Source of the DNA: a virus
Taxonomy: Duplodnaviria; Caudoviricetes
Length of the DNA: 44,448 nt
Direction: 5' to 3' (one strand)
Virus record (IMG/VR): IMGVR_UViG_3300038673_000329
Coordinates: 1 to 44,448 of that record
Shown: positions 1 to 44,448 of the stretch, piece by piece
How the letters are laid out: every line of letters starts with the position of its first letter
Numbering within the stretch: the stretch's first letter is position 1
Notes under the pieces: model-generated
Database searches by the model: none
Told to the model about the DNA's origin: nothing
What the model saw: only the letters and a program-made list of their open reading frames with translations
Position numbers and translations under genes: made by a program

Positions 1-957
1 TCGCAAACTCCTAACCTTGGCCTTAAGAAACCAGCCGGCACGGATTACGTACTGGTGTCCGACTTCAATGATAATGCCGATGTACTCGATCAGAAAGTCG
101 GCAATCCGGCGCAACTTGAAACAGATAATAAAACCAGTCTGGTAGCGGCTATTAACGAAGCACGTCTTACTGGCGGGTCCAATCAACCATATATTGGCGA
201 AAACGGTCATTGGTACGTATGGGACGGAACCACCTCGCAGTACGTAGATACTGACATCGTAGCTAGCCCCACAGGACCTACAGGTCCGATGGGACCAACA
301 GGGCCTACAGGCCCGATTGGTGCTACAGGACCCACTGGCGTACAAGGTCCCACTGGCCCGACGGGCTCAATTGGTCCCACCGGACCTACCGGACCACAGG
401 GTGACCCCGGATTCATCGGGCCCACAGGGCCTACAGGATCACTCGGCCCTACAGGTCCCACTGGTGCTACGGGCCCGCAGGGCATACAGGGCGTTACAGG
501 ACCGACAGGTAGTCAAGGTAATCTTGGCCCCACAGGGCCTACAGGACCAGCCGGCCTTGACGGAACGAGCTTTACCGTCCGCGGCATGTATGATACATAT
601 GAACTATTCATCGCGGCACATCCTACAGGCGTAGAAGGTGAAGCATATGCAATCGGCGATGAAACTTATAACGTCATATATACCTGGGACACGATTCAAT
701 TAACTTGGGTGAATCTCGGATCACTGCAGGGTCCTATCGGTCCTACTGGTCCAACAGGTGCTCAGGGTGCAACAGGTCCGACAGGTTTGCAGGGTTTGAC
801 TGGCCCAACGGGATCAACGGGACCTACGGGGCCCCAGGGTATCCAGGGAGTTGTTGGTCCTACAGGCCCTACTGGATCCGTAGGTGCAACCGGTCCTACA
901 GGTGCTACACCCACAGTAACCTTTTCAATCGTAAACGGGCATCTTATGCTTAACTAG
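1..957 (+). CDS. Collagen-like (GPT-repeat) tail fibre protein, 5' end outside window
   Basis: Frame is open from base 1 ([16 protein letters not shown]...[10 protein letters not shown], a typical fibre N-terminus); two long G-P-T triplet blocks; [11 protein letters not shown] motif. Confidence 0.85.
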
Positions 958-965
958 GAGGACAT

Positions 966-2036
966 ATGAAGATCGGTGTATACGCCATCTCTAAGAACGA
1001 AAGTCAGTTCGCGGAACGATGGTACAATTCTATGCGCGAAGCAGACGAAATAGTAGTGCTTGATACAGGCTCAACTGACTCGACAGTCGAGATACTACGT
1101 TCATGCGGCGCCGTGGTGCATGAAAAAGTTATTAGCCCCTGGCGCTTTGACGTCGCGCGGAATGCAAGTCTCGATCTTGTCAGTGATGATGTCGACATTT
1201 GCGTATGCACCGATCTTGATGAATACTTTGAGCCGGGCTGGAGAGCCCGACTTGAACGGGCTTGGAGTTCCACGACCACGCGCGCGCGCTATCGTTACAC
1301 GTGGAATTTTAATTTAGATGGCTCTGAAGGCGTTGTGTATTTGATGGACAAGGCGCATGCTCGAAGGGGTTATAAATGGATTCATCCCGTCCATGAAGTC
1401 CTGCAGTGCTCTTCGGAGGAGCACACCGTAACAGTGCCCGGGATACAATTGAATCACACAGCGGTTCCTAAAAATTCGCGCGTCGGCTATCTACCACTTC
1501 TTATCCAAGCTGTTCAAGAAGCGCCCGACAACGACCGCAATACACATTATCTAGGACGGGAATACATGTTCCAAGGCCAATATGAAGATGCTATTATCAC
1601 ACTCAAGAAACATCTATCACTTAAGGCGGCAACGTGGGATGCTGAGCGTGCAGCATCGATGCGGTTTATAGCACGATGTTACAAAGCGTTGAGTGAATAT
1701 GATCAGTGCGAGTTGTGGTATAATCGTGCCATTGCCGAAGCTCCACAATATCGCGAAGCATGGGTTGAAATGGAACAGTTCATGTATGATCAAAAAAGGT
1801 GGCGCGAATGCATATTTTATGGTCTGCAAGCAATAAACATTAAGAACAGGGAATTATCATATATTACTGAACCCTTTGCATGGGGCGGATTGCCGCATGA
1901 TTTGTTGAGCATCGCGTTATGGCAAATGGGGCGAAGTGCGGAAGCTATATGCGCCGCGCGGGTTGCCTTAACGCACAATCCAGATGATCAACGTATACAA
2001 AGAAATCTTGTACTTATGAAGGGGGATACACAATGA
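966..2036 (+). CDS. Family 2 glycosyltransferase with C-terminal TPR repeats
   Basis: [22 protein letters not shown], DxD (DLDE) and HPVHE GT-A motifs, followed by TPR-like helices; GGAGG RBS. Confidence 0.9.
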
Positions 2037-2692
2037 GTACTGACCTTGGCAAGATCGTAATGACGCCTAAAGGCGCGTACAATGCATCTACGCAGTATGA
2101 AATATACGATGTCGTAACATATGATGGTGCAAGTTACTGCGCTCTAAAATCCGTAATTGGCGTAACGCCGTCGGATGATGGTATCAACTATAACTTATTA
2201 GCAGACCGCGGCGCTATCGGCCCTACTGGACCTATCGGCAATATTGGAGCAACTGGTCCTATAGGTCCAACTGGCAGCGTGGGACCTACAGGTCCAACCG
2301 GCCCGATAGGAATTACTAAAAGCGCTATCGAGCCAACAGATCCAGCTGTTGAAATATGGATTGATGATGGCGGAGAGGCAGATAACTATGAACTTATGCG
2401 CTTGCTCATAGGCGCGGCAAAGTGGATCGCTTTTCCAACTATATTCGTTCCAGCGAGTGGGTGGTCTGCCTCTGCACCTTTTACGCAGCAAATTTCCGTT
2501 ACAGGTATGTTATCTACTATGGAACCATTTTATGATGTAGTACATTCCGAAACGCCGGCCACCGCTGATGCCGAAGATGCCGCGTACGCACTTATTACCG
2601 ATTTGGATTCCGCTGACGGAAGTGTGACGCTCACTTGCCGTAATACAAAACCTACAACCGATTTAACCATACGCTTGAGGGTGGTGCAATAA
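2033..2692 (+). CDS. Tail fibre protein: CBM5/12-like N-terminus, short collagen segment, fibre C-terminal domain
   Basis: [22 protein letters not shown] module; GPT repeats; C-terminal [15 protein letters not shown]...[10 protein letters not shown] as seen in Firmicutes phage fibres. Confidence 0.75.
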
Positions 2693-2693
2693 T

Positions 2694-2846
2694 ATGGCAT
2701 TAGGTCTCAAATTAGGTAAGAGTGGTGGCGGTGGCGGTGGGAGCCTGAATGATGTAATTGTAACAATAGTGGATTTATCAGTAATCACCGAACTGGTGGT
2801 TCGCTATGGGATTTTGAACGCATACACCAGATCAATCACGGCGTAA
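2694..2846 (+). CDS. Small fibre-associated protein (50 aa, not in ORF track)
   Basis: Hand translation MALGLKLGKSGGGGGGSLNDV...RSITA*; fills the gap between two genes exactly. Confidence 0.7.
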   Translation: MALGLKLGKSGGGGGGSLNDVIVTIVDLSVITELVVRYGILNAYTRSITA

Positions 2847-2857
2847 GGAGGAATAAA

Positions 2858-3745
2858 ATGCAACTCGCAACCAGCTTAGTGGCAGGAGAGCGCATATGGA
2901 TTGAGGAAGAGGGTACGCCGATACAATACGAGATAGGCGGCTTTGATGTGCACGCCTCAAACACAATGACAGTTGTGCGCGTAAATCAACACTCGAACTC
3001 AAGCTTCGGAGCTTCTACCCAGTATAGTGGAAGCACGCTTGACGTTTTAATGCAAGAGTTCGAAGCAAAATATTCCGCCGCACACAGGCGCGTAATGCTC
3101 GAAGTAGATATCATATGCAGAACCGGCACAAGCACAAGCGCGACACTTAGCAGGCGCGTGTTTGCTCCTTCATACACAGAAATGGGATTCGGAAATAACG
3201 GAACTATCGCAGAAAACGCCGCTTTGCCGTGGTACAACTCCAACGCGCGCAGGATCAAGTCTTTAGCGGGAGGCAGCGCGGCCGTCTGGTGGCTGCGTTC
3301 GTGGAATTCTGCCTCGAACGCGTGGCTCGTCAATACGCTTGGCACGGCCAACTACAACGGCCCGTCCAATTCGTACAGCGCCGTCCCCGTTCACGTTCTG
3401 AAATCTGATATCTGGGTATCTGATACAACTGTGGACGGAGCATACACAATACAGTATGGATACGACGAAAAAATAGATTTTGACGCAAAGTTAATCGAAA
3501 TGGACGACAGGCCGGTTGCAGCACGCGCAGAGGTTGACTGTAACGGCATTTTGGCGTTGAAACTTTGCAACAATTACAATGACGCATCACCAACGTGGGA
3601 AACAGCAACAAACGGCCAAGAACACGAATTTTCAAATACTATAAAAACGGCCGAAAAATGGGCGGTAGGGATACGGATAGAAATAAACAGAGAAGCAGAC
3701 GAGGATTTATATTGTTATGAGCCTGTCGTGCTCATACGAAAGTGA
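2858..3745 (+). CDS. DUF6273-like / C-type-lectin-fold putative receptor-binding protein
   Basis: RRVFAPSYTEMG and WWLRS...AWLVNTLG...AVP motifs; AAGGAGG RBS. Confidence 0.7.
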   Translation: MQLATSLVAGERIWIEEEGTPIQYEIGGFDVHASNTMTVVRVNQHSNSSFGASTQYSGSTLDVLMQEFEAKYSAAHRRVMLEVDIICRTGTSTSATLSRRVFAPSYTEMGFGNNGTIAENAALPWYNSNARRIKSLAGGSAAVWWLRSWNSASNAWLVNTLGTANYNGPSNSYSAVPVHVLKSDIWVSDTTVDGAYTIQYGYDEKIDFDAKLIEMDDRPVAARAEVDCNGILALKLCNNYNDASPTWETATNGQEHEFSNTIKTAEKWAVGIRIEINREADEDLYCYEPVVLIRK

Positions 3746-3751
3746 GGAAGT

Positions 3752-3907
3752 ATGCTTTTACTGGATTACTTGCGAAAGGAACGCGATCGTATTACGAAGG
3801 AACTTGCGGCCGGGCAAGAGGCGATAGATGCGCCGCCCGTACAAGACCCGACATATGAGGAATTGCTCGAGGCCTATAATACCGCGACTGGGGGTGTGCC
3901 TGAATGA
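3752..3907 (+). CDS. Small hypothetical protein (51 aa)
   Basis: Hand translation MLLLDYLRKERDRITKEL...GGVPE*; GAGG RBS; ATGA overlap with next gene. Confidence 0.65.
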   Translation: MLLLDYLRKERDRITKELAAGQEAIDAPPVQDPTYEELLEAYNTATGGVPE

Positions 3908-4035
3908 GCAGATACCTTGAACACGCGCAAGCGTTTCGTGCCGAAGTCGAAGCGACCAAGAAGGAGCGGGACGCGCTGAAAGAGGACAACAAAAAGAAGG
4001 ACGAGGAAATCAAGAAACTAAAGAAGGAAAAATAA
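3904..4035 (+). CDS. Small coiled-coil protein (43 aa)
   Basis: Hand translation MSRYLEHAQAFRAEVEATKKERDALKEDNKKKDEEIKKLKKEK*; GGGGG RBS. Confidence 0.65.
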   Translation: MSRYLEHAQAFRAEVEATKKERDALKEDNKKKDEEIKKLKKEK

Positions 4036-4121
4036 TAATGCATAAAACTGTGTTTAGAGGATAGGAACGCTATACGCTCCCCTCCTCTATAAAATAAAAA
4101 ACATTCGGAGGGGAATGTAAG

Positions 4122-4578
4122 ATGGCTAAAGGTATGAAAATGGGAGTATCTACCCGCAGCGGATTGATACTCCCCCGGCGCAATTGTAGCTGGTGATATA
4201 TGCCTGCACACTAAAATTGGGTTGATTGAAAGGGACGGCGACACAGGTTATGTAAATGTAGGTACGGGTTATGCATTTACAGCGTTAAAAGCGGGCGTAT
4301 ACAGAATCTGTTATGATTGTAGAGTAGATAATGTCGGTACAGCATACGTACGCGCAACGAAAAACGGTTCGATGATTAGCGGTAGTGAAATCACTTCGAC
4401 TGATTACTGGTATCCAATCGTAAAGACATTAAACGTAACTTTGAACGCCAATGATGTAGTAAGGTTACAGTGGCGGGTATCTTATTCCGATGCGTGGGTT
4501 TGCATAGATTGGTTTGTTGTTTCCATACAATTCGATGATTTGCAAACAGCATTTGATACATTGATTGCCGTTTTGTAA
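4122..4578 (+). pseudogene. Beta-sandwich (C1q/BclA-CTD-like) fibre-tip gene interrupted by a +1 frameshift at a C5 run
   Basis: GGAGGGG RBS and ATG at 4122 (MAKGMKMGVSTRSGLILP) run to TGA at 4194; removing one C from 4172-4176 joins this to the 4222..4578 frame (FTALKAGVYRI...VTLNANDVVRL). Confidence 0.6.
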
Positions 4579-4589
4579 AGGAGATTTCT

Positions 4590-4781
4590 ATGAGTGTTTT
4601 GTACATCAAAAATGCATTAGGCGAATTCGAACCTGTACCGGCTTTAATGGGGCCGACTGGGCCGGAAGGGAGCATAGGGCCAACAGGTCCGACAGGACCC
4701 GTCGGTATTAGCTTTACTTATGGTACAGAGGAGCCTTCGGGCGGTTCCGATGGCGATTTATATTTTAAATATGAGGAGTAA
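4590..4781 (+). CDS. Short collagen-like fibre protein
   Basis: GPT repeats and C-terminal YGTEEPSGGSDGDLYFKY motif; AAGGAG RBS. Confidence 0.75.
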   Translation: MSVLYIKNALGEFEPVPALMGPTGPEGSIGPTGPTGPVGISFTYGTEEPSGGSDGDLYFKYEE

Positions 4782-4789
4782 ACGGCGAT

Positions 4790-5014
4790 ATGGCAACGTT
4801 ATCGCAGCAATGCGTAAAGACTATTGAGCTTAATGAGGCCGGATTCAATAGTTATTCCCAAAGTGATGTCGACACTGCACCTGCTGTCGCTAACGCGCGC
4901 ATTAAGATTAGCGGCATATGGAAAAATGCTAACGCACGTATTAAGATTGCGGGGGTGTGGAAATCCGCACGACCGTACGTAAAAATATTAGGTACATGGA
5001 AGCCAATGGTCTAA
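4790..5014 (+). CDS. Small fibre-associated protein with three KIxGxWK repeats
   Basis: ARIKISGIWK / ARIKIAGVWK / PYVKILGTWK. Confidence 0.7.
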   Translation: MATLSQQCVKTIELNEAGFNSYSQSDVDTAPAVANARIKISGIWKNANARIKIAGVWKSARPYVKILGTWKPMV

Positions 5015-5042
5015 ATAAAATTAAGAGGAGGATTGAATTTAA

Positions 5043-5966
5043 ATGAAACATATGGGCGCACTAATTAGTCCGGTTGATGATCGCGACTATTCGGTCAGAG
5101 TCCAACCGGATATGGCTGCACCGTCCACGTGGGTGTCGCCGCGTATACCCAATATAGGCGATCAAAAAGTAAATAACTGTGTAAATTGGGCATTGTCATA
5201 TGCCCAAGAAATTGTAACTGGACGGGTGTTCTCCAAAGGCTATATTTATGGCGAGCGCCTTGAAACCGATTATCAGGGTGAGGGTATGTATCCGCATCAA
5301 GCGGCGGCTGCTGTTGTCCGGTGTGGTAATGTATTGTTGCCGGATTGGAATTATGAGCATGAAGTGAAATCGGCTCAGCGTAAAGTATGGGACAAAGCTG
5401 ATGTACTTCGTCCTAAAGCCGGCAAGAACAAAGCCGTGCAGTACGCGCGCTTGCATAACATGCAAGAAGTTATGGCCGCGCGCATGGCCGGTTTGGGTGT
5501 CACGATTAGCGTGCGCGTCGAAAGCTATAAGACCAATGCACGCGGCGTATTTAAGTGCACATCAGCCTCTAAAGGCAATCACGCTATGTGTATCTTGGAT
5601 TGGTCTGATAAGTTCCCAGAACCATGGAGAGTGCTTAATTCCTGGGGCACTAAGTGGGGTCTCAAGGGATTGTGTTATATCAGTGATGAGGATATATGGC
5701 GCAACAATAACGTATATGCCTATGAATTTATCGAGAATAAGGAATCGCCCGTACGTCGCACACTCAGGAGCGGTATGAAGGGTGACGACGTTAAGCTTCT
5801 TCAGACCAAGTTAATTGCACTTGGAATCGACCTCGGTCCGTGGGGCGCTGACGGTTCCTTTGGTAATGCGACCAAGACCGCCGTAAAGCTCTTTCAGGTA
5901 CGTAACGGTCTCAAGATGGACGGCATTGTCGGACCGGCTACATGGAGGGTGTTAGACAATGTTTGA
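5043..5966 (+). CDS. Papain-like (C1) cysteine peptidase with C-terminal peptidoglycan-binding domain; putative endolysin
   Basis: GDQxxxxC, NHAM and LNSWGTKWGxxG catalytic motifs; LRSGMKGDDVKLLQ...DGIVGPATW PG_binding_1-type repeat. Confidence 0.85.
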   Translation: MKHMGALISPVDDRDYSVRVQPDMAAPSTWVSPRIPNIGDQKVNNCVNWALSYAQEIVTGRVFSKGYIYGERLETDYQGEGMYPHQAAAAVVRCGNVLLPDWNYEHEVKSAQRKVWDKADVLRPKAGKNKAVQYARLHNMQEVMAARMAGLGVTISVRVESYKTNARGVFKCTSASKGNHAMCILDWSDKFPEPWRVLNSWGTKWGLKGLCYISDEDIWRNNNVYAYEFIENKESPVRRTLRSGMKGDDVKLLQTKLIALGIDLGPWGADGSFGNATKTAVKLFQVRNGLKMDGIVGPATWRVLDNV

Positions 5967-6675
5967 GTATGTTGAAAATTTAAACCTCGATTGGCATGAG
6001 GGCAGAGTAAAACGTACCGTAACCGACCACATACAAATACATCACACTGTGGGCGATTACGATACGCCGGAAAGATGGACTGCGCTTCACAACAAGCGCG
6101 TCGCATCATCTGACTATCGTGGCATTGAATATTCGTTCGGCATTAACAGCGAAGGTCGTGTATTCGAGGGACGCGGGCTTGAATATAAGCATGGCGGTGT
6201 AATGAACAGCTTGACCAACAATGCCAATGATCGTTCTGTATCTGTTGTATTTATTGGCGACATGCGTAAGCCGGAGCTGCCGTCCGATAAGCAAATGCAG
6301 GCGGGTGTTATACTTGTTCGCGATTTACTTGCGTATTATAAACTGGCTATAACAGATGTGTATGGCCACAATGAGATCAAACCATACCGCCCCGGTGACA
6401 GTCGATACACACTATGCCCTGTAATCGATATGGATGACTTCCGACTACGCCTGGATGCGGGCATTACATTTCCCTCCGGATACTACTATGGGGGTGCGTC
6501 TTATGTAAATCTGCGGACGGCGCCCGATACATTAGGTACCATCATCGGCCGGGTAAATAAAAATGATGACGTCATCGTACTCGATATTGATGGCGGCTGG
6601 GCGGAAGTCATCAAACACAACGACGTACCCATGAAACGCGGTTACTGCATCTCAACATGGTTAAAAAGGCGGTAA
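5959..6675 (+). CDS. N-acetylmuramoyl-L-alanine amidase (Amidase_2) with SH3b domain; endolysin
   Basis: IQIHHT, EGRG, GHNE...CP zinc motifs; VNLRTAP...GWAEV SH3b. Confidence 0.9.
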   Translation: MFEYVENLNLDWHEGRVKRTVTDHIQIHHTVGDYDTPERWTALHNKRVASSDYRGIEYSFGINSEGRVFEGRGLEYKHGGVMNSLTNNANDRSVSVVFIGDMRKPELPSDKQMQAGVILVRDLLAYYKLAITDVYGHNEIKPYRPGDSRYTLCPVIDMDDFRLRLDAGITFPSGYYYGGASYVNLRTAPDTLGTIIGRVNKNDDVIVLDIDGGWAEVIKHNDVPMKRGYCISTWLKRR

Positions 6676-6678
6676 TAT

Positions 6679-6897
6679 ATGGATAGTGCGATAATCGTTG
6701 CGGTATTGGCATTAATCGGTACTTTAAGCGGCTCATGGATGGGTGTAAGACAGTCAAACAAGTTGGTCTGCTACCGTCTTAAAAAGCTAGAGGAAAAAGT
6801 GCAGAAGCACAACAACCTTGTCGAGCGGATGGTAAAGGTTGAAGAGAGTACTAAATCCGCGCACCACAGAATTGACGAATTAAAAGAGGAGGCATAA
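6679..6897 (+). CDS. Holin-like single-TM protein
   Basis: N-terminal hydrophobic helix then YRLKKLEEKVQKHNNLVERM coiled coil; lysis context. Confidence 0.75.
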   Translation: MDSAIIVAVLALIGTLSGSWMGVRQSNKLVCYRLKKLEEKVQKHNNLVERMVKVEESTKSAHHRIDELKEEA

Positions 6898-6899
6898 CA

Positions 6900-7091
6900 A
6901 TGGAACAGAATCGCTGGAAGAGCCCCGTGCTCTGGTCATCTCTCGCTGCTCAGATATTGAGCATACTTCTATTGACCGGTGTCATTGATGCCGGTCTGAG
7001 CGAAACCATCAACAGCATAATTGGTATGGTGCTGCAAATTGGCGTAGCAATCGGCGTACTCAACAATCCCACCGACAAAATTAATTGGTAA
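6900..7091 (+). CDS. Holin (two TM helices)
   Basis: QNRWKSPVLW...GVLNNPT motif typical of Firmicutes phage holins. Confidence 0.85.
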   Translation: MEQNRWKSPVLWSSLAAQILSILLLTGVIDAGLSETINSIIGMVLQIGVAIGVLNNPTDKINW

Positions 7092-7108
7092 CACGCTTCG
7101 GCGCAAAG

Positions 7109-7141
7109 AAAAACCCCGTCATTTGGACGGGGTTTTTTTTT
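7109..7141. terminator. Bidirectional intrinsic terminator
   Basis: AAAAA-CCCCGTC-atttg-GACGGGG-T9 between convergent transcription units. Confidence 0.9.
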
Positions 7142-7145
7142 CGCT

Positions 7146-7562
7146 TTATTCTTTACGTTCTTTCCGCTCATAGAATCGCAAGTGTAGATATGCGTCTTTG
7201 GTATGTTCAGTGCACGTACATCTACTCTTCAAGTCCGCCCAACGGGCGTCTAAGCCGCCACTATACTTTTTGTCGCTGGGCGCTTGCTCGATGTATGGTA
7301 TCGATTCTCTCACGCACAAGTAACGTATTACACCTATTACTTCACACGGATAGAACGTATTCCATGACAAGGATTGTGCCATGCCTGGATATAGATTGAA
7401 TCGCTCAAATATAACAAGGTCTGGTGCATATTGAATAAATAGCATCGCGACGTCCAAATGATTACGCACAGCCGTTCCGCCGATTACTTCACCTGTATCA
7501 TTGCGATACACCCATCCCGTATTTTCACCCGGGTCAAATACTAATACACGCTGCATCGTCAT
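7146..7562 (-). CDS. RuvC-like Holliday junction resolvase
   Basis: VLVFDPGENTGW, VIFE and HTKDA RNase-H-fold acidic motifs. Confidence 0.75.
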   Translation of the reverse strand: MTMQRVLVFDPGENTGWVYRNDTGEVIGGTAVRNHLDVAMLFIQYAPDLVIFERFNLYPGMAQSLSWNTFYPCEVIGVIRYLCVRESIPYIEQAPSDKKYSGGLDARWADLKSRCTCTEHTKDAYLHLRFYERKERKE

Positions 7563-8904
7563 CCTCCACTCCTAATACTTTTTTGATGTCTTCTGATTTC
7601 TGTAAGTTAATGTTACCAACGTACTTATCGATGCTGCCAACACATTGCAGAACATATATGTCCACAATATCATTCTGTCCTATGCGATACAGCCTGTCTT
7701 CAGCTTGTTCGTTAAGAGCTGGTGACCAGTCGCGATCTAGAAATACGCCGATATGACACACTGACTGTAATCCGTCTACACCTGTTCCCAACGCTCCTAT
7801 CGTGCCCGCGAGTACTTGAACAGGATTGGAAGTAAACTGGGCCAGCGCAGCCTGGCGACTTGTCATATCCAAATCACCCGTATAAGCTACGCACGATATT
7901 CCTCTCTGGTTCAAGTACTGCTTTAGCAGCTGCACGGCGTTAGCAAATCGGCTAAACACGACCAGCTTAATGTCCGGATTGTCGTCGCACATTTCTGCGA
8001 TCCACGAGAACTTGATGCTCTCTGGACATTCGAAGATCTGTGGCTCGGTGGTGATTTGTTGTAGTCGAATCATCTTGGACATACCATTGAGTATCGTACA
8101 GTTATCGGGCAGTTCGTCAAGCAGTAGCTTCTTGGCGTTATCATACAGCGTTTGCTGTTTGGAGCCCATCTTCAGAGTGACTGCGTTCACGCGCTTGATT
8201 GTTGGCAATCGCAGGTCCGGATTGTTAATGGTGTACGGCGCCAGCAAGTCAACCAGTGCCTTCTGCTTTTCCAGATCGTGCGTCAAGCCTTTCACTGAGC
8301 GGCCAAACGGGCCGAGCTCGGAGTGGCAGTACTCGTTCACGAAGCCCCAGTAGCTATTGCCGGCTTCCTTAACACCCAGCCAATGTAGTATGCTGAACAA
8401 ATCATCTGGCTTGTTCAAGATCGGCGTTCCGGACAAACCAACGCGACGCTTAGCTGGGAGCTTCTCGAAGGCACGTGTCACCTTGGCATCCCGATTCTTT
8501 ATGCGGTGTATCTCGTCACATATGATAACGTCCCACTGAAACTGTAGATACTGCTGAAGTCGCGGACCGGGATGAAAGAACTTATACTTGCCCTTCTTCT
8601 CGAATGTGCCGTTAGCTAGATGCTCATGATTCACAATTACAATCATCTCAGGCGCCCGGGCATCAATTCTCTTAGGCAGGACAATACACTCCCTGCCTAG
8701 CCATTCGCCGATAGCCGCCTGCCACTGGTACATGATCGTTTTGGGACACGATATCAGTACACGCTTGGCCTGCCACATATCAATCATGGCAATGCCCTCT
8801 ACGGTTTTACCGTACCCCATCCGGTTGGCGTTTAGCACACTGCTCAAGTTTCGCGCAAACTCGACGTCGCGCTTTTGATAGTCATACAATTTCCTCTTTA
8901 GCAC
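7534..8904 (-). CDS. SNF2-family helicase
   Basis: YQ motif, MGYGKT, DEIH, SGTP, QAEDRLYRIGQ. Confidence 0.92.
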   Translation of the reverse strand: MLKRKLYDYQKRDVEFARNLSSVLNANRMGYGKTVEGIAMIDMWQAKRVLISCPKTIMYQWQAAIGEWLGRECIVLPKRIDARAPEMIVIVNHEHLANGTFEKKGKYKFFHPGPRLQQYLQFQWDVIICDEIHRIKNRDAKVTRAFEKLPAKRRVGLSGTPILNKPDDLFSILHWLGVKEAGNSYWGFVNEYCHSELGPFGRSVKGLTHDLEKQKALVDLLAPYTINNPDLRLPTIKRVNAVTLKMGSKQQTLYDNAKKLLLDELPDNCTILNGMSKMIRLQQITTEPQIFECPESIKFSWIAEMCDDNPDIKLVVFSRFANAVQLLKQYLNQRGISCVAYTGDLDMTSRQAALAQFTSNPVQVLAGTIGALGTGVDGLQSVCHIGVFLDRDWSPALNEQAEDRLYRIGQNDIVDIYVLQCVGSIDKYVGNINLQKSEDIKKVLGVEDDDAACISI

Positions 8905-10984
8905 GTTTCCAAGCCTCCCAACTCTCTAACTTACCCCACGAATATCCCACTTCTGCATCTGCCTTAAATGGCACATTGCAGTTCTCGAGTTGCTTTTCGG
9001 GCTGTTCCTTCATAATCCGAGTACCGACCTCGACTATCCAGTTAACAATATCTGGCCTGTCTGTACATTCGAATATAATTGAGTCATGCACGTTGTTGAT
9101 AATCTTGATGTCGTCTCGATACGGCCCACTCATTATTTCATCATGAATGTCCATAAGGCTTATCAGCGTCAAATCTGTTGCGATACTGGATACGGGGAAG
9201 TTGATGGATTCATTTTGTATGTTGTTGATGTTCGAGGCGGTGATAACGAAATGCCGCATACGGCCGAATGCCGATATACATTCTTGTCCGCGTTGTGGCT
9301 TGAGTCGCGTTTCCTGAATCCACTTCTTGACCTGCGGCATTGGTGCGTACCACTTTGCAATGATACCATTTGCCTCGCTGATTGAGCATCCAAATTCGTC
9401 CATCAAGGATGCCGCACCGCGCCCATATGCTATACCGAAATTAATAGTCTTTGCCTGGACGCGTTGCTCCTTTGTAAAGTTCGGTCCAAACATGTCCGTC
9501 GCGACAGCATCATGCAAATCACGGCCTTCGACGAATACGTTTATCAACCAAGGATCTTGTGACAGATAAGCCAGTGCACGAAGTTCTGCCTGCGAGTAAT
9601 CCAACTGAACAAGTATCTTACCTGGTGCGGCCTTAAAGATGTTCTTGATCTTCTTATCGCGTGGGATGTTCTGCATGTTCGGCTCAGAGCAGCTAAGTCG
9701 GCCAGTCTCAGTTCCGTGCAGGTTAAACGTAGCATGAACACGCCCGTCGCTACACATCGCATCTCTAATGCCGAACACATACGTATCGAGTTGTTTGTGA
9801 AGCTTACGAGACTGCATGAGCGCCTTGATAAAAGCCTGTTCCCTATATGACTTGCCCAGCGCTTCAAGCGCATCGGCGTCTGTGCATGTGACATCCTCAC
9901 CAGTTACCTTACTCAGTAACCACTTTAATTGCGCCGGTGACTTCAAGTTAAATCGGTTCGGCATCGACTTCGCCCCCGTATCGCGAACATACTGCACAGC
10001 ATTCCAATATGCATTGGCGGCCGCTTCTACGATATCATCAGCCTCATCGCACGCCTCCTGCAACTCAATGTGTATCGCATTTAAGTGTTCCTGGTCTACC
10101 ATAAATCCGTTCGACTCAAGATGCGTGTATACATTGGATGCACGTATCAAATTGCCGTATGCGCGCATGGCGCTAGGACGTGCAATCTTACGGAAAAGAT
10201 GCAGAAGCATAAACGTCGCGGTACAGTCCATTGCGAGGTATGGGAGCATTATCTCGAGCGGGATGTCATCGTATCGAAAGTCGGCTATCTTTATCTTGAG
10301 TGCACGTGCCCGCTTCTTCTTGTACTCGTCCAGCTCATCGTCCCACTGCGGTGCTTGAAGATAAAGGGGAGCCAATACCTTCAAGCCATGGGTTCCCTTC
10401 TTTTCGTTGATGCCGACATAATGTAACAGCATAGTATCTTCATCAACACGTGCATGCACGCCGCACACCCATCGTAGCCGACCAATGTCGAACTTACCAT
10501 TGTGCCACAGGAACTGCATTTGCGAAACCGGGGTCTTGAACAGCTTGTTTAACGCGGCGCAAACCGGAGGCGTGAAGATTCCAATGATTCCAACCTCTCT
10601 AGTATCGGCCGTCTTGATGCCTAAGAGTAGCATGTTCTGATTGTCCCACCCCGTGTGGCTACATTCAATATCACAAGCTACCACTCCGCGATAACTTCCC
10701 AGCCTGTTCAAGTACGCGATAGCGTCCGCCTCTGTGCGGTATAATTTGTACGGGATATTCCAAAAGTCTTTTCCACTCGCTACAATCGATAAATCGACAT
10801 GTGCGAATGCCATAATGGACTCACAGTATCGATCGACCTCACGGGGATAACTGCGCAGATATTTTTCAGGGGGAACGTATAAAACGTTCCCCACCGATCT
10901 ATACCAGCGCTCGCGGTTCATCGTATCCTTGACACTACGGTCGTCTGGGAAGTCTGGACACACGGCCTTGATAATGTTATTCAT
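8882..10984 (-). CDS. polA: Family A DNA polymerase with 3'-5' exonuclease domain
   Basis: DIE, HNGKFD, YxxxD exonuclease motifs; TGRLS, DYSQAELR, KTINFGIAYG, VHDS polymerase motifs. Confidence 0.95.
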   Translation of the reverse strand: MNNIIKAVCPDFPDDRSVKDTMNRERWYRSVGNVLYVPPEKYLRSYPREVDRYCESIMAFAHVDLSIVASGKDFWNIPYKLYRTEADAIAYLNRLGSYRGVVACDIECSHTGWDNQNMLLLGIKTADTREVGIIGIFTPPVCAALNKLFKTPVSQMQFLWHNGKFDIGRLRWVCGVHARVDEDTMLLHYVGINEKKGTHGLKVLAPLYLQAPQWDDELDEYKKKRARALKIKIADFRYDDIPLEIMLPYLAMDCTATFMLLHLFRKIARPSAMRAYGNLIRASNVYTHLESNGFMVDQEHLNAIHIELQEACDEADDIVEAAANAYWNAVQYVRDTGAKSMPNRFNLKSPAQLKWLLSKVTGEDVTCTDADALEALGKSYREQAFIKALMQSRKLHKQLDTYVFGIRDAMCSDGRVHATFNLHGTETGRLSCSEPNMQNIPRDKKIKNIFKAAPGKILVQLDYSQAELRALAYLSQDPWLINVFVEGRDLHDAVATDMFGPNFTKEQRVQAKTINFGIAYGRGAASLMDEFGCSISEANGIIAKWYAPMPQVKKWIQETRLKPQRGQECISAFGRMRHFVITASNINNIQNESINFPVSSIATDLTLISLMDIHDEIMSGPYRDDIKIINNVHDSIIFECTDRPDIVNWIVEVGTRIMKEQPEKQLENCNVPFKADAEVGYSWGKLESWEAWKRAKEEIV

Positions 10985-11733
10985 GACCAGTAAGCCTCCT
11001 TGAATCGGCAGTTGATGAATGTTTGCCAGTCGACACTGTCGTTTACCAAATCAACTGTAAACCCGTCCGGGCGTGTACCGGTTATAGGACTGATGCTATG
11101 CTTTGCAAAGAACGTCGCTAAACAGGTATCGACAGACCGGATGTCCTCAGGATACTGATATTGCACCAGCTCATTATAATTGTACCATAATCCGAGAAGA
11201 TGTATCTGTGGCGGCGTGTCTACATTCCAGCACATTTCGCGCCACAAATACTCAAAGTACGGCCGGCCTTTCGGATGCAGCTTAGCGCATACCTTAGGAA
11301 TGCCGATAACATCTAGCCCTAATCCTAGCATGCGTCTAAAACATTCTGCAAACTCTCGTGGGTCATTACCTTGGCACACACCCATGTACTTGAACGGCCT
11401 CTCGAGGTTCAGATCCTGCTCGATCTTCTTACACTCTCTAAGTGCTTTCTCGGTACTGGCAAGTGTTGCGGGTCCGTTGCGAAAAACATCAGGCAGTATA
11501 ATCTCGTCCGCATTAATGGCCAGTGCGGCATTAACCAAACGAGTAGTAGACACAGCGTCACCGAGTTCAATCAGGGAATTGTCCAAAATCTTATACCCTT
11601 TGAAGTAACGAGCGAAGTTGCTGTAGCCGACAGAGTGCTCAACTAGGTGAGTAAGAAACATCCCCATCGGCGCATCTTTGATGTAGCCTAGGTTCGCAAT
11701 GGGCACGATATCGATGACTTGCATCATGGCCAC
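10981..11733 (-). CDS. Short TGT/DpdA-like TIM-barrel base-exchange protein
   Basis: Ordered motifs ILDNS, IILPD, MGVCQG, VIGIP, IHLLG, RSVDT parallel the TGT/DpdA DSG, catalytic D, GxxQG, G, HxLG and FD motifs; adjacent to QueC and YhhQ. Confidence 0.7.
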   Translation of the reverse strand: MAMMQVIDIVPIANLGYIKDAPMGMFLTHLVEHSVGYSNFARYFKGYKILDNSLIELGDAVSTTRLVNAALAINADEIILPDVFRNGPATLASTEKALRECKKIEQDLNLERPFKYMGVCQGNDPREFAECFRRMLGLGLDVIGIPKVCAKLHPKGRPYFEYLWREMCWNVDTPPQIHLLGLWYNYNELVQYQYPEDIRSVDTCLATFFAKHSISPITGTRPDGFTVDLVNDSVDWQTFINCRFKEAYWS

Positions 11734-12113
11734 TCCCTCCTTTGCCAGGGCATCTTCAAGTCACGTTCCGGCTCATCAGGCTGATATGTTTCATAGTGCA
11801 TCAGCGCCGCTATGTTCCATATAGCCGCAGCCAGATGGTCCTCAGTGCGATCGCCGGCAAGCCAACGGTAGAGATGCCTAATGGTGGAGCTAAAACACCG
11901 CGAATCTTTGAGGCCCTTTTCCCAGTTTCGGTTCGCATACTTGTTTGCACCCCGTTCGTAGTGCAGCGCCAGTCGATGAAGCATGATGGGCGGAATCAAT
12001 TCATAGCAGCCTTTCTCTTCGGCAGGTTCACGCATGCCGCCAGTACGTTCCAGTTCACGCTTGCCGCCATCAGGAAGCGGTGTTGCCTTGGCATCATCTC
12101 TTTTGATAATCAT
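11724..12113 (-). CDS. dATP/dGTP diphosphohydrolase-domain protein (DUF5664-like)
   Basis: KGxYELIP, GANKYANRNWEKG, RH, EDHLAAAIWN. Confidence 0.85.
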   Translation of the reverse strand: MIIKRDDAKATPLPDGGKRELERTGGMREPAEEKGCYELIPPIMLHRLALHYERGANKYANRNWEKGLKDSRCFSSTIRHLYRWLAGDRTEDHLAAAIWNIAALMHYETYQPDEPERDLKMPWQRREWP

Positions 12114-12463
12114 TCTATGGGTACCTCCAGTTCATAGAATTTGTCACCATACTGCTCAGGATAACGTTCACGAAGTTTTACGTAATTCATGCGAATCACG
12201 TCGTTCAGTGATATACCGAGCAGATGGCACAGATGGGCCAAGTACCAAATCACATCGCCGACTTCCTCAACAAACCGCTCAGTTGGGACGTCCTTACCAT
12301 GAAGCAACTTTTTTACGAGGTCCGCTACCTCACCCGATTCACCACATATGCCCAATGCGGCGTTGAACAGCCTTTTCTCCCGGTTGGCGGATGGGTTTGT
12401 ATACCCATCCGCTACGAACTCCTGATAGTTAGTTAAAGAGACTATACTCTTCTTTACTGTCAT
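12110..12463 (-). CDS. MazG-like nucleoside triphosphate pyrophosphohydrolase
   Basis: LGICGESGEVADLVKK, EEVGDVIWY, NxxKLRERYP; start placed at the ATG downstream of GGAGG. Confidence 0.9.
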   Translation of the reverse strand: MTVKKSIVSLTNYQEFVADGYTNPSANREKRLFNAALGICGESGEVADLVKKLLHGKDVPTERFVEEVGDVIWYLAHLCHLLGISLNDVIRMNYVKLRERYPEQYGDKFYELEVPIE

Positions 12464-13097
12464 AAACGTCCAAACCCTCCTCTTTCTTAACTTTCTTGAC
12501 AACGGCACTGGTCAGCGGCAGAACTACTATTTCATACACTGTCTTCATAATAACCTGAGTGAGTATCATGGGGACCATGGCGCCCGCCGGAAGAACGCCA
12601 ATGAACGCTATGGTAATGAATATACACGAGTCGACTAGCTCGCCGACTACTGTTGAGACGATGGCGCGCACGCCGAAGTACTTACCGCCCATCATGACCT
12701 TCATTTTACTGATGACCGCGGCGTTTAGATATGAACCACATACATACGCAACCAAGCTAGCACCAAGTAATCTCGGCGTGCTTCCCAACGCTGTCTTGAA
12801 CGCTTCAGCATCCGCAAACCACACAGGCGCCGCAATGTGTATCGCCGCCTGGAAGTATAACACCATCAACAGATTCATACCAAAGCCGAGCCACATAATG
12901 TACCGCGCCGTCTTGAACCCGTACACCTCAGCGATGACATCGCTCATGATGTACGCGATCGGGAACACGAGCACGCCGGCGGTAATCTCCCACGGACCGA
13001 TCACAATCATCCGCGAGGCGATTACATTGGATATGAGCAAACAGGTGATGAACAGAACGCCAAAGAACATGAGTAACGGAGTAATCGTTTTCTTCAT
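12429..13097 (-). CDS. yhhQ: Queuosine precursor transporter (YhhQ/VUT family)
   Basis: Multi-TM protein with SNVIASR, FPIAYIMSDVIAEVYG, STVVGELVDSCIFITIAF, KTVYE. Confidence 0.92.
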   Translation of the reverse strand: MKKTITPLLMFFGVLFITCLLISNVIASRMIVIGPWEITAGVLVFPIAYIMSDVIAEVYGFKTARYIMWLGFGMNLLMVLYFQAAIHIAAPVWFADAEAFKTALGSTPRLLGASLVAYVCGSYLNAAVISKMKVMMGGKYFGVRAIVSTVVGELVDSCIFITIAFIGVLPAGAMVPMILTQVIMKTVYEIVVLPLTSAVVKKVKKEEGLDVYDSKEEYSLFN

Positions 13098-13113
13098 AGG
13101 TGTGTTTCCTTTC

Positions 13114-13782
13114 TTACCGAGGCTCAAGGCCATTTTTTATGAACGCATTTCTGCGGTCAATGCACGTTCCACACGCGCCGCAGGGCGCACTGTTGCCCTC
13201 ATAGCAGCTCCAGGTATGGCTAAAGTCTACACCGCACCGCACGCCGATTTTTACGATATCCGCTTTGGACATCCTAATGAAGGGCGCATATAACGTCACT
13301 AAACCGGATGTGCCATGCCGTATGGCCTGATTCATAGCCTCAGCGAAGGATATCGAGCAATCGGGATAAGCGCTTCCGGCTGCGTCATCGGCATGCGCAG
13401 CATAGGCTACCTGATTACAACCTATTTGAAGCGCGACCGCTGTTGCGTATGAAAGCAGTAGACCATTGCGGAACGGTACATATGTGCTCACGGGGCGCCC
13501 ATTAGCCTGCTTAAAATACGCTTCGTGCACAATGGGCGTTTTACTGTCCATTAGGAGAGAGCTAACATCCGGATTGAACGTGAACACAGTGCCCAGATCA
13601 ACCTCCATCAACGGCATGTTCATCTTGCTGGCCTGCCACTTTGCGCAATCAACCTCTTTGGTATGCTTTTGGCCGTAGTACGCGAACAATCCCACATTAG
13701 CTGTTCTTGGGCCGTCCATCATGTGCGCTAGCACAGTACTATCCAACCCACCACTCATAAGTATTAGTGTTCTGTCCTGCAT
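13114..13782 (-). CDS. queC: 7-cyano-7-deazaguanine synthase
   Basis: SGGLDS PP-loop, YGQKH, YVPFRN, YPDC, WSCYx6CxxCxxC zinc site. Confidence 0.93.
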   Translation of the reverse strand: MQDRTLILMSGGLDSTVLAHMMDGPRTANVGLFAYYGQKHTKEVDCAKWQASKMNMPLMEVDLGTVFTFNPDVSSLLMDSKTPIVHEAYFKQANGRPVSTYVPFRNGLLLSYATAVALQIGCNQVAYAAHADDAAGSAYPDCSISFAEAMNQAIRHGTSGLVTLYAPFIRMSKADIVKIGVRCGVDFSHTWSCYEGNSAPCGACGTCIDRRNAFIKNGLEPR

Positions 13783-14021
13783 CGCAAAATATTCCTCCGT
13801 TCAATATACTCTAGACACTCTTCTGTTGCCCTATAGGCACCGGATGCCAAACCTTTAACAGCACCCGCCAACAGCAAATCCTTATAGATATCATTCATGA
13901 GCCAACGATCTACGTCAATGACTTCACGCGTCAGTTTGAGGCTGACAACCCCTGCTTGAAAAATGGCTTCCAGCATCGGATATTTGTTCACGTACTTATC
14001 CACGATGCGTGTATCAAGCAT
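13764..14021 (-). CDS. Small winged-helix-like protein
   Basis: Resembles the C-terminus of the upstream primase-helicase; likely start is the ATG at 14021 after GGGGTG. Confidence 0.65.
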   Translation of the reverse strand: MLDTRIVDKYVNKYPMLEAIFQAGVVSLKLTREVIDVDRWLMNDIYKDLLLAGAVKGLASGAYRATEECLEYIERRNILRCRTEH

Positions 14022-14022
14022 A

Positions 14023-16740
14023 TCATTCACCCCCGATCTGTTTCGTGATTTCAATTAGCATCTTATCAGGTGAATAAGCACCCGAGTTGCCCAACCTGAC
14101 CAAGCCACGACGTAGTAGCTCTGACAGTAACTTAGAAGCCTCGGTCTTATCGATGCCGAGTATCTCCTGCATCTGGCCGCCTCTGAACTGGTTGGAGGAC
14201 AGTAGCACGCGCAGCGCGGGGTACATACTAATCTGTGCTTTGATGAACGTTACGTTCTGAACACGCTCCCGCTGTACACGCTTACTCTCCTTGATGAACC
14301 CGGCGTAGTCCAATGTCGGCTTGCCGAATGTTGTACGCAGGAATGTGATGGCATCATTGACTTCTTTATCCGTCACCTCAACGCAGCGCTCAACAATCCG
14401 GCCCTTTAGTATTGCACATGCACATGATATACGTAAAATCTTCTCGTGTACGGCAACACCTACGACCAACGGCCCACCGCCAAACTCCTCTTCAAGTTCG
14501 CGCGCGGCTTGCTTAACAGCTTCAACCGCATCGCGCTCCAGAATGATATCATCCACAGGTACTGACCATGCATACGCTACAAGATCCATCATCTTGGATA
14601 TGATATCATCCATGTTGACGGGCTCTTCAACGTCTTGAAACGAATTAACATCAACATCATCGCGAGCCGCCGCAATGAGTACATCATAGCGTGCTTGGTC
14701 CTCAGCTATGGGTATGAATTCCTGAAACGCACCATAACCCTTCCAGTAGAACTCATCAATGTTACGCCCACTTCTCGGGTTGGATAACCAGATAATTCGT
14801 GTCCGCGCTCGGGCCTCCCCCTTAGCGATTTTGTTTATTGTGACCGCACCACTAGATCGGGTAGCCGACAGTTCCTTGATGTCGTCTACACTCAAACCAG
14901 AGGCTTCATCAACCAGCAGCAAACCCTTATCGTTAAGCGGTATTGCACCCCACGTGATAACCCACGAGTCACCAAATCTTTGTACGCCGCCAATGACGCC
15001 CGTACGCTTAGCATTCTCTCCATTGATATACGAGCCCATGCCAAGTGTACGCACAAACCGCTGAGCCATCTGCGACTTACCTGTTCGCGTATCGCCGATG
15101 ACCATTGTATCCAACCAACCCTTAATAATTCCTGAGCGCCATTTAATCTCTGTCACCGACAAGTAAGTGAGCAGTAATGCACCGAACAAATCTAGGCGTC
15201 CCTCTATACCAAGGCGCGCACGCCATAGATTATAATGCTCTTCAAGTACCGCCCAAATGTCCTCCCCAGCGTGTTTATTTGCAATGGCCTGGAAGAACAA
15301 TATCGTCTCTTTCGGTATCGACAGTCCGGCAACACTTGCCTGTGGTGTCGCGGCCTTACGTATCACATAATAGTTCTGCTGTGATCGCGGATCTGACACG
15401 CGGCAGGCTTCGAAGTCATACTTTACCGTTGGAAGCAGGCGCCCTTCATCGTACAGGAACAAACCGTAGCGATGATCAAACGATGCTTCCTCGACACCAT
15501 CCATGAACGATGCCGACTCCTGGAATAGAATTTTCTGAACATTTGTGAATGCGACTGGCTCGGCAATGATTGACTTACAACCGAACAACTTCTGTAAGTA
15601 CGTGTCCTGTGTAGTATCAGGCGACTCTACAAACAGAACCATCTGCCTCGGCTCCACATCAAGTTCAATTGGGACACGTGTAGATCCAATGTTACATCGC
15701 TTTTCACACTTCGAGTTCTTACACAGCAGCTTCAACTTAGTCGGAATAGTGTACGTTTTAGGATCGGCGCCCGTTATGCACATGTTGTTCAGTTGAATCC
15801 AGCTGTTCAAGTTCTCGACGAACTCACTCTTCGTGAGCGTCGTAGTACCAACCACAGCGGTATTCGCTGCGTCGGGACCGGCCATAGCGGACTCTGTCCA
15901 GGGTTCGAAATCCAAGCTATGGTACTTGATCCAGAAATCCGTGAAGTCTTTTTCTGGAAGCCGGACTCTTGTAATGTCCTTTGTGTACGGTCGCAAACCT
16001 GTAATGTATCGCTGTGCATTCTTATCGCCGGCCGCATCATTGTCTGTCATTATCACAACTTTGCGCCCAGCAAACAGATCAAGCTCAGCGAACGGAAGCG
16101 TCGTGCCTCCCGTTCCCGTCATTGCATTCAATCCGCATGACAACGCTACCAAGCAATCTTTTTCACCCTCTACGATGTAAATAGGCTCGCTGGGGTCCGC
16201 ATCAAGAAGAACGCTGTACGGATATAACCGACATTCATTAAGACCCTTCATGCCTATGACCTTCGCATTGTTACTCTCCACAATACGCTTACTCGGTGGC
16301 AAGTACTTGCGAACGTTAACAAGCATCCCGGTTCTTGAACGGATTGGTATAGTCACACGTATGTCATCCCAGCCGAGCTGATATTTTTCAATGATCTCGT
16401 CGGTTATGCCGAAACCATGTAGCTCATCAAGTGCGGCAGGTCTGCGCTGTAGTGCAGCCATACATTTCTCAATGTACTCCTCTGATGGAAACATCCACGC
16501 GCCCGTCTTATGGTATCGATGACACGCGTTTACTGCAATACCTCTTGGCACATCATAAAACTCGGTAATGAACTCTACGTGATGCCCGCCCTTACCACAT
16601 CCATGACAAAACCAGGCATCCGTCTCAACATTTACCGTGAAGGATGCGTTGGTGTCGTTATGCATCGGACATATTCCGTAGATCTGATTTCCCGATGTTT
16701 TACTATCATCGAAATCGATGAATTGATCGTAGAAACCCAA
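14023..16740 (-). CDS. DnaG-type primase fused to MCM-like AAA+ helicase
   Basis: CPMH...CHGC zinc finger, TOPRIM (VEGEKD, DND), Cys cluster, GDTRTGKSQ Walker A, LLVDEAS Walker B, SNP sensor, ARYD arginine finger; TTG start with GAGGGGG RBS. Confidence 0.85.
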   Translation of the reverse strand: MGFYDQFIDFDDSKTSGNQIYGICPMHNDTNASFTVNVETDAWFCHGCGKGGHHVEFITEFYDVPRGIAVNACHRYHKTGAWMFPSEEYIEKCMAALQRRPAALDELHGFGITDEIIEKYQLGWDDIRVTIPIRSRTGMLVNVRKYLPPSKRIVESNNAKVIGMKGLNECRLYPYSVLLDADPSEPIYIVEGEKDCLVALSCGLNAMTGTGGTTLPFAELDLFAGRKVVIMTDNDAAGDKNAQRYITGLRPYTKDITRVRLPEKDFTDFWIKYHSLDFEPWTESAMAGPDAANTAVVGTTTLTKSEFVENLNSWIQLNNMCITGADPKTYTIPTKLKLLCKNSKCEKRCNIGSTRVPIELDVEPRQMVLFVESPDTTQDTYLQKLFGCKSIIAEPVAFTNVQKILFQESASFMDGVEEASFDHRYGLFLYDEGRLLPTVKYDFEACRVSDPRSQQNYYVIRKAATPQASVAGLSIPKETILFFQAIANKHAGEDIWAVLEEHYNLWRARLGIEGRLDLFGALLLTYLSVTEIKWRSGIIKGWLDTMVIGDTRTGKSQMAQRFVRTLGMGSYINGENAKRTGVIGGVQRFGDSWVITWGAIPLNDKGLLLVDEASGLSVDDIKELSATRSSGAVTINKIAKGEARARTRIIWLSNPRSGRNIDEFYWKGYGAFQEFIPIAEDQARYDVLIAAARDDVDVNSFQDVEEPVNMDDIISKMMDLVAYAWSVPVDDIILERDAVEAVKQAARELEEEFGGGPLVVGVAVHEKILRISCACAILKGRIVERCVEVTDKEVNDAITFLRTTFGKPTLDYAGFIKESKRVQRERVQNVTFIKAQISMYPALRVLLSSNQFRGGQMQEILGIDKTEASKLLSELLRRGLVRLGNSGAYSPDKMLIEITKQIGGE

Positions 16741-16859
16741 TTAACTACCCCCTCTCGCGCGGGCAGCAACAACCGATAAAAGAGGGGTCCCCTCTATCTC
16801 CTCCATAACCTAGAGCGGGCCCCCTTCTTCTATGGCCGCCCGTAGCGGCATCAATTCAA

Positions 16860-17213
16860 TTACGCGGCGTATACCTTCTTGATGCGGTTCGTGACTTCGC
16901 CATTGTACTCATCCTGGATGATCTTCGCCTTGAGCGTAACACCGACCAGGTCTTCGGGATCGAAGTCGAGCGCACTACTAGTGTCGATGCCAATCGCATC
17001 AAGCAGTTCGCGCAACTTCCACAGCGTGTTATCCTGCAGTACGTAGTTCTCCCAGATGCGGTTCTTGCTCTCGAGCTCGTCGAACGTGACCTTCAGCATC
17101 GGTGTGCCTTTGGTCTTGCTGGTGGTTTCCTCGACAGCGGCGATCACAACTTCGTAGACACCTTCGAGCAGGGGCTCTCTCTTGGGGACACCAGAGAAAT
17201 CGAGGTTAATCAT
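16860..17213 (-). CDS. DUF669-like single-stranded DNA-binding protein
   Basis: EGVYEVVI...SKTKGTPMLKVTF...YNGEVTNRIK; follows the AAA ATPase gene. Confidence 0.8.
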   Translation of the reverse strand: MINLDFSGVPKREPLLEGVYEVVIAAVEETTSKTKGTPMLKVTFDELESKNRIWENYVLQDNTLWKLRELLDAIGIDTSSALDFDPEDLVGVTLKAKIIQDEYNGEVTNRIKKVYAA

Positions 17214-17282
17214 GGAACACCTTTCCGGGCCTATACTGACCCTACGTTTAACGTCCGTCGACTAATGTGCCCCATACAGGGC

Positions 17283-17364
17283 TGGTGTAGCGAGTAGGAT
17301 TCGAACCTACATACCCAAACTTGTTGAATGGACGTCCAACGCTTTACCATTAAGCTATCGCTAC
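17283..17364 (-). tRNA. tRNA-like gene with non-canonical anticodon arm (identity undetermined)
   Basis: GTAGCGA/TCGCTAC acceptor stem plus ACCA, GCTT/AAGC D stem with AATGGTA loop, GTAGG-TTCGAAT-CCTAC T arm; anticodon loop is 6 or 8 nt. Confidence 0.7.
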
Positions 17365-17549
17365 ATGTAGCCCCCGCGATGTACTTCCATACATGCTTTA
17401 ACGGGCGGGCCACCCGGACCATTTGTCTCACCAGAGTTGGTTACTCACTATAAGTAACACAAGCACGGAGAATCGAACTCCGCTCCCTTCACGCCAGTCC
17501 TCGGTCAACGAGCAGGAATCGAACCTGCCCTTTTGGTGTATAAAGGAGG

Positions 17550-18308
17550 CTATTTCATAGCTTCCAGGATACCTTTGTAGGTGACATTTTTGATCTGTTT
17601 CTCAAGTGGTACGCGTGACTTGGCTTGAAAACGGGCCTTCATGGCAGTATCCATAACGTACTCACCACCAACGTTTACGGACATGTGCCCAACGATATCG
17701 AAGTGCTTACCGATCTCTGCAGCGAACTTGCCGTTGATCGACGGCGTGCCGCTTGTACGTCCGCCCTTCTTATCCTCAAAGTACATCTCATGCATACAGC
17801 ATATGAATGTGATCGGCAGATCGCGGAAGGCTTCAATGCATAGCTGATTCAGGTCGATGATATTGCCCCAATCCTGAATCTCGATGTTCGGTCTGAACTT
17901 CAGCGAGCCATCGCCCTGCTTCTTAATATCGGCTCGCTTCTGCTCCTTAATCTCCCAGTTCACTTCGGACCAAGTATCGAACACAACCGCCTCGAATGGC
18001 TTTTCCACAACTACATTCATGAGCGGCGTGCTCAACGCTTTGGACAACTCGGCCGGATCATTGCGCATCAGCAATTTGTATATCCGATCGATGTCCGTGA
18101 AGTCAGTCATGCGCATCGGTACGATGTTCTTCAACCATGTCTGCGGAACTGTTTTCGCTGTCCTCAAACCGTTATCAACATCGATGAACAGCGTATGCAA
18201 CACTTCACCTGCCGATAATGCAAAACGTGTCTTACCGCAACCGGGCTCACCGTACGGCAAGATATTCAACGGGCCCTTGTATAGGCTATCCCAATCGACT
18301 GGTATCAT
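17550..18308 (-). CDS. AAA_24 / Sak4-like ATPase
   Basis: YGEPGCGKT, FIDVDNG, VVFDT, HE, FDIVG, AKSR. Confidence 0.85.
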   Translation of the reverse strand: MIPVDWDSLYKGPLNILPYGEPGCGKTRFALSAGEVLHTLFIDVDNGLRTAKTVPQTWLKNIVPMRMTDFTDIDRIYKLLMRNDPAELSKALSTPLMNVVVEKPFEAVVFDTWSEVNWEIKEQKRADIKKQGDGSLKFRPNIEIQDWGNIIDLNQLCIEAFRDLPITFICCMHEMYFEDKKGGRTSGTPSINGKFAAEIGKHFDIVGHMSVNVGGEYVMDTAMKARFQAKSRVPLEKQIKNVTYKGILEAMK

Positions 18309-18310
18309 CG

Positions 18311-18481
18311 TTACACCTCCATCTTCAAGTACGTATCACTCCAGCGCATGTACTTACCCCGAATGCTGCGCCAGAGATTCTTTACGGCGCTGGGCTTGCC
18401 GGTGTACGCATGCATTGTGCTGCGAAGCAGTTTGCGACAATACACTGGCGTGAAGTGGATGACTCTTTTTTTATTAGCCAT
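18311..18481 (-). CDS. Small basic hypothetical protein (56 aa)
   Basis: Hand translation MANKKRVIHFTPVYCRK...LKMEV*; GGAGG RBS directly downstream of a promoter. Confidence 0.65.
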   Translation of the reverse strand: MANKKRVIHFTPVYCRKLLRSTMHAYTGKPSAVKNLWRSIRGKYMRWSDTYLKMEV

Positions 18482-18508
18482 ATAAGGTACCCTCCTAAGT
18501 TATATATT

Positions 18509-18537
18509 ATTATACTATTTTATGAGTTGAAATTCAA
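18509..18537 (-). promoter_or_regulatory. SigA-type promoter
   Basis: TTGAAT-17 nt-TATAAT. Confidence 0.75.
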
Positions 18538-18565
18538 GCTGACTGAAACCAACAATCGTGGTTGT

Positions 18566-19504
18566 TCAATCCTCTAGTGTTCGCTCGACTTTGTCATCGA
18601 GGTGGTCCCCTTCGCGCACTTTGAACTCCTCGGAAAACTCATCGAGTATCTCGGCGAGATTCACATCACAGTAGCCCACGTGTTCGCACACAGATTTGTA
18701 ATCGCACATCTGGCATTTCAACATGCTAGGCTCGGGCATCGTATCCGCGACGGACGAACTAGCATCCACAATGGCTTTGCACGAACTCGCAAATGCGCGC
18801 ATGAAGCGCTTGCGATCCTCCGGAGTGTACACGCAGGCATCGCGTTGGTGAGCAAAGAACTTGACCGTCTTTTTACATTGGTTGATAAAGATTCCGCCGA
18901 GCTTGAACGGCTCAAGATTCTCGTCCTTTGCAAGGCGCAGAGCGTTGTGCTCGTCAACGTAATTTTGGAGCGCTTCCGTGTAAAGTCTGGGCTGTTCATC
19001 CATCTTGACATAGAGGGGATCGCGGAATGTTTTTGCGGACTTATGTTCAAATCCCCAGATGCTGTTGTCCCAGGTGTCAAGCACAATCATGTCGATCGAG
19101 CCGCACAGGACAACGGGTTCCTCGATAACCTCACCAGTCTCGGTATCGATTCCTGTCACAGTAATCCCTTCGACCTCCGGCGGCGTAAAAGCGAACTTAT
19201 GTTCGATATCTAGTACGCGATACCGCTCAAGATCGTCCGGCAATACCTGTGTTGCATATCCACGGATGATGGTTGTCATCACACGAATCTGTGATGGATC
19301 AGTAAGTTCTTTGATAGTCTTATCCAGTACATCGTCCGGATTGACACCAAGGTACAACGCGTGAAGCGCCTCGTGCATCAGCGTGCCGAAACGAAAAGCA
19401 TCGTTTTGTACCAAAGGTATCAAGTGACACCCATTGCGACTTGACAGCTCCCACTTACGGCCGCACTCCCTAAAGGACTTAACTTCGCTTACATCAATTC
19501 TCAT
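18566..19504 (-). CDS. Cas4/AddB-like PD-(D/E)xK exonuclease
   Basis: N-terminal C, GTLMHEAL, GSIDM...EHKS, C-terminal CxxCx5C. Confidence 0.85.
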   Translation of the reverse strand: MRIDVSEVKSFRECGRKWELSSRNGCHLIPLVQNDAFRFGTLMHEALHALYLGVNPDDVLDKTIKELTDPSQIRVMTTIIRGYATQVLPDDLERYRVLDIEHKFAFTPPEVEGITVTGIDTETGEVIEEPVVLCGSIDMIVLDTWDNSIWGFEHKSAKTFRDPLYVKMDEQPRLYTEALQNYVDEHNALRLAKDENLEPFKLGGIFINQCKKTVKFFAHQRDACVYTPEDRKRFMRAFASSCKAIVDASSSVADTMPEPSMLKCQMCDYKSVCEHVGYCDVNLAEILDEFSEEFKVREGDHLDDKVERTLED

Positions 19505-19506
19505 CC

Positions 19507-19743
19507 TTATTTCTCCCTCCAATGACATATGCCTAAGTAGAACTCGGGCTGAGTTACATTATTCCTATCGTCGTAGACAATGATGGGAATATTGTCGAAC
19601 GACACGGCGACATCATCGCCCCTAGTGCTCGGATGACTTCGCATACGCACGCGTGCCACTCTGTTCATGAATATAGCGTCCGGTGCATTGCCGCTATTGA
19701 TCTTTTTGAACGCATCAATTGCGCTCCTTAACATACGTTCCAT
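19507..19743 (-). CDS. Hypothetical protein
   Basis: Tightly packed co-directional ORF. Confidence 0.55.
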   Translation of the reverse strand: MERMLRSAIDAFKKINSGNAPDAIFMNRVARVRMRSHPSTRGDDVAVSFDNIPIIVYDDRNNVTQPEFYLGICHWREK

Positions 19744-19888
19744 ACTCTATCCTATTCCCTTTCATTAAAGTTCCAGCTGACAACTCTTATATCCTCGGAG
19801 TGCCTTGCTTTCCGTAAGAACGCGCATGCCTTGGGAAGGCTCTTGAACGTCTTTATAAACGTTCTACGGGACCAAACATTCTGACATA

Positions 19889-20179
19889 CTACTTCAAACA
19901 TATGAACTCCTCTCCGCAATCTGGTGCATTGCATTTATACAGTGGTCCAGCATCGGTGAATCTTAAAAACGTAGTGTTGTCGGACTCACACCACATACAA
20001 CGATAAGTGCCGGCCTCCGGATCGTACACACCCGGATTTTCATCCTGCCTGTTCTCGAGGCAATAGACACACACGCGAACAAACCTCCCGGTCTCTTCAT
20101 CACATTCGCATATCACATCGTCGGCCGGAAGCCAGCACTTACACTCTGGACAATACGCATACGAACACGGATTACTCAT
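19889..20179 (-). CDS. Cys-rich putative zinc-binding protein
   Basis: Four CxxC-type pairs; ATGA overlap with upstream gene. Confidence 0.65.
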   Translation of the reverse strand: MSNPCSYAYCPECKCWLPADDVICECDEETGRFVRVCVYCLENRQDENPGVYDPEAGTYRCMWCESDNTTFLRFTDAGPLYKCNAPDCGEEFICLK

Positions 20180-20376
20180 ACACGTCCCAGCGCCTCCGCC
20201 ATGCGAATCCGCAATCTGGTAACAAACTGGATGTAGCTAATGTCTAGCGTCGTAGCATTATTTTCACCTACAAACCAAACATCAGTTTCTTCTGGCGTAC
20301 AACCTTCACTTATATGGGTAATCAGCGAAAGGTTTATAAGATCTTCATTAGGCGTTTTCATAAAAACTGGTATCAT
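20176..20376 (-). CDS. Hypothetical protein
   Basis: ATGA-coupled on both sides. Confidence 0.65.
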   Translation of the reverse strand: MIPVFMKTPNEDLINLSLITHISEGCTPEETDVWFVGENNATTLDISYIQFVTRLRIRMAEALGRV

Positions 20377-20690
20377 TTTTCTTCCTCCCGTTTCTCAATC
20401 ATCGCCCCAACACCTCCCGCATTCATCCGAAAGAATGCGGGGTCCCCATTGACCAGAAATCCGAGGACGCCTTCTAGGCACGTGTACGACATACAGTTAT
20501 ATCGCGCGTTCTTATAGCGACACACAGCACAGCGATTGCCTTGTTCAATCTTGTAGTTACCGGACACGTACAACAAGAACTCGGCGCAGTCGTGCGGGCT
20601 CATGTTCCGGATGGTTTCAAGAGGCGTTTCACCTCTCTTAGCGCCCTCTTCAATAAGGGTCATTGGGGTCCATTTTTGTTCACCGCTCAT
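20373..20690 (-). CDS. Hypothetical Cys-containing protein
   Basis: Coupled ORF with GGAGG RBS; CAVC...C...C. Confidence 0.6.
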   Translation of the reverse strand: MSGEQKWTPMTLIEEGAKRGETPLETIRNMSPHDCAEFLLYVSGNYKIEQGNRCAVCRYKNARYNCMSYTCLEGVLGFLVNGDPAFFRMNAGGVGAMIEKREEEK

Positions 20691-20917
20691 TTCTTACCTC
20701 CTGTCTCGTCGTCACTTAACCACACCAAAATAGAGCATGATCCGGAATAACCACGCCCCACTCTGCGATAAACTTCGGGTTCAGTCGCCGCCAGCGTCGC
20801 GATATCAATACTCTCAAGTAAGCCCTGATGTATCTTCTGATACACGCGCTGCGGCGAGATGCCCATTACCTGTGCATAATCCGACACAGATATCCATTCA
20901 CCATTTTTCCTAGCCAT
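20687..20917 (-). CDS. Small HTH DNA-binding protein (excisionase/MerR-like fold)
   Basis: WISVSDYAQVMGISPQRVYQKIHQGLL. Confidence 0.75.
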   Translation of the reverse strand: MARKNGEWISVSDYAQVMGISPQRVYQKIHQGLLESIDIATLAATEPEVYRRVGRGYSGSCSILVWLSDDETGGKK

Positions 20918-21044
20918 TATGCTCCCTCCACATTACTAGATTCGCTATTCAGTTGTTACCCCCGCTGGTTAATACTTCAGCCGCGCGCCACGCGCATTAA
21001 GATCCATTAGATCCCGCTCGAGTTCTTCTCTACATCAATCAGTC

Positions 21045-21227
21045 TCATTGCTTTTCCACCCACTCTCCGTTAATCCTGCGCATAGAATAATCACGCAAAT
21101 TAATTCTGTCGCAAGCGATAACCGACATGCAGTCATATGTCACAACAATCTCGACCCGCACATTTTCGCCGTATATCTCTCGGATGGCATTGTGGATATT
21201 GTTCATTTTTCGTTCTTTATCAGTCAT
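21045..21227 (-). CDS. Hypothetical protein
   Basis: GGAGG RBS then MTDKERK; ATGA overlap. Confidence 0.6.
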   Translation of the reverse strand: MTDKERKMNNIHNAIREIYGENVRVEIVVTYDCMSVIACDRINLRDYSMRRINGEWVEKQ

Positions 21228-21628
21228 GTTAATTCCTCCTTCGCTGGCTGTTGGAGCCAATCAATCACGCCTTTTATACAAGTGTCATGGTCAAGCCCTT
21301 TGGTGGTACAATTATTTTGATAGGCACAATGCCCGTAACAGTATTCAGACCCGTTTCCGAGGTAAAAAATGTAATTCGCTAACTCCTCATCCGTCATGCC
21401 CCGCATACGGTCGGCGTTGCTTACCATTTTCGTGGCGTCAGGCAAATGGTCGACACGGCGGTTCCATGCGGCGATGGCTTGCTCTTTTGTGTCCCCCGCC
21501 GTTTCCGCAATGCAATCAATACACAGCACCCGCCAGCTCGTTTCGTTTTTATCCCAAAACGATTCCATCTCGTCTATTTGGATGTCGTTTCCCCCGCAAA
21601 ACGGGCATGGCAGTAATTTGTCAGTCAT
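21224..21628 (-). CDS. Lar-family (restriction alleviation) zinc-ribbon protein
   Basis: LLPCPFCGG...CIDC...AIAAWNRR. Confidence 0.8.
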   Translation of the reverse strand: MTDKLLPCPFCGGNDIQIDEMESFWDKNETSWRVLCIDCIAETAGDTKEQAIAAWNRRVDHLPDATKMVSNADRMRGMTDEELANYIFYLGNGSEYCYGHCAYQNNCTTKGLDHDTCIKGVIDWLQQPAKEELT

Positions 21629-22020
21629 GGCTCTACCTCCAACCGCTTGCCGCACATGGGGCAGAAGCGCGCATTTGGCAATTCGCCGCTGATTTGCGTC
21701 TGCCAAAACTTAAAATTATCATCGCAATACTCGCACCCCTTGCTTCTCTCTGCCTGTTCGCGGAGGGAGGCGACAACAGCATCATCAGTCACGCCATCTG
21801 GGATGGGGCAGGATTTGCATGTGCTTCGCCCCGCCTCCCGCAGCGCGGAAAGGTCGGCCTCTTGCTGCTCGATCAGGGCGGCGGCTTCGGTTAGAGTTTC
21901 AGTATAGGCGCACAATTCATGATTGCCTCGGTTCGCAGGGCAGTCTTTGCAATTTCCGCGCACCCCTGAATGTTGACTGGCGTGGCACCGCAGCGCCTTT
22001 ACAATTTCGTTAGCGTTCAT
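21625..22020 (-). CDS. Zinc-finger hypothetical phage protein
   Basis: EIVKALRC, CKDCP, CEYC, FCPMCGKRL. Confidence 0.7.
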   Translation of the reverse strand: MNANEIVKALRCHASQHSGVRGNCKDCPANRGNHELCAYTETLTEAAALIEQQEADLSALREAGRSTCKSCPIPDGVTDDAVVASLREQAERSKGCEYCDDNFKFWQTQISGELPNARFCPMCGKRLEVEP

Positions 22021-22054
22021 CTATTGCCCCTTTCTATTAGTCAGGCACAAGCGT

Positions 22055-22090
22055 AAAAGAGAAGGTCGCCCTGCTCTAAGAGCGGCCTTC
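22055..22090 (-). terminator. Probable intrinsic terminator
   Basis: GAAGGCCGCTCT...AGGGCGACCTTC stem followed by TCTTTT on the minus strand. Confidence 0.6.
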
Positions 22091-22105
22091 TGTATACGAG
22101 ATGTG

Positions 22106-22702
22106 TTATGCTTCCGCGTCGGTCTGCTCGGCAGTAGCAGTAGCAGTAGCAGCAAGGCGCGCACGCACCTCAGCCTCGGCCTTGGCCACACCGGACGGAG
22201 GTACCATCTTCTGGTTCAAGGTCCAGTTGCTCATGCTGGTGAGCATCAGACTGTCTTCCGGCTGGAGCACAACACTGGCATCGTTCACAAATACGGCCTT
22301 GTAGATAACATCGGACTTCTTGATGATGACCGTATCGCCCACATTGATTTCGAACCTACGCTTGGGGATGCTCTTGCCACCGCCAACATCGATCATGTCC
22401 TTGCTGCTGCCACCGGCCGAAGGACCTCTCCGGCGATCACGGGTGGACAGATCGGCATCAATTTCGAGTGCCGCGTTGATCACATCTTCAAGAGTCATGA
22501 AACCCTTGGGGTTGTCCTCACCAATTCGCTTCTCGACGAAACGTGTAATCGCACCCCAGTTATAAACCTTGGCGTCATACACTTCGCCGGCAACAGGCTG
22601 TTTAGCCACACTGTAGATTCGGGTTTGCTGTACGTCCAGCGCTTCAGCAATAGCGCGAAGACTGGGCTGCGCAACTCCCATACGTTCGATGGTGTTCAAC
22701 AT
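22106..22702 (-). CDS. Paralogous family member 1 (HTH-like N-terminus, beta-barrel-like C-terminus)
   Basis: SLRAIAEAL...KQPVAGEVYD...NWGA; TTG start with AAGGAGG RBS; own promoter and terminator. Confidence 0.75.
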   Translation of the reverse strand: MLNTIERMGVAQPSLRAIAEALDVQQTRIYSVAKQPVAGEVYDAKVYNWGAITRFVEKRIGEDNPKGFMTLEDVINAALEIDADLSTRDRRRGPSAGGSSKDMIDVGGGKSIPKRRFEINVGDTVIIKKSDVIYKAVFVNDASVVLQPEDSLMLTSMSNWTLNQKMVPPSGVAKAEAEVRARLAATATATAEQTDAEA

Positions 22703-22763
22703 TTGAATATCCTCCTTGTTATAATACTTGATGCGTTTGTTTACATCAATTTTCTATATTATT

Positions 22764-22792
22764 ATTATATAATAAGAAAACTGGCATTTCAA
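22764..22792 (-). promoter_or_regulatory. SigA-type promoter
   Basis: TTGAAA-17 nt-TATAAT. Confidence 0.8.
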
Positions 22793-22812
22793 CGGTACAA
22801 TTACAAAGACCT

Positions 22813-23073
22813 TTAGTTGTTCCCAAGCACTTCGAATTCAAGATAGGCAAGAAATTCCTCTACAGCTGATTCCCGGACTAGTTGCCTAGCCCGGAGTTCA
22901 GCCGACAATTTTTTCGTGGCACGAAGCACATTAGCTCCCTCTGCCACTGGAAGATTCGATATCGTAGTGTTCAGAACCTCCCGTTGTGTGCGGATAAGGT
23001 TGTCTCTCGCCTCTTTCAAAAGCTTCAAGTCGTCGCTGGTCACGTAAGCGCCTCCTTTCCAAGAGCTCATCAA
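22813..23073 (-). CDS. Hypothetical helical protein
   Basis: AAGGAGG RBS suggests the true start is the GTG at 23043. Confidence 0.55.
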   Translation of the reverse strand: MMSSWKGGAYVTSDDLKLLKEARDNLIRTQREVLNTTISNLPVAEGANVLRATKKLSAELRARQLVRESAVEEFLAYLEFEVLGNN

Positions 23074-23218
23074 TATAATCCGACTTTTCCTGGTCAGTGA
23101 AGGATCTAGGATCCCTCAACTGGCCGAACTTCTCTGAATCTTGCAACATTATCTGTGCGCGCGGTTGTCCTTCAACGAATACCGCATTAAAATAATCCAC
23201 ATTATTTACGTCCGGCAT
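22931..23218 (-). CDS. Hypothetical protein
   Basis: AAGGAG RBS; overlaps the downstream gene by about 110 nt. Confidence 0.5.
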   Translation of the reverse strand: MPDVNNVDYFNAVFVEGQPRAQIMLQDSEKFGQLRDPRSFTDQEKSDYIDELLERRRLRDQRRLEAFERGERQPYPHTTGGSEHYDIESSSGRGS

Positions 23219-23255
23219 ATAACGCTCCTTCCCCTAGCGCAGCACGGTCTCGAAC

Positions 23256-23471
23256 TCAGTCGGTATGTATCACCGTATACGGTCCCTCCTGCCGATAGCC
23301 AAACGGTACATTACCACGGTCGGCCACGAGCGCCTTTTCATAGGGCGTCATCGTGCATCCTTTCTTAGGCGTTACTAGATACACGCTATGTGCATAGCCC
23401 GATCGAATGTATTCACACTTCTCGGTCTTAGCCAGCGCTTCCTGATATTGTTCCCATTTAGTCTTTTCCAT
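23256..23471 (-). CDS. Hypothetical protein
   Basis: AGGAGG RBS; co-directional. Confidence 0.65.
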   Translation of the reverse strand: MEKTKWEQYQEALAKTEKCEYIRSGYAHSVYLVTPKKGCTMTPYEKALVADRGNVPFGYRQEGPYTVIHTD

Positions 23472-23547
23472 TATTTCTTGTTCCTCCTAAATGTTAGTTT
23501 GCCTAGCGTCCCAACAATCCAAAGAAATAAAAACCAGAGAAGGTGCA

Positions 23548-24171
23548 TTATGCACCCTCTCCTTCAGTATCAACTGCTCCCTCCGGGTCCGCATGACCAA
23601 CCACGGTACCGCCACTGTGCTTAAATGTCGCATTAGACATTACACGCGGCTTAGACGTACCATCCGCCATGATGACCAAGTGTGTCGGCGTGGCAATATG
23701 CACACGATAAGGTGGGAACTTTGTAACTGAGCCGTCGGCATTCTCAACAGGACGAAGCGTCACGATATCGTTAACCTTAACATCCAATAGTACCTCGGGC
23801 GCATCAGTCCCTGTAGACAACAGCTTATCAACCTTAAGATCCACGAGCGCATCGATACCGTTCTTACGGACAAGAACCTGAACCATCGCACCGAAGTTCA
23901 CATTATCCGGATCGTACATCTGTCCGGACACTGGAGCTTTGCTCGCCTTCAACAACGCTGTGTAGTTAGCACCCGTCGCGAACGCGAGCTGCTTGATCGA
24001 GGCGTTCTCATCCCCGAAGTACTCCTGCAGGACTGCTGTCGCCTCAGCGATTGCCTGATCCCGGTATTCCTGCTCAGCAACCTGCTCGGGATCTTCTTGG
24101 CGCGGTTCGGGATCTACCGGAGCCTGTTCCAATTGAGTGCCCTGTGCCATCCTCTTTTTGTCTTTTGCCAT
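23548..24171 (-). CDS. Paralogous family member 2
   Basis: SIKQLAFAT...KAPVSGQMYDPDNVNFGA...KPRVMSNATFKHSG; AAGGAG RBS. Confidence 0.75.
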   Translation of the reverse strand: MAKDKKRMAQGTQLEQAPVDPEPRQEDPEQVAEQEYRDQAIAEATAVLQEYFGDENASIKQLAFATGANYTALLKASKAPVSGQMYDPDNVNFGAMVQVLVRKNGIDALVDLKVDKLLSTGTDAPEVLLDVKVNDIVTLRPVENADGSVTKFPPYRVHIATPTHLVIMADGTSKPRVMSNATFKHSGGTVVGHADPEGAVDTEGEGA

Positions 24172-24282
24172 TGTTAACTCCTTCCGCCCTTGGTAGGACT
24201 TGTGTTATAGCGCACCACGCTTTTATAACCCTTGCGGGTTGGAGAGGGGCTTTAAGATTAACCCCTCAGAACTATTGTGGCA

Positions 24283-24495
24283 CTAGTTGAGCATCCGCAG
24301 TACTTTCTCGTCCTCCACGAAGCCGGCAGCGCACATGTACCGAACCGCATCGCGAATTGCCTCCGCAGGAACCTCGCCATGCGCACCCTCGGACAATGCC
24401 TGGCACACAGCATGCACAATGTTCGCGACACCATTCAGAATACTATCCGGTGATCCCGTGATCGTGATACCCACATCCTCGTCATACATAATCAT
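24283..24495 (-). CDS. Hypothetical protein
   Basis: GGAGG RBS; resembles 24577..24819. Confidence 0.6.
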   Translation of the reverse strand: MIMYDEDVGITITGSPDSILNGVANIVHAVCQALSEGAHGEVPAEAIRDAVRYMCAAGFVEDEKVLRMLN

Positions 24496-24576
24496 GATAA
24501 TATACCTCCATCATTATTTTCGCTCTATAGAGCGTGGAAGGGGGCTTTTGGATAAACCCCCCAGAACGAAGATAAT

Positions 24577-24819
24577 CTAGCGATGCGCACGGTCTGAAAC
24601 GACTGGCTTCATGAGAAATACATCATATTCGCCACCGTCCATGTCCTCCGCCAATGCCTGTTCAGCCATACTCATTACCATCATGTCGAACAACTCTTCC
24701 GGCATCCCCCGCTCCCGGACCATACCGCGTTTCAATGCAGCCAGTGCGGTACCGATTTCAGCAAGCATTACAGACACAGTGCCCTCCATGCGCACTTTGC
24801 CCTTGTTCACGTTAATCAT
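24577..24819 (-). CDS. Hypothetical protein
   Basis: AAGGGG RBS; resembles 24283..24495. Confidence 0.6.
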   Translation of the reverse strand: MINVNKGKVRMEGTVSVMLAEIGTALAALKRGMVRERGMPEELFDMMVMSMAEQALAEDMDGGEYDVFLMKPVVSDRAHR

Positions 24820-24901
24820 CGTTTTTTCCCCTTTCTGTTAAATAATATTGTCCACGCATTGTAGAACAGAATACCAACAACCAACCAACCGATTAAGTGT
24901 T

Positions 24902-25231
24902 TCATGGTACATCCCTCGTATGTATCCGGACGTCTTCGTACATTGTTCGCAGTGATCCTCCCTCATCACCACTATTTGCACAATTTACAAGATACCGCAA
25001 CAGGGAACGGATTCCTTTGATCGTGTCCTTCCTAAGTAACACGAACTGCGACTCACTGTGATCACCTCCATCTTCGTTCAGCGACGGTATGTCCGCAACC
25101 ATTTCGCGGGCGAGATCATTGATGGCGAACTGCGCCTCTACGGTCTCATCCACATTCTCATCGGCGGCAGCCCGATCGTATTTGTCGATCAGCTCCCGCA
25201 TCTGGATCAACTGGTCCTGACTCATTGTCAT
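24902..25231 (-). CDS. Hypothetical acidic protein
   Basis: GGAGG RBS. Confidence 0.6.
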   Translation of the reverse strand: MTMSQDQLIQMRELIDKYDRAAADENVDETVEAQFAINDLAREMVADIPSLNEDGGDHSESQFVLLRKDTIKGIRSLLRYLVNCANSGDEGGSLRTMYEDVRIHTRDVP

Positions 25232-25433
25232 TGTCCTCCCTTTCTAATACATTCAACAACATCTTAATATGCACTAACCGACTTCGTTCATTACGATACA
25301 CTTCCATACCCGCGAGAAACTGTCCGTCCGTAATTTCCTCGTTGAGATAGTCCGACAACATATCAGTAATGTCGTCGTAATTACCGATAATGGCGTCATC
25401 AATCGCCTCTACAACATCGACAATTTTTGACAT
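25158..25433 (-). CDS. Hypothetical acidic protein
   Basis: AAGGAG RBS, just downstream of a promoter-like site. Confidence 0.6.
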   Translation of the reverse strand: MSKIVDVVEAIDDAIIGNYDDITDMLSDYLNEEITDGQFLAGMEVYRNERSRLVHIKMLLNVLEREDNDNESGPVDPDAGADRQIRSGCRR

Positions 25434-25453
25434 AGATTTTCTCCTTTTCTTTT

Positions 25454-25482
25454 ATTATACTATATCTAGAGATGGAATACTA
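25454..25482 (-). promoter_or_regulatory. Probable SigA-type promoter
   Basis: TAGTAT-17 nt-TATAAT (weak -35). Confidence 0.5.
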
Positions 25483-25503
25483 GCGGGTCACCTAAGTTTA
25501 TTT

Positions 25504-25770
25504 TTAATCCAACTTGGGTGCAATTACCGTGGTGTTCGTGTGCCGATCGGCATTCCGATCACCCCGTAAGGACCAATCATTTAGCACGCATTGTACAGTT
25601 ATTTTGTCCGGAGAGAAGTCGAACAAGTAAATATCGAAATGCGATAAACTGTGCTCACTATAGTATATGGGCAAGTTAGCGTCGACAACAGCTTGTATCA
25701 GCGCTTGCGCGCACTCAATGATTTTCTTCTCTTGTTCCGTAGTTGCTTCAATGTACTCCATATTGTTCAC
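25504..25770 (-). CDS. Hypothetical protein
   Basis: Co-directional, overlapping upstream gene. Confidence 0.5.
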   Translation of the reverse strand: MNNMEYIEATTEQEKKIIECAQALIQAVVDANLPIYYSEHSLSHFDIYLFDFSPDKITVQCVLNDWSLRGDRNADRHTNTTVIAPKLD

Positions 25771-26083
25771 TCACTTTCTTCTTATTAGATTCACCCAGAA
25801 TGTACTCAACATCAATGACCTCTCCCGATTCAAGTTCGCCGAAATGTCTTTCGATATACTTATGTGCTTCGCGCATGGTACGTGATCCATCGTTCCACCT
25901 GAAAGGTCCGTAATGCGTCTCCTCAACACGGTTCAGCATGGTCACTACTACAAGCGGATACTCAAAACCGTATCCAGCACGCCTTAGAAGATAACGCTCA
26001 CGGTTGTCGGTAGGAATCATCATAGTGGCCATTACGGGAATGAACGTCGCTCTATCACGAACTTCAAATAACTTAGTCTGCAT
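25748..26083 (-). CDS. Hypothetical phage protein
   Basis: AAGGAGG RBS before MQTKLFEVRDRATFIP. Confidence 0.65.
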   Translation of the reverse strand: MQTKLFEVRDRATFIPVMATMMIPTDNRERYLLRRAGYGFEYPLVVVTMLNRVEETHYGPFRWNDGSRTMREAHKYIERHFGELESGEVIDVEYILGESNKKKVSEQYGVH

Positions 26084-26246
26084 CTTTGTTATCCTCCTTG
26101 AGTATTGCATTGCCCATCATTACCATGGCCTGTAACGTACCATAGTCTCGAACGCCGAGTACATCGACGCCCTGTTCGAGAAGCTTTTCTGCCTCCGCGA
26201 CAGCCTCTCTCAGTTCCTTTGTGGATTGCGCTTCTTTGTTTTCCAT
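26073..26246 (-). CDS. Small hypothetical protein (57 aa)
   Basis: Hand translation MENKEAQSTKELREAVAEAEKLLEQG...KDAD*; AAGGAG RBS. Confidence 0.55.
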   Translation of the reverse strand: MENKEAQSTKELREAVAEAEKLLEQGVDVLGVRDYGTLQAMVMMGNAILKEDNKDAD

Positions 26247-26669
26247 GATGTATGCTCCTTTCTGGTCTTTACATTAGTCACCGAACAACGGTGCTTGAAC
26301 ATGGCTCAGAAGTTTGGGTCCTTAGTATCGTCCAACAGCAATGCTCCCTGCGCGTAAGCGTCCTCCCAATCACGGATGTTTGATTTTACCGGAAGTCAGT
26401 AGGAATGTAAACAACCTGAAATTTCCGGTTGATTTTTTTTTTAACGGCTAGCAAAGGTGTGTCAACGGGCAACTGCCCCGTAAAATCGGTAAAAATTCAT
26501 ATATACAACCTTCGTGAAAGAGTTTATACTCCCTCCTTCTGTTATTTATATTATTATATTCATATTCTTCATCAATATGATATTACAATTAGTCATATAT
26601 ATGAATTTCGCTATATAGATATAGAGGGATTTTAAGCGGATCGCGTAATTTTATAGTCGCGTACGAATC

Positions 26670-27026
26670 TCAAGGGTTTTTAAGCTCAGATGCGTGAATT
26701 GCTGAATTGACAGCGCTCTCCTCCGACTGGCTAATCCCTTCGCGAAGCGCACTATCCACCATCCTCCGATGCTCGCCTTCCCTTATGAGGTCGGCAACTG
26801 CTGCCTTGTGGGCTTCCTTACGCTCCAGGCGAGCACTTGCCACTCTTAGTAATTCGGCAAGGTTAGCCTCAGCCTGTTCAAGCCCCCGCTTGCGCCGCTC
26901 CGTATTGTGTTGAAGAGCGAGGGCAGCTTGATGTGCCCTCAACTCCTCCAAAGACATCCGGCCTCTGCGGCCCTGCGGTCCTCGCTTACCCATGCTGTAA
27001 TCTCCTGATGTGATCACCGAGCTCAC
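26670..27026 (-). CDS. Basic coiled-coil hypothetical protein
   Basis: AGGAG RBS favours the internal MGKRGPQGRRGR start. Confidence 0.55.
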   Translation of the reverse strand: MSSVITSGDYSMGKRGPQGRRGRMSLEELRAHQAALALQHNTERRKRGLEQAEANLAELLRVASARLERKEAHKAAVADLIREGEHRRMVDSALREGISQSEESAVNSAIHASELKNP

Positions 27027-27213
27027 ACAACATCATACCGACCGAGGCCACGTACGCAGTTTCGTCGTCCTCGTCCTCGTCAACACCACTTAAGGATTCG
27101 GCATCGTGATACACCTCACCAACGTCCTCACAAGTGTAAAGGAGCTTGTCTGTCTCAGCCTGTTCAAGTACGATGATTATCTTGGCGCCATCTGCTGTCT
27201 TTGTTACCTTCAT
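26986..27213 (-). CDS. Small acidic hypothetical protein
   Basis: ATGA-coupled; AAGGAGG RBS. Confidence 0.6.
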   Translation of the reverse strand: MKVTKTADGAKIIIVLEQAETDKLLYTCEDVGEVYHDAESLSGVDEDEDDETAYVASVGMMLCELGDHIRRLQHG

Positions 27214-27401
27214 ACTTCAATGTCCTCCTTATTCATTTCAACTGATGTCATAATGCAGCCACAGATGTCATCCTGAGACTTAATGATCTCAAGGATCTCT
27301 TCGGAATCGTGCGCTCCTAGGGGGATTGGTTTGTCGTCGGATGTTTCATCGTACTCATAGAGGGCGACTTTGATGGTGATTACGTTACACGAGAGTTTCA
27401 T
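27210..27401 (-). CDS. Small acidic hypothetical protein
   Basis: AAGGAGG RBS. Confidence 0.65.
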   Translation of the reverse strand: MKLSCNVITIKVALYEYDETSDDKPIPLGAHDSEEILEIIKSQDDICGCIMTSVEMNKEDIEV

Positions 27402-27430
27402 AGTATGCCTCCTTGTTGTTGTTTTTTTCT

Positions 27431-27631
27431 TTAGTTAATCAGGGAATTGAGTTTGTTGATGATTGTTCTGAGTTCGGCTGTCTCGTGTGTGAGCCACTCA
27501 GTATCCTCCTCGTACGTCGCATCTTCGGGATTCAAGTTATGGCGCGTGGTGTTGAGATCATCGATGCCATCTAATAACCAGGCGATCATAGTATTGATCT
27601 CAGTTTCGGTAAACGTGTGCGTGTGTTTCAT
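27431..27631 (-). CDS. Small acidic hypothetical protein
   Basis: AAGGAGG RBS. Confidence 0.65.
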   Translation of the reverse strand: MKHTHTFTETEINTMIAWLLDGIDDLNTTRHNLNPEDATYEEDTEWLTHETAELRTIINKLNSLIN

Positions 27632-27662
27632 TTTCTTTTGCCTCCTTGTTTGTTATTGTTTA

Positions 27663-27965
27663 TTACGCAACGTATGCGTAAAAGTAATCTCTGTCAACAT
27701 AATTGGGAATGTTGAATGATTCATCAAAGAAATCAATCATCGGAACGATTCCGTCATTGAATGCTTGTTTGTACGCGGTTACTTCTTCGATGAATCTGAT
27801 GATTCTGATGTAGTTAACTTTTTCTTCTGCCGTAAATGCTGTTACCGGTTTCAGACTATCGAAGCCTGGATAGTACTTAAGGGCGATTCTTAACTTGCCG
27901 ATATTTTTGTAACGAACATCAAATTCTTCAACTGCGAATCTCTCAGCGACTGTCATTTTCAGCAT
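27663..27965 (-). CDS. Hypothetical early protein
   Basis: AAGGAGG directly before MLKMTVAERF; the longer 28118 start would span a promoter. Confidence 0.6.
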   Translation of the reverse strand: MLKMTVAERFAVEEFDVRYKNIGKLRIALKYYPGFDSLKPVTAFTAEEKVNYIRIIRFIEEVTAYKQAFNDGIVPMIDFFDESFNIPNYVDRDYFYAYVA

Positions 27966-28019
27966 CCTCCTTATTTGTTTGTCAAATTTTGGATTCGAGA
28001 TTAGTTTATCTCTATTATT

Positions 28020-28048
28020 ATTATACCATGTCGCATTTGCGATTTCAA
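28020..28048 (-). promoter_or_regulatory. SigA-type promoter with extended -10
   Basis: TTGAAA-17 nt-TATAAT with TGG immediately before the -10. Confidence 0.8.
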
Positions 28049-28135
28049 TAGTACGTACCGAGATTGCATATTTATTTTTATTCCATGGCCGACGCCTCGA
28101 GCCCTCCCTATGCCGCACTGTCTCGAGCTCCCTCT

Positions 28136-28274
28136 ATGTCGGCATATGCGGCCGGCCCGGGCTGGGCGGCGGATGCTGCCGGAAGGCCGGCAAAGGCCGC
28201 AGAGTTTAGGGGCAGGGAAATGTCGGCATATGCCGCCTGGGGGGGGGGGGAGGTTGGTAAAAGTTGGCATATGC
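28136..28274. repeat. Three GGCATATGC palindromic motifs and a G12 tract
   Basis: Copies at 28141, 28225, 28266; ATGTCGGCATATGC identical at 28136 and 28220; G12 at 28239-28250. Confidence 0.8.
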
Positions 28275-28292
28275 TGCCCGACAGTTGGGGAT

Positions 28293-28326
28293 AAAAAAGG
28301 GGGAAGGACTAAGCAGTCCTTCCCCA
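28293..28326 (-). terminator. Intrinsic terminator
   Basis: GGGGAAGGACT-gctt-AGTCCTTCCCC followed by CTTTTTT on the minus strand. Confidence 0.85.
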
Positions 28327-28367
28327 GGGTGTTCCCGGTGGTCGGGGTTGTGTGTTACCTCTGCGTG

Positions 28368-28520
28368 TTAGTTAGATTCGCAATCACTACATTCGTTATT
28401 CTCAATCGCGTTGGCGTACATCTCCATTGGGTTGATCTCGACGGTATCACCATTATCCAAGATCAGTATGGTTGTGGTCATGTCCCGATTGTCGGTCTCT
28501 ACGATTCTGCGAGTGGTCAT
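28368..28520 (-). CDS. Small early protein (50 aa)
   Basis: Hand translation MTTRRIVETDNRDMTTTILILDNG...ESN*; GGAGG RBS. Confidence 0.6.
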   Translation of the reverse strand: MTTRRIVETDNRDMTTTILILDNGDTVEINPMEMYANAIENNECSDCESN

Positions 28521-28569
28521 TTTGTTTTGCCTCCATTTTTTTTTTTGATGGTGGTGAGGGAGGAGGTTG

Positions 28570-28737
28570 TTACACCTCCTCGATCTCCCCGGTCTTCCAG
28601 TTGTACTGGAACACGTGCTTCCCTACGCGGATCGTGTATCCGCCCTTGATGTACACCTTCAGATCATCCCAGGTGGGCTCGTTGCCGATCCGGGCTCTGA
28701 AGAACTCTATGAACTTCCGAAACATTGCGTAATCCAT
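28570..28737 (-). CDS. Small early protein (55 aa)
   Basis: Hand translation MDYAMFRKFIEFFRARIGNEPTWDDL...EIEEV*; AAAGGA RBS. Confidence 0.65.
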   Translation of the reverse strand: MDYAMFRKFIEFFRARIGNEPTWDDLKVYIKGGYTIRVGKHVFQYNWKTGEIEEV

Positions 28738-28771
28738 AATTGTTCCTTTCTCCCCCGGTGGGGGAGGGAGG

Positions 28772-29206
28772 TTATACCTCCCTCGGTCCTTGGTGTTCGA
28801 AGGTATCCAGGTTCATGACTCGGGGCTTCGTCTTGCCGATCTCCATGAAGACCAGGTGATCTGCGGTGGCCATCAGGATCTCGAACTGTCCGGGGAAGTT
28901 ACGGAACTCGACTGTCTGTCCTACCTGCCAGCTGACGTTCTTCGCGCGGGGCGGCTTCTTACCGGCTGCCAGCTCGTCGAAGTTCGGAAGCTCCAGGTCC
29001 GGTCCGTGCTTCCGGATCAGTGCGTCTGCGACTGCGCTGTAGTTGACGCTATCCGGGTCGTACGGTACTCCGGGTACCGGCTTGCGGCTCTCGCGGAGGA
29101 GGACCTGGTAGGTCGCATCGGTGGCGAGTGCCAGCTGGCGGAGGCTCACTTCGGGGTGCGTCTCGAAGCCGGTCTGGAGGAGGGCAGCGATCTCATTGCG
29201 CTTCAT
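28772..29206 (-). CDS. Paralogous family member 3
   Basis: SLRQLALAT...RKPVPGVPYDPDSVNYSA...KPRVMNLDTFEHQG; AAAGGA RBS before MKRNEIAALL. Confidence 0.75.
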   Translation of the reverse strand: MKRNEIAALLQTGFETHPEVSLRQLALATDATYQVLLRESRKPVPGVPYDPDSVNYSAVADALIRKHGPDLELPNFDELAAGKKPPRAKNVSWQVGQTVEFRNFPGQFEILMATADHLVFMEIGKTKPRVMNLDTFEHQGPREV

Positions 29207-29478
29207 AGTGGTGTCCTTTCTGAGCTCTAGGCTCTGTGCCACACTTGGCAGTGGCCTGCCGATTTATCGTTCGCTCTGCGAGCGTAGCGATCGCTGTGTT
29301 TGTAGCTATTCAGTTGTCAAGGTCCGCCGGTGCCGGGGCTGGGCCCCCGCCCTGGGGTTGTACAGGGCGCTCGCGCTGCTGCTATCCTCGCGGCGTTCCG
29401 ATTCTTTCTCAGCTACGTAAGTAGTACGGATTATCTAACTCGCTCGGAGCCGGCAGCGCTGTTCATGCCGGGTTCTCG

Positions 29479-29629
29479 ATTTTTAATATTTAATATTTTT
29501 ATAAATATTAAAATATTAAGTTATAAAAGTTCGTTATAATAATTATAAATAATAATTATTTTTTATAATATTTATTATTTATTCTTTATTATATTTATAT
29601 TATAATATAAAATAAAAAATTATAAAATA
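29479..29629. other. Almost pure A/T tract (~150 bp)
   Basis: Only a handful of G/C bases; contains several TATAAT-like hexamers; flanked by GC-rich DNA. Confidence 0.85.
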
Positions 29630-29641
29630 GCCCAGGCATTA

Positions 29642-29869
29642 TCAACCTGCAGATGTTCGGGACTGTAGACTGATCGCAACACACCTTACCAACAGTACCC
29701 CATCCCAACAATTCAGCACCCTAAGTGCTTGCGCCCTATCCTTCACTAGACAGACTTTTAACATGAGTTCCACCCATTCTTTTCTCCTGCCAATCAGTGA
29801 CTCGATCAGCATGCGATCGCAATCCGCTAATGTTCCGCGCTCAAAGGCCCACTGCAATAGCTCTAACAT
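29642..29869 (-). CDS. Possible hypothetical protein
   Basis: GGGAGG RBS before MLELLQWAFERG; no recognisable motif. Confidence 0.35.
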   Translation of the reverse strand: MLELLQWAFERGTLADCDRMLIESLIGRRKEWVELMLKVCLVKDRAQALRVLNCWDGVLLVRCVAISLQSRTSAG

Positions 29870-30036
29870 CACAATATCCTCCCAATTTCTAATGGCTTTA
29901 GCTGTAGCACTAGTGCTCAAAAATAACATCAAAGATCCCGGGACCAATTGCCTCAGCGGCCGCTTCGCGGCCGGTGGTTTAATCCTGTTCAAGTACCCGA
30001 TTTCTGTGGGGTGCACGCCCCTTGAAATGTGTACCC

Positions 30037-30065
30037 TTGCAAAATTCGCTATCTAATTATATAAT
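30037..30065 (+). promoter_or_regulatory. SigA-type promoter for packaging/structural operon
   Basis: TTGCAA-17 nt-TATAAT about 50 nt upstream of the first + strand gene. Confidence 0.75.
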
Positions 30066-30117
30066 ATAAAAAAAGGATGTACCATTCAAGGCTACCGATA
30101 GGAAGGGGGTTGCGGCC

Positions 30118-30627
30118 ATGACCTGCAGCGTATGCAATCATGAAAAACGTGCTGAAATCGAGCAAGCGTTACTTTGTCGCTCGATGGGCGATTTATCCGT
30201 AACCATTGAGTCAATTGCTAAAAAGTATGGCTTGAAGCCTATAGATGTTCAGATTCATACGCTTATGCATGCTGCAATGCCCGTTAGTAACGGCATTGAC
30301 GACAAGCCGACCACACTAGTTGAATCTGTGCGGTTTAAGGAAGCGGAATCACTTCGTCAAAGTACATTTGAATATCAGAATACACTGACTTTGCTGGGCG
30401 CGAAATTGCGCGAAGAGATCAGCGCTCATACCGATACAAATCCTACATTACAAAAGCTGTCTCGCGCGACGGTTGATCTCTATCTTGGGCTGGGTGGAGA
30501 AATTAGGAGCGCGGTCGATTCGTTGGTGCGCATGAATAACATGATAAACGGCGAAGATAACGGTGGTCTGAAAGGCCTTGCCGATCTGGTGACTGCTATC
30601 AGATCTTCCGGAAAGCCTTCTGAGTGA
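30118..30627 (+). CDS. Probable terminase small subunit
   Basis: CSVCNH...HTH (IESIAKKYGL)...H; overlaps terL start. Confidence 0.7.
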   Translation: MTCSVCNHEKRAEIEQALLCRSMGDLSVTIESIAKKYGLKPIDVQIHTLMHAAMPVSNGIDDKPTTLVESVRFKEAESLRQSTFEYQNTLTLLGAKLREEISAHTDTNPTLQKLSRATVDLYLGLGGEIRSAVDSLVRMNNMINGEDNGGLKGLADLVTAIRSSGKPSE

Positions 30628-31907
30628 TCCAATTTAAGGAATTCAGCCCGAAGGCGCTAGACTTCATTGCGAATTCCAATGCGCGTCTAAATATTGCGCA
30701 CGGTTCGGTTCGTTCCTCAAAAACCGTAAACTGTTCCGTCCGGTGGTTAACGTTTCTCGTAGACGGGCCGCCGGGCGACCTATTTATGATAGGTAAGACA
30801 ATCGCGACGTTACAGCGTAACGTACTGAACGATATTCGCGATATCGTGGGTGAAAAAAATTTCCACTGGGTAAATAGGCAGCAGGGTGAACTTCTATTGT
30901 TCGGCCGTCGTGTGTACTGCATCGGTGCGAACAATGAGGATGCAGAAACAAAGATTCGCGGTGCAACAATTGCAGGCGCCTATTGCGATGAAGCTAACTT
31001 ATACCCTGAGGGTTTCTTCGCACAGCTGATGGCCCGTATGTCCGTTAAGGGTGCTTGTTGTTTTTGCAACTGCAATCCTGATTCGCCATACCATTGGTTC
31101 TATACCGGATACATAATGAACGAAAAGATCAAGAACAAAAAAGTTTGGCATTTCAATATGGATGACAACCTTAGTCTTGATCCCGAGTATAAGGAATCGT
31201 TGAAGCAGATGTATCACGGTGTATTCTATCGTCGGTACATTTTAGGCGAGTGGTGCGTGGCTGAGGGCATGATTTACGACATGTTCGACATCAATACATG
31301 CGTAAAGAAAATTCCGCTAGTCACCTTCCGCAATCAGGAAAAAGTAAAGTTACTACTCGCGCCGGGTGAGGAGCCCGATCCAGTAGTGTGTATGTTCGTG
31401 TCGTGCGACTATGGTACATCAACCGTAATGACTTGGTCCCTTATGGCAGCGCTTAAAAGTGGTCGTATTTATAAGCGGGCCGAATATTATTACGATGCTG
31501 TATATCATTCGACGCAGAAGACGGACAGCATGTTTATCCGCGAGTTTAAAGTCTGGTTGGATTCATTTCCGGTTGTGCAGGATATGGGCGGTGTGTACCT
31601 TGTGTACGTTGACCCATCGGCGGCTTCGTGGAAGTTGGAACTTATGAACGCGGGATATGCGGTGTACAATGCGAATAACGATGTTATAAATGGTATTCGT
31701 GTTGTTGGTAATATGTTAGCTACAGGACAGTTTATCATCGATCCGTCCTGTACGAACACGTTGCGTGAGTACTCGAACTATTCTTGGGATCCGGTCGCAC
31801 AGAAAATGGGCGTTGATAAACCCATTAAACAAAATGACCATACATGTGATGCGGACCGTTATGGCCTGTACACATATACGGGCGGCAGATTTGCGGGGGT
31901 GTATTGA
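30624..31907 (+). CDS. terL: Terminase large subunit (PBSX-like)
   Basis: HGSVRSSKT, IRG...DE, NP..P.HW, DYG, DPSA, NDHTCDADRY. Confidence 0.95.
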   Translation: MIQFKEFSPKALDFIANSNARLNIAHGSVRSSKTVNCSVRWLTFLVDGPPGDLFMIGKTIATLQRNVLNDIRDIVGEKNFHWVNRQQGELLLFGRRVYCIGANNEDAETKIRGATIAGAYCDEANLYPEGFFAQLMARMSVKGACCFCNCNPDSPYHWFYTGYIMNEKIKNKKVWHFNMDDNLSLDPEYKESLKQMYHGVFYRRYILGEWCVAEGMIYDMFDINTCVKKIPLVTFRNQEKVKLLLAPGEEPDPVVCMFVSCDYGTSTVMTWSLMAALKSGRIYKRAEYYYDAVYHSTQKTDSMFIREFKVWLDSFPVVQDMGGVYLVYVDPSAASWKLELMNAGYAVYNANNDVINGIRVVGNMLATGQFIIDPSCTNTLREYSNYSWDPVAQKMGVDKPIKQNDHTCDADRYGLYTYTGGRFAGVY

Positions 31908-31908
31908 T

Positions 31909-33411
31909 ATGTTGCATGATTTGTCATGGCTTGCTCCGGGGCAACTCTTTCCGCCCAGTAGCGAGAGAGTTCGGCTGAAAAGATACGAGGATAATCGTAA
32001 AATCTTCGATACGGAAATGCCGGATTTCTACGAAGAATATGCGCGTCGAATAGATCGCGTTGTCGGCAATTTTTCTGATGTCATTAGCTTTCCTATTATA
32101 TTTAATTACCAGCGATTGATGTCCATGAAGATGGCGGACTTGGTGTGCGGCGAGTATCCTACCATTACGGGTGAGAACGATGAGCTGACCACTATGCTGG
32201 CTGATATACAATATGATACGGATTTCAACGCTAAGATGTACACCACGGTTATTGACACGAGTCGATACGGTGATAGCGTATGGCGTGTCTTCCGCAAGGA
32301 CGGTAAGAACACCTTCACGGTATGGGAGCCGGATCAGTGGTTTCCGATCGTTTCGCAGGATGGTACCAACACGATTGAAAAGCACGTTTTGTGCTGGCAG
32401 GAAAACCGCGGAACGGAGCTTGAACCGGAATGGTACCTTGTGGCGCAAATACATGAGGTTGGTAGTTACGATCAGCGCACTTTCAAGATGGATCGTATGG
32501 GCGGCCATATACACGAGAAGGTTGAATCGAAGCGTGTACCGACTGGCTTGCCCATCAATGCGGTTATCCACGTGAAGGCGTTTTCCACAACCGATACGGT
32601 ATACGGTTTTGATGATTACTCGCAGGTAGATTCAATACTATGTGAGCTCATGGAGCGTGTAGCGCAGGTCAGCGTCATACTTGATAAGCATGCCGATCCC
32701 GTACTTACTGGTCCGATCACAATGCTCACTGTCGATGAAAAGACAGGTAAGCGTTATCTCGAACGCGGTAAGTTCTTTGCCACAGCGCAAGGCGATAACG
32801 CACCCGAGTATCTTACGTGGGATGGCCAATTGGAAGCTTCCTTTAAGCAGATCGAGTTTCTGATTGACCAGCTGTACATCTTGTCCGAGATGGGCTCCGC
32901 TCTAGCAGGTGCGCGAGATAGTACATTCCAAGCTGTATCCGGCATGGCAATGCGTTTCAAGATGATTACGCCACTGGCTAAAGCAAGACGTATATCCAAT
33001 GCGCTGACGCGTAATGTGCAAATTTTACTTTCGGCCATATCCTCTTATGGATATGCACAGGAAGTTAAAGCGCGCGATATATCGATATCTTGGGCAGACG
33101 GCATTCCCAATGACCCGCGTGAAACGATTGAGTACATCAAGCTTGCAACGGGTGAGAACAAGATCATACCGCTTGATGTGGCGATCAATGAGAATTTGGG
33201 CAGGACGCCAGAGGAAGCCGATGAGTGGATTACCAAGATCGACGAGCGCACACAAGCGCTTGCTGAGGCAGCGGCGGCAGCTTCTGCTAACCTGGATCCC
33301 GATGATCCAGAGCAAAAAGGTAAGAAGACGGGCCCCGTTAAAGGGACGGTCGAATCCACCAAGGGCAGCAAGACGGGTGTTGCAAATCCGAAGAGCCCTA
33401 AAAACGAGTAG
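31909..33411 (+). CDS. Portal protein (SPP1 gp6-like)
   Basis: Follows terL; SGxAMRF motif; likely start is the ATG at 31909. Confidence 0.85.
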   Translation: MLHDLSWLAPGQLFPPSSERVRLKRYEDNRKIFDTEMPDFYEEYARRIDRVVGNFSDVISFPIIFNYQRLMSMKMADLVCGEYPTITGENDELTTMLADIQYDTDFNAKMYTTVIDTSRYGDSVWRVFRKDGKNTFTVWEPDQWFPIVSQDGTNTIEKHVLCWQENRGTELEPEWYLVAQIHEVGSYDQRTFKMDRMGGHIHEKVESKRVPTGLPINAVIHVKAFSTTDTVYGFDDYSQVDSILCELMERVAQVSVILDKHADPVLTGPITMLTVDEKTGKRYLERGKFFATAQGDNAPEYLTWDGQLEASFKQIEFLIDQLYILSEMGSALAGARDSTFQAVSGMAMRFKMITPLAKARRISNALTRNVQILLSAISSYGYAQEVKARDISISWADGIPNDPRETIEYIKLATGENKIIPLDVAINENLGRTPEEADEWITKIDERTQALAEAAAAASANLDPDDPEQKGKKTGPVKGTVESTKGSKTGVANPKSPKNE

Positions 33412-33471
33412 TTAGTTCTTCCTTTCGAGGAATTAAGAAAAGTCGACGGACGTTAAACGGGAGGATTATTT

Positions 33472-34059
33472 ATGGCTACTTTACTTGATTCGCTGAAGAA
33501 GGTTCTCAAGCCCGAAACATATGCGGCCCTACTCGAAGAAGCCGGCGACGATTTCGATTGGTCCGTAGTGCCTTACGCAAGGTTTTCAAAGGTGGTTGGA
33601 GAACGGAATGCGGCCAGACAGCAGCTTGCTGAAGCTGGCGCAAACGGTGGGGACGGCGACCCCGATAAGAAGTTCACGCAGAAAGATATCGATGACGCAG
33701 TTGCGGCAAAGGAAACTGAGCTCAATGCCGCACACGATAAGGCTTTGGGTGAACTTAAGCTGCGTGGCGCTACATTGGAGCTGCTGCGCACGGCCGGAGC
33801 GGTCGATGCGGAACTTATCTACGATTCGGCTAAGTTCGATCGTAGCAAGATTTCGTATGACAAGGACGGCAAGTTGACTGGAGCCGATGAGCTTATTAAG
33901 GAGTTCCAAAAGAACAACCCGAAGCTGTTCGGTGAAGGCGGTGTTGAAGAAGGCACCGGTAAAAGCGGCGGCAAGAACAAGAATGACCAGGCGACGGATA
34001 CTGCTCTTGATGCAATCTTTGGCCTGAATTTCACGTCGACGCTCACCAACAAAGACTAA
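33472..34059 (+). CDS. Capsid scaffolding protein
   Basis: VPYARFSKV...coiled coil...NPKLF; sits between portal and capsid genes. Confidence 0.8.
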   Translation: MATLLDSLKKVLKPETYAALLEEAGDDFDWSVVPYARFSKVVGERNAARQQLAEAGANGGDGDPDKKFTQKDIDDAVAAKETELNAAHDKALGELKLRGATLELLRTAGAVDAELIYDSAKFDRSKISYDKDGKLTGADELIKEFQKNNPKLFGEGGVEEGTGKSGGKNKNDQATDTALDAIFGLNFTSTLTNKD

Positions 34060-34091
34060 CAACTAAATTTTGAAAAGGAGTATTACAAACC

Positions 34092-35042
34092 ATGGCTCAT
34101 AATCTTACGAACCTTATTCAGTCTAAGGTCGTGCCTGGTCTGTACAAACAGTACTACCAGCAGTCCACCACCGCATGGATGGAAGCCAACGCGGCTCGCA
34201 TGGGCGCCGTGTGGAAGGGCGGCAAGTACGTCTACTTTACCGAGATGGAAGTCGAAGGTATGGCGAACTACGACCGTCAGCTTGGTTACGTAAACGGTGA
34301 TGTGGCTGGTTCCAAGATCCAGTACACTATGACTCAGGATCGTGGCCGGCGCTTCCCCATCGATTATCTCGATAACGATGAGACCGGCTTCCTTCTGTCC
34401 GTTGCCAACGTGATGGCCGAGTACAATCGCAAGTGGGTTATCCCCGAGCTCGATTGCTATCGGTACAGCACTATTCACAACATCGTGAAGACCAATCAGC
34501 CGACCTTCGTTAACGACGATGCTATTTTGACTAATAAGATTGTCGAGATGCTTAGCGACGACTTGACCACGATGCGTGACCGGGTTGGCGTGCACATTCC
34601 GATGATTATCGTGATGTCCGGTCTGACACAGCGTTACTTCGGCCGCGAATGGATTCACAACCTGGATTACGTCGGCATGAACAACGGCGTGGTGCAGACC
34701 AAGGTCCGCGCGGTTGACGGCTGCCCGTTCGTGATAGTGCCCAGTGCATACCTCAAGACCAAGTACAACTTCCTTGATGGTACTACACCTGGTCAGGAAG
34801 CCGGTGGTTTCGCCGCGGCCGACGATGCCATCGATATGAAGTGGATGATCTTGCCCATGGATGGTCCGATCGCGATCGTCAAGCACGACAAAGTTCGTGT
34901 ATTCGATCCCGATAACAACCAGCAGGCAAACGGCTGGGCCGTCGACCATCGTATCTTCCACGATTTGTGGATGATGCCCAATGGTTACAACAACTCCTTT
35001 ATTCGTACCGGCACGATTACAGCCCCCGATGATGTGGAATAA
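34092..35042 (+). CDS. Major capsid protein
   Basis: GMANYDR..GY, MTQDRGRRF.ID..D.DET, VIPELD.YRYS, FDPD.NQ motifs of Firmicutes siphovirus capsids. Confidence 0.9.
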   Translation: MAHNLTNLIQSKVVPGLYKQYYQQSTTAWMEANAARMGAVWKGGKYVYFTEMEVEGMANYDRQLGYVNGDVAGSKIQYTMTQDRGRRFPIDYLDNDETGFLLSVANVMAEYNRKWVIPELDCYRYSTIHNIVKTNQPTFVNDDAILTNKIVEMLSDDLTTMRDRVGVHIPMIIVMSGLTQRYFGREWIHNLDYVGMNNGVVQTKVRAVDGCPFVIVPSAYLKTKYNFLDGTTPGQEAGGFAAADDAIDMKWMILPMDGPIAIVKHDKVRVFDPDNNQQANGWAVDHRIFHDLWMMPNGYNNSFIRTGTITAPDDVE

Positions 35043-35077
35043 CAATTCGTAGCCAGTACTTTTGAAAGGAGGCAGCT

Positions 35078-36184
35078 ATGGCTATGACACTTACAGTCAC
35101 CGGCAAAGAATACCTTAAGGCTATTGCCGGCGCGACTGCCGACTACGAAGCAGTCATTACCGAGGCGGGCGACATTACCGAATTCACCTACGAGTGGGGC
35201 GTTGTAACTGATCCTGCCGATCTGGCAACGATTGCTGGGACTACCGCAGAAGGTGTACTTACGCTTGCTGAGGCGGTCGCGGATTGTACGGCCACCATCA
35301 CGTGTACGGCATCGTACCTTGATGAGTCCCAGGCTCCGCAGACTGTCGTCGGTACGCTTGTTGTGAACATCTTCGAGTTGTCCCTCGTGGTTGGCGAAAC
35401 CTATCAACAGCTTTTTCATGCGAGCGACGTTGACACGTATACCGTGGAAGCTACGTTGACGGGTCTTCCTGCTGGCGCAACCGCCACCTATGCGTGGTCG
35501 ATTGCTAATACGGTGGACGGTCTTGCGACCATTACACCCGACGATCCGGCAACCAGTGCGTCGCTGGCCTTCCCCACAGCGGCCACAACCAAGCTTGCCG
35601 GTAAAGCGACTATTACATGTAATGTTGTCCTCAAAATTGCCGATGTATCCATCGATTGCGATATCAGTGCCAATTTGGTGACGTACATCGTGAAGCCGGT
35701 ACTCGTGATTCAGGGCGACGACATTATATTTGGCGCCAAGGGCGGCGTGCTCACGTACACTTCAGCGTTGACCGGTTTGGATGTTATCCCGGCTGGCTTG
35801 ACTTTGGAGTACACCTGGGACATGACCGTTGAGTCCGCGACTGCTGGACTGTGCCAGCTTGCGATGAATGTGCCGGATAATTCCAAAGCTACATTCACTG
35901 TTCTCAAGAACGGCGTAGGCGAGGCTACGATCTCCCTGAAATGCACCTACAGATACAATGGTGATTCGGCACAAGTGGTCGCGGAGGACTTCATCGTAAC
36001 GCTGACACCGCATGCCGCACCCGCAAGGTTCACCGGCAAGTGGGCCAACGCGTACATTGCTTCTTGCGATGACGAAGTACAGGCGCGGTTCGCTGCGCTC
36101 AAGGTGTACAGAGCCATCGCGATTCCGGACACCGATGACGTTCTGCGTTCCGAGCAGGTCAATTTGGTGCTCGATTCAATCTAA
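35078..36184 (+). CDS. Ig-like repeat protein, probable capsid decoration
   Basis: Three beta-rich repeats each with YxW...ATI(T/S)xxC; directly after the capsid gene. Confidence 0.65.
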   Translation: MAMTLTVTGKEYLKAIAGATADYEAVITEAGDITEFTYEWGVVTDPADLATIAGTTAEGVLTLAEAVADCTATITCTASYLDESQAPQTVVGTLVVNIFELSLVVGETYQQLFHASDVDTYTVEATLTGLPAGATATYAWSIANTVDGLATITPDDPATSASLAFPTAATTKLAGKATITCNVVLKIADVSIDCDISANLVTYIVKPVLVIQGDDIIFGAKGGVLTYTSALTGLDVIPAGLTLEYTWDMTVESATAGLCQLAMNVPDNSKATFTVLKNGVGEATISLKCTYRYNGDSAQVVAEDFIVTLTPHAAPARFTGKWANAYIASCDDEVQARFAALKVYRAIAIPDTDDVLRSEQVNLVLDSI

Positions 36185-36215
36185 GGTTACTTTTCGAAAG
36201 GAGGCGGGGGACAAA

Positions 36216-36665
36216 ATGAGCTATGTCACCGTAGAGGAAGCCGACCAGTATATTGCGGAGCATATGCTGCCGGCCGAAGCGCCCCGTATCTACTGGAACT
36301 CCTTAGACACTGCGTCGAAGCAGATACTGCTCAATAAGTCCTTTGCTAAAATCGAAAGGTTACCGTATAATAGCTCGAAGTGTTCCGTGGACCAGGCCAC
36401 GCAATTTCCGCGTGGCCGGGACACCACGGTTCCACAAGAAGTGAAGGACGCGCAGGTCGTAGAAGCTCTCGCATCGTCGGATGCATTCCCTGGTGCGTCA
36501 GCGCAGCGGTCGCTACGCATGCGCGGTGTACGAGCTTACTCAATTGGACATCTGTCTGAGACATTAGTGGGCGTCAACAAACCGGGTAATCCTATGAACG
36601 AAGTCAGTCCGGAGACCTTGACAATTCTGTCGAGATTCCTTTCCGGAGGTTACTCAATATGTTAG
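36216..36665 (+). CDS. Head-tail connector (DnaT-like family)
   Basis: MSYVTVEEADQY...QATQFPR...VPQEVKDAQ...YSIGHLSET. Confidence 0.8.
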   Translation: MSYVTVEEADQYIAEHMLPAEAPRIYWNSLDTASKQILLNKSFAKIERLPYNSSKCSVDQATQFPRGRDTTVPQEVKDAQVVEALASSDAFPGASAQRSLRMRGVRAYSIGHLSETLVGVNKPGNPMNEVSPETLTILSRFLSGGYSIC

Positions 36666-36961
36666 ACACTTACTTGAATCAGGCAGTAGAGTACCTCAAA
36701 CGTACTGGCACGGATAAGTATGGAGATGGCACATACGCCGATCCTGTAGTGCTGCCGTGCCGTTGTGAAAAAAGTACTAAGGTCATCCAGACACCCGTTG
36801 GTGCACTGTACCAGACAACTTATCAATACTTCCTCGGTAGCGGCGCTGTAATGTTCGAATTGATGCCTTGGAAAGATAAGCTGGGTGGCCTTACAATTGC
36901 CCAAGTTACCGAGCTCACGTTGCTTGATGGGACAATTGAAGGCTACGAGGTGTTAGTGTAA
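36659..36961 (+). CDS. Head closure protein
   Basis: GTDKYG...CR motif; position in neck cluster. Confidence 0.7.
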   Translation: MLDTYLNQAVEYLKRTGTDKYGDGTYADPVVLPCRCEKSTKVIQTPVGALYQTTYQYFLGSGAVMFELMPWKDKLGGLTIAQVTELTLLDGTIEGYEVLV

Positions 36962-37416
36962 TGGCCGTTAACATGGACTACAAGGCCTTTCGCGCAACAA
37001 TGACGGAACAGCGACGTCGTTTGAAGGCCATGGTAGATAAAGTCGAGGATGACCTTTATGAGAGCATTCGTGATGTATATCTACCGCAGTTTGTCCAGGA
37101 TGTACTTACGATTATTCCTATGAGCACTGGTAAGCTTGCTGAAGGTTTTACGTATAAGTTAAACCGTCCAAAGCGCAGACAAATATCGTTAACCGTTAGT
37201 GCTAAAGCTTATCATAAGGGATACAATTACGCGTACATCCAACATGAGCGGACGGATTATTCACATGAAGATATCCGATCCGACCACTATATATCGATTC
37301 CTTTCGAACGCATGATTCGCGACATTGCCGATATGGAAGGTTTTGATTACGTCGAGCCGGCCGACGAAAGTCGCGTGTTCGGTGAGGGCGGTGCAGAAAG
37401 GATGGATGACTTTTGA
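36961..37416 (+). CDS. HK97 gp10-like neck protein
   Basis: PMSTGKL...YAYIQHE. Confidence 0.7.
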   Translation: MAVNMDYKAFRATMTEQRRRLKAMVDKVEDDLYESIRDVYLPQFVQDVLTIIPMSTGKLAEGFTYKLNRPKRRQISLTVSAKAYHKGYNYAYIQHERTDYSHEDIRSDHYISIPFERMIRDIADMEGFDYVEPADESRVFGEGGAERMDDF

Positions 37417-37781
37417 TCAACGTAATTCGTGATTATCTGATGCTTCCTGAACACATGCCCAAACCTGATTTGCCGATTTATGTTGGCCAGCTACCCCCCG
37501 AACCGGCTGAGTGTATCTCAATCACCGAGAGCGGCATGACCAGTGAAGCTACCTTCTTTGGTAGTGACAACGTAATCAGTACGCCACTTTTAACTTGTAC
37601 TGTGCGTACGCTCACGTACCCTAGAGGGCGTACGAATTGTGCAATCATCCGTGAATTGCTTAAGAATCTAATCATAGGCAATCTCGGAATTGTGCCAGGC
37701 GGTAATGTAATGCATCTTGGACGCGATGAGCAACAAATGCATGTCTTCCGCCTTAACATCAAAACTATTATTAAGGAGTGA
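37413..37781 (+). CDS. Tail terminator protein
   Basis: IYVGQLP...LGRDEQ; precedes the tail tube gene. Confidence 0.7.
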   Translation: MINVIRDYLMLPEHMPKPDLPIYVGQLPPEPAECISITESGMTSEATFFGSDNVISTPLLTCTVRTLTYPRGRTNCAIIRELLKNLIIGNLGIVPGGNVMHLGRDEQQMHVFRLNIKTIIKE

Positions 37782-37786
37782 ATCTG

Positions 37787-38428
37787 ATGGCTGATACACC
37801 GTACACTGGCTTAACTGCCAAAGTTATGATCGGCGAGAAACTTCTCTGCTACGTATCCGGCGTGGATCTGAGTCTTGAAAAGGACATCATTGAGATCTTG
37901 GCTTTCGGCATGAATTACAAAGAGAAGGTGCCGGCTATTAAGGACTGGAGCGCGTCCATCGATGGCACGTGCGCCTTGGCCGATGGCAACTCGCAGGATG
38001 ACCTGTACGACGCGTTTGAGAGCGGCGCAGCATTGTCCCTATCGATATTCCTCAATGCATCCAACAAGTTCGTCGGCACTGCCTTCGTGCAGAGCTTCAA
38101 CATTTCCGCCGCGCCGGACGATAAGATCAACCTGACCAGTGAGCTGGCCGGTTCCGGTGCGGTTGTGTTGACCTACGGCACACTGTATACCGTAACTGGT
38201 GCTGGCGATCTTGAGGACGAAGTCTTCACGCCTGCCGCCATTCCTGCCGGTTCCATTGATACGGTCATCACCTTCACCAATGAGGACGAGGACGAGGTTA
38301 CCGGCGTCACGATGGGTGGTATTTCACTCGGTGACACAGGGCCCGAAACTTGGGCCGTTGTTGGTAATGTTCTTACGATCCATCCCGCGATCACAGGTAA
38401 CATTGTGGTTACGGGTGCCAGCACCTGA
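37787..38428 (+). CDS. Major tail tube protein with C-terminal Ig-like extension
   Basis: IKDWSASIDG...FVGTAFV...ELAGSG core plus a beta-rich tail ending ITGNIVVTG. Confidence 0.8.
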   Translation: MADTPYTGLTAKVMIGEKLLCYVSGVDLSLEKDIIEILAFGMNYKEKVPAIKDWSASIDGTCALADGNSQDDLYDAFESGAALSLSIFLNASNKFVGTAFVQSFNISAAPDDKINLTSELAGSGAVVLTYGTLYTVTGAGDLEDEVFTPAAIPAGSIDTVITFTNEDEDEVTGVTMGGISLGDTGPETWAVVGNVLTIHPAITGNIVVTGAST

Positions 38429-38514
38429 TCGTAAGGTACTGGGCGCGGGGCGGGGTCATCCTCCGCCTCGCCTCGCCCTAATGCATTCGAACTAATATCT
38501 AGGAGGAGGATATT

Positions 38515-38877
38515 ATGAATCAGTTACTTGTTAAGATCAATGGTGTGGAGTATCCGCTTGCGACCACGCTTCGCGCTGCCTATGCTGTTCAAGCACGGTT
38601 TGACCGTAAGCCCTATATGGAAATATTTCCCGGACTGGGCACGATGGACTTAGAAGATCAGATCGTAATCATGTATGTTTGTTTCAAGACCGCTAATCCC
38701 GATTCTACCATCACAGAAAAAGAGTTTATCGATTTCGTGTTGGATAGTTATCATGTGGCCGACCTGATGGATCTTGAAAGCGAACTGGTCATGCGGATAA
38801 TGTATGGCGGGCTTAGCCCGGAGGAAATAAAGGCAAAAAACCTGAAGGCGCGCCAGATGAAGGAAGCGATCCAATAA
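38515..38877 (+). CDS. Tail assembly chaperone (G)
   Basis: Between tail tube and tape measure genes; slippery heptamer near the 3' end. Confidence 0.8.
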   Translation: MNQLLVKINGVEYPLATTLRAAYAVQARFDRKPYMEIFPGLGTMDLEDQIVIMYVCFKTANPDSTITEKEFIDFVLDSYHVADLMDLESELVMRIMYGGLSPEEIKAKNLKARQMKEAIQ

Positions 38878-39209
38878 CTTGGATCAGACTGTTTGAAATT
38901 GGCGCGCAAGCCGGTTTACGGCCTAACGAAATACTAGACATGCACTTATGGCAATTTAATTCCTACATTACAGGATATCGTAACCACTTAAAAGAGCTCC
39001 TCTCCATTGGCGTGTACACTGGCAGTTATGCGGGATATTACCACCCGCTCAACAAGCACAAAAAAGACCCAAGCGTTATTGTGAAACGCTTGTTCGCCAG
39101 AAAGCGATCTGCTCGTAAACCCGACGTCGATGTCGCCAAGTTCCAGGCCCTCGAGCAAGCCTTTGATGCTAACTATCGTGGAGGGAATAAGGATGGCAGG
39201 AAAACGTGA
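38835..39209 (+). CDS. -1 frameshift extension of tail assembly chaperone (GT)
   Basis: A AAA AAC at 38835-38841 in the correct phase; -1 frame open to 39209 (ITWIRLFEIGAQAGLRPNEILDMHLWQF...). Confidence 0.8.
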   Translation, partial: KKPEGAPDEGSDPITWIRLFEIGAQAGLRPNEILDMHLWQFNSYITGYRNHLKELLSIGVYTGSYAGYYHPLNKHKKDPSVIVKRLFARKRSARKPDVDVAKFQALEQAFDANYRGGNKDGRKT

Positions 39210-42200
39210 TGTAGTTTATAACTTTACATCCAATACGCGTGGGCTTAGTGCAGGCGTTAATGAGGCTGTCAAGCTGCTAGATAGGCTGTCCGCTAAGACG
39301 AATGCCCTCCAAAAGACTCAACAGTTTGGAGGGCCCTCTCTTACGCGGCTGCGTGATACGTTGGTCGGTATGGTCCAGTTGACCAAGGATTTGCGCAGTC
39401 AGATGTCCGCAATTGGTCCTCGGAAGAATGCGTATCATGAAGCGCAACTTCTGAACGACCAAATGACGCAACTTCAGGACATCCTCAATAACTTCGATAC
39501 TTATGCTCAGCAAGGTGCTTCGGGCATTAACGATATGACCCAGGCGTTGATGACCGCTAACTTGGCGGCCATTGAGCTTATGGGTAATCTGCGGCAGGCT
39601 GGTGCAACGGGATACAATATAGCCGCTATACGCGCACAAAATAGGCAGACCATGAATGATGCGACGCTACGCGCCGCTACTGCCGGACCTGCAGCGTCTG
39701 CAGCCGCGAGAAGCTACGCGCAGCAACGCATAGCAGCGACGACGCGCACAGTGCCAGCGGGCGTCAATGATGTTGTGGTTAACTACAAACCCAATCTTAC
39801 GGGCTTGAAGCGTAGTGTCGCAGATGCGCAACGTTTGCTCAAAGATATTAAGCCGCCAGAAGGCGCTGAGGACGCATTCGCGGCACTCAACAACCAGGTA
39901 ACAACATTTTCCCTTAAGCTAAAGTCCGCCGAGCCTACCGCGTTAAAGGACGCAACCACAGCAATTAATCATGCTGAGGCGGCCATGCGCATTCTGCTTA
40001 GTGCGGAAGACCAAATGCGTTCGAAGACTCAGCTTAATGCGACCCAACTGACAACACTTCGTCAGGCGTTGACCGACTCCGCAAACGCCTTTCGCTCTTC
40101 AAGTCACGAGGTTAACAAGTACATTGCGATGTCCCGGGAAAAAGAAGATGCGGATAAGGAAGGCGTCGCGGCGGCGTACGATGCGGCTAAGGCTGCTAAT
40201 GTTCAAGAGGCGGCTGTCGAAGATGCTGCTGACGCAACAGAAGAGCACGCTGAGGCCACGCGCGGTGCAACTAGATCGTCGGGCGGCTGGAGAAACTTCA
40301 TAGTCGGTCTCGATGGCGCATTGCAAGGTCTGCGTAATCGTTTGCGTAGCTCGACAAAAGATACTCAGTCCTTTGGCAAGGTACTAGAAGGCGTAGAGAA
40401 CATTGCACAGAAGTTAACGACCGTCCTCACTACGTTTGCGGGCGTGTCCGCCGCGTCCTTCTCAGCCGAGGTGCTTGAAAAGGCTATCGATTACGTTGAG
40501 ATCATGGAGCTCTTCCGCGTAGCGACGCGCGAAGCTCATGATACCGCGATGGACTTCGTAGATGTTATGGAAGACATTTACGGCATGGATCCCAACAACA
40601 TCATGCAAGCGGTTGGTATGTTCCATCAGCTCGCAGGTGCAATTGAAATGCCTATGGCCGCCGCGGAGAAGGTATCCTTAGGCCTGACCAAAGCCGCGGT
40701 CGATATGTCCTCGTTGTTCAATAGAGAGCTTGAGGATGTTGTCAATGATTTAACATCCGGTATGATGGGCATGACGCGTGCCGTGCGTAAGTACGGTATT
40801 GATATCCGCATGACGACGCTCGAAGCAACAGCACTATCTCTGGGCATCGATGCACAAGCGGAATCCATGACCGAGGCAGATCGTCAAGGATTGCGTTACT
40901 TGACCATCTTGAAGCAAACGCAGTCCTCAATGGGCAACTTCGCAAAGACCATTGAATCAGTTGCCAACCAGTTCAGAATATTCAAAGAGCAGGTTTCTGG
41001 TGTAATGCGTAACATCGGCAACTTGTTTATGCCGTTCCTCGATACGCTGGTGTACAAACTAAACGCTGTGGCGATGGTCCTGAAAGTCGTCATTCAGTAT
41101 GTAGCGGCATTCATTGTTGGTTTCAAGCCGCAAGTATTTGGTGAGACCGCAGACGGCGCTGATGATGTTGCTGATTCAATCGGTGGCATCGGTAGTGCAG
41201 CGGGCAGTGCGGCGAAGAAACTCAAAGGGCTAATGGCATTCGACGAGATCAATCTCCTTCAAGAATCCGTCAAGGGCGGTGGCGGAGGCGGTGTTTCGGC
41301 TAATGACATCATGGACCCAAAAATAGCGGCTGCCATAGAAGCTGTACAGCTCAAGATGGAAAAGTTCACCATGCGCGCACGTGAATTGCGTGACAGAATT
41401 CTCGCATTCTTGGGCTTCGTTGGAGATTACGACTTCAAGTTTAACTTCGATACCGGTGAATGGAAAACCAACATCAAGTGGACCGCGGACATCTTCCGCA
41501 AGAACCTGATTGATAAGTTCCCACAGTGGGAAAAGACGATTAACGCCGTCTTCGACAACGCAAAAGAAATTGCGCAAGAAGCTGTAAATCTTTGGAACAC
41601 TGCGTACGATGTAGTTAGTCGCATTGTCAATCCGTTTAAGGAAGTTCTTAAGAATAAATTTACGGATGAGAATGTATCCGAGTTCATTAAGAAATTACCC
41701 GATTATCTGCGAAGCGCGCAGGACATCCTTGAACGGTGGGCTCCGCTATTCGAAGCTATTTCCAAGGTATTTACAGAAGCGGTAACCACAGTTTTCGAGA
41801 ATATAGACTGGGCTGTGTTAGTCGAAAGTCTTACGAAACTTGCAGAAGCGCTGGCCCCGTTTGTCGAAAACTTTGGTGCGGGCCTTGTACGTTTCCTCGG
41901 TGATGCGACTGAATGGGCTAGTGACCATCTGATTGATTTCTTTGACGGCTTGGCGGAGTCTATCAATAAGATGACGCCCGAACAGATGGAGGGCTTGGGT
42001 TACGGTTTCGGCCAACTGGCAACAGCGTTGATAGCCTTAGCGCCACTTGTAAGCATTTTGTCGGGTATCACCAAGATTGTGGCGCCGTTGGCTATGTTCT
42101 CCGGTATATCGGGGAGCCTCGATGCGATAGCCGCTAGCGCAGGGGCTGCTAGTGGTGCGACAGCAGGGGCAACAGGTGCTGTGGCGGGTCTGGGTGCTAC

Positions 42201-43188
42201 TGCTGGTATCGTAGTTGGTGCAGTAGCGTTACTCGTGGCCGGCATAGCAGGTGCCACTGCGGAGAGTGAAGAATTGCAAAAGGGTTGGTCTGAAGCGTGG
42301 GAGAACGTTGAGGAAATCGCAACTAACGTATGGAATAAATTCCTTAAGCCCACATTCGATGCAATCAGCAAAACCGCAACGAAACTTTGGGATGATCATC
42401 TCGGCCCCATGTTCACTAAGCTTACGGAAGTACTGCAGAAGTTGTGGAATGATATACTGGCGCCGATTGCCGACTTTCTCATCGACGTATTGGGACCTGT
42501 CTTTACTATAGTATTTGATGAGATCGGTAAAGTAGTGGGTGAAGTGGTCGGCGTTATATCCGATACCCTGGGCGGATTGTTTACTTCACTAGGTGGGGTG
42601 ATTGATTTCATTGCCGGTGTATTTACGGGTGACTGGGATCGCGCGTGGCAGGGCATTAAGGACATTTTCTCTGGTATATGGGATGCACTTGTAGGCCTAA
42701 TCAAGTGGCCAATAAACCTAATCATCGGCATAGTTGAAGGACTAGCCAATGCAGTTGTTTGGGCTTGGAACGGCATCAAAAGAGCCATTAACAGTATATC
42801 GTTTACAGTTCCGGATTGGGTACCAGGAGTTGGTGGCGAACACGTTGGATTCAATTTGGCCATGACGCCTGAAGTACATATTGCCCGTATTGCGGAAAAC
42901 GGCGGTTATATACAAACCGGCCAAGCGTTTATTGCACGCGAGGCGGGACCCGAATTGGTCGGTACCATCGGCGGGCGAACCGCGGTGGCCAATAATGATC
43001 AAATAGTTCGTGGTATTGCATCCGGCGTCGCAACAGCGAATCAAGAGCAAAATGATTTGCTACGTGAGCAAAATAAACTTCTCCGCGGTATACTTGAAAA
43101 GGAGACAGGCATTGTACTATCGCCTAGCCGCGAATTGGGCCGCATAGCGCAACGGTCACTCAACATGTATGCACCGGTAAGGGGGTAA
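39193..43188 (+). CDS. Tape measure protein
   Basis: About 1330 aa, Ala-rich helical, W/F-periodic repeats, C-terminal AREAGPELVG; likely start is the ATG at 39193. Confidence 0.92.
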   Translation: MAGKRDVVYNFTSNTRGLSAGVNEAVKLLDRLSAKTNALQKTQQFGGPSLTRLRDTLVGMVQLTKDLRSQMSAIGPRKNAYHEAQLLNDQMTQLQDILNNFDTYAQQGASGINDMTQALMTANLAAIELMGNLRQAGATGYNIAAIRAQNRQTMNDATLRAATAGPAASAAARSYAQQRIAATTRTVPAGVNDVVVNYKPNLTGLKRSVADAQRLLKDIKPPEGAEDAFAALNNQVTTFSLKLKSAEPTALKDATTAINHAEAAMRILLSAEDQMRSKTQLNATQLTTLRQALTDSANAFRSSSHEVNKYIAMSREKEDADKEGVAAAYDAAKAANVQEAAVEDAADATEEHAEATRGATRSSGGWRNFIVGLDGALQGLRNRLRSSTKDTQSFGKVLEGVENIAQKLTTVLTTFAGVSAASFSAEVLEKAIDYVEIMELFRVATREAHDTAMDFVDVMEDIYGMDPNNIMQAVGMFHQLAGAIEMPMAAAEKVSLGLTKAAVDMSSLFNRELEDVVNDLTSGMMGMTRAVRKYGIDIRMTTLEATALSLGIDAQAESMTEADRQGLRYLTILKQTQSSMGNFAKTIESVANQFRIFKEQVSGVMRNIGNLFMPFLDTLVYKLNAVAMVLKVVIQYVAAFIVGFKPQVFGETADGADDVADSIGGIGSAAGSAAKKLKGLMAFDEINLLQESVKGGGGGGVSANDIMDPKIAAAIEAVQLKMEKFTMRARELRDRILAFLGFVGDYDFKFNFDTGEWKTNIKWTADIFRKNLIDKFPQWEKTINAVFDNAKEIAQEAVNLWNTAYDVVSRIVNPFKEVLKNKFTDENVSEFIKKLPDYLRSAQDILERWAPLFEAISKVFTEAVTTVFENIDWAVLVESLTKLAEALAPFVENFGAGLVRFLGDATEWASDHLIDFFDGLAESINKMTPEQMEGLGYGFGQLATALIALAPLVSILSGITKIVAPLAMFSGISGSLDAIAASAGAASGATAGATGAVAGLGATAGIVVGAVALLVAGIAGATAESEELQKGWSEAWENVEEIATNVWNKFLKPTFDAISKTATKLWDDHLGPMFTKLTEVLQKLWNDILAPIADFLIDVLGPVFTIVFDEIGKVVGEVVGVISDTLGGLFTSLGGVIDFIAGVFTGDWDRAWQGIKDIFSGIWDALVGLIKWPINLIIGIVEGLANAVVWAWNGIKRAINSISFTVPDWVPGVGGEHVGFNLAMTPEVHIARIAENGGYIQTGQAFIAREAGPELVGTIGGRTAVANNDQIVRGIASGVATANQEQNDLLREQNKLLRGILEKETGIVLSPSRELGRIAQRSLNMYAPVRG

Positions 43189-43191
43189 ACC

Positions 43192-43596
43192 ATGGCATTC
43201 AGTGGTTATCTATTAAAGATAGGTTCACAGGAAATACCGCTTAAGAGTATCAAGCTGGGCTCGTACAATGTGACGCCCGACCAGCGAATTGACAATGCTT
43301 CCGAGCGTGATGCAACCGGTGTGTTGCATCGCGCTGTGGTAGAGCATCAGGCCACCAAGATTGAGTTCAATACACCTATCATGAACAACACAGATATGGC
43401 GGCACTCAATAAGATTATCCATGATGGGTACACAAATGAGCTTGAACGCAAAGTGTCTGTTACGTACTACAATCCCGATACGGACGATTATAAAACGGGA
43501 GACTTTTACGTACCGGATACGCAGTTCGTAATGAGTCATATTGAAGGCAATACAATATGGTATGATTCAGTGCGGTTCGCGTTCATTGAGTATTAA
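43192..43596 (+). CDS. Distal tail (Dit-like) protein
   Basis: RDATGVLHR...VTYYNP...FYV...FAFIEY directly after the tape measure gene. Confidence 0.75.
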   Translation: MAFSGYLLKIGSQEIPLKSIKLGSYNVTPDQRIDNASERDATGVLHRAVVEHQATKIEFNTPIMNNTDMAALNKIIHDGYTNELERKVSVTYYNPDTDDYKTGDFYVPDTQFVMSHIEGNTIWYDSVRFAFIEY

Positions 43597-43627
43597 CACC
43601 CACCCCTATTCGCAACGGAGGTAACGC

Positions 43628-44448
43628 ATGTATAATGCTAGCGAGCAATTCCATAGTGCGGTCTTCCAAGGTTCGCCGAGAGAGCGAATCCTGTTCAAGT
43701 TCGCCGATGGAACGATCTTTACGAACGAAGATATATCCGTCCGTACTGGCGTTACCATTGCTGAGGCGGTAAATAATGAAGAAGAACTCACAATCGGCTC
43801 ATGTCCCGCCTCAACACTTGATACGACCATTATCAATGATCATGGACTCCTGAACAACTATGCATATGGCGAGTGCGAAGTATTCCTAGGTGTGCGTATT
43901 GCATCATCAAGCATTCCACAAACACCGGACGGGGGCCCCCAGGCAGTACTGCGCTACGGTGCGGGAAACGAGGTCGTATTCAGAGGACACGCCACGATGC
44001 CCTACCTCACAATAGGCACCACGCCCACTACAGTACAGCCTCCATTCGGCGTACACGCTATTTTAATTGTGGGCGCCGACGTATACTGCATAAGTGCGGC
44101 TGGTGATGTATGGCATGCAACATGGGCTGACGGCTCTACCTGGAACAGCCTCGCCGCAAACACTTGGAGCGATTTAGCTGCAGAAACGTGGGACGATATA
44201 CAAGGTACATTAACCGAAGTCGGACTTGTAACAATCAGCGACTTCATGGCAAACAAGTTTATCGGCTGGGCGCGCAAGAAACGTGGCATGTGGTACAACG
44301 GCAACATGCTATACGAATTTTCACCAGAGGGCATTGCCGACACGTATGAATATGTACCGCTCGGTGTATTTAACATCAAGCGCCCCACGCGCACGCGTAT
44401 AAGCTTGGTTAACATCGATGCTGAAGATCGCATGACAAAGTTCGACAT
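43628..44448 (+). CDS. Tail tip / baseplate hub protein, 3' end outside window (not in ORF track)
   Basis: GGAGG RBS and ATG at 43628 (MYNASEQFHSAV...LTIGSCPASTL...VPLGVFNI...AEDRMTKFD), open to the window end. Confidence 0.8.
   Translation, partial: MYNASEQFHSAVFQGSPRERILFKFADGTIFTNEDISVRTGVTIAEAVNNEEELTIGSCPASTLDTTIINDHGLLNNYAYGECEVFLGVRIASSSIPQTPDGGPQAVLRYGAGNEVVFRGHATMPYLTIGTTPTTVQPPFGVHAILIVGADVYCISAAGDVWHATWADGSTWNSLAANTWSDLAAETWDDIQGTLTEVGLVTISDFMANKFIGWARKKRGMWYNGNMLYEFSPEGIADTYEYVPLGVFNIKRPTRTRISLVNIDAEDRMTKFD

Follow-up and report, generated by a model that had tools for sequence, protein, structure and literature searches.

The Gene Cluster and Its Setting

Six genes on the minus strand of the window (the whole 44,448-bp contig analyzed here) form one run in which neighbors abut or overlap. 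The run begins with queC (13114..13782; PF06508, 169 bits, and alignment) and continues with a YhhQ-type queuosine-precursor transporter gene (COG1738; 12429..13097, start placed by its ribosome-binding site; PF02592, 160 bits), a predicted MazG-type all-alpha NTP pyrophosphohydrolase (12110..12463; PF03819, E 7e-9), a DUF5664 protein (11724..12113; PF18909, dGTP_diPhyd_N, E 1.5e-19), dpdA3, which encodes a predicted minimal TGT-fold guanine transglycosylase of 250 amino acids (10981..11733), and a family A DNA polymerase with a 3'-5' exonuclease (8882..10984; PF00476, PF01612), whose start overlaps the dpdA3 stop. Gene calls and profile searches thus confirm the contiguous, mostly overlapping order of queC, yhhQ, mazG, a hydrolase gene, a TGT-fold gene and polA that had been described in an earlier, sequence-only reading of this DNA. 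Upstream, the slot that holds the cassette is bordered by a primase (CHC2 zinc finger and Toprim) fused to an MCM-type helicase domain (14023..16740, minus strand; PF01807, PF13155, PF00493), and this position is kept in relatives. The conserved protein of about 85 amino acids next to queC (13764..14021, minus strand; start picked by the ribosome-binding site) has no assigned function and is present with or without the cassette; it also occurs in L072 and L073, which are without DpdA3. The SNF2-family helicase gene downstream (7534..8904, minus strand; PF00176, PF00271) is part of the same gene run, but belongs to the replication module and is not specific to the cassette.

The sequence-only reading also held that folE, queD and queE are missing from the window, and this stands: profile searches of the whole contig, translated in six frames, gave no match to FolE or QueD, and the best match to QueE had an E value of only 0.026. 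QueF had no match among the contig ORFs scanned in Pfam, and the window yielded no kinase, no DUF3310 and no match to DpdL or DpdN. The contig is open: no terminal repeat is present, its end cuts through an ORF of the tail module, and its first gene is one for a collagen-repeat fiber, which places the missing stretch in the tail module. A related strain's contig continues 4,063 bp past the window's end. The full cluster is also present on one contig of a strain of about 94% identity from an independent study, in the same order and without insertion.

The Transglycosylase Is a DpdA3

By homology, the 250-amino-acid ORF is the DpdA3 of Cui 2023. It is 36% identical (E 9e-21) to AYJ76173.1 of phage BSP7, which is entered as DpdA3 in data set DS1 of that study (PMC10516641). 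It also aligns with CGPG_00065 of phage phiST over 195 columns (hhalign probability 98.2, E 5.5e-14), and a DpdA3 family profile matches all eight cultured DpdA3 proteins and none of seven DpdA1/2-type proteins. The window gave no match to a DpdA1-type profile built from six DpdA1-type proteins (the comparison held no DpdA2 profile), and the ORF matches no Pfam family, including DpdA PF23859. The AlphaFold model (pLDDT 94, pTM 0.91) is a TGT-type TIM barrel for which every listed Foldseek match is a TGT or DpdA; the top four structural matches (VIA) are an archaeal TGT, DpdA, a bacterial TGT and Cap10. The earlier description of a short TGT-fold protein was therefore right about the fold, and missed the identity with the published DpdA3.

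Three aspartates, D51, D82 and D202, are conserved in 103 of 103 sequences and align, by motif order rather than structural superposition, with the active-site residues D95, D130 and D256 of DpdA. After the nucleophile only 48 residues remain in the window protein; this stretch measures 48–62 residues in nine DpdA3 versus 73–192 in seven DpdA1/2-type proteins. In Salmonella DpdA the region after the nucleophile, Ins8, is the surface that binds double-stranded DNA. Judged from the sequences, most of the DNA-binding insertion is missing from DpdA3, and the CxCxxC zinc site is absent from the window protein. In one DpdA3 cluster (L017 and three near-copies) the protein carries a fused nucleoside 2-deoxyribosyltransferase domain, of a family shown in Z phages to build dZMP out of dAMP and the free base; a single-sequence model of the fusion (pLDDT 42) was too low for use. 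Net charge was rejected as a DpdA3 marker, as 81 of 88 are negative but four of seven DpdA1/2-type proteins are acidic too. The DpdA3 tree is a quick version with long-branch warnings. PDB sequence searches with the DpdA3 and DUF5664 proteins returned no match, and GTDB genomes contained no DpdA3 and no close relative of the YhhQ.

Precursor Supply

The QueC sequence has intact PP-loop and zinc-cysteine motifs (TIGR00364, 143 bits, slightly below the cut-off of 150), and YhhQ lies above the curated cut-off of TIGR00697 (106.5 versus 50.95). We compared 30 dereplicated cassettes of one lineage, which are related and therefore not independent events. YhhQ is found in 17, QueD and FolE (of the set QueD/QueE/FolE) in three, and both in none, which supports the earlier proposal that YhhQ takes the place of de novo synthesis. 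The exchange can be seen between near neighbors: L084 has queC-queD-queE-folE whereas L085 and L086 have queC-yhhQ, and their primases differ by a dN of 0.003–0.009. With dN/dS values of 0.06–0.17 in the four measurable pairs from YhhQ loci, QueC is, by this measure, retained under purifying selection in YhhQ cassettes. The mutual exclusion of YhhQ and QueD/QueE/FolE, together with the selection on QueC, suggests that YhhQ may supply CDG, the substrate of QueC.

The chain from import to QueC, as first proposed, fares less well than the substitution itself: the known cargo of YhhQ, preQ0 and preQ1, is the product of QueC and what lies beyond, not its substrate, and we found no report of CDG transport by YhhQ in the published literature. 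An alternative explanation is that YhhQ imports preQ0 and preQ1, as it does in E. coli (preQ0 better than preQ1), with QueC an optional booster working on host-made CDG and no salvage of CDG. The E. coli preference for preQ0 speaks for this explanation, as does the lack of QueC in nine of the 17 YhhQ cassettes, including the window's closest relative (L048); that the YhhQ family has subgroups with differing predicted substrates has also been counted in its favor. However, what YhhQ substitutes for is precisely the set of three genes that act before CDG, with QueC still maintained by selection; the QueC tree forces at least three changes of the supply label; and in one complete genome without FolE (L050/G002) YhhQ is paired with a homolog of DpdL, which is predicted to decarboxylate CDG. 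We consider import of preQ0 or preQ1 to have a little less than an even chance. The question concerns supply only, and either answer is compatible with either timing of the modification. A 107–112-amino-acid ORF between queC and yhhQ in L011 and L013 that looked QueF-like by eye was dismissed, as it matched neither of two phage QueF proteins nor Pfam.

Predicted Nucleotide-Pool Enzymes Next to dpdA3

The acidic motifs of the window MazG (E42, E45, E67 and D70) are intact and do not vary across the 27 relatives aligned, and its nearest solved relatives are YpjD, MazG and dCTP pyrophosphatase. The label "dATP/dGTP diphosphohydrolase" given earlier to the neighboring gene is correct in that the domain (PF18909) is present, but it repeats a Pfam domain name and is not a substrate assignment; dGTP specificity is not readable from sequence for either MazG or DUF5664. 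The assayed DUF5664 homolog is a hydrolase that favors dATP and dUTP and prefers dATP tenfold over dGTP (PMC12884076). Phages whose genomes are canonical can carry DUF5664 as well. All 30 cassettes of the lineage contain a MazG or dUTPase_2 gene, and each has exactly one of DUF3310 (21 cassettes), DUF5664 (eight) or a P-loop kinase (one), so that the DUF5664 of the window fills the position of DUF3310 or the P-loop kinase in relatives. No homology could be detected between DUF3310 and DUF5664, or between either of them and MazG, and the interchange of the two is therefore non-homologous. Fusions of MazG occur with DUF3310 (L068) and with DUF5664 (L088). DUF3310 has been linked to the kinase activity of T7 gp1.7 (PMC9339283).

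These partners travel with the transglycosylase. DpdA3 and the nucleotide partners are absent together from L072 and L073; in L095 dpdA3 lies outside the replication slot with DpdL and DUF5664 as neighbors; and in phage CP220 it lies among tail genes beside an HD/P-loop protein and a P-loop kinase-like protein. The slot analysis, L095 and L072/L073 bear out the earlier claim that the hydrolases belong with the TGT-fold gene: MazG-type and DUF5664 genes follow dpdA3, not merely the polymerase. A kinase-like gene lies within three genes of dpdA in seven of eight cultured DpdA3 phages versus none of seven DpdA1/2-type phages (Fisher p 0.005, with BSP7 and Youna2 merged). Outside the lineage, where loci were sampled by PolA motif, Pfam recognizes both a kinase and a MazG within three genes of dpdA3 in only one of 24. 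About 14 StAshley-like loci read queE/folE-dpdA3-polA with at most small uncharacterized ORFs between, and have no recognizable partner. In four of 24 control loci, nucleotide enzymes lie near PolA without DpdA3.

Polymerase and Palindromes

The window PolA scores far below the cut-offs of the DpoZ NCBIfam models (99 versus 500 and 44 versus 350 bits). Among 43 loci picked by their PolA motif, 41 have dpdA3 upstream of polA at a distance of no more than 800 bp; the prediction of a DpdA3–PolA complex gave a score of 0.25 (mark 0.32). The PolA motif B NFGIAYG was tried as a marker, with DpdA3 in 24 of 30 distant PolA loci, and abandoned after unbiased scans of loci of at least 12 kb found DpdA3 in 17 of 49 (A), eight of 46 (V) and one of 31 (I). 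None of these three motif-B variants is diagnostic of DpdA3 phages.

Avoidance of G-containing 6-mer palindromes is relaxed, and in the window there is no such avoidance. The observed/expected ratio is 1.07 in the window versus 0.70–0.71 in L072/L073, which are without DpdA3, and the median is 0.88 in 19 DpdA3-positive versus 0.75 in 80 DpdA3-negative PolA clusters (p 1e-5); AT-only palindromes also differ slightly between the two groups (p 0.03).

Proposed Mechanism and Alternatives

The DpdA3 identity and the kinship to fully G-substituted phages support the earlier claim of a 7-deazaguanine DNA-modification cassette. DpdA3 together with a predicted importer in place of three precursor genes suggests a likely DNA armor against restriction, built from scavenged 7-deazaguanine. 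The mechanism we propose draws on gene identities and order, fold and catalytic residues, on the gene exchanges between relatives and on palindromes that are not avoided. YhhQ would import a deazaguanine base, most simply CDG, which QueC would convert to ADG or preQ0; imported preQ0 would bypass QueC. MazG, DUF5664 or both would cut dGTP to dGMP, which would deplete the dGTP pool and at once provide the acceptor. Through its conserved TGT aspartates, DpdA3 would then exchange guanine for deazaguanine on a guanine deoxynucleotide, host kinases would make the triphosphate (relatives carry their own kinases), and the adjacent PolA would incorporate it into a genome that would escape restriction enzymes. 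The predicted product is dPreQ0 or dADG. That the cassette replaces much or all G with 7-deazaguanine, is fed by YhhQ and acts on free nucleotides is, as a whole, close to an even call, only just on the lower side.

Modification before replication, as this mechanism has it, is plausible, unproven and contrary to the published proposal. It is suggested by the kinase-like neighbors of DpdA3 genes, by partners that move with dpdA3 and by the largely missing DNA-binding insertion, and it is weakened by the partnerless StAshley-like loci, by the contig having no kinase, by the dATP preference of DUF5664 and by the want of a diagnostic polymerase motif; on balance, we think the pre-replicative route slightly more probable than its negation. 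Alternatively, the same salvage-fed cassette might work on the DNA itself, with DpdA3 exchanging the base once replication is over or while it proceeds, perhaps at the fork, and with MazG and DUF5664 as ordinary pool cleaners. Such cleaning would deal with dUTP and with damaged or recycled nucleotides, by enzymes that ride in a replication operon. Cui 2023, who defined DpdA3, proposed that all these modifications are post-replicative (PMC10516641), and all TGT and DpdA enzymes with demonstrated activity have a polymer as their substrate. The nearest solved relatives of MazG are house-cleaning enzymes, the preference of DUF5664 for dATP and dUTP and the StAshley-like loci point the same way, and the proximity of dpdA3 to polA fits coupling to the fork as well as it fits a nucleotide route. 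However, the partners stay with dpdA3 where it lies apart from the polymerase (L095 and CP220) and vanish with it in L072/L073, no such neighbors occur in the seven phages of the DpdA1/2 type, which includes enzymes shown to modify plasmid DNA, and the Ins8 region is shortest in DpdA3. DpdA3 also gave no DNA modification in the E. coli assay of those authors, where phiSM DpdA1 failed too. We regard the post- or co-replicative route as a real possibility, well short of an even chance.

A function outside DNA is very improbable. The cassette might boost queuosine for host tRNA, as a 2019 paper proposed for phages then thought to be without DpdA, or the TGT-fold protein might, like CBASS Cap10, handle a deazaguanylated protein; Cap10 ranks with the best structural matches, its Z score of 14.0 lying within about 1 of those for TGT and DpdA. 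However, by sequence the protein is homologous to the DpdA3 of phages whose DNA is fully modified, DpdN and DpdL homologs are coupled to DpdA3 in relatives, and palindrome avoidance is relaxed. The type IV CBASS Cap9/Cap10 operon carries a cognate CD-NTase, whereas no CD-NTase or other nucleotidyltransferase is among the window ORFs scanned in Pfam.

For the total G replacement in three phages, the published model is editing of finished DNA by DpdA3, an enzyme with no activity on record. The gene context names alternative DpdA3 substrates, dGMP or dGTP, and partner enzymes for the failed E. coli assay, and BSP7 is cultured on Bacillus subtilis, a laboratory host. If the pre-replicative mechanism is true, a TGT fold acts on free nucleotides and offers a compact route to fully 7-deazaguanine DNA. 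If the YhhQ swap is right, phage genome chemistry would depend on precursors traded in the community, and CDG would be an unrecognized salvaged intermediate. The most far-reaching version, which we consider unlikely, is that DpdA3 is the first TGT-fold nucleotide-level transglycosylase, producing fully G-substituted genomes through a pool route like that of Z phages, and is in this lineage fed with CDG by a re-specialized YhhQ and with interchangeable QueC, DpdL or DpdN setting the base.

Comparison with Known Systems

Z-genome clusters combine PurZ, DatZ, MazZ/DUF550, DUF5664, DmtZ and DpoZ. The logic proposed for the window is theirs: a MazG-fold dGTPase yielding dGMP, a DUF5664 pool hydrolase and deoxyribosyl transfer at the monophosphate level. 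The base is another one, however, the window's annotated ORFs include no PurZ or DatZ, PolA falls short of the DpoZ models, and the pre-replicative route is proven for Z phages but inferred for the window. The DpdA of Salmonella Montevideo (PDB 7UI4) shares the TIM-barrel TGT fold (Z 15.1, rmsd 3.5, 225 aligned residues) and the three catalytic aspartates. The bacterial DpdA/DpdB system has a 128-residue Ins8 helical bundle and a CxCxxC...H zinc site, whereas the window DpdA3 has neither, and DpdB is not among the window's annotated ORFs. DpdA1/DpdA2 phages (among them Orion, 7-11 and, with yhhQ, Streptococcus phage MS1) use host or salvaged precursor, as the window probably does, and MS1 has queC, queD, queE, folE, yhhQ and dpdA together. 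They differ in their transglycosylase subfamily, partial modification and longer C-terminal region, with kinase or MazG neighbors in none of seven. Phage YhhQ homologs and reliance on host or exogenous precursor have been noted before (PMC6884629).

The DpdA3 phages analyzed chemically, of three types, all have complete G replacement (PMC10516641): the DNA of phiST (Cellulophaga) contains dDG, that of immuto_2-6A (Flavobacterium) fdPreQ1 and, as given in Cui 2023, that of CP220 (Campylobacter) dADG. These phages share the transglycosylase subfamily of the window and have hydrolase- and kinase-like genes near dpdA3, and CP220, like the window, encodes QueC; all three encode FolE/QueD/QueE, which the window does not. 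In DS1, 30 of 31 DpdA3 rows have FolE/QueD/QueE, and SE131 has DpdA3 alone; YhhQ appears in none of the 31 rows, in a column that is empty throughout the sheet as read (PMC10516641). The closest systems are those of the cultured phages BSP7 (Bacillus) and Youna2 (Weizmannia), for which we found no DNA chemistry in the published literature. Their DpdA3 proteins are 33–36% identical to that of the window, and the same slot holds, in the same order, primase, queC, supply genes, partner gene, dpdA3 and polA; they have queD, queE, folE and a P-loop kinase-like gene where the window has yhhQ, mazG and DUF5664. As DpdA3 is published and this slot holds the full de novo pathway in BSP7 and Youna2, the window represents a variant and not a new system. 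The DpdA3 system itself is known; what is new is the modular cassette in which YhhQ takes the place of FolE/QueD/QueE.

A deazaguanine gene cluster in the window

On the minus strand the window carries, in this order, a primase-MCM gene, a small conserved ORF, queC, yhhQ, mazG, a DUF5664 gene, an ORF of 250 aa, polA, an SNF2 helicase gene and a RuvC-like gene. The sequence-only reading had described a contiguous run from queC to polA (8882-13782) without folE, queD or queE, and both parts of this description held. The cassette genes overlap or stand at most 16 bp apart, and in a six-frame search of the window with profiles from related phages FolE, QueD, DUF3310, DpdN and DpdA1 had no match, while QueE, DpdL and the kinase gave nothing significant. 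The window makes up the whole record, a tailed-phage contig of 44,448 bp; the contig is open with the tail module at both ends, so a few kilobases are left unread. FolE is also lacking in two relatives rated 100% complete, one with YhhQ (G002) and one with a formyltransferase (G003); the FolE search of relatives found the gene in one of five records, the positive control G005. The same cluster stands on a single contig of a ~94%-identical strain from an independent study. At 44419-44448 the contig stops at an assembly bubble from which two alternative records of ~1.83 kb extend (run X1), which suggests a variable tail-gene end.

The 250-aa protein is DpdA3

Pfam and NCBIfam give no family for the 250-aa protein (10981-11733, minus strand), which is nevertheless a DpdA3. 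It has 385 homologues in the protein collection, and its cultured-phage matches are seven records, from six Bacillus phages and Weizmannia phage Youna2; the supplement of PMC10516641 assigns the copy in phage BSP7 to DpdA3. A profile built from 66 sequences can be aligned with phiST's founding protein across 195 columns. The predicted model is a TIM barrel with TGT, DpdA and Cap10 as best structural matches; all 103 sequences compared share three aspartates that come in the order of the TGT/DpdA catalytic residues, and R157 is kept in 102 of the 103. What had been called a short TGT-fold protein therefore keeps that fold, as judged from the predicted model, but its identity as the published DpdA3 had not been named. 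In IMG/VR, DpdA3 is frequent beside phage PolA (26 of 126 loci of at least 12 kb, versus 3 with a DpdA1-type protein; PolA-motif scans, L211-L527), and in these scans 41 of 43 loci have dpdA3 upstream of polA and no more than 800 bp from it. A single ORF joins DpdA3 to a PF05014 domain (nucleoside 2-deoxyribosyltransferase) in four loci (L017:7001-8119, L039, L040 and L042); yhhQ lies upstream of it, and queC is visible in L017 and L039.

It is very probable that DpdA3 modifies the phage DNA with a deazaguanine. G is reported to be completely replaced in the DpdA3 phages CP220, phiST and immuto_2-6A (PMC10516641). Since QueC is present and matches to DpdL and DpdN are absent, the expected base in the window phage is preQ0 or ADG; dADG is found in CP220, a phage that encodes QueC as well as DpdA3 (PMC10516641). 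The window shows no avoidance of palindromic 6-mers that contain G (observed/expected 1.07), with GATC (0.79) and CATG (0.82) as mild exceptions, and such palindromes are avoided less in DpdA3-positive than in DpdA3-negative loci (19 versus 80 clusters, p 1e-5, with host and ancestry unmatched). This relaxed avoidance supports protection of the DNA and is silent on the timing of the modification. The window also encodes a Lar-family restriction-alleviation domain (PF14354; 21224-21706, minus strand), possibly a second anti-restriction gene. Thoeris inhibitors occur in the cassette slot or next to it: Tad3 replaces the entire cassette in the related loci L072 (8565-9047) and L073, and Tad1- and Tad2-like genes follow dpdA3 in L461 (4274-4912).

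Supply of the base: import or synthesis

Alignments of DpdA3, primase and PolA were used to scan for related loci (L003-L197); DpdA3 was clustered at 90% identity and loci with a related primase were retained, which left 30 cassettes flanked by primase and PolA, with L095 as the one case outside this slot. Gene families were called by local profiles from these loci, and representatives were checked in Pfam. The sequence-only reading had proposed a neighborhood search for the same five-gene set without folE, queD and queE. YhhQ is found in 17 of the 30 cassettes, 8 of them with QueC, and never together with QueD and FolE. Three cassettes carry QueC-QueD-QueE-FolE, nine lack supply genes but have a DpdN-like formyltransferase, and one has no supply part at all. 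YhhQ and QueD/FolE do occur together in more distant phages (L016, L045 and Streptococcus phage MS1). The near-identical phages L084 and L085/L086 differ in having queD-queE-folE versus yhhQ, and in L082 a QueE remnant persists next to yhhQ.

CDG is made by FolE, QueD and QueE and consumed by QueC (PMC5372724). The replacement of exactly FolE, QueD and QueE by YhhQ, and the pairing of YhhQ with a DpdL homologue in L050, suggest that YhhQ imports CDG, the substrate of QueC. The QueC of YhhQ loci keeps its motifs, with dN/dS of 0.06-0.17 in the four measurable pairs (the window QueC is too divergent for a ratio). A plain alternative is that YhhQ imports preQ0 and QueC is optional; nine of the 17 YhhQ cassettes, including the window's closest relative, lack QueC. 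We consider CDG and preQ0 about equally probable as the imported base. Phage YhhQ homologues had been noted previously (PMC6884629).

DpdL homologues with an LxxxHRH motif are encoded in L050 (11683-12162), a complete genome with yhhQ and without FolE, and in L095 (41-418); against phiST DpdL they score E 2.5e-13 and 6.7e-15, respectively. The DpdN-like formyltransferase directly follows dpdA3, with no supply genes, in L049, the L053-L068 group, L074, L087, L090 and L092. The DpdA3 of these cassettes clusters with those of immuto_2-6A and CP220 (support 99, quick tree), and their product would be fdPreQ1 from host preQ1. Between queC and yhhQ, L011 (5376-5714) and L013 (5449-5772) have an ORF of 107-112 aa with a CP motif and no Pfam or QueF match, a candidate for a further tailoring enzyme.

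Nucleotide enzymes and the level of modification

The nucleotide enzymes belong with DpdA3. A MazG-type gene is found in all 30 cassettes, each of which has exactly one of DUF3310, DUF5664 and a P-loop kinase; the quick tree forces at least three exchanges between DUF3310 and DUF5664, and MazG is fused to one or the other in two loci. In L072 and L073, of the same lineage, the slot lacks DpdA3 and both partners, and DpdA3 is absent from the rest of these partial records too. In L095, DpdL and DUF5664 accompany dpdA3 at a site upstream of the recombination genes, and queD-queE-folE lie near polA; in CP220 dpdA3 lies among tail genes, with an HD/P-loop protein on one side and a P-loop kinase-like protein on the other. 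A kinase-like gene stands within three genes of dpdA in seven of eight cultured DpdA3 phages (the exception is StAshley) versus none of seven DpdA1/2-type phages, which were chosen from a QueC search and for one of which, MasterPo, only one upstream gene is visible. A nucleotidase or dCMP deaminase lies at greater distance in Pan1 and Va3; an eighth control region, that of Xanthomonas PhiXhv-15, was left out as it has no identifiable DpdA. More distant phages (L135, L153, L157, L168 and L183-L185) have a DUF1599-like gene ("nucleotide modification associated domain 1") near dpdA3; it may be a fourth type of partner, beside DUF3310, DUF5664 and the kinase.

Complete base replacement in other phages is usually made at the dNTP level. 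We lean toward such a nucleotide-level, pre-replicative route for the window phage, and the Z-phage precedents, MazZ, which makes dGMP (PMC8342488), and DmtZ (PMC12884076), indicate that the chemistry is feasible. The alternative, modification of finished DNA, follows the published proposal that all such modifications are post-replicative (PMC10516641), and we regard it as possible, if somewhat doubtful. The dsDNA-binding surface of Salmonella DpdA is formed by a 128-residue insertion after the nucleophile (PMC10164549); 48-62 residues follow the nucleophile in DpdA3 versus 73-192 in DpdA1/2-type proteins. This short region fits a small substrate but is no proof of one, since phage DpdA1 proteins are likewise shortened. 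The ADG nucleoside was detected in infected cytoplasm, according to a citation in PMC10516641, which also reports a failed attempt at DpdA3 activity in E. coli.

The link to nucleotide enzymes is weakened outside the window's lineage. Among 24 DpdA3 loci found via PolA motifs, Pfam places a kinase and MazG within three genes of dpdA3 in one, and local profiles add MazG, DUF3310 or DUF1599-like genes in a few more; some 14 StAshley-like loci have no such partner nearby by Pfam and local profiles (loci rather than whole genomes), and their partners may lie elsewhere in the genome. Some nucleotide enzyme is found in the four upstream genes of four of 24 DpdA3-negative PolA loci, none of them MazG, DUF3310 or DUF5664. 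The sole assayed stand-alone DUF5664 has a kcat of 0.48 per second for dATP, 0.22 for dUTP and 0.053 for dGTP (PMC12884076); this preference is wrong for a G-replacing phage, unless the window copy differs. The nearest PDB relatives of the window MazG are house-cleaning enzymes, the window lacks a kinase, and its PolA has no special signature.

Other genes in the window

A GT2 glycosyltransferase with TPR repeats (966-2036, plus strand) lies between two collagen-repeat fiber genes and possibly glycosylates virion fibers. Two adjoining lysin-like genes on the plus strand encode a papain-family peptidase with a peptidoglycan-binding domain (5043-5966) and an amidase with SH3 (5959-6675). Three minus-strand ORFs (22106-22702, 23548-24171 and 28772-29242) appear paralogous by eye, with a common N-terminal helical segment, and have no match in Pfam.

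Relation to the known DpdA3 system

Our literature search, which was thin in subscription papers, returned nothing on DpdA3 with deazaguanine beyond the paper that named it and no pre-replicative deazaguanine transglycosylase; as far as titles and abstract openings show, it yielded no paper on the uptake of CDG, the chemistry of BSP7 or a DpdA that works on nucleotides. The cassette is a variant of the known DpdA3 system, and the nucleotide-level reading is a testable challenge to the mechanism published for it.

Follow-up and report, generated by a model that had tools for sequence, protein, structure and literature searches.

The locus examined here raises the question of which substrate is used by a guanine transglycosylase of about 250 amino acids, encoded directly before a phage DNA polymerase. 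The window, by which we mean the whole stretch of 44,448 bases that was analysed, is a viral record estimated to be 100% complete, with terminase, SPP1-type portal and scaffold genes. The first-pass annotation had described a TGT-like barrel without the zinc-binding module and had placed it in a divergent DpdA-like subfamily that may exchange bases on free nucleotides.

The gene and its block in the phage genome

The gene belongs to a minus-strand block (Table 1) whose members follow one another in the order listed, with a 96-aa ORF between the primase-MCM helicase and QueC. ATGA overlaps are found at three junctions, MazG–DUF5664, DUF5664–dpdA3 and dpdA3–PolA, the last of which confirms the previously noted coupling to PolA. 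A complex prediction for DpdA3 and PolA scored 0.19 (mark 0.32), which counts neither for nor against binding. As called, the ORF has a GTG start and encodes 250 aa. The true start is probably the ATG at 11727, giving 248 aa, because it is closely preceded by GGAGG, shares an ATGA with the stop of DUF5664 upstream, and is the start in database copies.

Table 1. Genes of the dpdA3 block, with positions in the window
Feature	Position	Strand	Basis and remarks
Primase-MCM helicase, heads conserved block	14023..16740	-	Domain search; order same in relatives
QueC (7-cyano-7-deazaguanine synthase family)	13114..13782	-	PF06508, E 1.4e-49
YhhQ/Vut_1 family transporter, predicted 7-deazaguanine-precursor importer	12429..13133	-	PF02592, E 6e-47
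MazG-like NTP pyrophosphohydrolase	12110..12508	-	Pfam MazG, E 7e-9; PHROG 229; stop overlaps DUF5664 start (ATGA)
DUF5664/PF18909 stand-alone, predicted dNTP pyrophosphohydrolase (dNTP to dNMP)	11724..12113	-	Pfam, E 1.5e-19; PHROG 801
DpdA3-family guanine transglycosylase (TGT barrel)	10981..11733	-	Homology, HMM, tree, predicted fold; predicted catalytic Asp51 and Asp202
Family A DNA polymerase (PolA) with 3'-5' exonuclease	8882..10984	-	PF00476, PF01612; start overlaps dpdA3 stop (ATGA)
SNF2 helicase, after PolA in conserved block	7534..8904	-	Domain search; gene order in relatives

The target thus lies beside two 7-deazaguanine genes of the same block, QueC and YhhQ, the latter described as a preQ0 transporter (PMC6884629). 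A six-frame search of the window (805 segments, local profiles) detected no FolE, QueD, QueE or nucleotide kinase, and a PHROG scan of 31 small ORFs in it detected no kinase. The DUF5664 gene fills a slot held by kinases in relatives and was considered as a kinase analogue. This was dropped, as its profile has no similarity to DUF3310 (E 0.26), no fold match was obtained at E≤0.001, and pyrophosphohydrolase activity has been published for a stand-alone member (PMC12884076).

We infer a host among the Bacillota because the closest cultured relatives of the target occur in Bacillus and Weizmannia phages. GTDB scans found no close relative and five distant ones in MAG contigs. A contig from an Anaeromicropila MAG (L207) carries a distant DpdA3-like gene with YhhQ upstream and no recognised Que gene, kinase or polymerase within 6 kb.

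Elsewhere in the window, a Lar-like restriction alleviation protein (21224-21706, minus strand; PHROG 599, E 2.5e-13) offers a second possible anti-restriction function. The observed-to-expected ratio of 6-mer palindromes in the window is 1.07 for those containing G and 0.95 for AT-only ones, values for which no control genome was compared. Over the whole window, GATC (185 observed, 235 expected) and CATG (194, 236 expected) are under-represented, which does not hold for most other palindromes of 4 or 6 bases. On the plus strand, a GT2 glycosyltransferase with TPR repeats (966-2036) is flanked by tail genes with collagen repeats and probably has virion proteins as its substrates, and two tandem cell-wall enzymes follow at 5043-5966 (C1-type peptidase with a peptidoglycan-binding domain) and 5959-6675 (amidase with SH3). 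Three unannotated minus-strand ORFs without a Pfam match (22106-22702, 23548-24171 and 28772-29242) look alike by eye and share K-P-V-x-G-x-x-Y-D; they are possibly paralogous DNA-binding proteins.

Motifs, predicted fold and family

The catalytic-type motifs were all found in the TGT order given by the first-pass annotation, with DNS in place of DSG: D51-N52-S53, L80-P81-D82, Q121-G122, H178-L-L-G181 and S200-V-D202-T203. The zinc site is absent, as had been stated, with 7 scattered Cys and no CxCxxC; the tail beyond D202, previously put at about 45 aa, measures 48 aa. Homologues number 385 at E≤0.001 (671 candidates). D51, N52, S53, D82, G122, HLLG, S200 and D202 are invariant across 117 aligned homologues, and D51, N52, D82, R157, H178, G181 and D202 are invariant in 22 diverse members that include published DpdA3 proteins. 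The C-terminal zinc subdomain (CxCxxC...H) of E. coli TGT is found in none of the 120 homologues listed, whose lengths are 212-263 aa, and in none of the 40 DpdA3 representatives described below. As these 120 sequences are all short and zinc-less, the architecture is a stable one, and the target is not a truncated protein.

Pfam and PDB sequence searches gave no match for the protein or for its 117-sequence alignment. Its AlphaFold model (pLDDT 95) retrieved TGT entries in all rows among the Foldseek matches listed. A structure search independent of Foldseek placed arcTGT first (Z 15.1, rmsd 3.4, 228 aligned), followed by bacterial DpdA 7UI4 (Z 15.0), TGT (Z 14.7) and Cap10 of Cap10-CdnD (Z 13.9). 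Z alone is a modest discriminator, since an unrelated barrel, PdxJ, came close behind at Z 13.6. Among viral structures, the DpdA3 of phiST ranks second (TM 0.76). A weak hhalign alignment to E. coli TGT (E 0.064) sets Q121-G122, HLLG and D202 on Q187-G188, YLMG and D264; D51 and D82 are paired with TGT D102 and D156 by motif order and secondary structure (strand ends) only. On this pairing, Asn52 would occupy the position of TGT S103 in Z. mobilis numbering. The pocket and catalytic residues reported for TGT in that numbering are D102, S103, D156, Q203, G230 and D280 (PMC5699537). As modelled, the target is a TGT-superfamily (beta/alpha)8 barrel with its best structural matches among TGTs, in agreement with the initial description; PdxJ is not the top match.

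Sequence comparison almost certainly assigns the target to DpdA3. Among the 7 GenBank phage records found with tblastn is that of Bacillus phage BSP7 (36% identity, E 9e-21). The gene matched in BSP7, AYJ76173.1, appears as DpdA3 in Data S1 of Cui et al. 2023, where the subfamily is defined by PSI-BLAST homology to phiST CGPG_00065 together with listed members (PMC10516641). Used as a query, AYJ76173.1 recovers the DpdA3 proteins of phiST, CP220 and immuto_2-6A. An HMM built from the query's clade alone scored BSP7 at 145, immuto at 66, phiST at 60 and CP220 at 51 bits, against 7.5 bits for 9g DpdA1 and -1.3 bits for HVTV-1 DpdA4; E. coli TGT was not reported with this HMM. DpdA3 loci searched with a DpdA1 profile, and the reverse, gave no match at E 1e-5. 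In a 51-row tree, a quick IQ-TREE search of DpdA3 and DpdA1 sequences with SH-aLRT support only, the query falls in a 47-row group with 4 published DpdA3, apart from 4 DpdA1 (support 100). The phylogenetic comparison suggested at the outset thus groups the target with DpdA3 and separates it from DpdA1. A new subfamily was rejected, because the group is already described as DpdA3 (Data S1 listing, clade HMM); the description as a divergent DpdA-like TGT barrel stands. The known DpdA3 family thereby gains a new member, whose gene cluster is of the salvage type.

The published DpdA3 proteins (BSP7 AYJ76173.1, phiST CGPG_00065, gp056 of Campylobacter phage CP220 and gp206 of Flavobacterium phage immuto_2-6A) share with the target the DN motif, HxxG and the final Asp. 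They are 258-264 aa long, lack CxCxxC and have tails of 53-57 aa, which puts the target in the same zinc-less length class, and in BSP7 the gene lies directly before PolA, as it does here. They differ from the target in sequence (20-36% identity) and in genome content: the target genome lacks FolE, QueD, QueE and a kinase and carries YhhQ, QueC, MazG and DUF5664. YhhQ is listed in none of the DpdA3 rows of Data S1 (Cui 2023, PMC10516641). Phage DpdA1 (9g, CAjan), bacterial DpdA and tRNA TGT have the same barrel and catalytic layout. However, they carry DSG instead of DNS, with a tail of ~100 aa in 9g and E. coli TGT, and their substrates are polynucleotides, which they modify in part; no kinase neighbours the DpdA1 loci that were examined.

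The fourth-ranked structural match, Cap10, together with the fact that YhhQ and QueC also feed tRNA queuosine, could suggest that the target modifies host tRNA, or a protein as the TGT-like Cap10 does, instead of the building blocks of phage DNA. This is highly improbable, as the gene is embedded in a DNA replication block and 7-deazaguanine has been reported in the DNA of three DpdA3 phages (PMC10516641).

Neighbours of dpdA3 across the family

From 100 DpdA3 loci in IMG/VR (for the second search, the best 80 of 321 matches), dereplication to below 60% identity left 40 representatives; 35 loci were counted after five with short flanks were dropped. The DpdA1 control comprised 85 loci (second search, best 80 of 314), reduced to 22 representatives below 72% identity. 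The PHROG scan covered neighbours up to three ORFs away, except for genes already labelled Que, Fol, YhhQ or PolA, proteins above 450 aa and an SNF2 of 450 aa.

A kinase-like gene lies at most three ORFs away in 25 of the 35 dereplicated DpdA3 loci (5 of the gp1.7/DUF3310 type, 20 of the P-loop type), in contrast to none of the 22 9g-type DpdA1 loci, a control that represents a single 9g-like clade. Fisher p-values overstate the case for this link, since related loci are not independent. No kinase was found within three genes in 8 more diverse annotated DpdA1 phages; in the DpdA1 phage S0112, a MazG gene is part of the cluster, four genes off. Within 6 kb, a kinase is found at 26/35 DpdA3 and 1/22 DpdA1 loci and a MazG-type pyrophosphatase at 11/35 and 2/22, the latter not specific to DpdA3; both counts are biased, as most of the training sequences for the profiles came from DpdA3 neighbourhoods.

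On several branches of the tree the slot is occupied by kinases of two folds that are unrelated to each other, gp1.7/DUF3310-like and P-loop. In the query's clade, the gene immediately upstream of dpdA3 encodes a DUF3310 protein, a P-loop kinase or DUF5664, the last in the target window and in its nearest relative (L003/L210/L211). T7 gp1.7 matches the PHROG families to which the DUF3310 neighbours were assigned; dGMP and dTMP are its reported phosphorylation substrates (PMC11897194). Among the published DpdA3 phages, a kinase-like gene is adjacent in CP220, BSP7 and Youna2 and three genes off in immuto; the neighbours scanned in phiST gave no kinase match. The dpdA3 neighbourhoods of immuto and phiST contain a pyrophosphatase (MazG in phiST). 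YhhQ is found alone in some relatives (L003, L008, L012).

Several gene arrangements were observed in the course of the survey. A 218-aa protein, P0150, joins DUF3310 (gp1.7-like) and DUF5664, the families that alternate upstream of dpdA3. At L018:8001-9119 (also in L235, L236 and L238), DpdA3 is fused to a C-terminal PF05014 domain in a protein of 372 aa; PF05014, the nucleoside 2-deoxyribosyltransferase family, includes the dNMP transferase DmtZ. No DpdA3 fusion of 477-2000 aa was found among 7406 candidates, which is weak evidence; fusions of 300-476 aa fall outside this range. In Arthrobacter phage Sonali, gp81 (L200:493-1110) is a second gene, of 205 aa, annotated as queuine tRNA-ribosyltransferase and located six genes upstream of that phage's DpdA1.

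The substrate of the exchange

The inference from a missing zinc module to a free-nucleotide substrate was rejected. CxCxxC is absent from 22/22 9g-type DpdA1 representatives, as from the DpdA3 ones, and the DpdA1 of Cellulophaga phage phi3ST:2, which we take to be close to phiSM, is zinc-less and only 240 aa long. In phiSM, only about 1% of G is reported to be modified. Zinc loss and short length therefore do not reveal the substrate, since both also occur in DpdA1, whose members act on DNA. Nor does the role given to the zinc subdomain carry the inference: in TGT it is described as a dimerisation module, and the DNA-modifying DpdA1 of phage 9g is already without two of the four zinc ligands (PMC5699537). 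Free-nucleotide exchange itself is a live possibility, and the conclusion may hold although the argument from the missing module fails. Net charge was dropped as a DNA-binding marker, being uninformative: the median per 100 aa, -3.3 for DpdA3 and -2.6 for DpdA1, barely separates them.

We propose, leaning slightly towards this reading, that the target swaps guanine for 7-deazaguanine on free dGMP, before replication. It is favoured over exchange in DNA by the gene neighbourhood, by complete G replacement and by the precedents of DUF5664, DmtZ and the dZ phages. Replacement of G is reported as complete in all three chemically tested DpdA3 phages, and free ADG nucleoside was found in the cytoplasm of CP220-infected cells (Cui 2023, PMC10516641). 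Stand-alone DUF5664 is reported to turn dATP, dUTP and dGTP into dNMP; the characterised enzyme prefers dATP tenfold, and the family also occurs in phages with canonical DNA (PMC12884076). DmtZ, a dZ-phage enzyme, performs base exchange on dNMP, moving the deoxyribose-5-phosphate between bases (PMC12884076). The dZ phages are reported to obtain dGMP through a diphosphohydrolase and to use the host GMP kinase.

The dZ clusters (PurZ or DmtZ, with DUF5664, MazZ or DutZ, and DpoZ) resemble the present block in how they work: a base-changing enzyme and dNTP pyrophosphohydrolases are combined with a family A polymerase, and host kinases finish the triphosphate. They differ in the base, 2-aminoadenine, and in the unrelated enzyme fold, PurA or NDT as opposed to the TGT barrel. 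Furthermore, nucleotide-level action is demonstrated for dZ, whereas for DpdA3 we infer it from gene context.

In the published model, DpdA3 exchanges guanine in new DNA, after or alongside replication, possibly riding with the coupled polymerase, and the kinases and pyrophosphatases nearby are ordinary nucleotide-pool genes. We regard this as possible, though less than probable. It agrees with the gene order, as the gene right after dpdA3 encodes PolA or a clamp at most loci in the query's clade and DpdA1 likewise precedes a clamp gene (within 6 kb in 21/22 loci), with the existence of the short zinc-less DpdA1 of phi3ST:2, and with a target genome that has no kinase. However, it leaves unexplained the kinase link, with its two unrelated folds, and the free ADG nucleoside in infected cells. 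It also sits uneasily with complete base replacement, which in the other cases known to us (5hmC, 5hmU, dU, dZ) is achieved at the nucleotide level. Every DpdA tested is reported to insert its base into DNA, and the same is proposed for all subfamilies; tests of DpdA3 in E. coli failed, and the authors conclude that insertion is post-replicative, in a main text from which the word 'kinase' is absent (Cui 2023, PMC10516641). A modified-dGTP route was once proposed for Campylobacter phages, before DpdA3 was known (Hutinet 2019, PMC6884629). No published proposal of nucleotide-level action for DpdA3 was found in a literature search that was thin on subscription journals.

If exchange takes place on dGMP, YhhQ would import a precursor and/or QueC would turn host or imported CDG into preQ0 (or ADG). 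DUF5664 and/or MazG would then cut dGTP to dGMP, which would supply the substrate and lower normal dGTP. The target would form a covalent deoxyribose-5-phosphate intermediate via Asp202 and accept the 7-deazaguanine, with Asp51 as general acid/base. The product would be raised to the triphosphate by host kinases, or by phage kinases in most relatives, and the coupled PolA would incorporate the modified G into phage DNA, where it would likely protect against restriction.

Another free substrate (deoxyguanosine, dGDP or dGTP), or attachment of the imported base to a sugar-phosphate that a partner hydrolase sets free, is improbable. The fusion of DpdA3 to a nucleoside 2-deoxyribosyltransferase-family domain in one lineage (L018, L235, L236, L238) would fit such chemistry, as would the match of P-loop neighbours to Pfam deoxynucleoside kinase. 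Conversely, going by the gp1.7-like and thymidylate-kinase-like labels, the product would be a monophosphate, and DUF5664 and MazG make dNMP.

Exchange on dGMP has evidence against it as well. The target phage has no recognisable kinase, and no kinase was found within three ORFs in 10/35 DpdA3 loci or within 6 kb in 9/35. Moreover, phage replication modules bring kinases and polymerases together in any case. Substitution in the target phage may be partial, since FolE, QueD and QueE are missing, and a phage whose precursor genes are limited to YhhQ and QueC, or to YhhQ as in L003, L008 and L012, may plausibly modify its DNA in part or draw on the pathway of its host.

The wider proposal is that DpdA3 is a dGMP transglycosylase producing dZ-like, pre-replicative 7-deaza-G genomes. 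The target phage would be a minimal salvage version, with base import (YhhQ, QueC), cutting of dGTP (DUF5664, MazG), the swap, host kinases and a dedicated PolA. We consider this proposal evenly balanced. If true, it would account for the full replacement of G, for the kinase link and for the failure of tests with the single gene. A free deoxynucleotide would be a new substrate class for the TGT fold, shifted from polynucleotides, and the family would allow 7-deaza-dGTP analogues and fully substituted DNA to be made enzymatically.
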